In this document: piece after piece, positions 1 to 64,000 of the stretch
Numbering within the stretch: position 1 is the first letter of the stretch
Layout of the letters: the number at the start of each line of letters is the position of its first letter
DNA from: Carpediemonas membranifera BICM
Taxonomy: Eukaryota > Protista > Fornicata
NCBI GenBank assembly: GCA_019828565.1
Contig: JAHDYR010000064.1
Location: 248,001 to 312,000 of the forward strand
DNA length: 64,000 bases
Direction: 5' to 3'
Translations under genes and position numbers: made by a program
The notes under the pieces: generated by a model
The model's database searches: none
What the model was told of the DNA's origin: nothing
Seen by the model: only the letters and a program-made list of their open reading frames with translations

Positions 1-7
1 CCAACTC

Positions 8-949
8 TTAAACAACGTTTACGGGGTCGTTATTAGCGAACATCACAACGTTTTCCACGACAATCTCGACCCTCCTTTCGAACGCCTGCTTGGTGGCATA
101 TGCGATGTGGGGTGTGAGCGATGTTCTCGGGGCACCCAACATTGGATGGTCCTGTGCCAGTGGCGGCTCAATGTCAAACACGTCAATGGCCGCATGCGCC
201 AGGTGGCCTGCGTGCAGTGCTGCTGCCAATGCTTCCTGGTCTACAATGGGGCCACGGGCAGTGTTGATGAGGATAGCGTCAGGTTTCATGGTGGCAAGCT
301 CCATGGCTCCAATAAGGCCGCGCGTGACTGGGGTGAGTGGGAGATGGATGCTGACGATGTCTGAACCGTGCAAAACCTCATCCAGGGGTGCATACACACC
401 AGGGAAGTCGGGGCGCTCCGTCCGGCTGAAGCCCAGAACTTCACAGCCCATCGCCTTGAAGATCTGCGCAGTGTAGCATCCGATAGCACCTGTGCCAATG
501 ATTCCTACCGTCTTCCCGCGAAGATCCTGGCCAACACGTCCATCGCGGCCCTCGGATAACCGTGTGGCTGCGTCGCTGAGGACGAAATCACGGAGGGCGG
601 AGATGGCCATGCCCAGGGCCAGCTCAGCCACGGGGACGGTGCTGTAGCCTGAGGCGTTGCATACGGTGATGCCGTGAGCGTGGCAGTAAGCAACGTCGAC
701 GAGATCTGTGCCTGTGAAGGCCACGGAAATCATCTTGAGCTTGGGGAGGCGAGAAATGACGCTCTCCCTGAACGGGATGTTGGCAAATATGACAGCCTCG
801 GCGTTCTCGGCACGGGAAACGAGTTCACCCTCATTAGTTGTCCGCGAGTTGAAGACAACGAGAGAGTGGCCATTCTGCTCAAGCTTGGCCTTAGCAGCCT
901 CAATGGCGCCATCAGAAATCTCTAGCTTGTCGATGAGTGCTACAAGCAT
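8..949 (-). CDS. D-isomer-specific 2-hydroxyacid dehydrogenase (glycerate/hydroxypyruvate reductase-like)
   Basis: Rossmann motif GIIGTGAIG, INTARG, DVFDIEPP and TPHIA (catalytic Arg/Glu/His); 313 aa, intronless. Confidence 0.9.
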   Translation of the reverse strand: MLVALIDKLEISDGAIEAAKAKLEQNGHSLVVFNSRTTNEGELVSRAENAEAVIFANIPFRESVISRLPKLKMISVAFTGTDLVDVAYCHAHGITVCNASGYSTVPVAELALGMAISALRDFVLSDAATRLSEGRDGRVGQDLRGKTVGIIGTGAIGCYTAQIFKAMGCEVLGFSRTERPDFPGVYAPLDEVLHGSDIVSIHLPLTPVTRGLIGAMELATMKPDAILINTARGPIVDQEALAAALHAGHLAHAAIDVFDIEPPLAQDHPMLGAPRTSLTPHIAYATKQAFERRVEIVVENVVMFANNDPVNVV

Positions 950-1145
950 CTTGTTTGGTTGTATTGCGATCGACAGAAGATGTCGGTTAAAAGTGCAGTT
1001 TAACCCGCTCGGGCTGTGGCATGCTTCATCCTCATGCCCTGGAACTCAGCGTAGGAGCAAGATTGCCCTTGGATACATCAGAATAGTTTTGTCAGTTTTG
1101 ACCAGTGACGCTAGCGCCAGAACTCCAGGTTGAGAGGAGCTTGCG

Positions 1146-3014
1146 ATGAGTATCACGAAGCGCGCCATGCGTTGGAGCTTGATGGATATCTCCCCTTCGC
1201 CCGGCGATGATAGCTTCATCCTCTACGATGAACAAGACCCAGCGATTCTCATCAACGCCCCAGGCAGCGCCCAGCGGACCTTGCTCGAAAGTGGTATCCG
1301 CATGCGCCGTCTACAAGCAGTGATACTCACAGACATGACTCCTACGCACGTTGAGGGACTCCCAGGCGCCCTATTCACCTTCCACGACACCGTCACCGCC
1401 CACTTCCCTGACCGCACCCTGCCAGTGTACACTGCAGACACAGAGGACCCTAGGATGACCCATATCAACGGTATCATGCAGGACATGGTGGTGTGGCGGG
1501 CCCTGGAGCCAAGGTTCGTCGTCGATCCCGTCGTCATGCACTACAGGACTGTCGGAGACACCAAGCTCGTATGCGCCGAGTTCCCCGAGCTCCCTCCCAA
1601 GTTTGATGGGCTCAAGGCCAAGTCTCTCGGGGTGAAGGGGATACTGTGCCGGGAACTGGCCCAGGGCCGCAGCGTCGTTGTCAACGGGACAACGGTCGAG
1701 CCGCACCAGGTCCTGAGTGACGTAAGACCGGGCGGTGTCCTCGTCATCGCCCTCTGCAAGGACAAGGCCGACCCAGCAACCATTGAGGCCGTCGCCGAGT
1801 ACTCCCCGACTGTCGCAGTCTTCTCCACGGACCAGCCATGTCCTGCCCCAGCCATCCAGGGCTGCGAATGCTTCATGAGGTGGCGGTACGGCGGCCATCC
1901 CGTGGGGCTCCGGTACCCGACGGTGCAGGCGATCAAGACGTACCACTCGGACCGGTTCTTGACTCCGCGACTGTATCTTGGGGCTGAGTCGATATCCACA
2001 ATCCACACTGAATCTATCATATCTATGCAAAATCGAACGGTCACCCCCGCCCCCAGTCGAGTGCTCTCCTCCGAAGTCATCCAGGAGTACGCAACCAAAC
2101 GGACACTGACTCTCGACCGGATCACCCCCCGCTCCTCCCTCTTACAAGACGGGTCACAATCCGGCACACCTAGTGTCATCTTCCTCGGCACGTCCGCTAT
2201 GATGCCTGTGGCCGAGAGGAATGTGACCTCGATCCTGCTCAGGGCGTCTGGGGGATCAGTCCTCTTCGACTGCGGCGAGGGCACGTGGCGGCAGATGCTT
2301 ATGGCCAGCCTGGGCGATGAAATTACGAGGCTGCAGGCCGTTGTCATCACCCATTCCCACGCGGACCACACTGTCGGGCTGACTCGACTCGTTTATGAGA
2401 GAACCAAGGCTGGGGCGACTACCCCGCTGTTCTTGGCGTGTGATAACCTCGTGTGGTCGTTCTTCTCGTCAATTCTCGGGTCGACTGTAACTCGAGTCAA
2501 CACAGTCGGCCTTTGCCGGAGTGCCGGAGACTTTGGGTTGCCGGATGGTATTGAGTGTCTGAAAACATTCCCCGTGCCGCATATTCCGGACTCGTCCGGA
2601 ATCAGGGTCGACTTGCCCGACTTCTCCTTTGCCTTCAGCGGCGACACGCCACCCACGCCCACGCTGATTGAAGCATGCAGCGGAGTCAACCTGCTGATCC
2701 ACGAGGCCACGTTCCCCGGCGGTTCAGCCGACCGCGATGAGAATACCAAGCTCGGTCTCCAAGCCCACTCGACCGCGGTTGAAGCGGTCACCGCGGGCAA
2801 GGAGTGCGGGTGCCAATGGGTTGTCCTCACCCACTTCAGCGGCCGGGTGAGTGCCCACCTGACCCGGGGTCTGCTCAAGGACATTGGGCCCAAGGTGATT
2901 GTTGCCGGAGACTTACTGGCACTGCCCTTGGATACCGCCGGGCTCTGTGAGCTGGAGAAGGCCATGGAGCCGATGGACAGGGTGTGGGCGACTGCAAGGG
3001 CGCCCAAGCGGTGA
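1146..3014 (+). CDS. tRNase Z, long form (ELAC2-like)
   Basis: FLGTSAMMP..RNVTS, LFDCGEGT, THSHADH, FSGDT, HEATF, HST and LTHFS motifs; degenerate N-terminal MBL half with flexible arm (KFDGLKAKSLGVKG). Confidence 0.9.
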   Translation: MSITKRAMRWSLMDISPSPGDDSFILYDEQDPAILINAPGSAQRTLLESGIRMRRLQAVILTDMTPTHVEGLPGALFTFHDTVTAHFPDRTLPVYTADTEDPRMTHINGIMQDMVVWRALEPRFVVDPVVMHYRTVGDTKLVCAEFPELPPKFDGLKAKSLGVKGILCRELAQGRSVVVNGTTVEPHQVLSDVRPGGVLVIALCKDKADPATIEAVAEYSPTVAVFSTDQPCPAPAIQGCECFMRWRYGGHPVGLRYPTVQAIKTYHSDRFLTPRLYLGAESISTIHTESIISMQNRTVTPAPSRVLSSEVIQEYATKRTLTLDRITPRSSLLQDGSQSGTPSVIFLGTSAMMPVAERNVTSILLRASGGSVLFDCGEGTWRQMLMASLGDEITRLQAVVITHSHADHTVGLTRLVYERTKAGATTPLFLACDNLVWSFFSSILGSTVTRVNTVGLCRSAGDFGLPDGIECLKTFPVPHIPDSSGIRVDLPDFSFAFSGDTPPTPTLIEACSGVNLLIHEATFPGGSADRDENTKLGLQAHSTAVEAVTAGKECGCQWVVLTHFSGRVSAHLTRGLLKDIGPKVIVAGDLLALPLDTAGLCELEKAMEPMDRVWATARAPKR

Positions 3015-3063
3015 TAAATTATTATCTTGAGACACTCCTCGACTCTGCTTCTTTATGAATATC

Positions 3064-3843
3064 TCACGAGAACTGCATGTGTCGCCTCAAGAACTCCACA
3101 GACGCGTCGATCATGCCATCACAGACCTCATGACCAACGCCCCTGAAGATCTTAGCCTCAACCTCCACTCCGATGCAGGTCAACACCCTCGCCCCCAGCT
3201 GGGTCTTTGTGTAGTTGATCCTCTGATCACGGTCTCCATGAAGGAGCAGTATTGGGGTGTATTTGTGGGATTGGGCGGAAGTGTCGCAGTCGCCGTTCAT
3301 ACCTCCATTGCTCCAGGCTGTCTTGAAGGCAGCCGTGTTGAAGCCGGGGATGTCTGCCGTCACGGTAGGGCTGTCTATATCGACCGCCAAGCCACTGGAT
3401 ATGCCTACACATGCACCATATCGCCTCGCCAGCGCCAAGAAGGTCGCGACGAGGGAACCTTGAGAGAAGCCAAGGATGCCAACCCGACCCAGGTCAAGGC
3501 CGAGCATCCCAGCCTGGGCCTCAATGAAGCTGTGCAGGTTTGGCACGAGACGAGCGATTCTGCTGTGCGCCACTGGGACGGAGAACTCTGCAGAGTCTGG
3601 CGTGATGAGGGAGAACCACTGTCGCGAATCAGGACGGCGTTCAATGGGCATATGGGGATTGTCCTCAAAGGGTTCACAGCCATTAATCACTAGAATTCCC
3701 GCTTCAGGCATTTGCTTCGACAGATTCTGTGCTGTAGGCAGCGTTGTTTCAATACTGCCGCTGTAGCCATGGAGGAGCGCGAGAAGATACTCTGGCTTCT
3801 CACTGGTTGCTGGTGAGATGTATTTGCTTTCAAATAGCTCCAT
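3064..3843 (-). CDS. Phospholipase/carboxylesterase (alpha/beta hydrolase)
   Basis: LLHGYSG, RQWF, nucleophile elbow GFSQG, HGDRD and GVGH complete the Ser-Asp-His triad. Confidence 0.88.
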   Translation of the reverse strand: MELFESKYISPATSEKPEYLLALLHGYSGSIETTLPTAQNLSKQMPEAGILVINGCEPFEDNPHMPIERRPDSRQWFSLITPDSAEFSVPVAHSRIARLVPNLHSFIEAQAGMLGLDLGRVGILGFSQGSLVATFLALARRYGACVGISSGLAVDIDSPTVTADIPGFNTAAFKTAWSNGGMNGDCDTSAQSHKYTPILLLHGDRDQRINYTKTQLGARVLTCIGVEVEAKIFRGVGHEVCDGMIDASVEFLRRHMQFS

Positions 3844-3959
3844 TATTCTTTCAACACCTCAAAGAGTTACTCGTACGTTGCAAGTTGTCATGACATCCGT
3901 TCAAGTCACGACTCAACTCAACTCTGGGCCTTCGTTTACGTTCTACATAAGCTATATAA

Positions 3960-5393
3960 TCAGTCGCTCGAGTACCGCGTCAGCAGCAACGAGCATGCCT
4001 CGACCAGCAGGCTATTGAGCGTATTCGCATCCGGTGCCGCATTGCTCACAGCTTCGAGTGCCTCACTGAACTGCGACACGCCAGCCAGGTCGACCTCAGT
4101 CATCTTCACAGGCTCATTCGCTGCCTGGTCTGCTGCTGCGAGGAGGACCCGGCCGTCTATGGGCTGATTCAGGACGATTGCACCAGAACTCATAGCAGAC
4201 TCAAGATCACCAATCAAATCCGAAATTTGATCGACCTTTCGCCCCAGCACGGCGAGCTCAGCCTCATCGAGAGTACATGCCTCGCCCAGCTCCGCCTCCA
4301 TGCGAGTAAAGATTCCATCAAGCTCAGCTGTCACACGACTAGTTGTGGCGTTATCCACGGCCTGCACGGCGTCTCTCACAGCCACAGCGAGCTGCCTTTC
4401 CATGCTGTTCGGACCGTGTTCAAAAGCTTTGAGTCTACCGAGTGCAACCTCTGCCTGGAGCAGTACAACTTCCAGCAGCTCCTCCGCACTGACTTCTGGT
4501 GCCGGCTGGGGCCCTGGGGTGGCTACCACTCTCGAGGCAGACCTGGGACGGGAAGTCGTGGGTGTTCTTGCTCTGACGCGAGTGACACTTGAGGGCCGGA
4601 CATTGGAATATGCCGGTCGGGCATTGGCGGTGTGGGTGGCAGGTTTGGCAGTAGGGGTGGGTCGTGCGGTGGCCCTGAGAGGGCCTGTGGTTCGAACAAC
4701 AGTGCGAGCCTGCACTGTCCGCTGTGTTCCAGTAGCAGTACCGCACACGGTCGGCCGCTCCATGGTGGCGCGGGTCATTGTCAGTCGCTCGGCCCGTGGT
4801 CCGACTGAGGCCGGCCTGGTGCCAACCATCACTGGTGTGCGGGCCCTGTTGCTGGAAGGTCTCAGAGAAGCGGCGGGGGCGGCAGATGTTGGCCTACTCT
4901 GACCAGAGGAGATGGATGAGGCGCGGGGCCGCGTGGGCCGGGCAGCAGAGGCCGGCCTCCGCTCCGAGACAGTGATGTTGATACGATCAAGGTGCTTTAG
5001 GCCCTTGCCGCATCGGGCGATTACTGAGCGACGGTACTCGGGACCTAGAGTGATCTCTATGGGGTTGCCCTCGAGGTATAGGTGGCTCAAGAGGGTTAGG
5101 TTGGCGAGCTTGCTTGTTTCCTGTATGTCTGCAATGAGATTGTGAGAAAGATTGAGTGTGGAAATCCGCTTGAACGAAAGTAGGCTGATATCTATAGAGG
5201 TTAGTTGGTTGTGGGAAAGGTCGAGGACGGAGAGATAAGAGGGCTTCCTCAAAAGCCGAGAAATGGCATCGCTGAAGCCAATCCAGCTAGTAAACGCTTG
5301 ATAGCTTAGATCAAGCGCACTGACGTTGTCTCTTGGCTCGTCTGTGATGCTCTCAAATGTTTTCGCCTCATATGCAACCACGGGGCTCCCCAT
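3960..5393 (-). CDS. Leucine-rich repeat protein (LRRC51/SDS22-like N-terminus) with an RPxSA/T-rich low-complexity region
   Basis: LDLSHNQL, LNLSHNLI and LYLEGNPI repeats followed by an LRRcap (YRRSVI...LKHLD). Confidence 0.75.
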   Translation of the reverse strand: MGSPVVAYEAKTFESITDEPRDNVSALDLSYQAFTSWIGFSDAISRLLRKPSYLSVLDLSHNQLTSIDISLLSFKRISTLNLSHNLIADIQETSKLANLTLLSHLYLEGNPIEITLGPEYRRSVIARCGKGLKHLDRINITVSERRPASAARPTRPRASSISSGQSRPTSAAPAASLRPSSNRARTPVMVGTRPASVGPRAERLTMTRATMERPTVCGTATGTQRTVQARTVVRTTGPLRATARPTPTAKPATHTANARPAYSNVRPSSVTRVRARTPTTSRPRSASRVVATPGPQPAPEVSAEELLEVVLLQAEVALGRLKAFEHGPNSMERQLAVAVRDAVQAVDNATTSRVTAELDGIFTRMEAELGEACTLDEAELAVLGRKVDQISDLIGDLESAMSSGAIVLNQPIDGRVLLAAADQAANEPVKMTEVDLAGVSQFSEALEAVSNAAPDANTLNSLLVEACSLLLTRYSSD

Positions 5394-5562
5394 TTGAGCG
5401 GCGGAGCTGAATACGCAGGATAAGGAAAATAGAAAATTCGCGCGGGCAATACGTCGTTAGCCTCGAATTATATGCTGGGCATACTCCTTTTCACACTTGT
5501 TGTCTGGCGCGACCGATATTTTAATTTGCCAGTTTTGGCAAGCTCTCCTGACTCCATCGCGT

Positions 5563-6206
5563 ATGCCTCCACGGTTCCCCAAGGGCGGTGCTGCAGCCGC
5601 TGTGAAGAATATGATTCCTAAGACATATCCAGTTCGTCACCCGCCATCCCTTTACACAGGACCTGAAGCGTCCACCAATTGAGATGCCAAGGGAGGATCA
5701 GGCGGCTCATGTAGCGCAACAATGGGTTCGTTTACAAACTCCTTCTAACACAGAGCCAACGTTTGTTTGCCAGAATCGCCGCGGGAACAGCTTTGTTGCC
5801 TTCCACGCCCGACGAGTTTGCAGCAGCGGGCTGGACTGGTCCCAATATCAGCTCGAAACTTGATCCTGCTATTCGTAAGACACTGTCAGAGGTCCCCAAA
5901 GAGCTGCGACGCCCTCCCCCGTTTGCTTGGGCAGAGTTCAAGGACACCCACGCCAAGCTGTCAAAGCGCAAGGCACGTTCTGGGCTAGATGCAGAGCTAT
6001 ACGTCGATGCCGACACGGACGAAGAAGACGGCCGTGAGAAGAAGCGCGACAACGAGGCGAGCACCTTTGCCGATGACGTTGACGAGGTCGCCCCCGAAGA
6101 CTCCAGTGACGAGGAGGCAGACTTCGACACGGTTCGCCAGGTTGACTTCGAAGACGGCATGGATGAGGAGGAGGAGGCCGCAGACGACGAGGCTGTTTAT
6201 GAGTAG
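5563..6206 (+). CDS. Small acidic-tailed protein, possibly RNA polymerase III subunit RPC7/C31; exons 5563-5631, 5660-5725, 5754-6206
   Basis: Removing two 28-nt GT-AG introns gives one frame MPPRFPKGG...KTYP|DLKRPP...QQW|SQRLFAR...; PKELR motif and a long Asp/Glu tail resemble RPC31. Gene structure is well supported, product is tentative. Confidence 0.5.
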
Positions 6207-6362
6207 GATGGAGGTATACTTTGAAGGAACTATAAAGGCAATTGCGGGATGGTGGGTTGATATTAGGTACTATTCCACTGTGTGGAGCGTGCTGAGAGGC
6301 GAGGGGCGATGGAGCGTGACCAACTTGATCAACTCGGGACCGGTCGAACGAACTCGTCACCG

Positions 6363-8316
6363 ATGAGAGAAGTCCTTGCTATATTGCTTCTGGTGGCGTT
6401 TTCGCTACAATCTAGTGCTCTAATGAACATATACGTTTGTTACGACCTTCAAACTCACCTAGAACCATTTCCTTCGAGAGATGGCGTACACTGGGCTCTA
6501 TATCGAGCTATACGAGTCTGAGATCGGCACCTACGATCAGACATACTTCGAGTCTTACAATTGCGACCTTTCCAAGCAGCGCTACACCCCAAACTATGCC
6601 CTCGAGATCGATTCCCTTTCGGACTTGACGTCGTCGGGCAAGCTCCGTGTCGCCATGGCCTCGCACGTGCTCCCTGGCTTCTGGTACGCCGATGACACTG
6701 GAGATGCCCGCGGTTTTGAGTACAAGATGCTTGTTCAGTTCGCAGCCTACCTTTCGAGCACCCTTGGTGTTGAGATCGAGCCCGAATTCATCCAACAAGA
6801 TCTGATGAACGATGCGCTCGTGGCCTACGTCACTGCAGGCAATGCCGACATCACGTGCAACACCGTCACTCGTACTACAAGCCGACTCGACAGCGGGGCG
6901 TATTTTGGGTGCGCCGAGCTCACGTCTTCTCCAGTTCTCCTTGTCGGGCCAGCATTCTTCGATGATTTCTCGATTAGTGCGGCTCAGCTCGCCACTATGA
7001 GCATCGAAGACTTCAACGACCCCGTATACAAGCTCGGCACCATGGCTGGCCGCTCATTCAGCCGTTATGAGGTCGAAGTCCTACCCGACACAACTTCAGT
7101 ACCCCTTGACTTCACAGACTACCTCGACCAAATGGCAGCAGGCGCCTGTCACTTCTTATTCCTAGACAAACCAGCTGTCGAGCGGGCCATCACGTACGAC
7201 CTCCCAGCCGACTACCCAGGGACCCAGTGGGCAGAGGGGCCGGCGTATATTGACCAGACTACGGGTCAACCCATGGTTGAGGTCATATCCTGCGCGTTTA
7301 GAGAAGACGCTGAGGATAAGTCGACGGGCCACTCGACCCTAGTGGCAAAGTGGGAGGAGGTCATGTCCAACTACGACTTCGAGACTGCTCTGGCCGGGCT
7401 GGGCTGGACCCATCCTGCAGCAGCATTCCCAGCGATCCCCCAGCCGCTGGGAACGAACGCTGAAAGTAGTAACTATGCCACAGGGCTACTTAGGTGGGTT
7501 TTGGACAAGCAGATCCTGTCGGTGGGCGTGCAGGAGTTCCCCTCGTTCTTCGAGTATGATTCTTATGGGAACGCGACAGGATATGTTGTAGATTTGGTCG
7601 ATTTCTTTGTAGATTCGCTCTACACCCAGTACGGCAAGAATATCACCACGAGATACACAATGATCACACCAGATGATGTCGCGACCACTCTTGTAGACAC
7701 CAACGACACCACGAGAGTCGACATGGTCTTCGTCGGCGCAGAAAACGCCGAGCTTGTCTCAGTTACAACCACGGCCGGCCCCTACATGTACGCCGCCCTT
7801 GGCCTGGTATACAACGCAACCAGCTGGCCCCACGGTAATATGCCTTCCATCGCTAGCCTTAACCTGCCAGACGTGACCTTATGTGTCGGCAGTCTTGCCA
7901 ACCTGGTGACCCAATATTGCCCCGGAACGGGTATAGTCTACCACGGAATGGACACCACCGCGCTGGCCGCTTTGTTTGAGGGAGCATGCGATGCGGTGGT
8001 TGCTCCTTTCGAGTATATCGCTGCGTATCTGAATAGATATGATACAGATTCAGAGTTCATCATGAATCCGACCTCATGGTGGACGAACTCGTTCTGGCGT
8101 CCCAAGCTCTCGAACCAAGCTGTTGCCAGGTATGAAGAGTCTTCATCTAGCGGGTCGATATCAGCCAAGACTCTTATATTCACCGCGGAGCTGAGCATTG
8201 TTGCTTCCTTCATCGTTATTGTTGCGCTTTGGGTACAGCTGGTGGTGTTCTTGAATCTGTTTGCGCTTCTTTTGTTCAGATTCAAGCAGATTACTGTGGC
8301 TCGATCACACGCGTGA
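6363..8316 (+). CDS. Signal peptide + two family-3 solute-binding (PBP2) domains + C-terminal TM helix; exons 6363-6434, 6463-8316
   Basis: MREVLAILLLVAFSLQSSA joins the 611-aa ORF in frame across a 28-nt intron. GKLRVAM..PGFWYADDTG..RGFE and LSVGVQEFPSFFEYDSYG..TGYVVDL match SBP_bac_3 N-termini; hydrophobic C-terminus. Confidence 0.75.
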
Positions 8317-8452
8317 GGGGCAGACAAACGTTTATTGTTATAGTAATGCTTGTACGATAAAGACTATTGCAACTCGATGCATTTACCGCGTTCTAATGGC
8401 GAGATACATAACGTATGATACACTCAACCGAGAGCCGATCAAAAGATCATCA

Positions 8453-9427
8453 TCATCTGCGTCTAAGCCCTTCTAGGGCCAGCCCGATGTTTCTGACGAT
8501 AACAATCTCTGGCGAGGGGGTCGCATCCACACCGGCCGGCCCCCCTTCAATCTCCACTCCGGGCGTGCATGCTATGAGGGACCGCGCCTCCGCGAACACC
8601 GTCTGCGGCTGAATGCTCGTCATCGCTGCGATTGTTCCACAAAGATCGTCAAACTCGATCGGTTGGGTGGTATTCGCCGTCTTTTCAAGCTGCACTCTCA
8701 AGGCCTTTCGGATATGAGCTCGGGCAGACACCTCTTGCATGAGTCGGGCGTGCGTTTTGTGCGCGGGGTTTTCGGCATGATCATCGACAAGTAGTAAGAC
8801 GGGAGACTCTGAATTCGTCGGGATTGGGTCTCTCGCGACAACGAAAGGACTCTCGGTGCTGCCGCTGCGCCGGGCATTGCGCCTGGATGCGAAAGAGACT
8901 GTCGCTCTCGATGCTGGCGCAGGCATAGCCACCTTGGGCACCTGCGTGACCTCTGTGATGTGTCCAAGTCGGCCGAGCCCCTCCGTTATGGCCTTTCTGA
9001 TCTCGTGATCGGCCATTCGCTTGAAAGAAACGACGATTTGATTGCCCGACCAGGTCAGCGGGAACACGGTTGGAGGGAGCAGGTACAGCAGGCGCCGCAC
9101 GTTGTCTACGGTGGCCATGGGGTTGTTGTGGGTGACTCGGGCGAATTGAACAACTTGACGGAGAGCTCGAGGGTGCTGAAGAAGATCGGATAGCTCGTAA
9201 TATAGCTCGTACAGCTGAGGAAAGAGCGCGTGTTCGTGTGGAGTTAGCGGCTTGGTAATTCCACTGCCATCTCTTGACTGCGGCGTGGAAAGACGGGCTC
9301 CGCCATCCAACAACGGGGCATGGTATGTGTGCTTGTTAAAAACGGGCATTGCTGAATCGTGCAAATGAAGTGTAACTGACTTTTGCCTGCGCGTGTCGCC
9401 ACTTTCTCGCTCGTATCTTCCAGCCAT
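8453..9427 (-). CDS. Hypothetical protein, weak resemblance to Cdt1 (two winged-helix-like segments)
   Basis: Long ORF, first ATG at 9427. QFARV...TVDNVRRLLYLLP and IRKALR...LCGTI...SLIACTP recall the Cdt1 middle and C-terminal domains, by eye only. Confidence 0.4.
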   Translation of the reverse strand: MAGRYERESGDTRRQKSVTLHLHDSAMPVFNKHTYHAPLLDGGARLSTPQSRDGSGITKPLTPHEHALFPQLYELYYELSDLLQHPRALRQVVQFARVTHNNPMATVDNVRRLLYLLPPTVFPLTWSGNQIVVSFKRMADHEIRKAITEGLGRLGHITEVTQVPKVAMPAPASRATVSFASRRNARRSGSTESPFVVARDPIPTNSESPVLLLVDDHAENPAHKTHARLMQEVSARAHIRKALRVQLEKTANTTQPIEFDDLCGTIAAMTSIQPQTVFAEARSLIACTPGVEIEGGPAGVDATPSPEIVIVRNIGLALEGLRRR

Positions 9428-9620
9428 CAACAAACCGGGAAAATTTTGACACAGAGTTTCTGAAACGGTCAAATCTATACTGGCAGCCTTGGCCAGACTG
9501 GAAATGGGCTCAGTGGCTCGTGGAAGCAGCGCGGGGCGAGTTCACTTTTTGCATGAAAAAAAGCTCAGCATCGCTGTCGACGCCGAACTCGGTCAAGAAG
9601 CTAAACGAACCATAACAAAC

Positions 9621-10058
9621 ATGATCCGCTTTGTATTTGTAATATCAAAAGTAGGAAAGACGCGTCTCTCGAGGTATTATGAGGCTGTGGAAGACGCTGA
9701 GCGCACTAGGATCCGTAAGGAGCTGGAATTGATGGTTAGCACAACGCGCAAGTCTCCTTCAACTGCAATCAAGGAATGGGACCAGTACAAGCTCGTCATG
9801 AGGCGTTATGCTTCCCTGACTATCATATTCTGCCTTGACTTTAAGAGCAACGAGCTCCTCGCGCTTGAGGCCATCCATCACTTTGTGGAGACCCTCGACC
9901 GGTACTTTGGGAGTGTGTGCGAGCTTGACCTCATCTGTAATGTATCCGCCGCATACTATGTCCTGGATCAGCTCATCATCGATGGCGTAGTCCAGGAGGG
10001 CGTTACGAACAAGACCTCAGTACAACGAGTTCTGGCCATGCACAACGACGCCAAGTAG
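9621..10058 (+). CDS. Clathrin adaptor (AP) complex small sigma subunit
   Basis: MIRFVFVISKVGKTRLSRYY, RRYASL, NELLALEAIHHFVETLDRYFGSVCELDLI. The specific AP complex is not resolved. Confidence 0.93.
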   Translation: MIRFVFVISKVGKTRLSRYYEAVEDAERTRIRKELELMVSTTRKSPSTAIKEWDQYKLVMRRYASLTIIFCLDFKSNELLALEAIHHFVETLDRYFGSVCELDLICNVSAAYYVLDQLIIDGVVQEGVTNKTSVQRVLAMHNDAK

Positions 10059-10689
10059 GAGCTATTTCGTCCATTTTTATTGTTAAACTGTTCCGTTTTT
10101 CTGCTCACTTTCAATAATCAAAACGTGCCAACTCAAACTCACAGGCAACAGTCAATCACTCATAGCCCTCCAACAGCCTCCCCAGTCCTTTATGGAGGTC
10201 AACACAGGCTGTCCGAACACAACCCTCCACGTCACCCTGAAGCAGAGTCGCCTTGATCGTCACGCCCCCCGGGGCCTCAAGCACACCTCCAAGCTTCATC
10301 ACAAGCTGGCCCACATGCCCTGTCACGTGCATTTTTGCCGATTCTGCGACCAATCCGGTGAGTCCCCTTATAGCCATGAGAAGGGGCAGTGAGAAGGGGC
10401 CCCTACCTCGGAGTAGACCACGTCAAGCTCAGACCTGAGGTCCACAAAGGTCTGGTCGATGTCTGCCACAGACTTTGCCTGCCGGATTCGTGCCGGGGCC
10501 AGGTCGAGTGAGTTGATAAAAATCTCTCGAGTCACGGACCCAGGCGAACTGCTGGATCCAATGGAGAGCCACGCGGAGAGTCCCCACACCCTTGTTACGG
10601 GACGTGAGAACCGATGTGCCTGAGTCGACATGGGACATCACATGTGGGTCATGCACGCCGAGGCTAACTCCGGCAAGCTCGAGAGCTGT

Positions 10690-12100
10690 GCCCCACACCA
10701 GCCTGGGCCGGCTGTGGCGGGCGGTACGAGTCAGGTGCGATGGGGCCTGGTAGGGGCCGTGGTGGCCGTGGTCGTGGGCGCTGTGCTTGTGTGTGGGTGC
10801 TGCTCGGGCGGGGCGGTGATCGCGGCGGTGGTGGCCGTGGCGCAGATCGTCGGCGACCCGTACCGCGAGCCGCTCGCGTGGAAGTGACTGCAGCGATAGT
10901 TTATGTATAAAAGGGGCGCTCAAGCGAGGGGCATGTAGGTGCGGGCGGCGCACATGCCGGTCAGGCCGACCCATAGGGAGCGCTCGATGTCGTTGATGAG
11001 GGAGGACGCGCCGATGCGGAAGTAGTTGCTGTTGAGCCACTCGACGCCGAGCTCCTCGCGGATGAGCGAGAGCCAGACGAGGGCGGTCGCGGCGTCGTTG
11101 ATGCCGCCGGCGGCTCTTGAAGCCGACCATGTGGCCGGTGAGCTCGTAGTACTCGCGGATCTGGCGCACCATGGTCATGCCGATGGGGAAGGTGGCGTTG
11201 ACCTCCTCCATGCCGGTCGACGTCTTGATGAAGTCAGCGCCGGCCATCATGGCGATCATGGAGGCCTTGGCGAGGTGGGTGAGAGTGGGCAGCTCGCCCG
11301 CGGCCATGATGACCTTGAGCGTGGCGCCGCTGCAGGCCTCGCGGAAGGCGCGGAGCTCGTCGTAGAGCTCGGCCCACTGGGCGAGGGCGACCTTGTCGCG
11401 GGAGATGACGACATCGATCTCCTCAGCGCCGTCGACGACGGCCTGGCGGATCTCGGCAAGCTTGACCTTGAGGGAGGTCTGGCCGGAGGGGAAGCCCGTG
11501 GCGACGGACGCGACGGGGATGCCGGTGCCCTTGAGCGCGCGGACAGCGTCCTTGACGCGGGCGGGGTAGACGCAGACGGCGGCGGCGGTGAGGTCAGCCT
11601 TGCCGAGCTTCTTGATCATGTCCTGGCGCACAGGCATCTTGGCCTTCTCGCAGAGGCGGAAGACGCGCATGGGGGTGTCGTTGCCCTTGAGGGTGGTGAG
11701 ATCCATGCAGCTGATGGCGCGCATGAGCCAGGCGAGCTGGTAGTCGCCAGTCACCATGCGGCGCGTGCCGAGCTCGCCGCATCTGCGCTCAGTCGCCGCC
11801 TTGTTGACTCTGATGGCGTTGATGATGCCCATATCGAGGGGCATGCCGGGATTGCGTTCTTGCTGGACCATTTCACTGTTTCTGTGCCTTCAGGGAACTG
11901 TAGCACCGATTCATTGCGCTCCGTAGCGGCGGGGATCAAAACGTATCGACAGCTGACGATCATGATCGCAAAATATCGGCGGCATCCGGCGTCCCCGGGG
12001 CCGTCCAGGGAGCCCCCCGCGCGGTGGCAGCCGCCCGATTCGCCCGCCTTCCGTCCCGGCGTGGTTGGCAATCGCTCGCTTGAATTACTCAAACGAAGCG
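10690..12100 (-). repeat. Left arm of a 1.41-kb inverted duplication (partner 14374-15783)
   Basis: Reverse complement of 14374-15783; the only difference I found is one extra base at 11115 (1411 vs 1410 bp). Confidence 0.95.
10920..11871 (-). pseudogene. DERA: Frameshifted copy of deoxyribose-phosphate aldolase
   Basis: Same as 14603-15553 except TTCAAGAGCCGCC versus TTCAAGGCCGCC. The +1 shift after GFK removes the AAGGI and RIGASS motifs. Confidence 0.85.
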
Positions 12101-12181
12101 GACCGCGACTGACGACAGAGATGTCTGAAAGTTACCCGAATCACTCTTACACTAAGTAGTACTCAGCTGCCCGTATGTACT

Positions 12182-12982
12182 TTAGAAATAAGCGTCAGAA
12201 GAAGTCGTACCCCTCGGCTTCCGGATCTTGTCCATGTTCTTCAGCAAGATGTCGTAGAGCACCTGGTAGTTGTTCTTCAGGTCGTTGTAGTTGATTCTGA
12301 AGTTGAGGAGCTCCTTCTCGTCCATCTCGACGAGGGCGCGGATGTAGTCCTCGACCTCGGGATGCTTGATGATCTTGGCTACAAGACGGCCGCGCTGAAC
12401 AAGGAACTTGAAGCTTCCGTCAAGAAGGCCGAGCACAGCGTCCTCAGCGCGGGACAGCTCAGCAACAGTCTCCTCCTGGATCGAGACGCCGAAGTTGTTT
12501 CCGTCCTCGATGCGGGGGATGTTGAGCTGGATCCACATCTTGGCGTGCCCGACGATCTCGAGAAGATCGTGGACCTGCGCCTTCATTTGGGCAAGGAGCT
12601 CAATGAAGCTCTCGTTGCTGCGGGACAAAATACCATTCCTCTTCGCCTTCAGCTCATCGCTAATGTCAATGGGGGCATCATCGATCTCCACGCGAGCGCG
12701 CTTGCTAGGAAGAGTGGTAGCGTCGGTCTCATCGGCGCTGAGGGACAACTTTGCCATCATCTCTGTTCTGTACTGTCCGGGATAGGACGTGTGAAGGAGA
12801 GGGTGGGTCTCAAGGAGCTCATGCAAGAGGAGAATCTTGCTGGGCATGTGAACAAAGATGCTCTTCTCAGCCTGCGACTCATAGGCTCCTGTGATCGACT
12901 TCAGCTTCTCTGCGAGCGCCTTTGCCTCCTTTGCTATGGTTTTGTCCTTAATCGAGCTAGTTGGATCAATTTCTTTCGGCAT
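12182..12982 (-). CDS. Proteasome activator PA28/11S (PSME3-like)
   Basis: Activation-loop motif WIQLNIPRIEDGNNFGVSIQEE and C-terminal KNMDKIRKPRG. Confidence 0.93.
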   Translation of the reverse strand: MPKEIDPTSSIKDKTIAKEAKALAEKLKSITGAYESQAEKSIFVHMPSKILLLHELLETHPLLHTSYPGQYRTEMMAKLSLSADETDATTLPSKRARVEIDDAPIDISDELKAKRNGILSRSNESFIELLAQMKAQVHDLLEIVGHAKMWIQLNIPRIEDGNNFGVSIQEETVAELSRAEDAVLGLLDGSFKFLVQRGRLVAKIIKHPEVEDYIRALVEMDEKELLNFRINYNDLKNNYQVLYDILLKNMDKIRKPRGTTSSDAYF

Positions 12983-13160
12983 GCGTGCTCTTCTTCGGTT
13001 TTCTGCCTTGTATGAGGCCGGGTTCAAAATCGCCGGCTAAACTGCGGGAAGATTTGAATCAATCTTGAGGCTCGGGTGACCTGAACACACTGATAGACGC
13101 GGACACGCCATCCATGTAGCTTCGTGTTCGTTTCTTTGACTCGTCTTGAAGTCTGCTGAC

Positions 13161-14315
13161 ATGAGCTCGTCGATTGAAAGAGGCACAAATCCTTTTCCAA
13201 TGAGCACCAAATCCCCATCAAATACAAACAAGCTCGAAGTAACGTCGCCAAGAGCGCGTGATGCTGAGTTGGAGCATTTCTCTCATCTTCCTACGATGCC
13301 AAGCCCATCCCCACGAAGGAGCAATCCTCGCATCGTCGTTAACAACTATGACACCATCTCACCTGTTCTCATGAAGGAACCTCTTCCTGTTGGGCCCGCA
13401 ACAGGACATATTTTGACTCACTTTCTCACGTTCCTCATGTGCCGCAAAGGCCAGCTTCCGGGCACTATCGCGCAGATGAAGAAGAGCGTCAGTCAGGCGA
13501 GTCCTGTGAAGCGTAAGAGCAAGGGTGTTCGCGACCTTCAAAAGGCACTCGCCTCCTATGAGGCGCTTTCCAATGCTGTCACTCAATTCGAAGCGTGCGG
13601 CATCAAAGAGGCCCTCGTTTACTTTGGGAAGACGATGCAGCGCCCCACTGAAGTGTATCACATCTCGATGGACATGGGCGAGCCTGCTAAGAAGTTCCCT
13701 ATTGAAGCCTATGGCCGCCGTCTTGCGCAAGCCCTGGCCTTGGCCGACACGCTCCCCAGTCGCAGCACAACTGACCCCATGTATGTCCTTGTGCTCGGCG
13801 ACACTGGGCTCGCGGCAGGTTTGGAACCCGCCGTCAGCCGTCTGACACTCGGCAAGTCGGCTACCATCCACCATATCGTTGTCGGAGACCACGCAACTAT
13901 GGCCCTCACGTCGACCCGCAACATCCGGCTGATGGAAACGGACGGGCGACGGACCATCGGCCTGAGCGTGTCTGAGGCGGCGCCTCCGAGCCCCACGAAG
14001 GCAGAGGCCGCTAATGGGGATGAACCCACCGCGGAGAAGGCCCCTGAGAAGGACGATACGGAAGAGGAAGAGAAGGACGACTCCGAATATCACTCTTCCA
14101 GCTCCTCGAGCTCTTCCAGCTCATCAAGCTCTGATGACGAGGATGAAACCAAAGGGAAGCCCAAGGAGGCCCCCGAAGAGGCCGAGAAGCCGGAGACAGA
14201 GGAGGCTGAGGCTGAAGATGCCCAGGCCCCCGCCCCCAGCGGTGTCCTCGGCTGGTTCCGGCTGCCGGGCGAGCTCCGGCCTGTCCATTCTGGGGCGGCC
14301 TTCGGCGTGTACTAA
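13161..14315 (+). CDS. p31comet (MAD2L1BP)-like HORMA protein with an acidic/Ser-rich insertion
   Basis: FLTFLMCRKGQLPGTIAQM, LQKALASYEAL, LVYFGKTMQRPTEVYHI and RRLAQALALAD occur in the same order as recalled p31comet blocks (LKHIMYQRQQLP, LILLGG...PKEFY, RRLFRAIFMAD). Confidence 0.6.
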   Translation: MSSSIERGTNPFPMSTKSPSNTNKLEVTSPRARDAELEHFSHLPTMPSPSPRRSNPRIVVNNYDTISPVLMKEPLPVGPATGHILTHFLTFLMCRKGQLPGTIAQMKKSVSQASPVKRKSKGVRDLQKALASYEALSNAVTQFEACGIKEALVYFGKTMQRPTEVYHISMDMGEPAKKFPIEAYGRRLAQALALADTLPSRSTTDPMYVLVLGDTGLAAGLEPAVSRLTLGKSATIHHIVVGDHATMALTSTRNIRLMETDGRRTIGLSVSEAAPPSPTKAEAANGDEPTAEKAPEKDDTEEEEKDDSEYHSSSSSSSSSSSSSDDEDETKGKPKEAPEEAEKPETEEAEAEDAQAPAPSGVLGWFRLPGELRPVHSGAAFGVY

Positions 14316-14373
14316 ATTCTTGATTACTTGGACGTATGTTGGCTTTATCTCGTGGTTTTGAGCGTTCGCGGCA

Positions 14374-15783
14374 CGCTTCGTTTGAGTAATTCAAGCGAGC
14401 GATTGCCAACCACGCCGGGACGGAAGGCGGGCGAATCGGGCGGCTGCCACCGCGCGGGGGGCTCCCTGGACGGCCCCGGGGACGCCGGATGCCGCCGATA
14501 TTTTGCGATCATGATCGTCAGCTGTCGATACGTTTTGATCCCCGCCGCTACGGAGCGCAATGAATCGGTGCTACAGTTCCCTGAAGGCACAGAAACAGTG
14601 AAATGGTCCAGCAAGAACGCAATCCCGGCATGCCCCTCGATATGGGCATCATCAACGCCATCAGAGTCAACAAGGCGGCGACTGAGCGCAGATGCGGCGA
14701 GCTCGGCACGCGCCGCATGGTGACTGGCGACTACCAGCTCGCCTGGCTCATGCGCGCCATCAGCTGCATGGATCTCACCACCCTCAAGGGCAACGACACC
14801 CCCATGCGCGTCTTCCGCCTCTGCGAGAAGGCCAAGATGCCTGTGCGCCAGGACATGATCAAGAAGCTCGGCAAGGCTGACCTCACCGCCGCCGCCGTCT
14901 GCGTCTACCCCGCCCGCGTCAAGGACGCTGTCCGCGCGCTCAAGGGCACCGGCATCCCCGTCGCGTCCGTCGCCACGGGCTTCCCCTCCGGCCAGACCTC
15001 CCTCAAGGTCAAGCTTGCCGAGATCCGCCAGGCCGTCGTCGACGGCGCTGAGGAGATCGATGTCGTCATCTCCCGCGACAAGGTCGCCCTCGCCCAGTGG
15101 GCCGAGCTCTACGACGAGCTCCGCGCCTTCCGCGAGGCCTGCAGCGGCGCCACGCTCAAGGTCATCATGGCCGCGGGCGAGCTGCCCACTCTCACCCACC
15201 TCGCCAAGGCCTCCATGATCGCCATGATGGCCGGCGCTGACTTCATCAAGACGTCGACCGGCATGGAGGAGGTCAACGCCACCTTCCCCATCGGCATGAC
15301 CATGGTGCGCCAGATCCGCGAGTACTACGAGCTCACCGGCCACATGGTCGGCTTCAAGGCCGCCGGCGGCATCAACGACGCCGCGACCGCCCTCGTCTGG
15401 CTCTCGCTCATCCGCGAGGAGCTCGGCGTCGAGTGGCTCAACAGCAACTACTTCCGCATCGGCGCGTCCTCCCTCATCAACGACATCGAGCGCTCCCTAT
15501 GGGTCGGCCTGACCGGCATGTGCGCCGCCCGCACCTACATGCCCCTCGCTTGAGCGCCCCTTTTATACATAAACTATCGCTGCAGTCACTTCCACGCGAG
15601 CGGCTCGCGGTACGGGTCGCCGACGATCTGCGCCACGGCCACCACCGCCGCGATCACCGCCCCGCCCGAGCAGCACCCACACACAAGCACAGCGCCCACG
15701 ACCACGGCCACCACGGCCCCTACCAGGCCCCATCGCACCTGACTCGTACCGCCCGCCACAGCCGGCCCAGGCTGGTGTGGGGC
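14374..15783 (+). repeat. Right arm of the inverted duplication (partner 10690-12100)
   Basis: Contains the DERA upstream region, the DERA CDS and the 3' end of the FG-GAP gene. Confidence 0.95.
14603..15553 (+). CDS. DERA: Deoxyribose-phosphate aldolase (long, human-DERA type)
   Basis: MDLTTL, AAVCVYP, VATGFPSGQ, GADFIKTSTG (Schiff-base Lys), GFKAAGGI, FRIGASSL; very GC3-rich codons. Confidence 0.96.
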   Translation: MVQQERNPGMPLDMGIINAIRVNKAATERRCGELGTRRMVTGDYQLAWLMRAISCMDLTTLKGNDTPMRVFRLCEKAKMPVRQDMIKKLGKADLTAAAVCVYPARVKDAVRALKGTGIPVASVATGFPSGQTSLKVKLAEIRQAVVDGAEEIDVVISRDKVALAQWAELYDELRAFREACSGATLKVIMAAGELPTLTHLAKASMIAMMAGADFIKTSTGMEEVNATFPIGMTMVRQIREYYELTGHMVGFKAAGGINDAATALVWLSLIREELGVEWLNSNYFRIGASSLINDIERSLWVGLTGMCAARTYMPLA

Positions 15784-17010
15784 GCACTGGTCCCACGCCA
15801 AGGGCGGGTCACCCACAACGCAGTCAGCAGCCACGGTGTATACAATGCCAGCGTGTGACATGGTGGCAGGAGCACCAGTGGCTACGAGGCGGTCGGATAC
15901 TGCGACGCTGGACCCCGTCATCCCAGCCACAGAGTTGATGGGGAATACTGGGGCTTCGAAGACGAATTGAGAGGTCTCCGCGTCATACCGATAGACTAGT
16001 GCTGCACCGGTACCTACGCCGCTGGTCTTGTCGCTTGTGTCGCCCACAACTATGACGGAGCCGAGGGTGGCAATGGCACGACCGAAGCCAACATGCTCGA
16101 CAGTCGACGCAGCTTCGAGTTTTTGGACGATCGTAAGCCCATCGTCGCTATAATAATAAAGGTTGACTGCCCCAATGTCGACAAACTCCCCAGTATCACG
16201 CTCTCGCTCGGAAATGAACCCAACCGCGAGTAGACCGGCGTCACACGCAAGTGATCGCCCATAGCTATGAGTATTAGCTGTCGCTGTGATCATATTCCTA
16301 AACTGCCAAGCGGGTTGGTCATTCATGACGACTCGGCGATAAACTGACACCGAACCCTTGTATGAGCTGGGAGCTGGCGCCCCAGCGAACAGCCAGCCAT
16401 CGTGCATAGCTACTACTGTGCCCATTTGAGCCCCACCGACCTCTGGCGCCGAGGTGAGCAGCGTGCCCACCCCCCACTGGTTGTCCGCCCATTCGAACAT
16501 CTGAACACCGCCTGCTCCGCTGAATTGGCCTGGGATGCCTACTGCCACTGAGCCGTTGTGAATGTCGACGGACAGACCGAAACGCCAAGCTTCGTTATGG
16601 GTTGGAAGGAGAAATTGGAAAAAGTCGACGGAAGAGGCTGACCGGGCATATGCAGCGGCATAGCCAGTCTGCGAGTTGTTTCCAGGACATCCCACGATGA
16701 GCCAGTCTTCGTCAAGCCCGAGAGAATGCCCGAAGAAGGCGGGCATTTCGATCATCGGAAAGAGAAGGGCCTGAAGAGACCATTCGGTGCCAATACGCTC
16801 AAGAACAGTGACACTACCCACTGGTTTGTCTAGCTCTTTCGCGAATAGCGCGAAAACTGAGCCCACGGCGGCTACAGACCCTTTGAGGCGCACAGCGTGC
16901 CCAAAGTCAAGGTTCGTGTCATTTTGGTCAGCAAAGAGCGTCTGCTGATACAAATGAACAGCAGTAACAGCGTGAATAACGAGCAATATGCCCCACCAGC
17001 GATTCATCAT
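15586..17010 (-). CDS. Secreted/membrane FG-GAP repeat beta-propeller protein
   Basis: Signal peptide, about 7 FG..V/L..G..L.VG.P repeats and a hydrophobic C-terminal segment. Confidence 0.82.
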   Translation of the reverse strand: MMNRWWGILLVIHAVTAVHLYQQTLFADQNDTNLDFGHAVRLKGSVAAVGSVFALFAKELDKPVGSVTVLERIGTEWSLQALLFPMIEMPAFFGHSLGLDEDWLIVGCPGNNSQTGYAAAYARSASSVDFFQFLLPTHNEAWRFGLSVDIHNGSVAVGIPGQFSGAGGVQMFEWADNQWGVGTLLTSAPEVGGAQMGTVVAMHDGWLFAGAPAPSSYKGSVSVYRRVVMNDQPAWQFRNMITATANTHSYGRSLACDAGLLAVGFISERERDTGEFVDIGAVNLYYYSDDGLTIVQKLEAASTVEHVGFGRAIATLGSVIVVGDTSDKTSGVGTGAALVYRYDAETSQFVFEAPVFPINSVAGMTGSSVAVSDRLVATGAPATMSHAGIVYTVAADCVVGDPPLAWDQCAPHQPGPAVAGGTSQVRWGLVGAVVAVVVGAVLVCGCCSGGAVIAAVVAVAQIVGDPYREPLAWK

Positions 17011-17151
17011 TCATTCGTCTTCGTTGCAGTCATACCGACTCAAACTCGATCCAGCCGCCTGGCCCCAGGCGCCCTCACTGGCCACGCCCCACACTCTATC
17101 GCAGCAAGACAGCTCTGATTTACCGGATACTCAAACAACGCCGCTCCATCA

Positions 17152-18148
17152 TCACTGATAAAGCTTAATCAGCTCATCGCTCACTGCATTCGGGGTGAGT
17201 GCCCCAAGGTCAGTAAACAGAAGCGTAATGAGCTCGGGTGGGGTGTAGTCCCGCTGAGGCGCCACAGAAGTGGACGAATACGACCCATCCACTTCCTGAG
17301 AGATGAGACCAAGCTTGGTCAAGTCAGTCTGCCGCAAGGGATACGACTTGTTGAACTTGTAGGCCTCAACAGCAACATAAACTGGGACGTCGAAGCGGTC
17401 GGCGAGCATGGCTATCTGATACGTGCCCGTGCGGTTGATGATACCACCAGTCTCGACAACTGCTTCGGCCCCAATCATCACGGCATCAACACGGTCCATC
17501 ATAAATCCAATCGAAAGATCGGATACGACCTTGACCTTCACATATTGGCTCAGATCACTAGCATACTTGTTAAAAGCGGACTGCTCGTCGTTCTTGGCGT
17601 CGGCCGCTCCGCACTGGGTGACGAGAAGTGTAAACTCGGTGGAGTTGGGGACTGCGGCGTCGTGGAGAACTCTGTGGACCACGCGAGAGTAGCCGTGGAC
17701 AAGAACGGTCACGCCGTCAGTGATGAAAGCGGACCCGAGCTTGCTGATCTTGCGCCATGAAGTTTCAGCGGCGCTGACGAATCCGCTCGCACGATCGATG
17801 AGAGTCTGCCTGCATTCCTCGAAGTCTGGGATCTCCAGACCTGTGCGAGTGATAAAGCGGAGGAACAGGGCGCATCCAGAGCTCACGGAGGGCTCTTGGG
17901 AGTATTCTGTGAGGACCTTGCGGCCTTCCTGGATGATGGCCTGGAGCTCCATGATCGTCATCGCCTCGAAGCCTGCTGACTCTGTGGTGGCACCAACAAG
18001 CATGCTGAGGGATCGGATGGCGGCAATGGCGTATGCACAGCCAGGCGTGTCAATCGCGTTAGTGAAGACGGTGATGACTGCGTTAGGAGATGAATTGGAA
18101 CAAACCAAGATCTTCAATCTTAGCCTTAAGATCATCAGAGATCTGCAT
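17152..18148 (-). CDS. EIF2B1: Translation initiation factor eIF2B alpha subunit; intron 18078-18105
   Basis: SGCALFLRFITR, VLVHGYSRVV, GAEAVVETGGIINRTGTYQIA, DYTPPELITLLFTDLG.LTP.AVSDELIKLY. A 28-nt intron joins MQISDDLKAKIEDL to the ORF; an alternative in-frame ATG lies at 18160. Confidence 0.92.
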
Positions 18149-18380
18149 GGTGTATGGCATGCGTTCAGCCCTTTTGCTTCGTTGCCAGCTTTTTTCACGC
18201 ATCACTGTGACGGAGGTCGCAAATCGTCACGCCGGTTCCCGCATGATGTTGGGCAGCATCACGTAATCAGCTACTAGCGTCCATTTTATTAGATGTGCAG
18301 AATATGCTCCGCTCGGCCTTTTCCTGGACCCGGATGGAGGAAGAACAAATACCGTTCATTAGAGATGCTGAATCATCCGT

Positions 18381-19511
18381 ATGTTTCCAATATTATCCAT
18401 AATGCAGGATGATATGGATGATGAGGTCTTCGTCACTGAGAATGAGAGTGATGATGCCGACGATCAGCCAATAGGCGTTATCCCAGAGGCAGAAATCGCA
18501 GATATTGAACGGCCACTAAGACAATATCACACAAGAAGCCGCCGCTTCCGTAGACGCTACCAGCCTCGTTTTGAACGCGCATATCCCGCGCTCATCCCAG
18601 ACTGGCGCCAAGCAGTCACAGAAATGACCAGCCAATACCTGGACCTCAGCGCTGAGATCTCAGTGGCCGGCCTGTGCTCCCAGAGTCTTCCTGCTGCCCA
18701 CCTGGCGAGCTGCGTGCACACGCGGATGACCCACCTCTGCAGCTGGACCTCTGCGTCCATTTTGATCGCCCAGTCGATGCCTGGAGGGGTTTATACCGAC
18801 TTTAACACCATTGTGCCCCCACCCCTGGCTTCTAAGGTCCAGGGCGTCCTTCTCGCGCTTTCATCAATTGATCGCACACACTACCTTTCCGACAAGGAAG
18901 GAAGGCGGGTCATCCGACGTCTAGCAGCCGACCATGGAGCAAGGATTGACCCCAACACTGTAGAGCTCGAGTCGACGATGTTTAGAAAAGGCGAAGTGCT
19001 TCCTCCAGTTTGGGATGACGATGACGATCATATCCTGGTAGCAGCAATCAGACGGCATCGGTTCGACTGGAAGACTATACAGGCGGCTCATTTCCCTGCC
19101 TACGCGTCTGATTGGATTCGAACGCAGTTTGTGGCACGGACGAGAATCAGCGCCCGGCCAAACTTCTTACGGTATGCCCGTATCCAGTGGCTCAAGCAGC
19201 AGTGGATGAGCTGGTGCGATGAGGAAGCCGAGTTCTTCATCGAAATTATGGAAGAGATCGACCAGATGCTCGAAGAGTCACGAGCTGGAGACAGACGGCG
19301 GCAAATGGTTCGATGGATGGATGTATACAGCAGAATGAAGCAGAGGTTCGGGGATACTTTCGGACCGCCCGCTGACAGGTACAGACTGGGCTACATGAAG
19401 TGGCGGAATATTCATCGAAAGAAGGGGACGACACCAATGTTCATACCTGCTACAAGGGAGGAGCTGGAGCCTGCAACACCGGTGCAGCGTGATGGTGGAG
19501 GCCAGGGCTGA
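18381..19511 (+). CDS. Myb/SANT-like domain protein
   Basis: WDDDDDHILVAAIRRHRFDWKTIQAAHFP...WIR is Myb-like; a second Trp-spaced segment starts at WCDEE. Start codon uncertain. Confidence 0.55.
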   Translation: MFPILSIMQDDMDDEVFVTENESDDADDQPIGVIPEAEIADIERPLRQYHTRSRRFRRRYQPRFERAYPALIPDWRQAVTEMTSQYLDLSAEISVAGLCSQSLPAAHLASCVHTRMTHLCSWTSASILIAQSMPGGVYTDFNTIVPPPLASKVQGVLLALSSIDRTHYLSDKEGRRVIRRLAADHGARIDPNTVELESTMFRKGEVLPPVWDDDDDHILVAAIRRHRFDWKTIQAAHFPAYASDWIRTQFVARTRISARPNFLRYARIQWLKQQWMSWCDEEAEFFIEIMEEIDQMLEESRAGDRRRQMVRWMDVYSRMKQRFGDTFGPPADRYRLGYMKWRNIHRKKGTTPMFIPATREELEPATPVQRDGGGQG

Positions 19512-19561
19512 GGTGCTGGGCTGGGCTGGGGTCAAGGCTGCAGACGTCGTAGATGTAGAGA

Positions 19562-20198
19562 GTGCATGGTTGCCGTTGTTGTGTTGGTCTGGCCCGGGGC
19601 CTGGTCCATGGCGACGGTTGGTATACTGCCCAAGGAATAGTCGACCCAACCCGCCTCACCTTCCTCGCCTGCCCCAAGGCCGCCGAGCTCGAGGCCAGCC
19701 TGCCCGCATGGGAGAAGCACATGATGGTGACAGACGTGTTGATAGTGGGCAATAAGACGTTCATTCTCACCCCGATCGGCACTGTCATGAGTGGCAATCA
19801 CTCACTTTGGTTTTAACGAATTTATCCCTGTCTATAAAGTATTTACCGGCCATGTCGAGAACGTCAACAGCCGTCTATTCCGCCCAGTCGTTGTGCTCGC
19901 TCACTTTGTCCCAGATCACACCATACATGGGCAGAACATCACTGTCATCTTCTCCATGGGCGGTTGGAAGGTGAGCAGTGGGAGCAACACTCGTGGCCGG
20001 CTGGGGCAAGGGCATGAGAAAGATATGTCTGGATTTGTCGAGCTGCCCTTCAGGGTCGAGTGGATCGTGTCGACGCTTCTTTTCAACGTCCTCTTCGGCG
20101 GCTCCAGGTGCTCTTCGCTGGCCATGTTCCATCTCATATCGCGCACTCAGGCTTGCTGCCTGGATTCAACTGCACAGGTTGGCTTGAGACTGGACTAG
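19562..20198 (+). pseudogene. Frameshifted paralog of the RCC1-like gene at 21290-22231
   Basis: Two consecutive frames give LPAWEKHMMV...KTFILTPIGTVMSG and RLFRPV...GSNTRGRLGQGH...FVELPF, matching LPPRKKHELV...RTILVTQVGTYMAG and RIFMPV...GRNNHGQLGLGH...FTPLPF. I found no intron that repairs the frame. Confidence 0.65.
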
Positions 20199-20600
20199 TC
20201 GATGTGGATCCAGTGATACACGAGATTTGAACAGATTTGAAATTGCCGACGACCCACCCGTGATGTCCCGGATGTTGCTGGTTGTGGTGGTGAGTGTTGC
20301 TTGGGCGGGAAACAGGCTGTGGGACGCTGGCGTTCTCTGGTCTTGTCCGGTTCGCCATTTATGAATTTACTCGATTGTATGTAAACATGTACATACCATT
20401 ATTCAGCCATTGCGGGGCGCCGAAGCGCCTCCACGCTGACTCCGCTGGATGGCGGCGGTGGGAGGGGGTGGGGGGAGATGTGGAGGATTGATCACGGACG
20501 TGGCCAGGTGGAGCAGGCGGTGTGCCTTGCGGAGCTCGAATTTATGTTTGAGACATGTATCACATGTATCACTTGAACACGACCACCACCGCTCATTCCA

Positions 20601-21215
20601 TTGTTTCTTTCAGCTCTTTCTAGCGCTAATTCACAAGACAAGCGGCTAAAGACTGACTTATATGCTGCGTATGCACTTTCGTTTGATGTGACAGCAACAA
20701 TTCCGGGTGCTATACCGCATCTGATCTCCGCAGCGTTCCAGGCCTTCTTTAACCACACAATACAAAAGAAATGCTCCAAACTCGCCAATATGAATACATT
20801 AGAAGATCTTCTTGCTCTTCTAAAGACGATTCAATCGCACTTCTCCACCACTGGACCAAGCAGCTTTGTCAAGCTCAAGCACAAGCCCGAGCTGACCCGC
20901 GCAAAGTCCCTCATCGACCGAGCTGTGTCTATTCTGACTGATGGTCCACCCCTTAGCATGAACGTGGAGCTGGCGGATGGAGAGGAGCTGCCAGACCTCT
21001 TTCACACTCTGCTGCAAGGGACGATTTGGGCAATCATGGTTCAAGCTGGGGCTAATCCTGACGTTGATAGTATAAGAACGCCAGCAAAGAGGGCCTTCTT
21101 CTTGGAGAAGGACAACGTCCTCTGGTTTCTGTGCAAGAAATTTTTCTTCACAATGCAAGTGGGCGCCAAAGATTGCGATATTTTTTCATTTTCATCTCAA
21201 GATGGATTCTTGTAG
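20601..21215 (+). CDS. Hypothetical protein
   Basis: 204-codon open frame; no motif recognised; start uncertain. Confidence 0.35.
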   Translation: MFLSALSSANSQDKRLKTDLYAAYALSFDVTATIPGAIPHLISAAFQAFFNHTIQKKCSKLANMNTLEDLLALLKTIQSHFSTTGPSSFVKLKHKPELTRAKSLIDRAVSILTDGPPLSMNVELADGEELPDLFHTLLQGTIWAIMVQAGANPDVDSIRTPAKRAFFLEKDNVLWFLCKKFFFTMQVGAKDCDIFSFSSQDGFL

Positions 21216-21289
21216 ATTATATCTACTGTGGCAGATTATTCCGTCGATTTAGGGGCAGTACCTCCTGGCAGCGCCAGACACCGCGTATT

Positions 21290-22231
21290 ATGCAATTATA
21301 CGTCGACCAACGCCCCAACGGCGACGGGGCGGCTCTCGCAGTCACGCCCGAGGGACTATACGGCTGGGGAAACAACTGGAGTGACCAGCTGAGCATTCCT
21401 CTGTTTCGAGACTCCCTGGTGCTCTTTCCCCAAGCAGTCACACTCCACGAGAAATGGGCGGTGGCTAAGTATCAAAAGAACCTGCCTCCTCGTAAGAAGC
21501 ACGAGCTTGTGAAGCTTATATCCTTCACGCATGGAAGGACGATCTTAGTCACACAGGTTGGTACGTACATGGCAGGGCTGGCCATGCTTTGGTTCATTGG
21601 AAATTGCACGTACAACCCGCGGATATTCATGCCAGTTCCTCTGCCTGATGGCTTTGTTGCGAAGCGTATCGATGACGAGGGGTGTCTTGTTGTCGTGAGC
21701 ATGGGCAGTAATCAATTGATTACCGGGAGGAATAATCATGGCCAGTTGGGACTCGGGCACAATGATGAAGTCTGCCAGTTCACTCCCCTCCCCTTCTGGT
21801 TTGACCGGCTGCTCCATGAATCGCCCAAGTTTTTTGTTTTCCAGAGCGGTGCTATGATCCTGATCGCTGGCCAGGCTCCTCGCTGCATGGTCGAGTCTGG
21901 CCTGCTTCCTGGCTGTGGGGACGGCAGTAATGTATACACCACAGCCACGCCACTGCTGTTCCGGGGAGAGGTCTCGCGGTATCACTCCGATTATGATTCT
22001 TCAGTGGTCTGGGTGACCGAGGGGCAGACCAACGTGTGGACTTCCAGGCTTGGCAAACTCACGCTGGCGTTTGAGGCCACCCATTTCTCATTTACTCGGA
22101 CCAAAGACTGTTTCTGCGACAACGCCGGTGGCTGGCATCGGGTGAAAGGTGGGGGCGGGTGGTCAGATGTCGACTGTAAGAAGCCTCCAGCGCCTTCCAT
22201 CGTGGAAATACCGCGTCCAGATTTTGAATGA
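21290..22231 (+). CDS. RCC1/BLIP-II-like repeat protein
   Basis: GLYGWGNNWSDQL and ITGRNNHGQLGLG RCC1-type motifs. Confidence 0.7.
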   Translation: MQLYVDQRPNGDGAALAVTPEGLYGWGNNWSDQLSIPLFRDSLVLFPQAVTLHEKWAVAKYQKNLPPRKKHELVKLISFTHGRTILVTQVGTYMAGLAMLWFIGNCTYNPRIFMPVPLPDGFVAKRIDDEGCLVVVSMGSNQLITGRNNHGQLGLGHNDEVCQFTPLPFWFDRLLHESPKFFVFQSGAMILIAGQAPRCMVESGLLPGCGDGSNVYTTATPLLFRGEVSRYHSDYDSSVVWVTEGQTNVWTSRLGKLTLAFEATHFSFTRTKDCFCDNAGGWHRVKGGGGWSDVDCKKPPAPSIVEIPRPDFE

Positions 22232-22350
22232 AATCAATACCATTGGAGTTGAGTCAGTAGAACTGAGTCGGGCATGGAGCCAAACAGACTTGAGAGTGGT
22301 TTTTTTGGACTGCTGTGCAGTTTAAAGCGCTCGACGTTGCCAGACTATTA

Positions 22351-23391
22351 ATGTCGCAATGGGGCACGTTTCTCACAGTTGTGGGCATGATGCTCTTTGG
22401 TCTCCTATTCTCCGTATACTACGCCTTTCGTCCGGTCCCTCTAGCCCAGTACGTCGACATATGGGTTGGCATTCTATTTGACTGGCTTGCATGGGCCATC
22501 AGCACCCTTTTAGACATCTCGATGATTCTAGGTGCCACTATCGGCTACATCGCCCAGTGCAGGGATATCCGCACGCTCCACTCGTCGCAGGGCTTCTCCT
22601 CGCTCGTGACTGCGATTCTCCTCTTCTCAAACACCCTCCGCTGCTTCTGGTGGTTCGGCAGCCGCTACGATATCGCCCTTCTCATCCAAGCGATGCTCAT
22701 GCTCGTTGTCCAGCTCTACCTCCTCTACCTCGCCGTCAAGTACCGCGACCCCCGCCCCCCTGTGGATAGGACGCCGCTGCAGCTGGTGTGGGACAAGGTG
22801 AAGAACTTCTGGAACTGGGAGAACTACTACGAGTACATGGTGGTCTATGTGCTTTTCGCAGCCTTCTTTTTCATTGTAACAATCGTCTTTGTTTACGGCC
22901 AGCTTCCCTACGTCGACCTGTACAATGAGCTCCTCGGATTCGCCGCTCTCTTGATCGAAGCAGCACTGGGTATGCCACAAATCATCAAGAACTTCAAAAA
23001 CAGGTCGACCAAGGGCCTCTCCTACATTATGATCGCCACCTGGGCATTCGGGGATACATACAAGCTAATATACTACACAATCTCCGCCCAGCCCCTCCAG
23101 TTCATTCTATGCTCAGCCATTCAGCTGTTCGACGACGTCGTGGTCCTGTGTCAGATGTGGTTCTTCAGGCCACCCCGAGTCAAGCGGCAGGCAGGCCCTG
23201 GTACGGTTGTTGCCAAGTGGCTAGCACGCATCTCCGCTTATCTGATGACCAGGAGAGTGTCGAAATTCCTCATCCGGTATGCTTTGAAGATGCTGCAAGT
23301 CGAGGTGCAGCTTAAGCCCGCGGGGTTCATGACGAAGGCGAAGAAGTCATCGCAGTTGGAGTTTACAGCAGCGCCGGAGAATGTTTTTTAG
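22351..23391 (+). CDS. PQ-loop membrane protein (SLC66A2/PQLC1-like)
   Basis: YIAQ...SQGFS, ALLIQAMLM and EAALGMPQIIKNFKNRSTKGLS...GDTYK; multiple TM helices. Confidence 0.85.
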   Translation: MSQWGTFLTVVGMMLFGLLFSVYYAFRPVPLAQYVDIWVGILFDWLAWAISTLLDISMILGATIGYIAQCRDIRTLHSSQGFSSLVTAILLFSNTLRCFWWFGSRYDIALLIQAMLMLVVQLYLLYLAVKYRDPRPPVDRTPLQLVWDKVKNFWNWENYYEYMVVYVLFAAFFFIVTIVFVYGQLPYVDLYNELLGFAALLIEAALGMPQIIKNFKNRSTKGLSYIMIATWAFGDTYKLIYYTISAQPLQFILCSAIQLFDDVVVLCQMWFFRPPRVKRQAGPGTVVAKWLARISAYLMTRRVSKFLIRYALKMLQVEVQLKPAGFMTKAKKSSQLEFTAAPENVF

Positions 23392-23599
23392 TCGGTTGAG
23401 TCAGTTTTAGTCACGACCCTATTTTTTTTATGAATTTGTCGTTTAGAGCGTCAGTTATAGTCGCAGGAACGAGGGATGCGGCCCATGCGACAAGGGAAGC
23501 GCAGACTGGCCCTGGATATATGTCCTAAATGTAACATGTAACGGGGTTGTCACGGCACTACAGCACCACGATTGTTTGACATGTGAACCAGCCCACAAG

Positions 23600-25479
23600 A
23601 TGATCCAATCCCCAATATCCTCTATTGGTTTGCTTTTACACTCGGTTTGACGCAGATATTCATCCAGAACCGCAGATGGCCGGCCTTGGCACGAAGTTAC
23701 GGCACATCCATCGCATTCTTGAGCGATGCTCGCGAACAAACCCTCCAGCACTTCTCAGCGCAACCGTAGACGTATTTGGTCCTCTTGCTTTCATCTTTGG
23801 AGGCCGTGACCGGCGCCGCGAGACTGAGATCGATACTAGTACGCCCCCACCACCCTGTTCACACAGTGCACGTATTCGACTCCCGAACGAATACATTTTA
23901 CGTCATGGACCATCGCGCCCCGTGGCCTTCCGCCCGGCACCGCCACTGCTCATGTATGATTGACGACAACATCGTCATCATGGGTGGAACAATGGGTGGC
24001 GACTCACAAAAGCTGAGCGACACGTGGATATTCAGCATTAGCTCGCTCACTTGGACCCAGGGGCCGCAGGGGCCTGGGGCGAGAAGGGATCCTCGCATGG
24101 CCAGTGTTAACGGCGCTGGCTACTTGTTTGGCGGCTCAGGGTCGAGTCTGCTCAACGACACGTGGATGTTGAACAAGCGGGACACCACATGGCGCTGGAG
24201 GAAGCTCGATTGCTCGGGAGCGGTACCCACTGCAAGACAGGCGCCCACGTTCTCTGCTGTTGACGGGGAGATTGTTCTCGTCGGCGGTTCGGCAGATCGT
24301 GACACAGCGTACTCCTTTGACCCCGAGACCCGTGCCTGGAAGCGCCTGGCAGACGCACCGCAGGCGCTCGACTGGCATGGAGCAGCTACAGTCGGCACGA
24401 AAGTCATCTTCACCGGCTCGGACAGCCACCCCAAGAACCGCACCTACGCCTACGACGCCAGAACCAACGAATGGGAAGATCTCTGCGTCCTCCCGCACGA
24501 CATGAGCAACCAGATCTCCTTCGCAATAGGCACTGTCGTGTTCGTTCACGGCAACATCAAGGATGACTATAGTGACAGGATGTATTTCTGGTCAGACCCA
24601 GAGTTTATATTCAGGGGCCACAGCATGGCAACTGGCTGGAACAGGGTGGAAGCTGAGACACAAGTCCCGGTGGTCGTGGTCAGCCCTGATTGTGTCATTA
24701 CCGCTACAGAGCAGATATTCGCCCGAAACCCGGTGTCTACACCCTCGCTGCCTCTAGAGCGACGCAACATCATGGGCGGGGTTGACCTGATTCGTCTCAA
24801 GGCGTACGGCCAGACATACGTCGTCCTCCTCAGAGGAGGATACTTCATTCTCATTAATCAGTACTCTTCAGAGGAGGAGACTGAGATTGTAGTCGAGAGC
24901 AAGGGTCTTACTGATGGCTCAACCGTGCTTCGAGTCGACAGCACACTCCTCCATGCAACGGGTGACGCACTGACCCTAGTCCGGGCGGGAGCAGTTATTT
25001 CCGACCCCCAGTGCTTGGCCCACGCCTCTCGTGGTCACTGCGTCCTTCTCTCCCCCGATGCGCCCCTGCCGCCCCAGTCCGAGGCCTTCGTCTCTCAGAA
25101 GGTCGACAGTCTAACCGTCCTCGCCTTCCCCCACGCCGCTGGCCAACGCGTGTTTGTGAACGACGGCGTGGTGTTCCGGCCGCTCTCGCTTTACAGGTCC
25201 GGTTTGACTGTGATCACGAGTACGGGGCAGGGCGATTCTTTGTTCTTTATCATTTCTCCGGACGGCTGGTTTGTAGGCAAGTCTACGGGTGTCGTGCCCG
25301 TGTCTATTGATGACATGCCGACGAACTTGGTGACACTCAACTCTGGGTTGATGGTGCAAAACGCGTTGGAGGAGATGCAACAGCAGCAGACGCAGCACTA
25401 TCGATCGGTCGAGCAGATGCTGGTCAGGCTCGAGAACATGGTGGAGAAGAACGCGGCTGGGGAGAACAACCATGAGTAG
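23600..25479 (+). CDS. Kelch-repeat protein; exons 23600-23627, 23656-23838, 23867-25479
   Basis: FIFGG, IMGG, YLFGG and LVGG kelch motifs with downstream Trp; two 28-nt introns join three frames. Confidence 0.8.
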
Positions 25480-25658
25480 TTGGGGGAGTAAAGTGTTTAT
25501 ACTGTTTATATTGAGCTGGGAGGGATGTTATGTATTGAAATGAAGGTGCTAGGAACCAGTGTATGGGGGCTGCCTGATAGCGGGGTAAGAGCGCCGGGTA
25601 GAGGCGTGCATCGCCTCGTGCAGTTTATGAAAAGGCAAAACTTTCGCTTTTCGCTACG

Positions 25659-28600
25659 ATGAGTTTGCTGCTTCCAAGGCAACTCCAGCTGCCATCCGTA
25701 GCCAAAGGATACATAAGCTTTCATGTGACTGGCCGTTTCGTCGCTTGCATCAACGGCTCCGTGCTTACGTTCGCTTCCCTCGATGAGCCAGTTTCCACCA
25801 CCTATAACTGCACTAGTACGAGCGAAGCGAATTTCACATGCGTTGCATGGCACAATGACACGCTTATCACCGGCGATGACACCGGAGCCGTCGTCGTTTG
25901 GGCCGCAGACCTCCACGAATGCTCTCTCACGCCATTTGCACAGTTCAACAAAGACAACGACTCCGTCCGCAGCATCGTCATCCGCGAGTACCCCTCCCCA
26001 GACTATACAGACGATGATCGTCCCGTCTGGTTCATTGTGCAGTACGCCAAGATCGTTGTCGTCGGCAACTCCCTTGGACATTTCACCCGCGCCGTCAGTT
26101 TCATGGCCCCCATCAGCTGCATCTCGTACTCCAAGGAGACCGACTCTCTCATATCCATCATCCAGAACCCCGTCAAGGGCACGACCGAACTATGCCACCA
26201 CACGTTCGAGTCTGAAATGCTGGGCTCAATGAAAGAGGCCGCCAAGGCCAAGATCAGCGGCGTTGGCGATGCTAGGATGATTGTCACTGTGTTGGAGCAC
26301 GGGCTTGTTGCCACTACTGCTCTGGGCACCAACCGCATGACCGTGTGGAAGCTCGCCGAGCTCTCGACGAACACCCTGCAAACCCCCTCGGTCGCGCAGA
26401 TTATGGCAGTCGCATACCACCGTTCGTCACACACGCTCCTGGCAGCAGCAATTGATGGCAAGGCCTACGCCTGGTCTTTTGCTAACCCCGACGGCGAGCC
26501 CTCCTCCCAGTGGGCTGCCCTGTCTCCACTGCCGACCTACTCGCCCACCGGGTCGGCACAGACGGCCGTAGTGCAGGCTATCACTGCCAACGGTGTCCCC
26601 CACTTCTCTCTCTGGGTCGGGTCATCGCGTTACTTCGTTTCAGTCGCCCCGCCGCTGCATGCCGCCGCCCCCGGCATCATCGCTGTCCAACAAGCCCCGC
26701 TAGGTGTCCGTGTAGACCTAGGCGGGGTGGCCCACCGCATGTCCCTCGACGGCGTGGGCGGGCTCCCCGTCTCCCTTGCTGTGTCAGGCCCCACCGACGC
26801 ACCTGGGCTTGTGGTTGCAGCTAACAGAGACGTAGTTACTGTCCACCATGCTAACCGCGAAGGTGTGCGTCTTGTCAACACGCTGAGCGCCTCGAACCTC
26901 GGCGGGGAGGTCACCGCAGTATGTCTCCCCCCGATCTCTGAAGAGCCCCGCGTCCTTTTCGTTGCCACCAGTGCTTCCATCCACCGTGTTGTCGTCTCGG
27001 GCGGAGTAATCAGAGATTCGATCGATATCCCCCCGGCAATGAAAGGTGACACGATCCGTCTACTCCAAGCTTCAGCCAATGGTAGGTACATTGCTGCTGT
27101 CACACACTGTGGGCTCGTCGCTGTCGTTGACGCCAGCCGCCCTTCTCGAATGACTCTTCACAAACAGACTGTCTTTGTCTCGCCCGGTGACTTTGACTTC
27201 AGAGTCATATCCCACGCAGTAAGCGCTGACGGCACCGCTGTTGCCCTGATTCTCTCGCAGACCCTTGATGTCATCCCTGAGACGAGTACGATTCTCGTTA
27301 TTGCACGTACCGATAACGGGATGATCGACTCAATCGACCTCGACCAGTACGGTGGCACCCCCTCCAGTATCGCGTGGGACGCGACATGTCCCAGACTCCT
27401 AGGTGTGCTTGTTACTCGCTCGCCCGACGACGTGGCTGCCGATGACGAGGACGAGGAGGGTGGGGCTGCCGAGCTCCCCTGCAGTACTGTGCTCATGAGT
27501 TTCTTTCACGACACCACCACCGGCCGCATCATCCAGCACGAGGACCGCGAGCAGCCCGACGCTGCTATCCTTCTGAGTGTTAGAGCGCCGCATTGGACTG
27601 TTCTCCCCCACTCAGTTGGGTCTCCCGCGAAGACGTATACGCTCAAGGACTTTGCCGGATCTGACTCCCACGTCGACGACGACAAGGTCGCAGGCATGCT
27701 CGACTTTTCATACGAACTCGCTTGCGGTAGGGCTGACCGAGCTTTTGAGCTAGTCCGAGGCCTTCCTGGCGGAGCTCTCTGGTCAAACCTGGCGGCACTG
27801 TGTGTGAAGAACCTCGAGCTCCCCATGGCCCTCCAGTGTCTTGCCCAGGCCAGTGATCTTGTAGGGATAAGGATCGGCGAGAGTGGCCTCACAACAGACG
27901 AACAGCTTGCAATGGTTGCAATGCACCTTGGAGTAGAGGGTGTCGCTCAAGAGAAACTCAACTCCTACCAACTCGCCGACCTCTACGTGGCCCACTCAAT
28001 GTGGGCAAAGGCCATGGAGGTCGCCAAGGCAGACGCTATAGTTGCACCGACTGTCTGGCACAGTTACGGGAGAATGCTCGAAGGGTGTGGCCAGTATAAG
28101 GTGGCGGCTCAAGCATACGCTACGGCTGGGACTGCTGAAGCAGACGTGCCTCGCATGCTTGCTGCAGCTGGCATGCTCGACCGTGCGACCGAGTTCGGCT
28201 CAGTCTCTTCTGATTGGACGGCCAAGTACCTCGAATCGACTGGAAAAGTCCGCGAAGCTTTTGATTTATTCAAAGGTGCGAGTGACAGCATGAATGTCGC
28301 CCGCATCAAGGCCAAGCTCCTCCTCCAACGACTCAGAGACCATCCAGAGTCGACCGAGTCTGTTGTTAGAGACATGCTCGCGCTCTCATCGTCCCTCGAC
28401 AGGATCCAAGACGGTCGATCCCACTACTTTGTGGGCCAGGCGCTGGAGGAGGCAGCTGAGGCCGCACCGTCAAGCACAGCTTCTCTGATCGAGCGTGCGG
28501 CGGGCCATTTCATGAGCGCAGGATATCCCGCTCACGCCCTGCGGCTGGCAATCGACCTCGACGATCAGCAGATCGTCTCTAGGCACGCCAAGGCCGCTAC

Positions 28601-29873
28601 TAACATGCTCAAGGGCAAGCGGCTTCAGGGTGCTGTTCAGGCAGCGTGTAAGTATCTCCTCGGTCGCGGAGACGTTCATGGCGCGGTAAGCATTCTCCAG
28701 AGCGCGGGTAGAGCGGTCGAAGCTCTCCAGCTCTGTCTGGCTTACCCACGCGATCCTGCGATCGCACGAATGGTGCCCGCCATCGTCGACAAGATCGATC
28801 CGGTTCACCTCCCCATTGAGCAGCGCAAGGCCCTCGCCGACAGTCTACAGACCACCGCACCTGACGCGGCGCTCAGACTGCTCATTTCTACTGGCGAGAT
28901 CGACGAGGCACTGGAGCTGTGCAGGTCGACTTCGATGACCCTGACGGACGATGTGGCCGCCGCTCTTTTGCCCACAGGCAAGTCTTCCGCACGGCTCGAG
29001 GTGGCCCGTTTCTTGGGCGATCGGTTTGCTGACCAAGCGGATCACCAGGCCGCCGCCAAGTACTACCGGATTGCCGGAGAAAAGATGCGAGTGCTCCAGA
29101 TGCTACTGGGCAGTCGTGTGGGCGATCATTCAGGCCGTATGGGTCAGCTCCGCATCATTCAGAACTTTGCCGTCTCGGCCCGTTCGCCCGAGATTTGCGT
29201 GGCTGCCGCGACCTCCCTCAAGCACCAGCGCTGGGACTTGAACGCCGACCCAGCCCAGCAGGAGTACCTCGACGCTGTTGCTATGACTGTGATGTCACTC
29301 TACGCTAAGGCGCGAACCCTAGATTCTTTGAGACAGCTTCGTGACTTTGCAATGAGTCGCGCGACTGCAGAGATTGACAGCAATAGGGATTACGACGCTG
29401 CGCTTACTGTGCTTGTCAAGGCAAAGGACGCGCTGGACGGGGCCGCCAAGCGTCAGATTGATGCCAATCCACTCGCTGATACGGTCAGAGAAGCCTATGT
29501 GAATGTCAACCAGTTCGTCGAGACCCGCTCCCTCGCTGCAGACACGGAGAGCGGCTTTATCTCTGGCTGCGAGGATCTCTTGGCTAAGGGGACCGTCGAG
29601 CCTGTCAAACGTGGAGACATTTATGCCCTGCTCGTTGAGTTCTGGCTCAAGAAGGCTGGGTCGACAGGTGATGCGTCCGACTGGGCGTCTGCGTACCGTT
29701 ATGCGAGCCGAATGGTGTCAGATCCTGATATTATCATCAGATACTACCTCACTCGCGAGAATCTGTTGCCGATCTGGCTGAACGCCGAGCCTGATGAGCC
29801 ATTCCCTGAGCATCTGTTCGAGGAGGAAGGCGAGGAGGAGGTCATGGAGGAGATCATGAGTGATGAGGACTAA
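25659..29873 (+). CDS. IFT140: Intraflagellar transport protein 140
   Basis: N-terminal WD40 region plus TPR solenoid; WSNLAALCVK, FAVSARSPEICVAAA, EIDSNRDYDAAL and RGDIYALLVE match IFT140 blocks. Confidence 0.85.
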   Translation: MSLLLPRQLQLPSVAKGYISFHVTGRFVACINGSVLTFASLDEPVSTTYNCTSTSEANFTCVAWHNDTLITGDDTGAVVVWAADLHECSLTPFAQFNKDNDSVRSIVIREYPSPDYTDDDRPVWFIVQYAKIVVVGNSLGHFTRAVSFMAPISCISYSKETDSLISIIQNPVKGTTELCHHTFESEMLGSMKEAAKAKISGVGDARMIVTVLEHGLVATTALGTNRMTVWKLAELSTNTLQTPSVAQIMAVAYHRSSHTLLAAAIDGKAYAWSFANPDGEPSSQWAALSPLPTYSPTGSAQTAVVQAITANGVPHFSLWVGSSRYFVSVAPPLHAAAPGIIAVQQAPLGVRVDLGGVAHRMSLDGVGGLPVSLAVSGPTDAPGLVVAANRDVVTVHHANREGVRLVNTLSASNLGGEVTAVCLPPISEEPRVLFVATSASIHRVVVSGGVIRDSIDIPPAMKGDTIRLLQASANGRYIAAVTHCGLVAVVDASRPSRMTLHKQTVFVSPGDFDFRVISHAVSADGTAVALILSQTLDVIPETSTILVIARTDNGMIDSIDLDQYGGTPSSIAWDATCPRLLGVLVTRSPDDVAADDEDEEGGAAELPCSTVLMSFFHDTTTGRIIQHEDREQPDAAILLSVRAPHWTVLPHSVGSPAKTYTLKDFAGSDSHVDDDKVAGMLDFSYELACGRADRAFELVRGLPGGALWSNLAALCVKNLELPMALQCLAQASDLVGIRIGESGLTTDEQLAMVAMHLGVEGVAQEKLNSYQLADLYVAHSMWAKAMEVAKADAIVAPTVWHSYGRMLEGCGQYKVAAQAYATAGTAEADVPRMLAAAGMLDRATEFGSVSSDWTAKYLESTGKVREAFDLFKGASDSMNVARIKAKLLLQRLRDHPESTESVVRDMLALSSSLDRIQDGRSHYFVGQALEEAAEAAPSSTASLIERAAGHFMSAGYPAHALRLAIDLDDQQIVSRHAKAATNMLKGKRLQGAVQAACKYLLGRGDVHGAVSILQSAGRAVEALQLCLAYPRDPAIARMVPAIVDKIDPVHLPIEQRKALADSLQTTAPDAALRLLISTGEIDEALELCRSTSMTLTDDVAAALLPTGKSSARLEVARFLGDRFADQADHQAAAKYYRIAGEKMRVLQMLLGSRVGDHSGRMGQLRIIQNFAVSARSPEICVAAATSLKHQRWDLNADPAQQEYLDAVAMTVMSLYAKARTLDSLRQLRDFAMSRATAEIDSNRDYDAALTVLVKAKDALDGAAKRQIDANPLADTVREAYVNVNQFVETRSLAADTESGFISGCEDLLAKGTVEPVKRGDIYALLVEFWLKKAGSTGDASDWASAYRYASRMVSDPDIIIRYYLTRENLLPIWLNAEPDEPFPEHLFEEEGEEEVMEEIMSDED

Positions 29874-29959
29874 AGACTGTGTTCATTCAAAGTTGTGCAA
29901 TTGATGTCGTCTGGGTGCTGTTGTGACGTATAGCTTGGCATAGGATGCGTTTATTCAGC

Positions 29960-30445
29960 TTAATCCATCTCCTCGAGGCCATCTCCAGTGACATCCTCGT
30001 CGCCATCCTCTTCCTCGTCAGATCCTGCGTCGAATTCGGGCATGTCAACACCGCCAGCCTGAGCCATGCTCTCGAACTGAGACATGTCTAGGTTAGCCAT
30101 AGGGTCATGCTCCTCCTCGTCGTCTTCATCGCGCCACCTGGACCAATCGATCTTGATATGCTGGCTCTTGGGGCCTTCTTGGAGCTTCGGCCACCAGCCG
30201 GGCGATGCTTTCTCAATAATCATGAAGCAGTTGAGAGGGAGGTACTTAACGAGAGCATCGGGGTTCACGGGATCAAGGAACTTAAGCTCAATGGCGTATT
30301 CTTCGCCCTTGGCGTTCTTGGCGTCAAACTTCAAGGTATCCTTCGTGAGGGACAGGCCTTTGCGGATGTTCTCAAAGCCGGGAGCATTAATGGTTACAAA
30401 GAGGCGTGTTTCATCCTGAGCCCAGGTAATATCGCAGTAGTGCAT
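29960..30445 (-). CDS. Hsp90 co-chaperone p23 (PTGES3/Sba1-like)
   Basis: WAQD..LFVTI, WWPKL, IKIDWSRWRDEDDE and an acidic tail. Confidence 0.9.
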   Translation of the reverse strand: MHYCDITWAQDETRLFVTINAPGFENIRKGLSLTKDTLKFDAKNAKGEEYAIELKFLDPVNPDALVKYLPLNCFMIIEKASPGWWPKLQEGPKSQHIKIDWSRWRDEDDEEEHDPMANLDMSQFESMAQAGGVDMPEFDAGSDEEEDGDEDVTGDGLEEMD

Positions 30446-30948
30446 TTGTCGTGTCAACAATCTTCGTGTGATGTCTGGAGATCGATCCGGTCGAATTGAT
30501 CGGACGGCGCGGCAGCCAAGCCAGGCAAATCGAGCCGAACGGGCTAAGATAACTCCGCTGGTCGGCTAGATCGCTTTTTGAACGCACGATGATGGTCATA
30601 CCGCCAACGAACATATATGCCTGACTGCGACGAGCAAGTTGGTTGCAACATGCGCGGCGAACAACACTGTAAGTCAAGTATGACCGAGTTGAGACCATGT
30701 CAATGTTGCTCCAACGCGCATGAACCCAACCCAGCACCGCCGACTGAGTCAAATTTTTATGAGAGAAAAAATCGGTTTCATGCGCGATGGGATCTCTTGC
30801 AGGATAGGCTAGCTTTCCGGCAAAAGGGCGATAATTGGCTAGATTTCAGAATATTCCGATGATTCATTTGCGCGATCTCCGCTCTTTTTAGCACCGGATC
30901 CATTTTTTTCTGCGAAAAAATCATATCAAAGCGACCACTTCCGCAAAA

Positions 30949-32220
30949 ATGTCAAGAATCAAGCTCTTTGCTCTTCTTTTCCTTGTCACCGTTGCTGTGT
31001 GCGATACTACATCGCGCACTGCTCGTATCTCCTGGACTAACCCCAACGTCACCAGATACCTCCCGACTGACATCGATTACCTCCTCCCCAAGGCCGACGG
31101 CTCTGGCTTTGACGCCCTCTCCACCTCCATGGACACTAACAGCTATCCCTGGAAGTTTATCACCTTCAACTTCTACCGCATGGTCGTCGAGGACCTCCTC
31201 ACCCATCCTGCGGCTGATATCATCGACATCCCCGTCGACCAGACCTTCACCTTTGTCACCACCCTTGACACCCCCACAGGCGCCCCCGTACCCAACCCCA
31301 CCTACGAGGACAACAAGCCCCACATCTTCGTCCGCAATGCCACCGATTCTTTCTGGTCCCTCAACTACCATGGTTCCACGCTCGGCTCTGCTTCCCTCGG
31401 GCGTTCCACCGAGGAGCCGATGCCTATGTTCTGCGACGGCTCCAGCGTCTTCATTTACACCGGGAACGAGATCCTCAAGTTCGGCATGGACCTCACCCTC
31501 CAGGGCAACGTCACCGTCGACTCCACCGATGTTTCGTTCCAGCAGATCATGAACTACGACAAGAACGGCATCTCCAAGATCCTCATCGGTGCCAACGATG
31601 CCGACGAGGCCGTCATTGTCAGCATCAACACCGACTTCTCTGCTGTCGTTGCCACCAACGTCGTTAGCATCATCGACAACGTTCAGATGACCGACTTCGC
31701 CGCGCCCATCTCCGCCTCCAAGAATGTTGCCCCGGATTCGATCCACTACGGCTTCATCGACTTCGACACCACCGAGAACAACTGGGTCTTCACTGTCGAC
31801 GGCTGGGCCAACCAGACGGGCACGTACATGTCAATGGCTCGGATCGGGAAGGACGTCCGTAACGACCGCCTTGTTCTCAACACCATGTGGATGTCAAATG
31901 ACTTCAGCTCTATGGGCCAGAAGTGGCAGACCCTCAACCTCGACCAGACCCCCATCGAAGGCGAGTCCGGAACCGTCGAGTATGATCTGTCCGACCCCGC
32001 CTATTCCTGCATGATGGAGGATCCCGGTTGCTTCGATTTGACCATGAGGGTGTATGCTGACGTCCTCATGAAGACCCATGAGAGCAAGCCCACTGAAGAC
32101 GGTGTCCAGGATTTCGTCAACGAGTTCATCTTCACCATGGCGAACGATCCTCATGACTCCGGCATGTGGGTCAAGGCCGGTCTTCTCGCCGTCCTTCTCG
32201 CCCTGGCCCTCCTGGCTTAA
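30949..32220 (+). CDS. Secreted surface protein with a C-terminal hydrophobic (GPI/TM) anchor; unknown family
   Basis: Signal peptide, beta-rich body and C-terminal LLAVLLALALLA; strong C-ending codon bias. Confidence 0.75.
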   Translation: MSRIKLFALLFLVTVAVCDTTSRTARISWTNPNVTRYLPTDIDYLLPKADGSGFDALSTSMDTNSYPWKFITFNFYRMVVEDLLTHPAADIIDIPVDQTFTFVTTLDTPTGAPVPNPTYEDNKPHIFVRNATDSFWSLNYHGSTLGSASLGRSTEEPMPMFCDGSSVFIYTGNEILKFGMDLTLQGNVTVDSTDVSFQQIMNYDKNGISKILIGANDADEAVIVSINTDFSAVVATNVVSIIDNVQMTDFAAPISASKNVAPDSIHYGFIDFDTTENNWVFTVDGWANQTGTYMSMARIGKDVRNDRLVLNTMWMSNDFSSMGQKWQTLNLDQTPIEGESGTVEYDLSDPAYSCMMEDPGCFDLTMRVYADVLMKTHESKPTEDGVQDFVNEFIFTMANDPHDSGMWVKAGLLAVLLALALLA

Positions 32221-32389
32221 GGCTGAGTCTGCTAATGTAAACACAAGAGTGTGAGATGCCGTTAGAATGACATACTGAGGCCAAGGGTTAAGACGAGTAC
32301 AACAACAATTCAGCACGGGCTCAGCTGCCCAGAAAAAGACGCACTTTAACCATCCATGGACGATCTGCTTGCCTGCGATGCTACTCTCC

Positions 32390-33571
32390 TCAGCGGCGTT
32401 TCTTGCCCTTCTTGCCTTTCTTCTTACCGCCCTTGCCCTTCTTCTTCCCTTTCTTTCCCTTCTTCCCTTTCTTCCCACCCTTGAGCGTTGGCGCGGTAGG
32501 CGGTGCCACGAGCATCGGCGGCAGACGGCCTGGCAGAGCGGACATAACCTGGTCAAGGGGTCGATCTGTCGGGGGAACAAGGGCCCGCTCCATCGTCTGG
32601 TGCATACTGTCGCTGATGCCGTCCATGCGACGTAGCCCCACAACAGACTTGGGCCGCAGGAGACTGTTGCCGGCTCTGATTTGTTGGGCATTTTCGTCAA
32701 CCTTGTAAAGTTTCTCACGGAGAGAAGGTCTGGCGGTCTGGGGTCGGTTCATCTTGAGAGTAGGCCGAGTAGACGGGCTAAGTACCCCTTCTTGCCTCCG
32801 CGTGTCGGCAGATCGACCCCGAAGAATGGTAGAGTTGTTACGGAGCGTTCCAATCAGCGTAGATTGCCTGGACATGCCAGCCATCTTCCGCTCTGTGTTG
32901 AGCTGCTCCCACTGAGTCACCTCGGCCTGCATCAGCACCCGCTTGTTTCTAGACTCGACCTGCTCGAGCAGCCGAGTGAACTCCGCGTCATCAATGCCTA
33001 GGTAGTCCTCGAAGACGCTGTCTTCATCCTCGTCCTCGGTCGACTCGTCGATTCGTGGAGGAACGTACGCGTACGGTGCAGAAAGGGGTCGCGGGGGCGG
33101 CTTGCTTGGCGTCTCAAACGTCGTCGTCCGCATGGTCGTAGCCATCGTCTCGGTCAGCGCAGAGAGGGGTCTATCGTTCTCTATAGCGTATGAGTGGGAG
33201 TACAGGATCGCGCTTGTGGGCCTGGAGCCGTGGCTGGAGGCAGACGATGGTCGGAATGCAGTCCTCGAGGCGCTCACGGGACGGGATGGTGGTTTCGGTA
33301 CGGGTGGCGGTTTCTGAGCAGTAACTGCATTGAGATTCTCGTATCGTTGCCTTCTTTGCCACCTGTGCTCCTGTATTTGCGAGTCCGTGAGCTTCGTCTC
33401 TCTTCGAGCAGAGGGCCGTTCATCAGGGATCAGCGATGGGTTGGATAGTTGTCGCTGTCCTAGTGGTTGCCCAGGACGTTCATTCAGTGTTGCTTGAACG
33501 CCTCTAAGCATTTCGCCGATAATATCTAAAGTGCAGAATTTGGTCAAAATATCGTGCCATGCTGACACCAC
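32390..33571 (-). CDS. Hypothetical low-complexity protein with a KKGKK tail
   Basis: RPxSA repeats; C-terminus KGGKKGKKGKKGKKKGKGGKKKGKKGKKRR. Confidence 0.6.
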   Translation of the reverse strand: MVSAWHDILTKFCTLDIIGEMLRGVQATLNERPGQPLGQRQLSNPSLIPDERPSARRETKLTDSQIQEHRWQRRQRYENLNAVTAQKPPPVPKPPSRPVSASRTAFRPSSASSHGSRPTSAILYSHSYAIENDRPLSALTETMATTMRTTTFETPSKPPPRPLSAPYAYVPPRIDESTEDEDEDSVFEDYLGIDDAEFTRLLEQVESRNKRVLMQAEVTQWEQLNTERKMAGMSRQSTLIGTLRNNSTILRGRSADTRRQEGVLSPSTRPTLKMNRPQTARPSLREKLYKVDENAQQIRAGNSLLRPKSVVGLRRMDGISDSMHQTMERALVPPTDRPLDQVMSALPGRLPPMLVAPPTAPTLKGGKKGKKGKKGKKKGKGGKKKGKKGKKRR

Positions 33572-33619
33572 GGACGGTCAACCCGCGGCACAGGCCATGT
33601 TCCATCGCAAAATACCGGT

Positions 33620-34498
33620 TTAGTTAGTTTTCTTGTCGTCGGTGACAGGCTTAGCACCCTCCTCGACTCCGAGTAGACGGTTGAACGTCTCGTGACCAGT
33701 CTCCATCGGCCGCATGGTGATCAGGCGCCGCATCACCTCAATAGGGCTGTATCTGATGATCGAGGCGACCTTAAACCACTTGGCGTAAATGACCTCGGCG
33801 ATGAGGAGCCAGAAGACCAGGGCACGGGCATCGAGCTCAGACAGCACGAACGGTGAGGTCGGGTTGAGTCTCACGAGATAGTAGACCACAGCAGCCATGA
33901 CTGTGGCTTGGACGGGGCGGGCTGGGTTGGCCCAGGTGTGAGTGTCGGCCCGAGTTTGAAGACGGGCCTCCCAGGCGGCAACAAGGGCGCCGACCGAGCC
34001 CGCAACGATACCGCTGAGAAGAACCATGAACTGATTCGAGGCGTGTCTCGCGCTGACGAGATTCATGGCGACAACGATGGTGTCGAGCTTCGAGAGCTGA
34101 CCGAGCACGTCAAACGCATACCGGATGGGTGTCTTGTTCATGAAACGGAGCAGCACGCAGCGAGGCGGCATGACGAGGAAGGTGAAGCAGACTGTGTAGT
34201 ATATGATGAGTCGAGGGTTGTCCACCCAGCCTGGATAAGAATGGCCCATGAAAGCAGCGACAGAGCCACCGGAGAAGCACATGAAGAAGCCAATGATGTA
34301 GAGATAGAGAATACTGCAGTTTCTGCGATTGGGGATCCAGGCGGACATGACGCTGAGGATGTGGGCCGAGATGACGATGGGAAACATCGGGATCGTGTTG
34401 AACCAGTGGAAAAAATCGTTTGCTGAGGGATTCCCGATGAAAATGAACGGGATCTTGTCCCCAAGTATCATGGCCAACTGTCCAAGGCCGGTAGTCAT
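33620..34498 (-). CDS. TRIC (TMEM38-like) trimeric intracellular cation channel
   Basis: MFPIVISAH, CFSGGSV and AGSVGALV glycine motifs; about 7 TM segments. Confidence 0.7.
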   Translation of the reverse strand: MTTGLGQLAMILGDKIPFIFIGNPSANDFFHWFNTIPMFPIVISAHILSVMSAWIPNRRNCSILYLYIIGFFMCFSGGSVAAFMGHSYPGWVDNPRLIIYYTVCFTFLVMPPRCVLLRFMNKTPIRYAFDVLGQLSKLDTIVVAMNLVSARHASNQFMVLLSGIVAGSVGALVAAWEARLQTRADTHTWANPARPVQATVMAAVVYYLVRLNPTSPFVLSELDARALVFWLLIAEVIYAKWFKVASIIRYSPIEVMRRLITMRPMETGHETFNRLLGVEEGAKPVTDDKKTN

Positions 34499-35350
34499 TT
34501 CGCGAGGCAGCTGTGCCCATTTATGCGATTTATGGCAAATGCAAACCGAGTATGCGACTAATCGTGCTAGTTCTGAAGAGAGTGGCTATGGTATGATATG
34601 TCATATGGTGAGTTGGGTTGGGATGATATTAGACGAGGATGATGGAAATGGTTCTTGGTTGACCAGAGTTGGCCATCAAGACGAGACAAAGCACTGCCAG
34701 CGGCTCGCCCCAGTGGCAGTACATGTGTGTACATAGTATGTATGTGAATATGGGATAATCTGCAAGGGCGCATGTCAAAGGTGATTGGCATGGATGAATG
34801 AAGGCGACGAGTGTCAGCACGGAGCAGGCGTGGATACTGTACATCGGCACTAGGTATCCCACTGCGGCATGCATTATGACCTTTCCGTCACTCGAGCAGC
34901 GTCAGGAGTCGGTCGACGTGCCCCACCATTCTCACAGTCGCAGCGGCAGCATCAAACTTCACCACGTCTTCTGGTTTCATGTATGACCTTAGGATGAGGT
35001 AGTAGCTGTCGCTGAGGTGCAGGATCGTGGTGATGCAGTCGTGTTCTCGGGTATGGAGGATTGACAGCGCTGTCTGGCATAGTATGTCGCACAATGGCGA
35101 GGAAACTGATAGTAGTTTGTGAAATATGTCCAGGGAATCAGAGGTATCTGTGCCTACTTCCGCGACTGTCGCGAATTTGGACTTTTTCCTCCGCACGACA
35201 GCGCAAAACCGCGCTCGGGATGTACTGGCGTCCATTTCCACTATTTCAGACAATACACCCTCTATTAGCCCAGCATTCTTCGTTGCTGGAGCTCGTTTCC
35301 AGCATGTTCTAAACATAGTGATCGGCAGCCAAAACTGCGCCCCTCCTAAC

Positions 35351-35417
35351 AGAAGTCTGCTATAGACGATTGAGAGTCTTACTTTACTGCTTGCACTGTG
35401 CACTCTATGATACTTCA
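35351..35417 (+). mobile_element. 67-bp miniature derivative of the 54396-55071 element, 5-bp TSD CTAAC
   Basis: 35352-35375 equals the reverse complement of 55047-55070 (24/24) and 35388-35417 equals the reverse complement of 54396-54425 (30/30). CTAAC flanks both sides (35346-35350, 35418-35422). Confidence 0.9.
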
Positions 35418-35445
35418 CTAACAGTTCCAACTAACCGCTTGTCAT

Positions 35446-36676
35446 TTATGTACGTGCCCGCTTGCGCTTCTCAGGGAAAACGAGCGGCAGCTTGTCCAGC
35501 CTGATAGAACCGGCCACAGGCGTCGCAGAGGTCGACTTCCGCTTCCCAGCTCCAGACGCCGACGATGCAGTGCATCCAAGCTGTCTCGCCATCTCAACAA
35601 CATCCTTGAGAGGAAGCTTCAAGTCTTCGGCAATACGAGAAGCATCCTCGATGTCGAATTGGGCAGCGTGTAGGGCCACGATGACTGCTCTCAGCCTCAG
35701 ACCCTTCTTTTGGGAGTCCGAGATCTTCGTCTTTCTTCCCCTGGAAGTAACGAGCTCGCCCTCCTTGACCCACTCCCAGACCTTCATGGGGCAGACACCC
35801 AGGCTAGCGTCGAGCTTCTCTTGGTCGTTGAGATCACGGCTGCCCATGCATGCGAGGCGGATGTAAGTGGTGTACATAAGGAGGAGAGCGCCCTGCTTAG
35901 CAACCATGGCGTCGCTGGTGATGGATGCCAGCTCTCCAAACCGGGCCTGGACGAAGGATGGCCAAGTTTCTTCGGAGGACGAGGGGTTGCGGGCGACTTC
36001 AGCGAGAACCTCGCCCTGGAACTCCTCATAGTGCTCCTCGGGCAACACGCCTGAGAGTGGGTAGGCGTCCTCGGGCTTGGTGGCGGTCTTATCGTGCGGG
36101 GGGATAAGGGTCGACCTGGAAACATCAGCAGCAAGGTCAACGCCGTCAGCAGCCTTGAGAACCTGCTGCTCCATGGCGGCAGAGGTGGCTGTATCGAGGT
36201 TGTTCGCGCTCTGCCTGTTGCTGATGGCGCGCTGGAGGGAGGTCTGACGCTTACGAGAGCCAAAGGTCTCCGCGAGGCCGATTCGCTGCTGAGAGATGGA
36301 GGCAGCGGCCGAGTCGTTCTCAGACTGTGTGGCGTCCTTGCGGTATGGGACGAGGGAGTAGAGCTGGTGGGCGGGGCACAGGGTCATCTCTTTGCTGCCC
36401 TTCTTTCTGATGCCGACGAGATACTTCATTCCAGGGCCTGTAGTCTTATCTGAAATGTAGGACTGCTCCTCAACGTTGCCGAGAAGAAGGAATTCCTTCT
36501 TCTGCTGGTTCTTGAAGACAGTAAGGCCAATGCGGCTCTCGGACTTTGTGTTCAGAGTTGTAGCGGGGGGAGCGCCTTGTGGAAAGGAGACTACGTCAAT
36601 AACAACGGTTGTACATACAAACAAACGGCGCAGAATCAGAATTACCACCAGCAACGTGGAGTTTGGCCTTGGTCAT
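35446..36676 (-). CDS. RPA49: RNA polymerase I subunit RPA49/PAF53; intron 36591-36618
   Basis: KYLVGI..K....L, LAETFGSRKRQ, IPPHDKTATKPEDAYPL..VLP, IAEDLKL, RQLGC and LPLVFP; a 28-nt intron joins MTKAKLHVAGG. Confidence 0.85.
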
Positions 36677-37004
36677 CGCTTTGCTGCCAGTTTTGCATGA
36701 AAAAAGAACCGACCAGATTACCGCACTTTTCACAGCCTTCGAGAGGTAATACCATTATTTAGTCCTGCGTACATGCCCACTGCCCACATTTCTATACACG
36801 CACCCCAAGAGGCTGACCTCCCTTGCTTGCTCCCGGCCCGGCTGAACTGGGCATGACTGTTCAGAGGCAAGACGGGCTGGAACAGTCGATTGGTCCGGTC
36901 GCCTCGGCCAGAGCGGGGTGACTACCACCGTTGCCTCATCGACATCATCGCGCAGACCTCGGTCGAAAATTTAAACCGCATTCTAAAACTGCGCACGACT
37001 CATC

Positions 37005-38690
37005 CTACACCTTGATCAGCGCCTGCATGTCCGACGACATCTCCCGAATAACGCCATTCTGCTCAGTAGCAGTGACCACCTCGTACTCCCCATCATCCTT
37101 GACTCGGCGACAGTTGATCATGCTGAGCTTGTAGCTGACCGACGGAATGGAGTCGTGGATCGTGCAATTGTTGAGGCTCACAAGCTTGACATTAGGGAAC
37201 ACGCTTGAGAGTCGAACAAGACTGACTTCGCCCTTGTCGACAAAAATCTTTCGAACAGATTTGATTGAGTCAACAATCAAGGTCACCAAATGCACGAAAA
37301 ACGGAGAAATGGTTTGGAAATTACAGCTGATAGAAGTCAAGTCGAATGCATTCGCAATCCTTGCAACCTGAGGCGCAATATCCCCTCCTAAGCTAGGCAT
37401 TGATCTGAACATTAGTGTGGTAAGACTGGTGTGCTTTCCTGCCATATACGGGTCAAAATCGAGTCCAAGCGTGGTAACATGCACCATACGATCGACGAAA
37501 TGGTCCAGGTCTGCCAGTTCGACCCAAGACCTGCAGTCGAGCATCAGCTGGTTGAGTTTGGGATAGCAGAGCATTGCTGAGGCGACTGCAGAGGTATACT
37601 CGTCCGCTGGGAGGTTCCAGTCAAGAATCTGGAGACGCACGACGTTGCCAGCAGGCCAGGACTGGCCAGACCATTTCTTGGGACTTTTGACGTATAGAGT
37701 GTCTACGCAGTCATTGAACACCATGCGACGGGCCACGTGATCGGAAAACTCCTGATGGCAGATCATGAAAAGGCTGTGGGGCCAAGCACGAGCGGTGTGG
37801 AGCAGCGCGGTATCGCTCAGCCCGGCAATGAAGCTGATCATGGGCTGGAGAGCGTCAAACGGCTGCTTTCCGTGATGGTCCTTGGATGCCGAGTGGAGGG
37901 CAGCCGTCATGGACGCGAGAATGCCGCTGAGCACCTGCACGGGCACGCCGTCTTCGTGGGGGGTGTACTGGTCCTCGTTAATGGACGCATAGAGGTCCAA
38001 TCCATTGCTAACGCCAGTCTCATCCCATCTAGGACGCTTGATGTGCTGTGAGAGACGACTCGCCTGGTCTCTGAGGATGAAACCGTTCAAACCAGGCTGG
38101 GAGTACGGCTGGATCGCCATTTGTGACCCACTCACCTCGTGTGGTGCAGTTTTCGAAGGATGGGCGTCAACCATGGGAGGCAAACTGTCGAATATGTCTA
38201 GGTCATCTATCGTGGGCGAGAGCATCGTGCGAGACAAGTCCGAGGCTATCGGGACCATCGACTCTGAGAGTTCCTGTGAAGGGGCATCACGCTGAGGGCG
38301 ATATGTCCTTGGCTGGGACTGGGGCCGCGGGGCGGGCTGGGCTGGGGTCACAGGCTGCAGTGTCTCTCTGAGAAGCGGCGCAGACTCACGGGCGTTGTCC
38401 TCGTCCTCGATGGGCTTGAGGAACTTGGCCCACTGGGTCGACAGGACGAAACCGGCGTTCGTCACACTGTTTGGAAGGGATAACGCTCTCGCAACGTCTT
38501 TCCAGCGCTTCGTTCGTGAGATCTCACTAACTCCTCCACGTTCTCGTACACTGTTGTACAGAATCTTGAAGTCTAAGGGCGAATGGCCCACTATAGGCCA
38601 ACGTCCCGCGGGATTGTCCCTTTGATAGCGCTGGAACACATCGGCATTGAAAGGGTCTGTTTTGATCTCTTCTACTGTCCTCCGTGCCAT
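37005..38690 (-). CDS. ARID/BRIGHT DNA-binding domain protein
   Basis: PIVGHSPLDFKILYNSVRERGG..ISRTKRWKDVARAL...AGFVL..W.KFL. Confidence 0.85.
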   Translation of the reverse strand: MARRTVEEIKTDPFNADVFQRYQRDNPAGRWPIVGHSPLDFKILYNSVRERGGVSEISRTKRWKDVARALSLPNSVTNAGFVLSTQWAKFLKPIEDEDNARESAPLLRETLQPVTPAQPAPRPQSQPRTYRPQRDAPSQELSESMVPIASDLSRTMLSPTIDDLDIFDSLPPMVDAHPSKTAPHEVSGSQMAIQPYSQPGLNGFILRDQASRLSQHIKRPRWDETGVSNGLDLYASINEDQYTPHEDGVPVQVLSGILASMTAALHSASKDHHGKQPFDALQPMISFIAGLSDTALLHTARAWPHSLFMICHQEFSDHVARRMVFNDCVDTLYVKSPKKWSGQSWPAGNVVRLQILDWNLPADEYTSAVASAMLCYPKLNQLMLDCRSWVELADLDHFVDRMVHVTTLGLDFDPYMAGKHTSLTTLMFRSMPSLGGDIAPQVARIANAFDLTSISCNFQTISPFFVHLVTLIVDSIKSVRKIFVDKGEVSLVRLSSVFPNVKLVSLNNCTIHDSIPSVSYKLSMINCRRVKDDGEYEVVTATEQNGVIREMSSDMQALIKV

Positions 38691-38938
38691 GTATTACGCG
38701 CCAGTGTTGTTTTGGTCTTTGACTCACGCTGATGTGGAGAACTACTCAACTGTCGGCAAATCAATCTGATCCGCCAGAGATTGATCTCAATATTGATCCA
38801 TTGAGGTCCAGAGACACAGTGCCACGGGTTCTCGAAACGTCTCACATATTTACAGTGTCTGGCGAGAACAATCTCGCTCTTGATTGACCTCATCCAAGAA
38901 CAGGCACCTTAAGCATACTGCCCAAGTCCACTACGTCC

Positions 38939-39394
38939 TCATTCGTACCACTCCAGCACCTCGTACTCGATGGCGCGTGCAGGGCATACGCGGGTGCAGC
39001 TCATGTCCGCTGTGCACTTTTCGTCGCTCTGGACAAGAATGCGGTGGCCGGTCGGGTGCTCGGGGTCTTTCTCGGCCCAACTCAGGGCTTTCTCGGGGCA
39101 TGACCGGACGCAGCGGCCACAATGGACGCAGCGTTGGTCGGACCAGTTGATTTTCACCACTTTAGGCTTCTTTCCGCCGTTAGTCGCTGAAATTTCAACG
39201 TCATTGGCGCTTCTCTTGGGGATCAATGGGTTCTTGGGACGCATTGGCTGTCTGCGGCCGACATTTTTCACCGAAGGGTCAAAGAGCACATGGCGCTGAA
39301 GCATGGTTTTAGCGACGCCTTCCGTCGATATTTCAACCTGGTCTCTCTCTTCCTCTTCAATGATTTCGTCTCTATCCTCTTCAATGGGCTCCAT
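38939..39394 (-). CDS. Dicluster [4Fe-4S] ferredoxin-like protein with acidic N-terminal extension
   Basis: CVHCGRCVRSCP and CTADMSCTRVCP motifs. Confidence 0.8.
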   Translation of the reverse strand: MEPIEEDRDEIIEEEERDQVEISTEGVAKTMLQRHVLFDPSVKNVGRRQPMRPKNPLIPKRSANDVEISATNGGKKPKVVKINWSDQRCVHCGRCVRSCPEKALSWAEKDPEHPTGHRILVQSDEKCTADMSCTRVCPARAIEYEVLEWYE

Positions 39395-39707
39395 CGAACA
39401 CCAGGGCGGTTAACCTGCGTTCTGAGCGCATCAAATTGCTAGGCGTCTGCCGGCTCTGTTCATCGTCCATTGAACGCGCAGCCTTTCTTTCTTCCATTTG
39501 TTCTTTCGTCTTGGCGACGAAATCAACATGGAATCTGACAAACGTTATTTCCAACATGAACATATCATCGCCCCCGTTTCGTCAGCGGGTGTTCTCAGAT
39601 GCCAAGTGAGATACCATGTTCAAAAATCTTTATATCTGCCTGATGTCGAAGTAATCTGATGAGGCTGTCGAATTCGACTCGAGAGCCAGTCAAACGGAGT
39701 GGCCTGG

Positions 39708-42700
39708 ATGCGCCTCTTCGGACGAAAGAGGAGTGTTAAAACTGATACAGGCAAGTCTACGCCTACTAATACGCGTCCCCGAATGGAAAATCCAGCCAAA
39801 CATGCTGGTTTTGTCCAGTTGTTGCTCTTTTCTTACTTGGGTGGGTTCTTTTCCCTCGCCCGGCGCAACACTATTACTAGCAATGATCTATACCTTCCTA
39901 TGCCCAAGTACACATCATACAGGGCCTATATGAAGCTCCTCCGAGGCTTCAACCGCAGTCGTGTTCTTTCCTTCGGCAAGATTCCTCGCAAGTTCAAGAT
40001 TGCCCGAGCTATCTTCTTCGACCTGGCCGTCCCGACCTACTTTGCCATCATCCTGGTCATTATCGGCGTGGTAGCCCAATACACGTATACCGCAATGATC
40101 ACGCCCTTCACACGCGTCCTCGAAGGCGATTACAACGTCTACACAAGTACCCTCATCGTCGCAGCCATGGCGTGCGTCCCATTCATCACCGCCTTCTGCA
40201 ACACCCACGCCATGACTGTCTCTATGCGCGTCGGTCGTTCGGTCGAGGTCTCTGTCAAGTCTCTCATCATGCAGAAGCTCGGTAAGGTCAGCGCCGGCCT
40301 CCAGGCAGCTCTCAGCAGCGGCAAGCTCATCCAGATCTCCATGACTGACGTCCAATCAATCCAGAGGTTCTTCCAGCAGCTAACCAACCTCGTGACAGTC
40401 CCCATCTCACTGTTGGCCAACTTCATCATCATGGTCTGGATGCTCGGCTGGCTCCCTGCTGTGCTTTCTATCGTCATCCTCGTCGTGCTCATCCCACTCG
40501 CCTTTAGCTCGACTATTCTCATCTTCGTTGGTTTCTTCAAAAAGATGAAGCTCGCGGGTGAGCGCGTCAAGTGGATTACTGAGGTCCTCAACGGCATTCA
40601 GACCATCAAGGTCCAGGCCTGGGAAGACTCGTTCGCTGGTCTGGTCGCCAAACTCCGTGCCCGCGAGCTCCGCGCCATGGTTTTCTCATTGGCCGGCTTC
40701 ACCTTCCAAAACGTGGTCACCTCTACCTTCCCAGTGATCGTCATCTTCTTCACGCTGCTCGGTTATGAGCTTGTCACTGGTAATATCGACACTGCCAGGC
40801 TATATACAGTCATGAGCCTAGCATTTCAGCTCCAGGGGCCGTTTAGGAACCTCCCCCAGGCCCTGAACGCACTAGTACAGTCGCTGACCTCGCTTAGGAG
40901 AGTGCAGGCTTTCCTCGAACTGCCGGAGATCGAACCCGAATCTATGGACCACACAGTGTTACCACACGGGACAGTTATTCTCGAGGGGACCTTCGCATGG
41001 CTCTGGAGGACTGATATCGTTCCCAAGATCCTCAAGGAGAAGCGCCAGAACAAGGCGGATGCTAAGGAAGCCAAGAAAGAGCGCGCCTCTCAACGTTCAA
41101 CCAGCGGAGCAACCACGCCGAACGACGCCGCGGCCCGTGGCACCGGGCTCAAGGGCAAGGAGCGGGGCAACTTCCGTCTCTCCATCCCTGGACCCATCAC
41201 TGTGCCTCACATGGCCCTCGTTCACATCACAGCCCCCGTTGCTGCTGGTAAGAGTGCCCTGCTGCACGCTGTTCTCGGCGAGATGCGGCGGGTCGACCCG
41301 ACACCGAGCCTGGCGGACCTGTATGACTTTACCCCGGTCCCCCGCAGCGCCTGTATGCACGGTGGATCCGTCTCCTACTGCTCCCAGGATCCGTGGCTTA
41401 CCACCAAGTCCATCAGGGACAACATCGTCATGCACGAGCCGTGGGACGAGGATAGGTACCGTTCCGTTCTGTTCGCTGCTTGCCTCGGTCCTGACCTTGA
41501 GGTGCTCGACCACAAGGACATGACACTCGTCGGCGAGCACGGGTTGACCCTCTCGGGCGGCCAGAAGGCCCGCGTCAACCTGGCTCGCTGCCTCTACCGC
41601 AAGGCAGACGTCTACGTCATCGACGACCCCCTCGCTGCTGTAGACGCCCACGTCTGCGAGCACATCATCACCCACGCCCTCGGCACGTTCCTCGCCGACA
41701 AGACGGTACTCGTGGCGTCCCACCGCGACGTCCCCGCGGACATGCAGATCACCATCACCAGAGAGCACGTTGTGTCCCTCAACGAGGAATACTCACCCCG
41801 CTCTCTCGAGCCAGCGGAGCCTGACCTTACTTCCCTCGACAACCTCATCCAGAGCACTGATAGTGGTGCCGAGAACACGCACACGAGCGAAGAAGCGGTC
41901 CACCGTAACGTCACGTTCAAGACGTATCTCCGCCTCATCTCTCTCGGCGGCGGTATTCCCATCGTCATCGCCGCCGCATGCTGCCTCCTGCTCGCCCAAC
42001 TCAGCTTCTCAGGCGTGTCCTTCTGGATCACGGCATGGTCGAACTGGCCAGACTTCATGTCGTGGCACTGCTGGCTGCTCGGTATCTTCATCATCGGCAG
42101 TGTCATGGTCGTCGGCAACACTACAAGGTCCGTTACACTGTTTAGCGCCACTATTCGGGTCTCGTCGCATCTTCATAAGACGCTGGTCAAGCGCGTCATG
42201 TCTGCCCCGATGAGCTTCTTCGAGACTGTTCCGGTCGGACGCATTGTTAACCGGTTCTCCACAGACATTGGCCTCGTAGACCTCTCGCTCCAGCTCAACC
42301 TGACCTTCTTTCTTGTCATGGTTGTCTCAGTAGTCTTCACGCTTGTGTCCATGGTGTTTGTGATGCCCGGCATCATTATCGTGGTTGTGCCAGTCATCGT
42401 TGTCTACCTTTACATCATGCGGACTGTCAAGTCGCCGTTCATCCAGCTCCGTCGCCTCCAAGGGTCCTCGAACTCGCCTGTCGTTTCACATTTTAGTGAG
42501 ACAATGAGCGGTATCACCACCATCAGAGCGCACGAAGACGTCGCCAACAACCAGCGGGCGGCCCAGGATCTAATGGACGGCTACCTCACGCCGGTACACG
42601 CCTTCATCGACTGCCAGAGCTTCGTCTTCCTGTGGACCCAGATCCTCGGCGCCATTCTCAGCGCAGGTGTTGTGATCATCGCCATCCCCATGTCACAGCT

Positions 42701-43688
42701 CATAGGCGTCAGCCTCTCTATGCTCGCGGTGACCAACCTCTACTCGGTCTCGATGCTCTTCGTCTTTGTCATTCTCATGTACGTCATGCTCGAGTCGGAC
42801 CTCGCCTCGTTCGACCGTGTATGTGAGTATGCTGACTCTCTCCCCTCTGAGGGCGGGCCGACCACTGCGCCCCCGGCCTCGTGGCCGGATGACGGCTCTC
42901 TTCATATCGACAACCTGTCGTACCGTTACAGACCCAACCTGCCTCTCGCCCTCAAGGACGTCAGCGTCGACATCCATTCGGGCTCCAAGATCGGCATCGT
43001 TGGCCGGTCTGGCGCTGGAAAGTCGACCTTTATCGCCGCCTTGCTCCGTCTGGCCCAACCCGAGCCCGGCTCCAAGGTCGTCATCGGCGGCATGGACGCG
43101 GCTGACGTCCCGATCAACGCCCTCCGCAAGGCCATCGCCATCATCCCCCAGTCGCCCGTGCTGTTCAGCGGCAAGCTCCGCATGAACCTTGACCCATTCA
43201 ACAGGTACGCCGACGACAAGCTGTTCGAGGTGCTCAACTCAGTCATGCTCGAGAAATACGCCGACAAGGAGGGTCTGGCACACCAGGTCATCCAGGGTGG
43301 ATCCAACCTCAGCGTGGGGGAGCGCCAGCTTGTCTGCCTGGCCCGCGCGCTGCTCCAGCAGAGCCGTATCATCCTCATCGACGAGGCCACCGCCAGCGTC
43401 GACTTTGCCACAGACGAGATCCTCCAGCGCACCCTGCGGACCTCCACGGTCGGCGCCACAGCGATTGTCGTCGCCCACCGCCTCGAAACGATCGCAGACT
43501 CCGATCTTATCATGCTCATCGACGACGGGAAGCTGGCCGAGTGCGGTCAGCCCAAGACACTGCTCGAGGATGACACTGGTAAGTTCACTTCACTCGTGAA
43601 GCGGGCCAATGCCGGTAAGGCCTTTGGCATGGAGGAGGAGGGCGAGCAGGAGGAGCCTGTTGCCCAGGCAGACGAGCTTGAACTGTAA
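39708..43688 (+). CDS. ABC transporter subfamily C (MRP-like, TMD-NBD-TMD-NBD)
   Basis: NBD1: APVAAGKS, LSGGQKAR, VIDD. NBD2: GRSGAGKS, LSVGERQ, LIDEATA. Also FFETVPVGRIVNRFS. Confidence 0.93.
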   Translation: MRLFGRKRSVKTDTGKSTPTNTRPRMENPAKHAGFVQLLLFSYLGGFFSLARRNTITSNDLYLPMPKYTSYRAYMKLLRGFNRSRVLSFGKIPRKFKIARAIFFDLAVPTYFAIILVIIGVVAQYTYTAMITPFTRVLEGDYNVYTSTLIVAAMACVPFITAFCNTHAMTVSMRVGRSVEVSVKSLIMQKLGKVSAGLQAALSSGKLIQISMTDVQSIQRFFQQLTNLVTVPISLLANFIIMVWMLGWLPAVLSIVILVVLIPLAFSSTILIFVGFFKKMKLAGERVKWITEVLNGIQTIKVQAWEDSFAGLVAKLRARELRAMVFSLAGFTFQNVVTSTFPVIVIFFTLLGYELVTGNIDTARLYTVMSLAFQLQGPFRNLPQALNALVQSLTSLRRVQAFLELPEIEPESMDHTVLPHGTVILEGTFAWLWRTDIVPKILKEKRQNKADAKEAKKERASQRSTSGATTPNDAAARGTGLKGKERGNFRLSIPGPITVPHMALVHITAPVAAGKSALLHAVLGEMRRVDPTPSLADLYDFTPVPRSACMHGGSVSYCSQDPWLTTKSIRDNIVMHEPWDEDRYRSVLFAACLGPDLEVLDHKDMTLVGEHGLTLSGGQKARVNLARCLYRKADVYVIDDPLAAVDAHVCEHIITHALGTFLADKTVLVASHRDVPADMQITITREHVVSLNEEYSPRSLEPAEPDLTSLDNLIQSTDSGAENTHTSEEAVHRNVTFKTYLRLISLGGGIPIVIAAACCLLLAQLSFSGVSFWITAWSNWPDFMSWHCWLLGIFIIGSVMVVGNTTRSVTLFSATIRVSSHLHKTLVKRVMSAPMSFFETVPVGRIVNRFSTDIGLVDLSLQLNLTFFLVMVVSVVFTLVSMVFVMPGIIIVVVPVIVVYLYIMRTVKSPFIQLRRLQGSSNSPVVSHFSETMSGITTIRAHEDVANNQRAAQDLMDGYLTPVHAFIDCQSFVFLWTQILGAILSAGVVIIAIPMSQLIGVSLSMLAVTNLYSVSMLFVFVILMYVMLESDLASFDRVCEYADSLPSEGGPTTAPPASWPDDGSLHIDNLSYRYRPNLPLALKDVSVDIHSGSKIGIVGRSGAGKSTFIAALLRLAQPEPGSKVVIGGMDAADVPINALRKAIAIIPQSPVLFSGKLRMNLDPFNRYADDKLFEVLNSVMLEKYADKEGLAHQVIQGGSNLSVGERQLVCLARALLQQSRIILIDEATASVDFATDEILQRTLRTSTVGATAIVVAHRLETIADSDLIMLIDDGKLAECGQPKTLLEDDTGKFTSLVKRANAGKAFGMEEEGEQEEPVAQADELEL

Positions 43689-43821
43689 CTTTTTTGTTTT
43701 GTTTGGTTTCGGAAGTAAAAGTTTGACTTGAACGTTTGATGCGGAGACCCTGAATTATCCAATCAAAAGCTGCATTTTACTGGACCCCACCCCGTCAGGA
43801 GCGGTCATTGTCACATGACAT

Positions 43822-46581
43822 CTACTTCTTCCCCTTCTTGGCCTTCTTCCCCTTCTTCCCCTTCTTCTTACTCACCCTCTCATCCACACTGATTGGATCA
43901 ATTAAGGCAGCCATTAGCCCAAGACCGCTCATCATCAAGGCCTCCATGCACTGGGCCGTGGTCAGGGCGGGTACTGCTGGCTCAAGACCTCTAACTCCCC
44001 AGGAAACCAGCGCGAGCTCTGAAAACTCATGCTGAAGCTTCAGAATATACCCAATAGCTATTGTAAACCGATTCTTGTCCGTCACAAGCTGCTCTATGGC
44101 CGCCAGAGCCCCGTCCCGGCGACTGGGCCAGCTCGGGTCAACCTCGGCCAAATGTTGCAAGCCGGGTCGAGCCAGTTGGCCCCTGAGATCGGAATAAACT
44201 GCGGAAACGACTCTGGCAGTGACTTTCTTCCTGCCAAGGCTGTGAAGACTTGGCATGAGCACGACCGGTACAGGACGCGACACACGGGCTAGGAAGCCGG
44301 ACTGTTTGATACACCTAGATATGATTGGATACGGTGGGTTGGGTCCTCCGAGAGCGACTGCGGCTGCATAGAGGGCTGTGATGGCGTCATCGGGGGCGTC
44401 TGGGAATACTGCGCTCATGACTGTGGCGAATGCCTGCGATGGGTGGGTCGAGGGCATGACGGGTGGGCGATTAACGAGCACTTTAAGGGTGCTTAGTTTC
44501 TTATCGACTTCAGCATCGTACATTCGAAGGATTCTGCCGAGGAAGAATGCTGTGGGGACATCTCCCTCCTCTGATACGAGATCTGCACCCGTAGCCACGT
44601 CCCAGATCATCGTGGCGATTGCGATTGCGCCGTTCTGACCCACCCCTGCCAACGCCGCCAGACACTCGACCGCACCGTCCATAGTTATAACGTACTCCTT
44701 CGTCGCGGGCAGGGTGAAGGATCCATGGGCTATGAGATGGGCAGACATGACGAACAACGCCCGGTCAACCCGGGCAATGGTGCGGGAGAAGAGGCCGACC
44801 TCTAGCACCAGGGCATGCTCTTTCAGCCCGAGCCTGAGCTTATGGATGAAAGCGTCAGTCTTGGCTCTGGTGCCGTAAACTCTGAGTCCCCAGTAATAAA
44901 TGTACATGCCCATGTCTGATAAATGACCTAAGAGCTTCGCCTCATCGCCTACAAGACTAAATGAGCCGTGGCGGAGCCCATCCATGGCTCTTGACTGCAG
45001 TATTTGCCGTATTTTCCCCACAGTCCACTCGAGGCTGGGCACAGGACCGCGGGCAGGTGGGAAGGAAACGAGGTCGAGGCCTGTGGGGGCAGGGGGCAGT
45101 TGTTGCATGGCTAGGGCCTTCAGCTGGGCGTTGGACAGGACAGGCTCGGGCTCTGCACCGTCAGCTTCGCCATCCCTCCCACCGTCGCCGTCGCCGTCGT
45201 TGGGTCTCGTGCTCCGCGATGTCAGCAGAGGTACAGACGCCGCCCCGTCCTGCTGCACCTCAGCCAGCTGTGCCTCCAGCTCATCACACCGTCGCAACAC
45301 GTCAGAATACCGCGCCTTTTGTTCGGCGAGAGCGTCCCCCGCGCCGGCCAACTCATCAACCCTAGCCTTGAGGGCCGTGTTCTCCTGGTACATGCTGGCC
45401 AACGCAGGCAGAGATTTGATCTGAACCGCTGTGACTGCAACTCTGTGTGCAAAGTCCTTCATGTCAAGGGCTATGGCGTCAGAGTCGTCGGTCTTGGGGG
45501 AAACCCAGTCGGACAGCTCGGCCTCTGCTGCTTCTGGGGCGAGCCTGAGTTCTGAGGAGAGTTCTTTGAGTGCAGCCTCGTGTCGTGCCTGACGTGAGAG
45601 AAGAATCTGGGCCGTTTCGGCAGACTCGATCTCTATACGTCGTGAGCACACGGCGCACAGTGACCTACGCTCTTTCTCCGCCCTCATTGAGTTCTTCATG
45701 AGCGCGATCTCCCTCTTCTTTAGCTCGACGTCCCTCTCGGCAGTCTTCACTGCCGCCTTGAGCTCTGCCACCTCGCCCTCGAGCGATTCGACCTTCATCT
45801 CGGTCCCCTCGATCTGTTTCTTCAATCTGGCGATCTCCTCCTTCGCTGCCTTCAGTTGGGCTATGCTGTCGTCCTGCTGGAGGCCCTGAAAGAGCTGGTG
45901 GAGCGCGTGGTACTTCTCCTCGGTCGCTTTCATCTCAGAGTAGGCTGCTGTGACCTCTTGCACACGCTGGCGTTCGAGTTCTTCGAGCTGGCGGCGGTAC
46001 TTCTCGTTCAAGGAGTTCTTCTCCGCCGTGAGCTGTTTGACGATCGCCATGCCGTCATCGCATGACTGCTGGTGCGCCTCCTGTTCGCCCTTGTACGCCT
46101 CGTTCAGTGATGATATCCGCTGCTGCAGCAGGAGATGAGCGGTGCGGTAGTCCGAGAAGACTCGCGCATAGCCCTTTCGTAACTGGAGAAGCAGGTCCGA
46201 TTGCTCGATACAGGATGATAGGAGCTGTTCAGAGAGGTCCCCGATGCATAGATCGGTGATTGCCTGGACATCCTGGGCTATGTGCACCAAATCGCGTGAT
46301 CCGCCGATGTTTGTGCCCCGGATGGCGTTAATGTAGCGGTTCTGGAGATCTCTCACCTGCTGGCGGGTAATAGGGGCATCATCTCCACGCTTCTTGGGGC
46401 GTACACGATACCATGTGTCTGTGTCTGTGAATTTTGCCACATATTCAGACTCGGAAGGCCGTCGTACACTCATAGATGTCTGTGAGCGCCTTGGCAGCGA
46501 TGGAGCCGGTGTTTTAGATTGAAATATAGCGGATCGCTTGATTCCAGGCGTTCCGATGGATGGAGTGAGGAGTGAGGACAT
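43822..46581 (-). CDS. Coiled-coil protein with an axonemal dynein light chain-like (AXDND1-type) segment and KKGKK tail
   Basis: CIGDLSEQLLSSCIEQSDLLLQLR resembles the p28 motif FDELIRQV...C.ERG.LL; long coiled coil; Lys-rich C-terminus. Confidence 0.55.
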   Translation of the reverse strand: MSSLLTPSIGTPGIKRSAIFQSKTPAPSLPRRSQTSMSVRRPSESEYVAKFTDTDTWYRVRPKKRGDDAPITRQQVRDLQNRYINAIRGTNIGGSRDLVHIAQDVQAITDLCIGDLSEQLLSSCIEQSDLLLQLRKGYARVFSDYRTAHLLLQQRISSLNEAYKGEQEAHQQSCDDGMAIVKQLTAEKNSLNEKYRRQLEELERQRVQEVTAAYSEMKATEEKYHALHQLFQGLQQDDSIAQLKAAKEEIARLKKQIEGTEMKVESLEGEVAELKAAVKTAERDVELKKREIALMKNSMRAEKERRSLCAVCSRRIEIESAETAQILLSRQARHEAALKELSSELRLAPEAAEAELSDWVSPKTDDSDAIALDMKDFAHRVAVTAVQIKSLPALASMYQENTALKARVDELAGAGDALAEQKARYSDVLRRCDELEAQLAEVQQDGAASVPLLTSRSTRPNDGDGDGGRDGEADGAEPEPVLSNAQLKALAMQQLPPAPTGLDLVSFPPARGPVPSLEWTVGKIRQILQSRAMDGLRHGSFSLVGDEAKLLGHLSDMGMYIYYWGLRVYGTRAKTDAFIHKLRLGLKEHALVLEVGLFSRTIARVDRALFVMSAHLIAHGSFTLPATKEYVITMDGAVECLAALAGVGQNGAIAIATMIWDVATGADLVSEEGDVPTAFFLGRILRMYDAEVDKKLSTLKVLVNRPPVMPSTHPSQAFATVMSAVFPDAPDDAITALYAAAVALGGPNPPYPIISRCIKQSGFLARVSRPVPVVLMPSLHSLGRKKVTARVVSAVYSDLRGQLARPGLQHLAEVDPSWPSRRDGALAAIEQLVTDKNRFTIAIGYILKLQHEFSELALVSWGVRGLEPAVPALTTAQCMEALMMSGLGLMAALIDPISVDERVSKKKGKKGKKAKKGKK

Positions 46582-46874
46582 CACAGTCCGTTTGAAACCT
46601 TAACCTGCGGTCCCGTTGAGCTGGCACATTGGCGACTTTTATGGGCAAGGGATGAACATAGTCTGGTTGTTAGAAAACGCGTCATGGCATGTTTTACTGA
46701 GTGAACCTTCGACCAGACTAGCTACATGCCTGGGGTAATTGACAGCAATTCTTGAGCGGAAAAGATCCAGTCAACTAAAATGGCTGAGGTATGTCTGGTA
46801 AAGACACGCATAGGTCTTGATGAGGCCCGAATGCGCTGAACTTTTTTCGTGCATGAAAAACGATAGTCTCGACG

Positions 46875-47459
46875 ATGGCCACTGAGGAGAAGGATATCGT
46901 TCTGGAGAGCAAGAAGGGAAGCACAGTGCACCCAGCTCACTCTCATCCGAACACAGGCATCGTGTATGTTGGCCACATCCCTCACGGCTTCTATGAGCAC
47001 CAGATGCGTGGTTTCTTCGGCCAGTTTGGCCCTATCCTTCGCTTGAGGCTTTCCCGCAACAAGTCCACTGGCAAGTCCAAGCACTATGCGTTCATCGAGT
47101 TCGATTCTAAGTCCGATGCTGAGATTGTTGCCAAGACTATGGACAAGTACCTCCTCGAGAACTGCCTCCTCTCAGTCCACGTCATGGACGACGAGAAGCT
47201 CGATAAGCACATCTGGAAGGGCGCGAATCAGGTGTTTGTCCGCCCCGATACTGAGGAGCGTTCCAAGCAAATCAACGAAAAGGTCGCCGAGCTCGAGAAG
47301 AAGAAGCTCGAGAAGGCCCGCAAGCAGAGATTGGCGGAAAAGAAGGCCAAGCTTGAGGCGATCAGCGCAGAGTTCGACTGGGACCTCGTGTATGGCGCAG
47401 ACAAGAAGAAGGCCGGCAAGCCAGTCAAGGCAAAGAGCAAGAAGGCGCACAAGAAGTGA
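46875..47459 (+). CDS. NOP15: Nucleolar RRM protein Nop15/NIFK
   Basis: VYVGHIPHGFYEHQMRGFFGQFG..RLRLSRNKSTGKSKHYAFIEF...AEIVAKTMDKYLL. Confidence 0.9.
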   Translation: MATEEKDIVLESKKGSTVHPAHSHPNTGIVYVGHIPHGFYEHQMRGFFGQFGPILRLRLSRNKSTGKSKHYAFIEFDSKSDAEIVAKTMDKYLLENCLLSVHVMDDEKLDKHIWKGANQVFVRPDTEERSKQINEKVAELEKKKLEKARKQRLAEKKAKLEAISAEFDWDLVYGADKKKAGKPVKAKSKKAHKK

Positions 47460-47633
47460 GCACAACGGATGATAAACCTCTATCGCTATGGGCACGAGTG
47501 GGTTGGAGAGCGGTACACCATGATAGATAAGGCATAAGCTAGATGGAGAACTCTCTCTTGTCTCATCTCATTGATGCCTGGGCCTTCCGGGCGGGCAGCT
47601 GGGCGGGTATACTGACTGAGCCAATCAATACCT

Positions 47634-50600
47634 TTACCTATACATGTCGTTCAGCGTGCGCAGGCCCGGGGCGCTGGGCGCGTTCGTGCGGTATGTCGCG
47701 GTGACCGTGCCCATCGCGGCGAGCGCGGCTGCTCTCTCGTCTTCGGACAGCGTCATCCAGGGCGCGCTGGCGTTACCAAACGTCTGCCCAACGGTTCCGA
47801 TGATCGCGGGCAGACCCTCGCCGAGCGTCATCATGCCGGGCGCGCTAGCGTTCGCTAACGTGTCGACCTCGTGGTTACGCACCGCGCTCTCCGTGTACAT
47901 CTCGGTAGAGACGCTGTCGGGAAGCGTAGCAATGACCTCCGTGAAGGTGGGGCGGTCGTGCGGGTCGAGCGCCACGCAGCGGCGGATCAGCTCGCCCACG
48001 GCCGCCGGCGTGCCCGCGGGGATCCTCGGCCGGTAGCCAGCCCGCACGTGCGCACGAATGGCGTCGAGCCCGAGGCGTTCCTGGCGGTACGGGATGTCGC
48101 GTGCGGCGATCTCCCAGAGCGTAATGCCGAAGGCGTAGACGTCGGCCTTCTCGCCGCCCACGCCGTCGAAGCGCTCAGGCGCCATCCACGGCCACGAGCC
48201 CTCAACGAAATTCACATGATCGCCGAGCCGCGCGGTCAGCCCGAAATCACTGATCTTGGCGCTGCCCTTCGAGACGAGGACGTTGAGCGACTTGAGGTCC
48301 CTGTGCTCGTAGCCCTCGCCGGCGATGAACGCCATGGCCGCCGCGATATCGCGCGCGAACTTCAGCCGCGCGTCCCAGGGCAGGTCGACCTTCGAGAGCA
48401 GCAGCGCGGAGAGCGACCCCGACGCGAGCTCGAGCGCGAGCCGGATCTCCCGGTCGTCCTGCTCCAGCGCGTAGAGCGCGATGACGTTGTTATGGCGTAG
48501 CTGCTTGTGGACGTGGATCTCGTTCTGGAGTCGGTCGGCCTGCATCGCGTTCAGGTCACACTGTTCGACGACCTTGACAGCGCACTCGCTGCCGCTGTAC
48601 GTGCCACGGAAGACGGCTGCCATGCCGCCCTCGCCGATGCGGTCGGCCTGGCTGAACGCGATGCTGCCCGCCGGCTTCGTGATGTCCGCATTAAGGTCGG
48701 GCTGCACGAGCGGCTCGGGCGTCTGGTCGTGCATCAGGAGATACTGCAGGTTGCTGCCCTTCTTGACTGTCTGAGCAGCCGTCTTGCCCTTGTACGTCGC
48801 GGTCTGGTCGGCGCCGTGCTTCAGCAGCAGGCTGACGATGTCAAAGCCGCCCGCCTTGACAGCAGCGAATAGCGGCGGCATCTTGCCCTCCACGCCGTTC
48901 GCGGGCACGCCCGCCGCAAGCAGCCGCTTTACGGCAGCGGTGTCGCCCTGCGTGATTGCGTTATTGAGCAGCTTCGTCAGGGCGTCGTTGATGGCGGCTC
49001 GGATCACGCCGGTCATGAGCGGGTCGGCCACGCCCTTGACGGCCTGCAGCGCGTTGACGCCGACCGGCGGGAGGAGGGGGTCGGCGCCGCGGGCGAGCAG
49101 CTTCGTCGCGGAGTCCCAGTGGCCGCCCTGGATGGCGAACACGAGCGCAGTCGTGTTCCGGCTGACGGTGTCGATGTCAACCTTCGCGGACAGCATCGCG
49201 GCCAGCATCGGTGGCTTGACGACGGCGGCCAGCAGCGGGTGGCCGTCCGGGAAGGAATCGTCGAGCAGGCAGCCGGCTTTGAGCAGCGTAGCGAAGGCCT
49301 GCGGCTGGTCGTGCACGAACGCGTTGTGCAGTGGCGACTGGCCCTCCCGGTTGAGGCAGTTGAGGACGACTGGGCCGAACTTGCCGCTCCTGAGCAGCTT
49401 CTTTGAGTGCATCTTGTCGACGTCGCCGCTGATGATGTGCGCGTGGAGCTCGTCGCTCTTATCTAGCGCCTCCTTGACGCGGCCCCTTAGCGCGGGCATC
49501 GGGTCCTTGGCGAGCGCCTGCACGGGCTGGAGGCGGGCGAGGTCGGTCCTCAGCGCGAGCACTCGCGGCTCGTGCTGCTCCGCGTGCGGGTTGATGGTGC
49601 CAAGCAGGGACTCGGCTTGTGCCAGCAGGCGCTTGGAAATGTCGAAGTTCGCATTGGAGTACATCGCATCGTCGGCATCGCCCAGCATGCGCTCCGTCTC
49701 GTGCACTTTGACGCGTCTCACGACTGAGGGCTGGGCGTTAACCTGCTCGAGAATGGCGTTGACCTCGGGGTTGGCGTGCGTCGACGTGAAGCCACGGGGC
49801 CCGAGTGAAACTGTTGTTTTGGGGTGGTGCACTGCCATCGCGAAGCTACGAGGCAGGACGTCTCCGGCTGTGACGTGGTCGAGCACGCGACGCATATCGC
49901 TGGTGAAGCACGGGACGTGGCTGCCAAAAGCGATGCAGAGGTCTGTTTCCTCCGTGATCGGTTCGGCACAGATCTCGGACAGCCTCCTGCTGAGCTGCGC
50001 ACAGTTGAGCGGGTTGAGCGCGGTCTGCACCTCAGCTGTCTCAGGAGACGACTGGAAGAAGCCGTTGCGGTCGGAGCTGATGGTGCATTCGGGGCGGGTC
50101 AGCCTCATCTCGAAGGAGGTGGGCAAGGTCTCCCGCCTCAGCAGGAGGCCGACCACGGTCTTCAGGTCGTCAATTGTGAGCGGCGCGTGCTCGCCCAGGC
50201 TGATCTCATTGTCAGCCGAGATTGCGTCGAGGTGGGCGGTCAGGAAGCTGAAGCCGCTGACAACATTTCTGACAACATTGCTGGGTGGGGCGACCTCAAA
50301 GCCGGTCGGGCCGAGCGTGACGGCGGCGGCTGGATCGTCGAGCTGGACCTCGAATGAGCGGGGCGCAACCCCAATGGCCTCAACGTGCGCGAGGAGCTTC
50401 TTCAGCGCGGGGAGGTCGGCGTGGGTGACACTGATCGCAGTGTCCGACGTGACCACTTTGGCACATAGTCTAGCAACTGCAGCGTCGATGTGCGGACGGT
50501 TGAACGGTATCAGGGCTTCCGCGACCTTGCAATCTGCGGGCGAGACAGAGATGAAGCCGCTAGGGTCCACGACGGCGGTGGACGCGGCAGGCAGGGCGAT

Positions 50601-53306
50601 CCCGGCATCAGCGCAGGCCTGGGCGACCAGTTCATTGAGGCGACTCTGGTTGAGCGGGGCGAGTAAGTCGCGCATCTCGGCGTTTGTAGGAGCCTCAAAG
50701 TAAAGACCATGCTCATCCATGTTGACACTGGCAGGAGGGTGGGTCAGCCTCATCTCGAAGGAGCGCGGCAAGCCTGTGGCGATGATGTGGATGACGACCC
50801 GCGCCAGGTCGGTGAGCTTGAGGGGTGAGTCGTTGGACGGCAGGCGAATGTCAGCGCCGAGCGTGGATTGGGCGCAGACCTCACCGATCTCAGGCGCGTG
50901 TTCAATATGCCACAGCTTGGTAATCTGATCATCTGATCCAGAGAGCAGGGTCGACCCATCTGGGGAGAAAGCGACGCTATTCACACGATTGTCATGACCC
51001 CCGAGCGTCTTGAAGCACTTTCTGCTTCCGATGTTCCAGAGCTTGGCAGTGTTGTCATAAGACCCAGAGGCAAGGGTCTTGCCGTCAGGGGAGAAGGCGA
51101 CACAGCAGACCGCACTCGCGTGCCACCAGAGATCGGCGACACGCTCCCAGGTCCTGGTGTCCCAGAGTCTGATGGTATCATCGTAAGACCCAGAGGCCAG
51201 CAGAGCGCCGTCCGGGGAGATGGCGACGGTGGTGACAGAATCCTTGTGGCCCTCCAGAGTCTGCTCGAGTCTCCCCGACTCAGCGTCCCATACCTTGATC
51301 GTATTATCATATGATCCAGAGACGATGGTCTTGCCGTCGGGGGAGATGGCGACGGAGTAGACCCAATTGGAGTGCCCTTCCATCGTCCTGCACTTGCCGG
51401 TGGCGACGTCCCACGACCTGACTGTCTTGTCATCGGATCCGGACACCAGCGTCTTGCCGTCTGTGGAGAATGCGAGGCCTCTCACATTGTTGGCATGTTT
51501 CTTGAGCGTCTTGACGAGTCTGCCGGTCTGGTCCCACAGCTTGATCTTGTGGTCACCCCCGCCCGAGGCGATGGTCGACCCGCCCGGGGAGACGGCGATA
51601 CACCAAACATGCCCACCATGCTTCATCGTCATCTTGCACACGCCGCGCTTGTCCCACAGCTTGATCGTCCCATCCCATGACCCAGTGACCCTGGTGCCGT
51701 CAGGGAGGAAGGCGACGCTGGACACAGCTCTGGAGTGACCCTCTATCGTCTGGATGCGCTCATTCATCCTCGCATTCCAGGCAGCAAGCATCGCGTCGAC
51801 GGCGTTATCTCGCTTGTCGGCGACCAGCCTCCCAAGCCTCATCGTGACAGTGAGGTCGGGCTCAGTCAGCCTCATGCTGAACTCTCTGGGCCGCACCAAC
51901 AGATTGTCGAGGACGCGGGTGAGGTCGGCGACGGTGCCCTCGAGGCGGACGATGGCCGCGGCCGGGACGGGCTGGGCGAGGGTCTGGTCGAGGGCGATGA
52001 GCTCGGGAGAGCGACTGAGGGACCACTGCTTGGCGGTCTTGTCCTTTGACCCAGAGAGCAGGGTCGACCCATCTGGGGAGAAGGCGACGCTGAACACGAA
52101 ATCGGTATGGCCCTTGAGCGTTTCAAGGCACTTACCGCTGCCAACGCTCCAGAGCTTGATGCTGTCAGACCCAGAGGCGAGGGTCCTGCTGTCGGGCGAG
52201 AAGGCGACGCTGTTGACATAATCTGTGTGCCCTCTGAGGACGGCGACGCACTCCCAGGTCCTGGTGTCCCAGAGTCTGATGGCGTTGTCATTCGACCCAG
52301 AGGCCAGCAGAGCGCCGTCTGGGGAGATGGCGACGGAGTAGACAGAACTCGTGTTATCCTCCAGAGTCTGCTCGAGTCTCCCCGACTCAGCGACCCACAC
52401 CTTGATCGTATTATCATATGATCCAGAGACGATGGTCTTGCCGTCGGGGGAGATGGCGACGGAGAACACTTCTGACGAGTGCCCTTCCATCGTCCTGCAC
52501 TTGCCGGTGGCGACGTCCCACGACCTGACTGTCCGATCACTGGATCCGGACACCAGCTTCTTACCGTCTGGGGAGAACGTTAGGCCTCTCACATCCTTGA
52601 AGTGCCCCTCGAGCGTCTTGACGAGTCTGCCGGTCTGGTCCCACAGCTTGATGTTGTGGTCATCACCGCCCGAGGCGATGGTCGACCCGCCCGGGGAGAC
52701 GGCGATACACCAAACATGCCCACCATGCTTCATCGTCATCTTGCACACGCCGCGCTTGTCCCACAGCTTGATCGTCCCATCCCATGACCCAGTGACCCTG
52801 GTGCCGTCAGGGAGGAAGGCGACGCTGGACACAGCTCTGGAGTGACCCTCTATCGTCTGGATGCGCTCATTCATCCTCGCATTCCAGGCAGCAAGCATCG
52901 CGTCGACGGCGTTATCTCGCTTGTCGGCGACCAGCCTCCCAAGCCTCATCGTGACAGTGAGGTCGGGCTCAGTCAGCCTCATGCTGAACTCTCTGGGCCG
53001 CACCGACAGATTGTCGAGGACGCGGGCGAGGTCTGTTACAATCAGTGGCGATTCGGCCAAGGGAAGAAGTTGGAACTTGTCCTCTGGGGTGAAAACGCGC
53101 ATCGCGGCATCTCTAATCCAGCCATCAACTAATTTGCATGCATAACTGGGTGAAATTCTCGGGGAGGACGCACCATTGCTGAGTTCCACTGCGTTAGCGC
53201 TCTTGAACTGGCCGCGGGCTGCATCTCTGCGCTGAAAGGGCAGGTAACGTACCAGCTGTGTAAATTGAGCGTATGAAACGAACTTTCTACATCGTCGCAG
53301 CTTCAT
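47634..53306 (-). CDS. Multidomain protein: two WD40 propellers, unassigned repeats, ankyrin repeats and a tyrosine-kinase-like kinase
   Basis: Highly regular GH..V.SVAFSPDG..LASGS.D repeats; GQSPLH, TALVFA and PPLFAA ankyrins; GEGGMAAV, AVK, HRDLKSLN, DFG and WMAPE kinase motifs. Confidence 0.9.
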   Translation of the reverse strand: MKLRRCRKFVSYAQFTQLVRYLPFQRRDAARGQFKSANAVELSNGASSPRISPSYACKLVDGWIRDAAMRVFTPEDKFQLLPLAESPLIVTDLARVLDNLSVRPREFSMRLTEPDLTVTMRLGRLVADKRDNAVDAMLAAWNARMNERIQTIEGHSRAVSSVAFLPDGTRVTGSWDGTIKLWDKRGVCKMTMKHGGHVWCIAVSPGGSTIASGGDDHNIKLWDQTGRLVKTLEGHFKDVRGLTFSPDGKKLVSGSSDRTVRSWDVATGKCRTMEGHSSEVFSVAISPDGKTIVSGSYDNTIKVWVAESGRLEQTLEDNTSSVYSVAISPDGALLASGSNDNAIRLWDTRTWECVAVLRGHTDYVNSVAFSPDSRTLASGSDSIKLWSVGSGKCLETLKGHTDFVFSVAFSPDGSTLLSGSKDKTAKQWSLSRSPELIALDQTLAQPVPAAAIVRLEGTVADLTRVLDNLLVRPREFSMRLTEPDLTVTMRLGRLVADKRDNAVDAMLAAWNARMNERIQTIEGHSRAVSSVAFLPDGTRVTGSWDGTIKLWDKRGVCKMTMKHGGHVWCIAVSPGGSTIASGGGDHKIKLWDQTGRLVKTLKKHANNVRGLAFSTDGKTLVSGSDDKTVRSWDVATGKCRTMEGHSNWVYSVAISPDGKTIVSGSYDNTIKVWDAESGRLEQTLEGHKDSVTTVAISPDGALLASGSYDDTIRLWDTRTWERVADLWWHASAVCCVAFSPDGKTLASGSYDNTAKLWNIGSRKCFKTLGGHDNRVNSVAFSPDGSTLLSGSDDQITKLWHIEHAPEIGEVCAQSTLGADIRLPSNDSPLKLTDLARVVIHIIATGLPRSFEMRLTHPPASVNMDEHGLYFEAPTNAEMRDLLAPLNQSRLNELVAQACADAGIALPAASTAVVDPSGFISVSPADCKVAEALIPFNRPHIDAAVARLCAKVVTSDTAISVTHADLPALKKLLAHVEAIGVAPRSFEVQLDDPAAAVTLGPTGFEVAPPSNVVRNVVSGFSFLTAHLDAISADNEISLGEHAPLTIDDLKTVVGLLLRRETLPTSFEMRLTRPECTISSDRNGFFQSSPETAEVQTALNPLNCAQLSRRLSEICAEPITEETDLCIAFGSHVPCFTSDMRRVLDHVTAGDVLPRSFAMAVHHPKTTVSLGPRGFTSTHANPEVNAILEQVNAQPSVVRRVKVHETERMLGDADDAMYSNANFDISKRLLAQAESLLGTINPHAEQHEPRVLALRTDLARLQPVQALAKDPMPALRGRVKEALDKSDELHAHIISGDVDKMHSKKLLRSGKFGPVVLNCLNREGQSPLHNAFVHDQPQAFATLLKAGCLLDDSFPDGHPLLAAVVKPPMLAAMLSAKVDIDTVSRNTTALVFAIQGGHWDSATKLLARGADPLLPPVGVNALQAVKGVADPLMTGVIRAAINDALTKLLNNAITQGDTAAVKRLLAAGVPANGVEGKMPPLFAAVKAGGFDIVSLLLKHGADQTATYKGKTAAQTVKKGSNLQYLLMHDQTPEPLVQPDLNADITKPAGSIAFSQADRIGEGGMAAVFRGTYSGSECAVKVVEQCDLNAMQADRLQNEIHVHKQLRHNNVIALYALEQDDREIRLALELASGSLSALLLSKVDLPWDARLKFARDIAAAMAFIAGEGYEHRDLKSLNVLVSKGSAKISDFGLTARLGDHVNFVEGSWPWMAPERFDGVGGEKADVYAFGITLWEIAARDIPYRQERLGLDAIRAHVRAGYRPRIPAGTPAAVGELIRRCVALDPHDRPTFTEVIATLPDSVSTEMYTESAVRNHEVDTLANASAPGMMTLGEGLPAIIGTVGQTFGNASAPWMTLSEDERAAALAAMGTVTATYRTNAPSAPGLRTLNDMYR
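50910..53033 (-). repeat. Internal tandem duplication, period 1107 bp (369 aa)
   Basis: For example 52981 matches 51874 and 53021 matches 51914; the first several hundred bp of each unit are almost identical. Confidence 0.92.
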
Positions 53307-53479
53307 CTCGACGAATTTTGGAAGGTGCCAACGACTGTCGGTTAATATCGTGACAGAGCGGCATTAAGCCCCAATCCGCCCCGATCGACGGCAATTGCTG
53401 GGTACCAACGCTTATTGGACACTTGACTGACCCTTCAGAGCCCAACAGCTTTTGACATAAAGTGCACTTTGGCAAAGTG

Positions 53480-54272
53480 ATGGATGCAGACAACGGCTCG
53501 ACCAGAGCTGTTTATGAGCGTGTAATTGAGCTTGTATCAAACATTATTCCCCAAATTCTCGAACAGAACACGATTCTAGCTCCGTTTGATGTGAATATGT
53601 TCAACTCAATTTGGCGAGACGCTCTCAAGTCTACTGGAGCGGTAGACGACATAGAACCAAGCTCAGTTCGCTATATTCTTCCGTCTTACGCAGCATGATA
53701 TCAACCCCGGTGCCCGCCAGGCGTATGACTCGCTGCCGCCCCCACCAATGCCTGTCAAGCTGCCGGGCCCGCTGGACCCCCCTTCCCCACGCCGCATCCC
53801 CGCAGAGGCATCACATCAGCCTGTCCCTGAGCCGGCCAGCAACGCTGAGCCCAGTCCCAGCGAGGCGGAAGCGTCGGATGATGACAGTGACGTGCCAAGC
53901 GACTCGGAATCCGACTCCGACGTTCCCGCAGAGCCACAGACTGTCGTCACCACAGGCGAGGACGGTGTTACTGTTGAGCTTCCCCCTGAATTTCAGGAGA
54001 GGTCGCAGGAGGCGAGCGGCAGTGAATCTGAATCAGACTCAGAGTCGGAGTCGGAGTCAGAGTCGGAGTCAGAGTCGGAGGACCCGGAGCCAGTGTACCG
54101 CACCCCGAACACCCTGGTCTGCAAGATAGACGCCTTGTCAAGGACAAAGTCCAAAAAGAAGGGAATGGCCGGTTGGCGGTACAAGTTCGACATTGGGCAG
54201 GGGATGCTCACTGTTAACGGGCGAGAGAACCTCATATCGGGCGGCGTGCTCACTTTTATTGACCCTCTCTGA
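53480..54272 (+). CDS. Transcription factor IIA large subunit (alpha/beta, Toa1-like); intron 53666-53693
   Basis: N-terminal VYERVIELV...IWRDALKSTGAV, acidic linker, C-terminal NTLVCKIDALSRTK...KFDIGQGMLTVNGRE; a 28-nt phase-0 intron joins the two ORFs. Confidence 0.8.
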
Positions 54273-54395
54273 GCTGGATAATTCGAACCTCGGCCTTGAG
54301 TTTTTAATAAAATAAGCGTGAATTTTGTGCGCATACAGCAGGGTGTAGCAAGGTATAGGCACTAAGCTGCGTCCCAGTGTCATGCTCAGGCGACA

Positions 54396-55071
54396 TGAAG
54401 TATCATAGAGTGCACAGTGCAAGCACTGCGTCTCTCCACTTCAATTAGCTTGCCCGGAGGCGAAGACTAGCGGCTGGTTAGCCGTAATTGGTGTATTGGG
54501 GTTATAGTTGGGAAGACGGGCTGAAGGTCTTGGATTTCTGAAAGCACTGGCTTGATACTGTGCATCCATCATGAGGCCGCAATCCAAGATGTTCTGTGCA
54601 GCAGTCTTGTCTCTGTGGGAGAGATTGAGCCAAGTGGATGTAGTAGGATCGGAATTGAGGCGTTGCTGTCTGTACCATGGAGCACCTTGACAATTCGGGT
54701 TGTGGCATCGCATCGTGCGCCTCGTGTAGCGAGTTCTACGGAACCTCGCGCGGGAGAAGGGGCAGACGAGTGAGATACTGCAGTCTTCCGATACTGATTT
54801 ATAAAAATTTATATAAATCTACTTTATTCTCCTCCCTGGAGGGTCCCGTACTGGGGGACGCCGATCGGCCTCTCCTATGCGACGTCCTCCCGGAGGAGTG
54901 GCTGGTCTCGGCTGGCCGTTTGTAACATACCAAGGGATTAAATTCCATAAACTGCACAATGACTCAGGGCAAGAATGACCCAATCAATTGGTCACCACAG
55001 CTGCCTCCTCTCCCGGTGGTTGATGACCCCCGACGATGATGACTGATCTCAATCGTCTATAGCAGACTTCA
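54396..55071 (-). mobile_element. 676-bp non-autonomous DNA transposon, TGAAGT...ACTTCA termini, 5-bp TSD CGACA
   Basis: CGACA at 54391-54395 and 55072-55076; terminal inverted TGAAGT/ACTTCA; both ends recur in the 35351-35417 mini-element. Confidence 0.9.
54441..54818 (-). pseudogene. C-terminal fragment of a Fanzor/TnpB-like RuvC nuclease
   Basis: Open frame VSEDCSISLVCPFS...RRTMRCHNPNC...HRDKTAAQNIL...RP matches the V.E..TS..C..C...C..C...RD..AA.NI RuvC-II/Zn-finger/RuvC-III layout. The N-terminus is missing and the second Cys is lost. Confidence 0.7.
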
Positions 55072-55112
55072 CGACAGCACTCCGCACTTTATGGCAAGAA
55101 ATCTTCGACATC

Positions 55113-56273
55113 ATGGAGACGGCGAACGGAGCGATTGGATTGGCCGTTCCAACCGTAGATAGTAACAGCAGCATTGAAGATGTTAAGCTGCTCACGGACG
55201 AGAACGAACAGCTGCAGAAGCGCTTCCTGGAGTGTCGATCTGAATGTGACTCCCTTAGAGCTGCTTTGGCGGAGTATGAGAGCACTCTTCAGCTTGCTCT
55301 ATATCGTGTTGAGGATAGTAGCAGTACACAATGCGCTTTGCTTCAGGACCGGGTCAATCTCGTGAACAAGTCGAATAGCCGGCTGACGTCGGACTACAAG
55401 ACCGTTGTTCGGTCCTTCCAAGACCTTCAGACGAAATATGAGAACCTCAAGCTTGATACCAACGCAAATGCTGAGAACGTGAAGCTTCTTAAGGACGAGA
55501 ACCAAGAGCTTCGCCAAAAGATGAGCGTCGCGGAGGATAAGTTCCAAAGCATGCGGCAGGTGTTCGAGACAAAGCTCGCCACCATGAAGGAGCGCGTCGC
55601 TGAAGAGCAGGCTAAAACGGCCGAATCTGAGCGCCGAGCCGCTGACCTCGAGGAAGCCGCTCGGGCCAAGGATGACATGGTAGCTCAGGCCAGAGGCGAC
55701 CTCGTGAAGGCGAACAACACCATCACTGACGCGAGACGGGAGTGCGACATGCTCCGTATGAAGGTGGACTCTGCTCAGCGGGCGGCGGAGGACGCCGAGA
55801 GTTCCCGGGTTCATGAGGCACGGCGGGTCGAGAGTGCGCGGCAGACTATCGCACAGCTGCAGGCTAAGCTGGCCACCGAGGGTGAGCGCTACTCTGATGC
55901 GCAGGAGACGATTACTGGCCTCAACGGCGAGCTCGGCGGAATGAAGCAGTTACAGGCACAGAACGAGCAACTGCAGAAGGAGATCGAGGCCCAGAAGGTC
56001 GAACTCAACGCAGTTAAAGTCCGCGCCTTCGATGCAGCCCAGGAGCTCGAGCGTCAGCGTATCGCCAGTGCCAGCGGAGGAGACGAAGAATGGAAGGAGA
56101 GACTCCAGCTCGTCGTCCAGCAGGCCGAAAGGTACCGGGCAGAAAGGGATGAGGCCAGGACAGCCCTGGAAGCGAAGGAAACGGAGCGGGTCCAGCTTGT
56201 GGAGCTGTGCAATGAGCTCGTTGGAAAGCTCGAGGCGACCGCGGCAGAGGGCGAGACGGAGGCGGCAGAGTAA
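55113..56273 (+). CDS. TACC-domain coiled-coil protein
   Basis: SDYKTVVRSFQDLQTKYENLK and KETERVQLVELCNELVGKLE match TACC C-terminal motifs (SFSDLFKR; ENEELT.ICDDLI.K). Confidence 0.7.
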   Translation: METANGAIGLAVPTVDSNSSIEDVKLLTDENEQLQKRFLECRSECDSLRAALAEYESTLQLALYRVEDSSSTQCALLQDRVNLVNKSNSRLTSDYKTVVRSFQDLQTKYENLKLDTNANAENVKLLKDENQELRQKMSVAEDKFQSMRQVFETKLATMKERVAEEQAKTAESERRAADLEEAARAKDDMVAQARGDLVKANNTITDARRECDMLRMKVDSAQRAAEDAESSRVHEARRVESARQTIAQLQAKLATEGERYSDAQETITGLNGELGGMKQLQAQNEQLQKEIEAQKVELNAVKVRAFDAAQELERQRIASASGGDEEWKERLQLVVQQAERYRAERDEARTALEAKETERVQLVELCNELVGKLEATAAEGETEAAE

Positions 56274-56377
56274 ATGTATTTTCAGAGTTGAGTGTGTTGG
56301 CGGGGTGTGGAGAGTGATTTATGGGTGATACATGAGGAAAATGTATTGCGCGGAAACGAAGCAGCGTTTGTCGTGCA

Positions 56378-57666
56378 ATGAAGCTCAAGCGCTTTCTTCT
56401 GAGATACTATCCACCAGGAATCCTTCTAGAGTACATTCAGAGCAATGAGCTTCGGGCGAAATCGATTGATCTGCTCTCTCTTGAGCCCGAGACGGATACC
56501 GAGACGTTGCTCGACAGTATCGCTAGTCAGGAGCCTCTCATCTCGAATTCTCGCAAACCGCAAGTCAGAAAGCTCATCGAGAGTTTGTTACCAGCCTCCT
56601 TGCTCACGCAGAACTCAAAGAGAAACTGAACGAACCAACCCCCGACAACTTCTACCTCTACAAGGTCCTAGGCGCCCACCTCCTGCCTCTAACCAACACC
56701 TCGTTCAACAAGGCAGGCGACAAGTTCATCACAGGCTCGTACGACCGGACATGCAAGGTCTGGGACACGGTCACTGGAGAAGAGCTCATGACGCTGGAAG
56801 GGCACCAGAACGTCGTCTACTGCATCGCATTCAACATCCCGTACGGCGACCGTATCATCACTGGCTCATTCGACCGCACCGCCAGGATCTGGGACGTAGC
56901 CACTGGTGAGTGTCTCCACATCCTCTCGGGGCACACCCAGGAGATCGTGTGTGTCGCGTTCAACCCGAGCGGTACGATCGCTGCCACTGGTTCCCTGGAT
57001 ATGACGGTTCGCCTGTGGGATGTCGAGACTGGCCTCCTCGTTCACACTCTTTCAGGCCACACGAGCGAAGTGGTAAGCATTGACTTCGATACAAGGGGCG
57101 ACCGAATCGTCACAGGATCTTTCGACCACACGGCGCGGCTGTGGGATGTCTCCACGGGCGAGTGTCTCCACACTCTCCAGGGGCACACGGGCGAGGTGAC
57201 CTCTGCTACGTTTGACTACAGCGGCGACCTTGTACTCACCGCATCGAGTGATGGGTCGTGCCGGCTTTGGTCAGTCGACGTCGGCCACTGCGCGAAGAGT
57301 GTCACTGACCACGAAGACGAGGTCCTTGACGCCAGGTTCAACTGGACGGGGGCCATGTTCGCGTCGGTAGGCATGGACGGCCTGGGATACGTCTACGACA
57401 CCGCCACTGGGGCCAAGCTGGGCGTGCTCGAGGGCCACAGCGGCGAGGTGAGCAGGCTGATGTTTAGTCCGCAAGGCACTCGTGTCATCACCGCATCAAT
57501 TGATAACACGTGCAGAATATGGTCCGTGGAGCCGGGCGATGTCGGGCGGTGCGTGCAGGTGCTCGAAGGGCACTCGGACGAGATCTTTACATGCCTATAT
57601 AACTACGCTGGCGACACTATTATCACCGGGTCGAAGGATAACACGTGCAGGGTGTGGAAGGCTTAG
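56378..57666 (+). CDS. DAW1: Dynein assembly factor ODA16/WDR69; intron 56583-56611
   Basis: Diagnostic N-terminus [19 protein letters not shown]; a 29-nt intron restores [33 protein letters not shown] and the WD40 repeats. Confidence 0.95.
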
Positions 57667-57714
57667 CCCGCGTTTATTAAACAATGTCTCATTATCGTGT
57701 GACATGTTAATGGC

Positions 57715-58488
57715 CTATACCATCATGTCGATGCCAAGGATGCGGTCGATGAGGCGAATGAGGAGTCGTTCAATCTTGCGCCGAATCTTGAGATCCCAGC
57801 GATATGACGGGATCTTCTTCTGCGGGAAGATTGAATCGAAACGATCATGGCTGCCCCTCCCAGCCTCTGTCGGCGGCTGCTCCGTTGGGGCGTCCTCCAC
57901 AGCCTCGAACGACACCGCCGCCAAGTCGACGTCGGTGTGAACGGTGTATTCTGTGTAGTCATCGTGTTCTGTAATGGCTGAGTCAGTGACTTTGTCGAAA
58001 GAAGATGAGTCGACCCCGACTTCACGGTCTGTTACAGGTCTGGCAGCGAAGCTCAGCCTACGGTTCGCACGGTTGGCTCGTCCTGCCCATTCTATGTCGT
58101 CGAATGAGAAGGAGAGGCTCTTCAGCTCTGTTTCTATGAGAATGGACTCCTCCTTGGTGACTTCAGACTTCACCACGTCGATCTTGAAACCGTAACGAGT
58201 CTTAAACTGGCGAACGGTGTCAAGATCCGTGTTGGTGCGATCACTCCTCGCACTAGCTGCCTCGGATCGGGCTGTACGTGCCGTCTCTTCTTCTTCGGCT
58301 CGAAGGCGTTCAAGGTTCAAGCGGAGTTGTGGGTTTTGGTGGAGTTCCACGATTAGCTTCACGTCTTTCTTTCTCATTCTAAGCATTCCTGCTATCTCAG
58401 CGGGTGAATGGCCGAGAAGGGTGAATTGGACGACCATTTCGGCCTTGTTCGCGTCTGTTCGGTATTCTAATCTTCGAAAGTCGTTCAT
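57715..58488 (-). CDS. Hypothetical protein (possible N-terminal HTH)
   Basis: Long ORF with LGHSPAEIAGMLRM; start uncertain. Confidence 0.45.
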   Translation of the reverse strand: MNDFRRLEYRTDANKAEMVVQFTLLGHSPAEIAGMLRMRKKDVKLIVELHQNPQLRLNLERLRAEEEETARTARSEAASARSDRTNTDLDTVRQFKTRYGFKIDVVKSEVTKEESILIETELKSLSFSFDDIEWAGRANRANRRLSFAARPVTDREVGVDSSSFDKVTDSAITEHDDYTEYTVHTDVDLAAVSFEAVEDAPTEQPPTEAGRGSHDRFDSIFPQKKIPSYRWDLKIRRKIERLLIRLIDRILGIDMMV

Positions 58489-59022
58489 TTTGAGATATTG
58501 TAGAGAAACTGTCTTCAAGCAACTGCTGTTCTTGTTCTTAGCTCCTCTAGGCCGCCAAATAACGACCTATTTCGAAATCGATCGTCAATAACTGACATGG
58601 CATGATCTCGTTACAGATTGCGTAAGATGATTCGGACAATCTCGAGATTGATGATATCGTCGTTCTTGTGAAAGAGAGCGTCATTGCCACGGGTTGACTG
58701 AATCTAGCGTGACGTCCGACATCTGGCGACATCTACTCGGGTGGGTCGACCCAGCAACGGAGTCCGTGTGGCATATATCGTGAAGATTGGACCGTAGGTC
58801 AAGAACTCCAGAAGTATCATCGGGGACCCTGTGCTAGTGTTGCTCGTTACAATGAGACTCGGACCTGATCATGTCTACTTCCAGATTTTCGATCGCGATA
58901 CGTTCACAAGGTCCCATTTACTTTTCAGAGAAGCAGGGGCACACTCAACTTGGGGCTGACCAACCAAAGGTCGACCGCCATGGAATGTTCGAATCACGAC
59001 AGTGTCATGCCACACAGCTTCT

Positions 59023-59583
59023 TTAGTCGGAGCCAGAGCTTGAGCTGGAACTGGAACTAGACTTCTCCGAACCATCCTTCTTTGCCTCAGGTGTACTGTT
59101 GAACCAGCTATCGACGATACTATACGGGCTGTAGCCATAGTCGATGTCGGCTTGAGGCGGCGGCATGACTGGGTACACTGGGTAGGCCTCGGTCACAATC
59201 GGTAGTGCGGGCGGGGGCGGGTTGACAGTCTCAGCCGGAGCAGCAGCAACCTCAGCCACCAGGTCGACCACTGGCAACAAACCCTGGTGTGGCATTGGCA
59301 TCATGGGAGGCTGGTTATAGACAGGCATGACCTCGGCCGGGACTGGGCGCATTCGTGTCTTACGCTTGCGCTTGATGACCAAGGCGAGGAAGATGACGGG
59401 GCCGACTGTTTGCACGCACATGCTCACGAAACATGCCAGAAGGAAGAACAAGATAAACCCGATAATCACAATGACCGCGGGATTAATGCTGACCACGGAT
59501 TCAAAGCCGAGCAGTTTGAGCGGATCCAGCCGTTGCGTGGACGCGCGGTTGCTTGAAAAATTGCAAGAATTAGATCGTCTCAA
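59023..59583 (-). CDS. Membrane protein 3' portion (TM helix, basic stop-transfer, Pro-rich tail); 5' end unresolved
   Basis: PAVIVIIGFILFFLLACFV...KRKRK followed by a Pro/Ser-rich tail; the frame has no N-terminal ATG. Confidence 0.45.
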   Translation of the reverse strand: MRRSNSCNFSSNRASTQRLDPLKLLGFESVVSINPAVIVIIGFILFFLLACFVSMCVQTVGPVIFLALVIKRKRKTRMRPVPAEVMPVYNQPPMMPMPHQGLLPVVDLVAEVAAAPAETVNPPPPALPIVTEAYPVYPVMPPPQADIDYGYSPYSIVDSWFNSTPEAKKDGSEKSSSSSSSSSGSD

Positions 59584-59873
59584 TCTGGATATAGATCGGC
59601 TACTGCCAACTTACCAAGCGCACGCTAAGTGTTCTGAGCGCCGTATAACCACAAGCATGGGAATTATTGACCCAGGATCCGCAGCCCCGGCACCAGCAAT
59701 AGCCAGCGAGGGTCATTGTTCCCGATCCCGGACGCCTGGACAGGCCAATGTTCCTGAGGGTCCTCATACAGCTAGAACTACTCCTCGCCATGCTACGGTA
59801 GCGACTCTCCCAGGGGCGTGAGTCGTGGAGTCCGACTCGGTATGAATGACATGCAAGCCTGCGACAGAACCTG

Positions 59874-62687
59874 ATGGATGAACGCGAGCAGCTCATTGCT
59901 CAGCTAAGGAAGCAACGGAGTGAAATTGATACCATCCGTAGCGAATTTCACGCAGTAGAACTCGAGAACGAGGCGATGAAGGCCGCAATGATTCATTCCA
60001 GCGCTCTCTTCTTGCAAATATCCCCACAAGGCACAATATTACTCACTAATACATCGTTTAAGGCCGTATACACAGACCTAGCAGCACAGGACCTTGTCAG
60101 CGGCACCTTGCTCAATATGACCTCGACCCACCACCACACTTTCGTCGACTTCCCTGTGCGCGGCAGGCAGCGGTACACCATAGCCTGGGTGGCAGAGGCG
60201 GCTCATTGTCTCGGCGAGCTTCACCTTGTCGGGCTTATTGGCGTCGTGCTCTACCGAGCAACGATCCGGGAGGACCAGCTCACCAACGTCAACCTCTTCC
60301 AAATGATGAATAGCTTCGCGTTAGAGTCGTCTACAGGTTTTTGGATAGCCGAGATAGCGCCACACTACAAGATTGGGATTCGAATCATGTTTGTGTCACG
60401 CCTAATCCCCAAATGGTTCGAGGTGTCGGCTGCGGCGATGTGCGACGACTCTGGGGTTGGCTGGATGCGGCCCATAGTGCCAGATATGCTGGATCAGGTG
60501 CTGAGTGCTTTGAGAGATTTCATATCAGGAGAAACTGACGAATACCACGAAGTTTATAAGATAGTCTGCCCGCAATCCGGCACTGAGCGGTGGATCAGGG
60601 CCCGCGCGATCAAGCTGAAGAACGGGGGCGAGACACAGCCATGCTTTGGGACTGTGGAGGACATCACCGCGTCTGTAGAGGCCGACACGAGGAACAGAAA
60701 GCTAGCCAAGATTCTCAACTTTATCACGGAGGCTATGCCCGACATTCTATGGGTCGCAGATGTCAGCATCTTTCGCCAGACCGGTCTGCTCAAGACGCTT
60801 GTTGTCACGAACGTTTGGGAGACCATCTCGGGAATCCCCATCTCGGAAGAAGACATCACCGTGGACGATTTCAGACCTGCCTTGGACCCGAACGAAGCAG
60901 ACTGGTTTATCACCCGACTTGGGCTATTTCTCGAAGGAGTCGGGCCGATGATTGATTTCGACCACTCTTTTGTCAATGTCCGAACCGGCCAGGTGCACCG
61001 CATGCGGCTCAATGGAAAGCACGTGCTGGACGGGGAAGGTAGGCTAAAGGTCGCTGTGCTCGTGGGGACGGACAATACGAAGGCATATATGGTCGAGAAG
61101 AAGGCGAGGGAGACCAAGCTTCTGTTCGACCGAATGAGCGAATGTATCAGCGACGTGTTTTGCATTGTTATACCACTAGACTACACCCTTCCTCGGGGAG
61201 TCGAGCCCGCTTCGTTCCCACCCTTCAAGTTCGTCTCTGATGGTGTTCTTAACCTGCTCGGGATCCCGGCAGAAGCTTTCTTGACTGATTCCAAAGCTTG
61301 GCTGGAGACGATAGTACCAGAAGGCAGGCCTCGTGTGGTCGATGCGTTAGTAGACTACAACAACGCTTGCCTGACTGAACCTGAAAATGCCAGCCTCAAT
61401 GTGACTTTCGCAGTGAGCGTGGGTGGGGTGACCAAGCACATTCAGTGCAAGAACAAGCCGATACTCAACATGCGAGGCAAGGTTACAAGGCTTGTCGGCA
61501 GTTTCACAGACATTACCGGACTTGTCCGAAAGCAGGCCGACCTTTCCCAAGCGATTCAGCAGTTCGATCTAATCTCAGAGAATATTCAGACAATCTTTTA
61601 TCTGATGGACGCAAAGGAAGGGAGTGACGACTTCGGTGTGATCTATATCAACAGGGCATATGAGACACTTACTGGTAGGACCCGCGAAGCCATACTGCGC
61701 CGGGGCTCTGATGAATGGTGGGAGCAGGTGCATCCAGATGACAAGAGTGGCGCTCAGACAACTTTTGTGACTTTCGGTCATGAGACGCGATATCGAAGAT
61801 ATCGGATTATACGGGACGACGGCCAGCTTCGGCATGTCATTATACGTCGCGTGCAGGTCGATGAAGTCGGCTGCCGTCTCCGCGTGGTTGGCTTCATCGT
61901 CGACATCACTGACCTCGTCGAGTCCCAGCAGCGCAAGAACGAGGCCCAAGCCCAGATGAACCGCGCCCAGCAGCTCGAGAGCCTCGGCGTTCTTGCGGGC
62001 GGGATGGCCCACGAGTTCGGGAACCTGCTGGCAGTTATCATGGGCAATGCGGACTTGGCGCTCGACCTTGCCGGACCTGACCCTTGTCTGATGGAGACGC
62101 TGGAAGCAGTGGTGGAGGCATGCACGAAAGCAAGTGTGTTTACCGGCCAGCTGCTGGCGTACTCCGGGAAGGGCCAAATGGTGATGATGGACGTTAATTT
62201 AACTAGTTTAATACGAGGGATGATTGATTTTATACAGGCCAGCCTGCCGCGAAATGTCACACTCACCCTGAAGTTGTCGCAGGAGAGTACGTTACCGCTA
62301 ATAAGGGGTGACCCGTCTCAGCTCCGGCAGGCTGTCTCCGTCATCGTGTCCAACGGGGTCGAGGCCATTGGGACCAAGCCGGGTCACCTCATCATATCCA
62401 CGGGCCACTGCCAGTGCGAGGGGAACCCTTGTGTCTGTCTGTCTGTCACGGACACGGGCGTGGGCATGGACGAGGAGACCCGCAGCCGACTCTTCGACCC
62501 GTTCTACACAACTAAGGAAGCCGGCAAAGGTCTGAGCCTCGCAGCAGTCCACGGCATCATCTCCAACCACGGCGGGAAGCTCGAAGTAGCGTCAGCTCCA
62601 GGCGAGGGCTGCACGATCACGGCCCGCTTCAAACCCGAGTCCAATGAATGCCAATGCAGCCCGAGCCAACAGGAGACCCAGGACTAA
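59874..62687 (+). CDS. Multi-PAS sensor histidine kinase without a receiver domain
   Basis: Repeated PAS/PAC units (VEDIT, FTDIT, VHPDD, IVDIT); H-box LAGGMAHEFGNLL; N-box QLRQ...NGVEA; DTGVGM, LFDPFYTTK, GKGLSL. Confidence 0.92.
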   Translation: MDEREQLIAQLRKQRSEIDTIRSEFHAVELENEAMKAAMIHSSALFLQISPQGTILLTNTSFKAVYTDLAAQDLVSGTLLNMTSTHHHTFVDFPVRGRQRYTIAWVAEAAHCLGELHLVGLIGVVLYRATIREDQLTNVNLFQMMNSFALESSTGFWIAEIAPHYKIGIRIMFVSRLIPKWFEVSAAAMCDDSGVGWMRPIVPDMLDQVLSALRDFISGETDEYHEVYKIVCPQSGTERWIRARAIKLKNGGETQPCFGTVEDITASVEADTRNRKLAKILNFITEAMPDILWVADVSIFRQTGLLKTLVVTNVWETISGIPISEEDITVDDFRPALDPNEADWFITRLGLFLEGVGPMIDFDHSFVNVRTGQVHRMRLNGKHVLDGEGRLKVAVLVGTDNTKAYMVEKKARETKLLFDRMSECISDVFCIVIPLDYTLPRGVEPASFPPFKFVSDGVLNLLGIPAEAFLTDSKAWLETIVPEGRPRVVDALVDYNNACLTEPENASLNVTFAVSVGGVTKHIQCKNKPILNMRGKVTRLVGSFTDITGLVRKQADLSQAIQQFDLISENIQTIFYLMDAKEGSDDFGVIYINRAYETLTGRTREAILRRGSDEWWEQVHPDDKSGAQTTFVTFGHETRYRRYRIIRDDGQLRHVIIRRVQVDEVGCRLRVVGFIVDITDLVESQQRKNEAQAQMNRAQQLESLGVLAGGMAHEFGNLLAVIMGNADLALDLAGPDPCLMETLEAVVEACTKASVFTGQLLAYSGKGQMVMMDVNLTSLIRGMIDFIQASLPRNVTLTLKLSQESTLPLIRGDPSQLRQAVSVIVSNGVEAIGTKPGHLIISTGHCQCEGNPCVCLSVTDTGVGMDEETRSRLFDPFYTTKEAGKGLSLAAVHGIISNHGGKLEVASAPGEGCTITARFKPESNECQCSPSQQETQD

Positions 62688-62744
62688 ATTTAACGGTAAT
62701 AGGCGGCGGCACAGTGGGTTATAGGGCGGTGAGGATGCCAGTCT

Positions 62745-63131
62745 ATGGTGGTCTCTGGTTGTTCCCGCCTGGGACAGTCGCTCGACAGCATGCTCCATTA
62801 CCTCATGGGCGCGCAGGAAGGGGAAGACGGGCATCCACAGTTCATCAAGCGCATTGATGCGTTAGAGGATGTTGCCTTGCAGATCGCGGAACCACCACAG
62901 CTCTGCGTCCGCGAGCTTGTTGCTCTATCAGCAATGCGGTCCGGGAAACCCCCGATTCCGTCCACAATACGGGTTGATGATAAGGATGTGGACATCTCCG
63001 TCCTACTCAAGGCCATGGTGCCTCCAGATCTGCTTGCCAGCGAGCTTCAGTGGTCTGCAGAGAATCCGCTGCCTACTGACCAAGAGCTGGCGGGGATGCT
63101 GAGCAGGGAGAAGGCGGGTGTGGGAGTGTGA
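62745..63131 (+). CDS. Hypothetical protein
   Basis: 128-aa ORF with plausible composition; no motif recognised. Confidence 0.3.
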   Translation: MVVSGCSRLGQSLDSMLHYLMGAQEGEDGHPQFIKRIDALEDVALQIAEPPQLCVRELVALSAMRSGKPPIPSTIRVDDKDVDISVLLKAMVPPDLLASELQWSAENPLPTDQELAGMLSREKAGVGV

Positions 63132-63551
63132 TGGGTCGAGAACAGCATCGGGTTTGCTTTTGTCGAGGCACTAATGGATAAGCAACATGTGTGCAGATGA
63201 GTAGGAGAAATGCCGGATCGCTAGAAGCCAGTATTATGCACAGTATCACTGAATAGGTTCATACTGATCGTCTAAGAGCGTGTTCTCTCATGCTGAAACC
63301 ATTAGGCGCAATCGTTCATGGATTCTCGATGTGAACGATGATACAGCACGAAATGTCAAGTCATTAGTACACTTGCTACCTCTAAATGATGTTCCTAGTA
63401 CTAAACACTTCATATTTCTCATTACTACGGCATAAGGCACACATTTCGTTCCAAATTTTTAAAGCCATAAACTGAGCTGTATTTGACAAAGTGTTTGCAT
63501 GAACAGCTTGCATAGTATTTTTTGCCAATTGCCACCTAATTTCCCTGAGTA

Positions 63552-63926
63552 ATGCCCAAGGATACCGAAAAGAAGTCTTCCACCTCCAGGTCCGAGCGTG
63601 CCGGCCTGCAGTTCCCCGTTGGTCGTATCCACCGTCAGCTCCGTGACGGCCGTTACGCCAAGCGTATCGGTGCCGGTGCCCCCGTCTACCTCGCCTCCGT
63701 CCTCGAGTACATCACCGCTGAGGTCATCGAGCTCGCTGGAAACGCCGTGCGCGAGAACAACAAGCGCCGTATCACCCCCCGCCACATCCAGCTGGCCATC
63801 CGTCACGACGAGGAGCTTTCCCGCCTCTTTGCCGATGTGGTAATTCCTCAGGGCGGTGTTCTCCCCCACATCCACCAACGCATCCTGTCCAAGTCCAAGG
63901 GCAAGACCGCCACTCAGGAGGCCTAA
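63552..63926 (+). CDS. H2A: Histone H2A with a C-terminal TQE motif
   Basis: [53 protein letters not shown]. Confidence 0.98.
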
Positions 63927-64000
63927 AAATCGAAAATTATCCCAAAACGGTGTCAAAAGACACCAACAGCTAACCAACATCAAGTAGCGGGCGCATGGGT

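What the first reader, a model, noticed from the sequence alone, without database searches (positions are those of the whole stretch)
54391..55076. Fanzor-like RNA-guided nuclease remnant inside a TG...CA, 5-bp-TSD DNA transposon
Seen: a 676-bp element (54396-55071) bounded by TGAAGT...ACTTCA and flanked by the direct repeat CGACA. On the minus strand it reads VSEDCSISLVCPFS...RRTMRCHNPNC...HRDKTAAQNIL, ending 45 bp before the right end. Known: an acidic residue just before the Zn finger and an RD..AA.NI RuvC-III motif characterise Fanzor and related TnpB; TG...CA ends with short TSDs are typical of integrase-like DDE transposases (Ginger, IS3, Mu, LTR types). Inference: this is an internally deleted copy of a Fanzor-carrying family mobilised by an integrase-like transposase. 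I do not recognise this pairing among described Fanzor carriers. A short ORF from ATG 54948 (MEFNPLVCYKR...) may be the original 5' end, with the deletion join in the AT-rich stretch at ~54800-54825.
Basis: partly seen in the sequence, partly recalled or inferred. Interest (0 to 1): 0.92.

Follow-up and report, generated by a model that had tools for sequence, protein, structure and literature searches.

The report
Dead Fanzor transposon copy beside promoter
This is a broken, shortened copy of a small jumping element of the protist Carpediemonas membranifera that carries only a Fanzor (CRISPR-Cas12-like) nuclease gene; the family inserts 12 bases in front of a host promoter motif with integrase-like ends, a kind of carrier not described for Fanzors.

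Summary
54396-55071 is a mobile-element copy with TGAAGT...ACTTCA ends and a CGACA duplication on both sides. It is one of at least 40-60 copies of a family whose ~2.5-kb full-length form encodes a single ~650-aa protein.

That protein is a very divergent Fanzor1. A profile of it hits the solved SpuFz1, PpFz1 and GtFz1 structures (E 1e-14 to 4e-8), and its model matches TnpB/Cas12 RuvC domains.

The window copy keeps only the last 379 nt of the gene: a damaged zinc ribbon, RuvC-III and a 45-nt tail. It also holds about 240 nt of unrelated filler and 55 nt of the other end.

- The "acidic residue" lies in the filler, not at RuvC-II.
- The MEFNPLV ORF is not the gene's 5' end.

5-bp duplications hold in 10 of 13 copy pairs and in two sister families. 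No transposase lies inside any element.

New here: 26 of 28 right ends sit exactly 12 nt upstream of a core-promoter-like motif (GCAGTTTATG), always in one orientation.

An integrase-type enzyme acting in trans is the best reading, but I could not identify it. The scan has found the same kind of Fanzor element on other pieces of this genome; their proposed Ty3 link was not verified here.

The parts
54391..54395 (.). Left target-site duplication CGACA
   Evidence: Identical to 55072-55076. 5-bp duplications hold in 10 of 13 family-A pairs.
54396..55071 (-). Whole 676-bp non-autonomous element (Fanzor gene sense is the minus strand)
   Evidence: Ends TGAAGT...ACTTCA. nt 1-379 are 94-99% identical to at least 40 other copies. 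It belongs to a short-derivative subfamily with L002-L005, L007, L008 and L013.
54396..54425 (.). Terminal 30-mer (TG...CA) that full-length copies repeat, in direct orientation, at the start of their right-hand 65-bp unit
   Evidence: 118 genome matches with up to 3 mismatches, control 0. The inner copy is seen in L010, L013, L031, L035, L040 and others.
54396..54774 (-). Retained 3' end of the Fanzor gene plus its 45-nt tail; presumed omegaRNA template
   Evidence: Homology to full-length copies L031 and L034 covers exactly nt 1-379. tblastn gives 89% identity to the C-terminus of the L031 protein. Contigs of RNA-like runs cover it.
54690..54764 (-). Zinc-ribbon remnant CPFS...CHNPNC (first pair damaged: full-length copies read CPFC)
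54585..54617 (-). RuvC-III motif HRDKTAAQNIL
   Evidence: Aligns with nRD..A.NI of SpuFz1, PpFz1 and GtFz1 in the profile hits.
54775..55016 (.). Filler unrelated to the full-length element. Part is shared with the short subfamily; about 143 nt (roughly 54804-54946) are unique to this copy. It holds a reverse-oriented promoter-like motif at about 54946-54957.
   Evidence: No contig of runs X1/X2 lies on 54822-55009.
55017..55046 (.). 30 nt homologous to full-length positions about 2332-2361 (just before the purine tract). The purine tract and the inner 30-mer are missing in this copy.
   Evidence: WINel 622-651 against L034el 2332-2361.
55047..55071 (.). Right terminal 25 nt, ending CAGACTTCA
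   Evidence: 100% identical to the right ends of L010, L013 and L034.
55072..55076 (.). Right target-site duplication CGACA
55084..55094 (+). Core-promoter-like motif GCACTTTATGG, starting 13 nt after the element's right end
   Evidence: GCA stands at +13..15 in 11 of 11 local right flanks and in 26 of 28 genome sites. The motif is about 9-fold enriched 23-69 nt upstream of the first ATG of long ORFs.
55113..56273 (+). Host gene (386-aa coiled-coil protein) whose promoter region was hit
   Evidence: ORF. A contig with a poly(A) end at 56286 in run X2.
35353..35417 (-). Solo 65-bp unit of the same family (30-mer plus 35-nt right end), flanked by GTTAG and again 12 nt upstream of a GCAGTTTTGG motif

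Best explanation
What it is:
- The feature is a dead, internally deleted, non-autonomous copy of a ~2.5-kb mobile element of Carpediemonas membranifera.
- The element's only gene is a very divergent Fanzor1 (TnpB/Cas12-like, presumably RNA-guided) nuclease, read on the minus strand.
- The copy keeps the 379-nt 3' end of that gene up to the element terminus. In characterised Fanzors this is where the omegaRNA is made and reads out into the flank.
- It also holds unrelated filler and the last 55 nt of the other end.

Shown:
- The family inserts with TG...CA ends and a 5-bp duplication.
- It inserts in one orientation, exactly 12 nt upstream of a core-promoter-like motif of a host gene.
- No copy encodes a transposase.

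Inferred:
- Insertion is done in trans by a retroviral-integrase-type DDE enzyme. The genome holds hundreds of Ty3/gypsy integrase genes.
- That enzyme is positioned by a factor bound at the promoter motif, or reads the motif itself.
- The full-length right end looks like a purine tract followed by a 65-bp mini-LTR, and the left end carries only the first 30 nt of that unit. So the ends seem LTR-derived, but canonical reverse transcription cannot rebuild them.
- The window copy can at most supply an RNA or a pair of ends. It cannot make an active nuclease.
For: Family and deletion:
-.

Fanzor1 identity:
- The Carpediemonas-only profile reaches proteins that carry PF07282 at E 1e-6 in 1.8 billion sequences.
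- The widened profile hits SpuFz1 at E 1.1e-14, PpFz1 at 1.7e-11 and GtFz1 at 3.5e-8, with aligned TDGV, DPGxR, EFRTS.VCP.C and RD..A.NI motifs.
- The top 40 Foldseek hits are all Cas12/TnpB/Fanzor.
- VIA-align gives Z 10-11 over residues 385-622.
- The Glu stands six residues before the zinc finger, as PMC13565253 states for Fanzors.

Ends and duplications:
-.

Target motif:
- 11 of 11 local flanks and 26 of 28 genome sites have it, against about 2% expected by chance.

Other points:
- Purine tract, inner 30-mer and solo units.
- No second ORF.
- Integrase is abundant (716 or more rve candidates, in RT-RNaseH-IN order).
- One Ty3 family has a purine tract followed by an LTR of about 125 nt.
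- RNA-like contigs lie over the retained part.
Against: - No integrase or other DDE gene was found between these ends.
- No Ty3 copy bounded by the family-A or family-B unit appears in the coordinate lists.
- The one Ty3 family whose 3' ends I could read does not land at the promoter motif (0 of 5), and its LTR does not align with the Fanzor units.
- Retroviral integrases are not known to excise integrated DNA, so the source of a free linear donor is unexplained.
- The left end holds only 30 of the 65 nt of the unit.
- No primer-binding site was identified.
- An omegaRNA is not demonstrated. Covariation across three families was inconclusive, and the family-A end folds no better than shuffles (z -1.3).
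- No intact family-A ORF was seen among the copies I could read.
Confidence: 0.6

Rival explanations
1. It is an ordinary cut-and-paste DNA transposon of an unrecognised or very divergent DDE superfamily. Its autonomous partner lies elsewhere in the genome or is extinct. The TG...CA ends and 5-bp duplication are coincidental resemblances to integrase products. The transposase itself reads the promoter motif.
For: - The family shows a graded series of internal-deletion derivatives with both ends kept, the classic mark of abortive gap repair.
- A 65-bp two-end mini-element is abundant.
- The short TIR-like match reads TGAAGT..ATAGA at both ends.
- S. punctatus Fanzor elements likewise have inverted repeats and no transposase (PMC10432273).
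Against: - The ends are asymmetric in all three families; only 3-6 nt are inverted.
- A purine tract plus a direct repeat of the left terminus is conserved in three families that share only about 45% protein identity.
- No candidate transposase was found.
- By unchecked scan notes, the only other DNA transposons noted in this genome have 2-bp duplications and CAT ends.
Confidence: 0.22
2. It is a true non-autonomous LTR retroelement. It is transcribed antisense to Fanzor, reverse-transcribed by Ty3 enzymes from the purine tract, and integrated as cDNA.
For: - The purine tract sits directly before a TG...CA unit.
- Solo units carry duplications, like solo LTRs.
- The duplication is 5 bp.
- In families B and C a promoter-like motif lies in the sense of such a transcript within the first 15 nt of the unit (pattern).
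- Ty3 elements are abundant.
Against: - The left end has only the first 30 of 65 nt (family A), or about 34 of about 160 nt (family B), so the two LTRs that reverse transcription must create are absent.
- No primer-binding site was recognised.
- The window copy itself lacks the purine tract and the inner repeat, yet has a perfect duplication.
- PMC13565253 states that no retrotransposon is known to encode a Fanzor, and that one would gain nothing from it.
Confidence: 0.12
3. The RAG1/Transib-like transposases of the giant cargo transposons of this genome move the Fanzor elements. Transib gives 5-bp duplications.
For: Such transposons exist in this genome according to earlier scan notes. The Transib superfamily is known for 5-bp duplications (PMC10045372 discusses duplication length as a superfamily mark).
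Against: The notes give those elements CAT... termini and 2-bp duplications (unchecked). The Fanzor ends share no CAC/CAT terminus.
Confidence: 0.03
4. Fanzor itself, guided by its RNA, cuts at promoters, and the element is copied in by repair (homing). No transposase is needed.
For: The fixed position next to a conserved motif resembles a TAM-like requirement. TnpB and Fanzor are proposed to drive homing (PMC13565253).
Against: - Exact 5-bp duplications and defined TG...CA ends are products of staggered strand transfer, not of homology-directed copying.
- The motif lies 8 or more nt from where a guide would start, not adjacent as a TAM should be.
- Solo 65-bp units and protein-less copies carry the same duplications.
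Confidence: 0.03

Closest known systems
Fanzor1 elements of Spizellomyces punctatus (Spu-1; SpuFz1, PDB 8GKH)
   Same: - It is a Fanzor1 protein, and SpuFz1 is its best solved-structure match (E 1.1e-14).
- It is a multi-copy element that encodes only the nuclease.
- No transposase lies between the repeats.
- Protein-less 'ghost' loci keep the RNA-coding end (PMC10432273).
   Different: - Spu-1 has 30-nt inverted repeats. Here the ends are asymmetric TG...CA, with a direct repeat of the left terminus inside the right end, a purine tract, 5-bp duplications and fixed-distance insertion upstream of a promoter motif.
- The host is a metamonad.
- The protein is so divergent that Pfam does not score it.
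Ginger2/TDD and other integrase-related DNA transposons (Ginger1, IS3EU/GingerRoot, IS481EU)
   Same: TG...CA termini and a 4-5-bp duplication (Ginger2: 4 or 5 bp, PMC10045372). Movement would be at the DNA level.
   Different: No rve-type transposase ORF lies in any copy. There are no long TIRs. No Fanzor-Ginger pairing appears in the carrier lists I read (PMC13565253, PMC3627910).
Ty3/gypsy LTR retrotransposons and their non-autonomous derivatives (TRIM/LARD); promoter- or tRNA-gene-targeted integration as in yeast Ty3 (own knowledge)
   Same: - TG...CA ends and a 5-bp duplication.
- A purine tract before the right-hand unit, and solo units.
- Position-specific insertion next to a transcription start region.
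- Ty3 elements with very short LTRs live in the same genome.
   Different: - The left end is only a 30-nt piece of the unit.
- No primer-binding site was found.
- The cargo is a nuclease gene in antisense, not gag-pol.
- A matching autonomous Ty3 was not found here.
IS200/IS605 TnpB-omegaRNA systems
   Same: Same nuclease superfamily. The gene's 3' end abuts the element terminus, where the guide would be read from the flank.
   Different: A different transposition chemistry: here there is a duplication and TG...CA ends, not HUH peel-and-paste. The Glu is relocated next to the zinc finger, as in Fanzors.

Membership tests
Fanzor1 (eukaryotic TnpB homologue) | Significant sequence-profile similarity to characterised Fanzor1 proteins | tested here: met
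   Profile A2 hits SpuFz1 at E 1.1e-14, PpFz1 at 1.7e-11 and GtFz1 at 3.5e-8. The Carpediemonas-only profile reaches PF07282-bearing proteins at E 1e-6. The window peptile alone gives no Pfam hit; it joins the family through 89% identity to the C-terminus of the L031 protein.
Fanzor1 (eukaryotic TnpB homologue) | [quoted passage not shown] | tested here: met
   Met in full-length family copies and in the sister families: GFDPGAR, NEFRTSLVCPFC, HRDK.AA.NI. The rule is stated in PMC13565253. It is not met in the window copy itself, where RuvC-I and RuvC-II are deleted and only RuvC-III remains.
Fanzor1 (eukaryotic TnpB homologue) | TnpB/Cas12-type RuvC fold with an inserted zinc ribbon | tested here: met
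   The model of the intact sister-family protein has pLDDT 65-85 over residues 385-625. Foldseek's top 40 hits are all Cas12/TnpB/Fanzor. VIA-align gives Z 10.3 to ISDra2 TnpB, 10.8 to mimivirus Fanzor2 and 9.8 to GtFz. The N-terminal half is poorly modelled.
Fanzor1 (eukaryotic TnpB homologue) | omegaRNA from the 3' end of the gene that runs about 15 nt past the element end | tested here: inconclusive
   RNA-like contigs cover 54396-54821, and some run past 54396 into the flanks of other copies, but contigs show neither ends nor strand. Folding gives z -1.3 for family A, -0.7 for B and -4.3 for C. No covariation was seen.
Fanzor1 (eukaryotic TnpB homologue) | RNA-guided DNA cleavage | not testable with these tools
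   Needs biochemistry.
Integrase-related DNA transposon (Ginger2/TDD-like) | An rve-type DDE transposase encoded between the ends | tested here: not met
   Only the Fanzor ORF is present in full-length copies of three families.
Integrase-related DNA transposon (Ginger2/TDD-like) | TG...CA termini and a 4-5-bp duplication | tested here: met
   10 of 13 family-A pairs have one, as do L049, L052 and L050.
Non-autonomous LTR retrotransposon | Two complete direct LTRs | tested here: not met
   The right end holds a 65-bp unit; the left end holds only its first 30 nt. The same asymmetry appears in families B and C.
Non-autonomous LTR retrotransposon | A polypurine tract directly upstream of the 3' LTR | tested here: met
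   A tract of about 27 purines in 30 precedes the unit in family A. Purine-rich tracts also occur in B and C. The tract is absent from the window copy.
Non-autonomous LTR retrotransposon | A primer-binding site after the 5' LTR | not tested
   No tRNA set of this genome was compared. Nothing obvious follows the 30-mer.
Non-autonomous LTR retrotransposon | An autonomous partner with matching LTR ends | tested here: inconclusive
   None is seen among 100 listed family-A sites, 100 listed family-B sites and the 150 best rve hits; one adjacency on contig C6 looks like nesting. The lists are partial, and further genome DNA could not be fetched.

The most novel reading that the evidence does not exclude
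Fanzor1 nuclease genes in Carpediemonas have become the sole cargo of elements that borrow LTR-type ends and are inserted by a resident Ty3/gypsy-type integrase. That integrase would be tethered to the Pol II core promoter, which gives base-precise, oriented insertion: family A lands 12 nt upstream of the motif, and families B and C land between the motif and the start codon, so that the host promoter would drive Fanzor. This would be the first integrase- or LTR-type carrier of an OMEGA nuclease. It would also be a case where the nuclease cannot be serving excision-repair homing in the accepted way.
Probability: 0.4. Interest if true: 0.85.

Novelty: new variant of a known kind. Interest (0 to 1): 0.7.

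Why it matters
The current view of Fanzor biology is that these nucleases ride cut-and-paste, HUH or recombinase transposons and pay their way by restoring excised copies (PMC13565253). A family with integrase-like ends would strain that view, since its other features point the same way: a 5-bp duplication, LTR-like architecture, no transposase and base-precise promoter targeting. Either Fanzor has a second kind of carrier, or it does a different job there.

The Carpediemonas proteins are also among the most divergent Fanzor1s. Pfam does not see them, and only seven non-Carpediemonas relatives turned up in 1.8 billion proteins. One sister family has an intact 642-aa ORF that could be tested.

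The fixed 12-nt spacing also gives a handle on the otherwise unstudied core promoter of a metamonad. The window element itself is only a dead remnant; the interest lies in the family.

Tried and rejected
Searches that gave nothing useful:
- Pfam on the window peptide and on single full-length proteins gave nothing or sub-threshold PF07282.
- Single-sequence and paralog-only profile searches of PDB sequences gave nothing relevant. Only the profile widened with remote relatives worked.
- The word-based homologue search found only Carpediemonas proteins.

Tests with a negative or inconclusive result:
- The left flanks of 29 insertions show no conserved position or k-mer.
- The search for a conserved omegaRNA structure across families A, B and C gave a poor alignment with 10 weak pairs.
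- The LTR of the one readable Ty3 family does not align with the Fanzor units, and its five 3' flanks lack the promoter motif.

Steps that were blocked:
So I could not read other Fanzor paralog families, more Ty3 LTRs or the flanks of the solo units.

Readings rejected:
- The MEFNPLV ORF as the gene's 5' end.
- The SEDC Glu as RuvC-II.
- RAG1/Transib-like mobilisation.
- Fanzor-only homing as the source of the duplications.

Not used as evidence:
- Depth figures from the contig runs. The tool warns against ranking by them.

Full report
**Observation.** The window is contig C63:248001-312000 of a 24.2-Mb, 69-contig genome. Names attached to homologous proteins identify it as Carpediemonas membranifera, a free-living metamonad.

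At 54396-55071 the sequence begins TGAAGT and ends ACTTCA. CGACA stands directly on both sides. The minus strand reads a peptide with CPFS...CHNPNC and HRDKTAAQNIL. Its stop codon ends 45 nt from the terminus at 54396.

**A family, and this copy is a deletion derivative.** The first 379 nt of the element match at least 40 other places in the genome at 94-99% identity, out of 133 candidates. The 30-nt terminus occurs 118 times against 0 for the control pattern.

Copies form a nested series that share the left end for 379 to about 1880 nt and then jump to the right end. Full-length copies are about 2.47-2.5 kb (L031:501-2991, L034:501-2968).

They hold one gene, on the minus strand, of about 650 aa. 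It is read as a 600-aa ORF with a late frameshift in L034, and as two ORFs of 313 and 343 aa in L031. I saw no intact family-A ORF among the copies I could read.

The window copy consists of four parts:
- nt 1-379 of the full-length element;
- about 240 nt of filler, partly shared with a short subfamily (L002-L005, L007, L008, L013) and partly unique to this copy;
- 30 nt that match full-length positions of about 2332-2361;
- the last 25 nt of the right end.

Members of the short subfamily sit at different sites with their own duplications (for example L013, CATTC). So the derivative was itself mobilised in trans.

- DNA homology to the full-length gene stops at 54774. This was also seen as a contig that continues into the full-length sequence at that point. 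The Glu in SEDC (54780-54791) is therefore filler, and the real RuvC-II Glu is deleted. The first cysteine pair is also damaged.
- The ORF starting MEFNPLV is not the gene's start. The family's protein begins MTSIYTVKF.

**The protein is a Fanzor1.** The genome holds many paralogous families at 43-58% identity. One of them has an intact 642-aa ORF (L049:1361-3289, minus strand).

All families share GFDPGAR, (N/S)EFRTS.VCP.C...C..P.C and HRDK.AA.NI. The Glu lies six residues before the first cysteine, which a 2026 review gives as the Fanzor hallmark (PMC13565253).

Sequence evidence:
- Pfam barely sees the proteins, and a word-based search finds only Carpediemonas proteins without domains.
- An exhaustive profile search of 1.8 billion representatives found, outside Carpediemonas, only seven proteins at E up to 1e-3. 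Four of the five best carry the TnpB zinc-ribbon domain PF07282 above threshold, and the fifth carries it below.
- A profile that includes them hits the solved Fanzor1 structures SpuFz1 (E 1.1e-14), PpFz1 (1.7e-11) and GtFz1 (3.5e-8), with all motifs aligned.

Structural evidence:
- An AlphaFold model of the intact paralog is poor overall (pLDDT 52.7) but usable over residues 385-625.
- Its 40 best Foldseek matches are all Cas12, TnpB or Fanzor.
- The independent aligner gives Z 10-11 to Cas12p, mimivirus Fanzor2, Cas12f and ISDra2 TnpB over residues 385-622.

**Ends and duplications.** Five-base duplications flank 10 of 13 family-A pairs that I could read: CGACA, TATGG, CATTC, TAGTT, TGTCA, CCTTT, ATGCG, CTGAA, GTTGG and GTTAG. 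The three failures include two copies that share one right flank and look rearranged.

Two sister families also have TG...CA ends and 5-bp duplications: B ends TGTGC...CCACA, and C ends TGTTG...GCACA. Examples are L049 GTAAG, L052 CCGGC and L050 GACCC.

The two ends are not proper inverted repeats; only 3-6 terminal bases are inverted. In all three families the first 30-35 nt of the left end recur in direct orientation near the right end, directly after a purine-rich tract.

In family A this gives a right-hand 65-bp TG...CA unit, made of the 30-mer plus 35 nt. That unit also occurs alone, with its own 5-bp duplication. One example lies in the window at 35353-35417, and there are at least 14 elsewhere.

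No copy of any family contains a second gene.

**Target site.** Earlier notes of this scan on other parts of the genome said that such elements land at a fixed distance from a promoter motif. I tested this for family A.

- The left flanks of 29 insertions show nothing.
- All 11 right flanks that I hold have GCA at positions +13 to +15 after the terminus, as part of GCA(G/C)(T/G/A)(T/A)T(T/A).G, always in the same orientation.
- Genome-wide, 26 of the 28 sites with the exact right end have GCA there, against about 2% expected.
- In the window the motif lies 23-69 nt upstream of the first ATG of 9 of 37 long ORFs, where about 1 is expected.
- 8 of the 11 flanks open a long ORF within 8-60 nt of the element end.
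- Here the motif is at 55084-55094, and the host gene starts at 55113. A contig with a poly(A) end at 56286 shows that this gene is expressed.

So family A inserts 12 nt upstream of a core-promoter-like element, with Fanzor pointing away from the host gene.

**Who inserts it.** TG...CA ends, a 5-bp duplication, asymmetric ends, a purine tract before an LTR-sized unit, solo units and base-precise, oriented insertion next to a promoter are together the signature of retroviral-type integrases.

- The genome holds at least 716 candidate integrase-core matches. The ones I examined have the Ty3/gypsy domain order RT-RNaseH-IN.
- One Ty3 family has a purine tract followed by an LTR of only about 125 nt.

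That is why I rank an integrase acting in trans first. It remains an inference, for these reasons:
- I found no Ty3 or Ginger-like element bounded by the family-A or family-B unit among the coordinates available.
- The one Ty3 family I could read neither aligns with the units nor targets the motif.
- I could not fetch more genome DNA.
- Canonical reverse transcription cannot produce an element whose left end has only 30 of the 65 nt of the unit.
- Integrases are not known to excise.

The main rival is an unrecognised cut-and-paste transposase, which the deletion series would fit. By unchecked notes, the RAG1-like transposons of this genome have 2-bp duplications and CAT ends, so they are poor candidates.

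**RNA.** Two runs behave like poly(A) RNA: they show a poly(A) end on the host gene and have no contig on the unique filler or the intergenic DNA. They hold contigs over 54396-54821, including one that continues into the full-length gene.

Contigs show neither strand nor ends, and I do not use their depth. Folding and covariation do not establish an omegaRNA.

**Comparison and novelty.** Fanzor-only, transposase-less multi-copy elements with protein-less 'ghost' loci are known from S. punctatus (PMC10432273).

The published carrier lists name Mariner, Sola2, MuDR, Harbinger, Helitron, Crypton, hAT, EnSpm, piggyBac and IS607-like elements. They state that no retrotransposon is known to encode a Fanzor (PMC13565253, PMC3627910). 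No paper in the held library mentions Fanzor together with Carpediemonas or Metamonada, and the genome paper does not discuss transposons.

The family is therefore a new variant of a known kind. The window element itself is an inactive remnant.

The scan has already reported the same kind of element from other pieces of this genome. What I tested independently agrees with those notes on the duplication, the LTR-like but non-canonical ends, the solo units and the promoter targeting. I could not confirm their Ty3 attribution.

Noticed in passing
L049:1217-3780, L052:1276-3843, L055:1266-3772 (family B); L050:1287-3512, L056 (family C): The sister Fanzor families land the other way round. Their right end lies 9-13 nt from the reverse complement of the promoter motif (CATAAACTGC and variants). 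The host gene's ATG follows 12-32 nt beyond their left end (about 146 nt in L050). So they sit between the promoter motif and the start codon, with Fanzor in the sense of the host promoter. One of the host genes is CDK-like.
   Followed up: partly
L049:1217-1235, L050:1287-1305 and their inner copies: The first 15 nt of the family B and C termini contain a match to the promoter-like pattern (GCGCAGGATTAG, GCGCAGTATAAAC), pointing antisense to Fanzor. Family A's 30-mer has only a one-mismatch match, on the other strand.
   Followed up: no
window 35348-35422: A solo 65-bp unit of family A. Its last base reads T instead of A, so the duplication can be read as 5 bp (GTTAG) or 6 bp (TGTTAG). The same ambiguity appears in L041 (CTGAA or TCTGAA).
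   Followed up: partly
window 54946-54957: The filler of the short subfamily carries a reverse-oriented promoter-like motif (CATAAACTGCAC) next to a hypervariable AT-rich spot. In the window copy alone, 143 extra nt sit at that spot.
   Followed up: partly
window 54450-54774, run X6: A DNA-like run labelled as a different organism holds a 338-nt contig that is 99% identical to the element's left part. It holds nothing of the neighbouring host genes apart from a low-complexity stretch. This could be cross-contamination or a shared element.
   Followed up: no
L051 and L056 (contig C65, about 23 kb apart, opposite orientation): The two family-C copies have swapped flanks: the right flank of one equals the left flank of the other (GTGAG). 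This suggests an inversion by recombination between them.
   Followed up: no
L011, L021, L026 (contig C7): Three family-A copies share the same right flank and host gene start but have different left flanks and no matching duplication. This looks like a segmental duplication or recombination that begins inside the element.
   Followed up: no
L063:2470: One Ty3 copy is interrupted 14 nt before the end of its pol ORF by another insertion that begins TGTGGTTCG.
   Followed up: no
L016 and L022 left flanks; L055:3772: Family-A elements are inserted 2-3 nt beyond the right terminus (…ATACCACA) of family-B elements at two or more loci. This suggests nested or adjacent targeting of the same promoter sites.
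   Followed up: no
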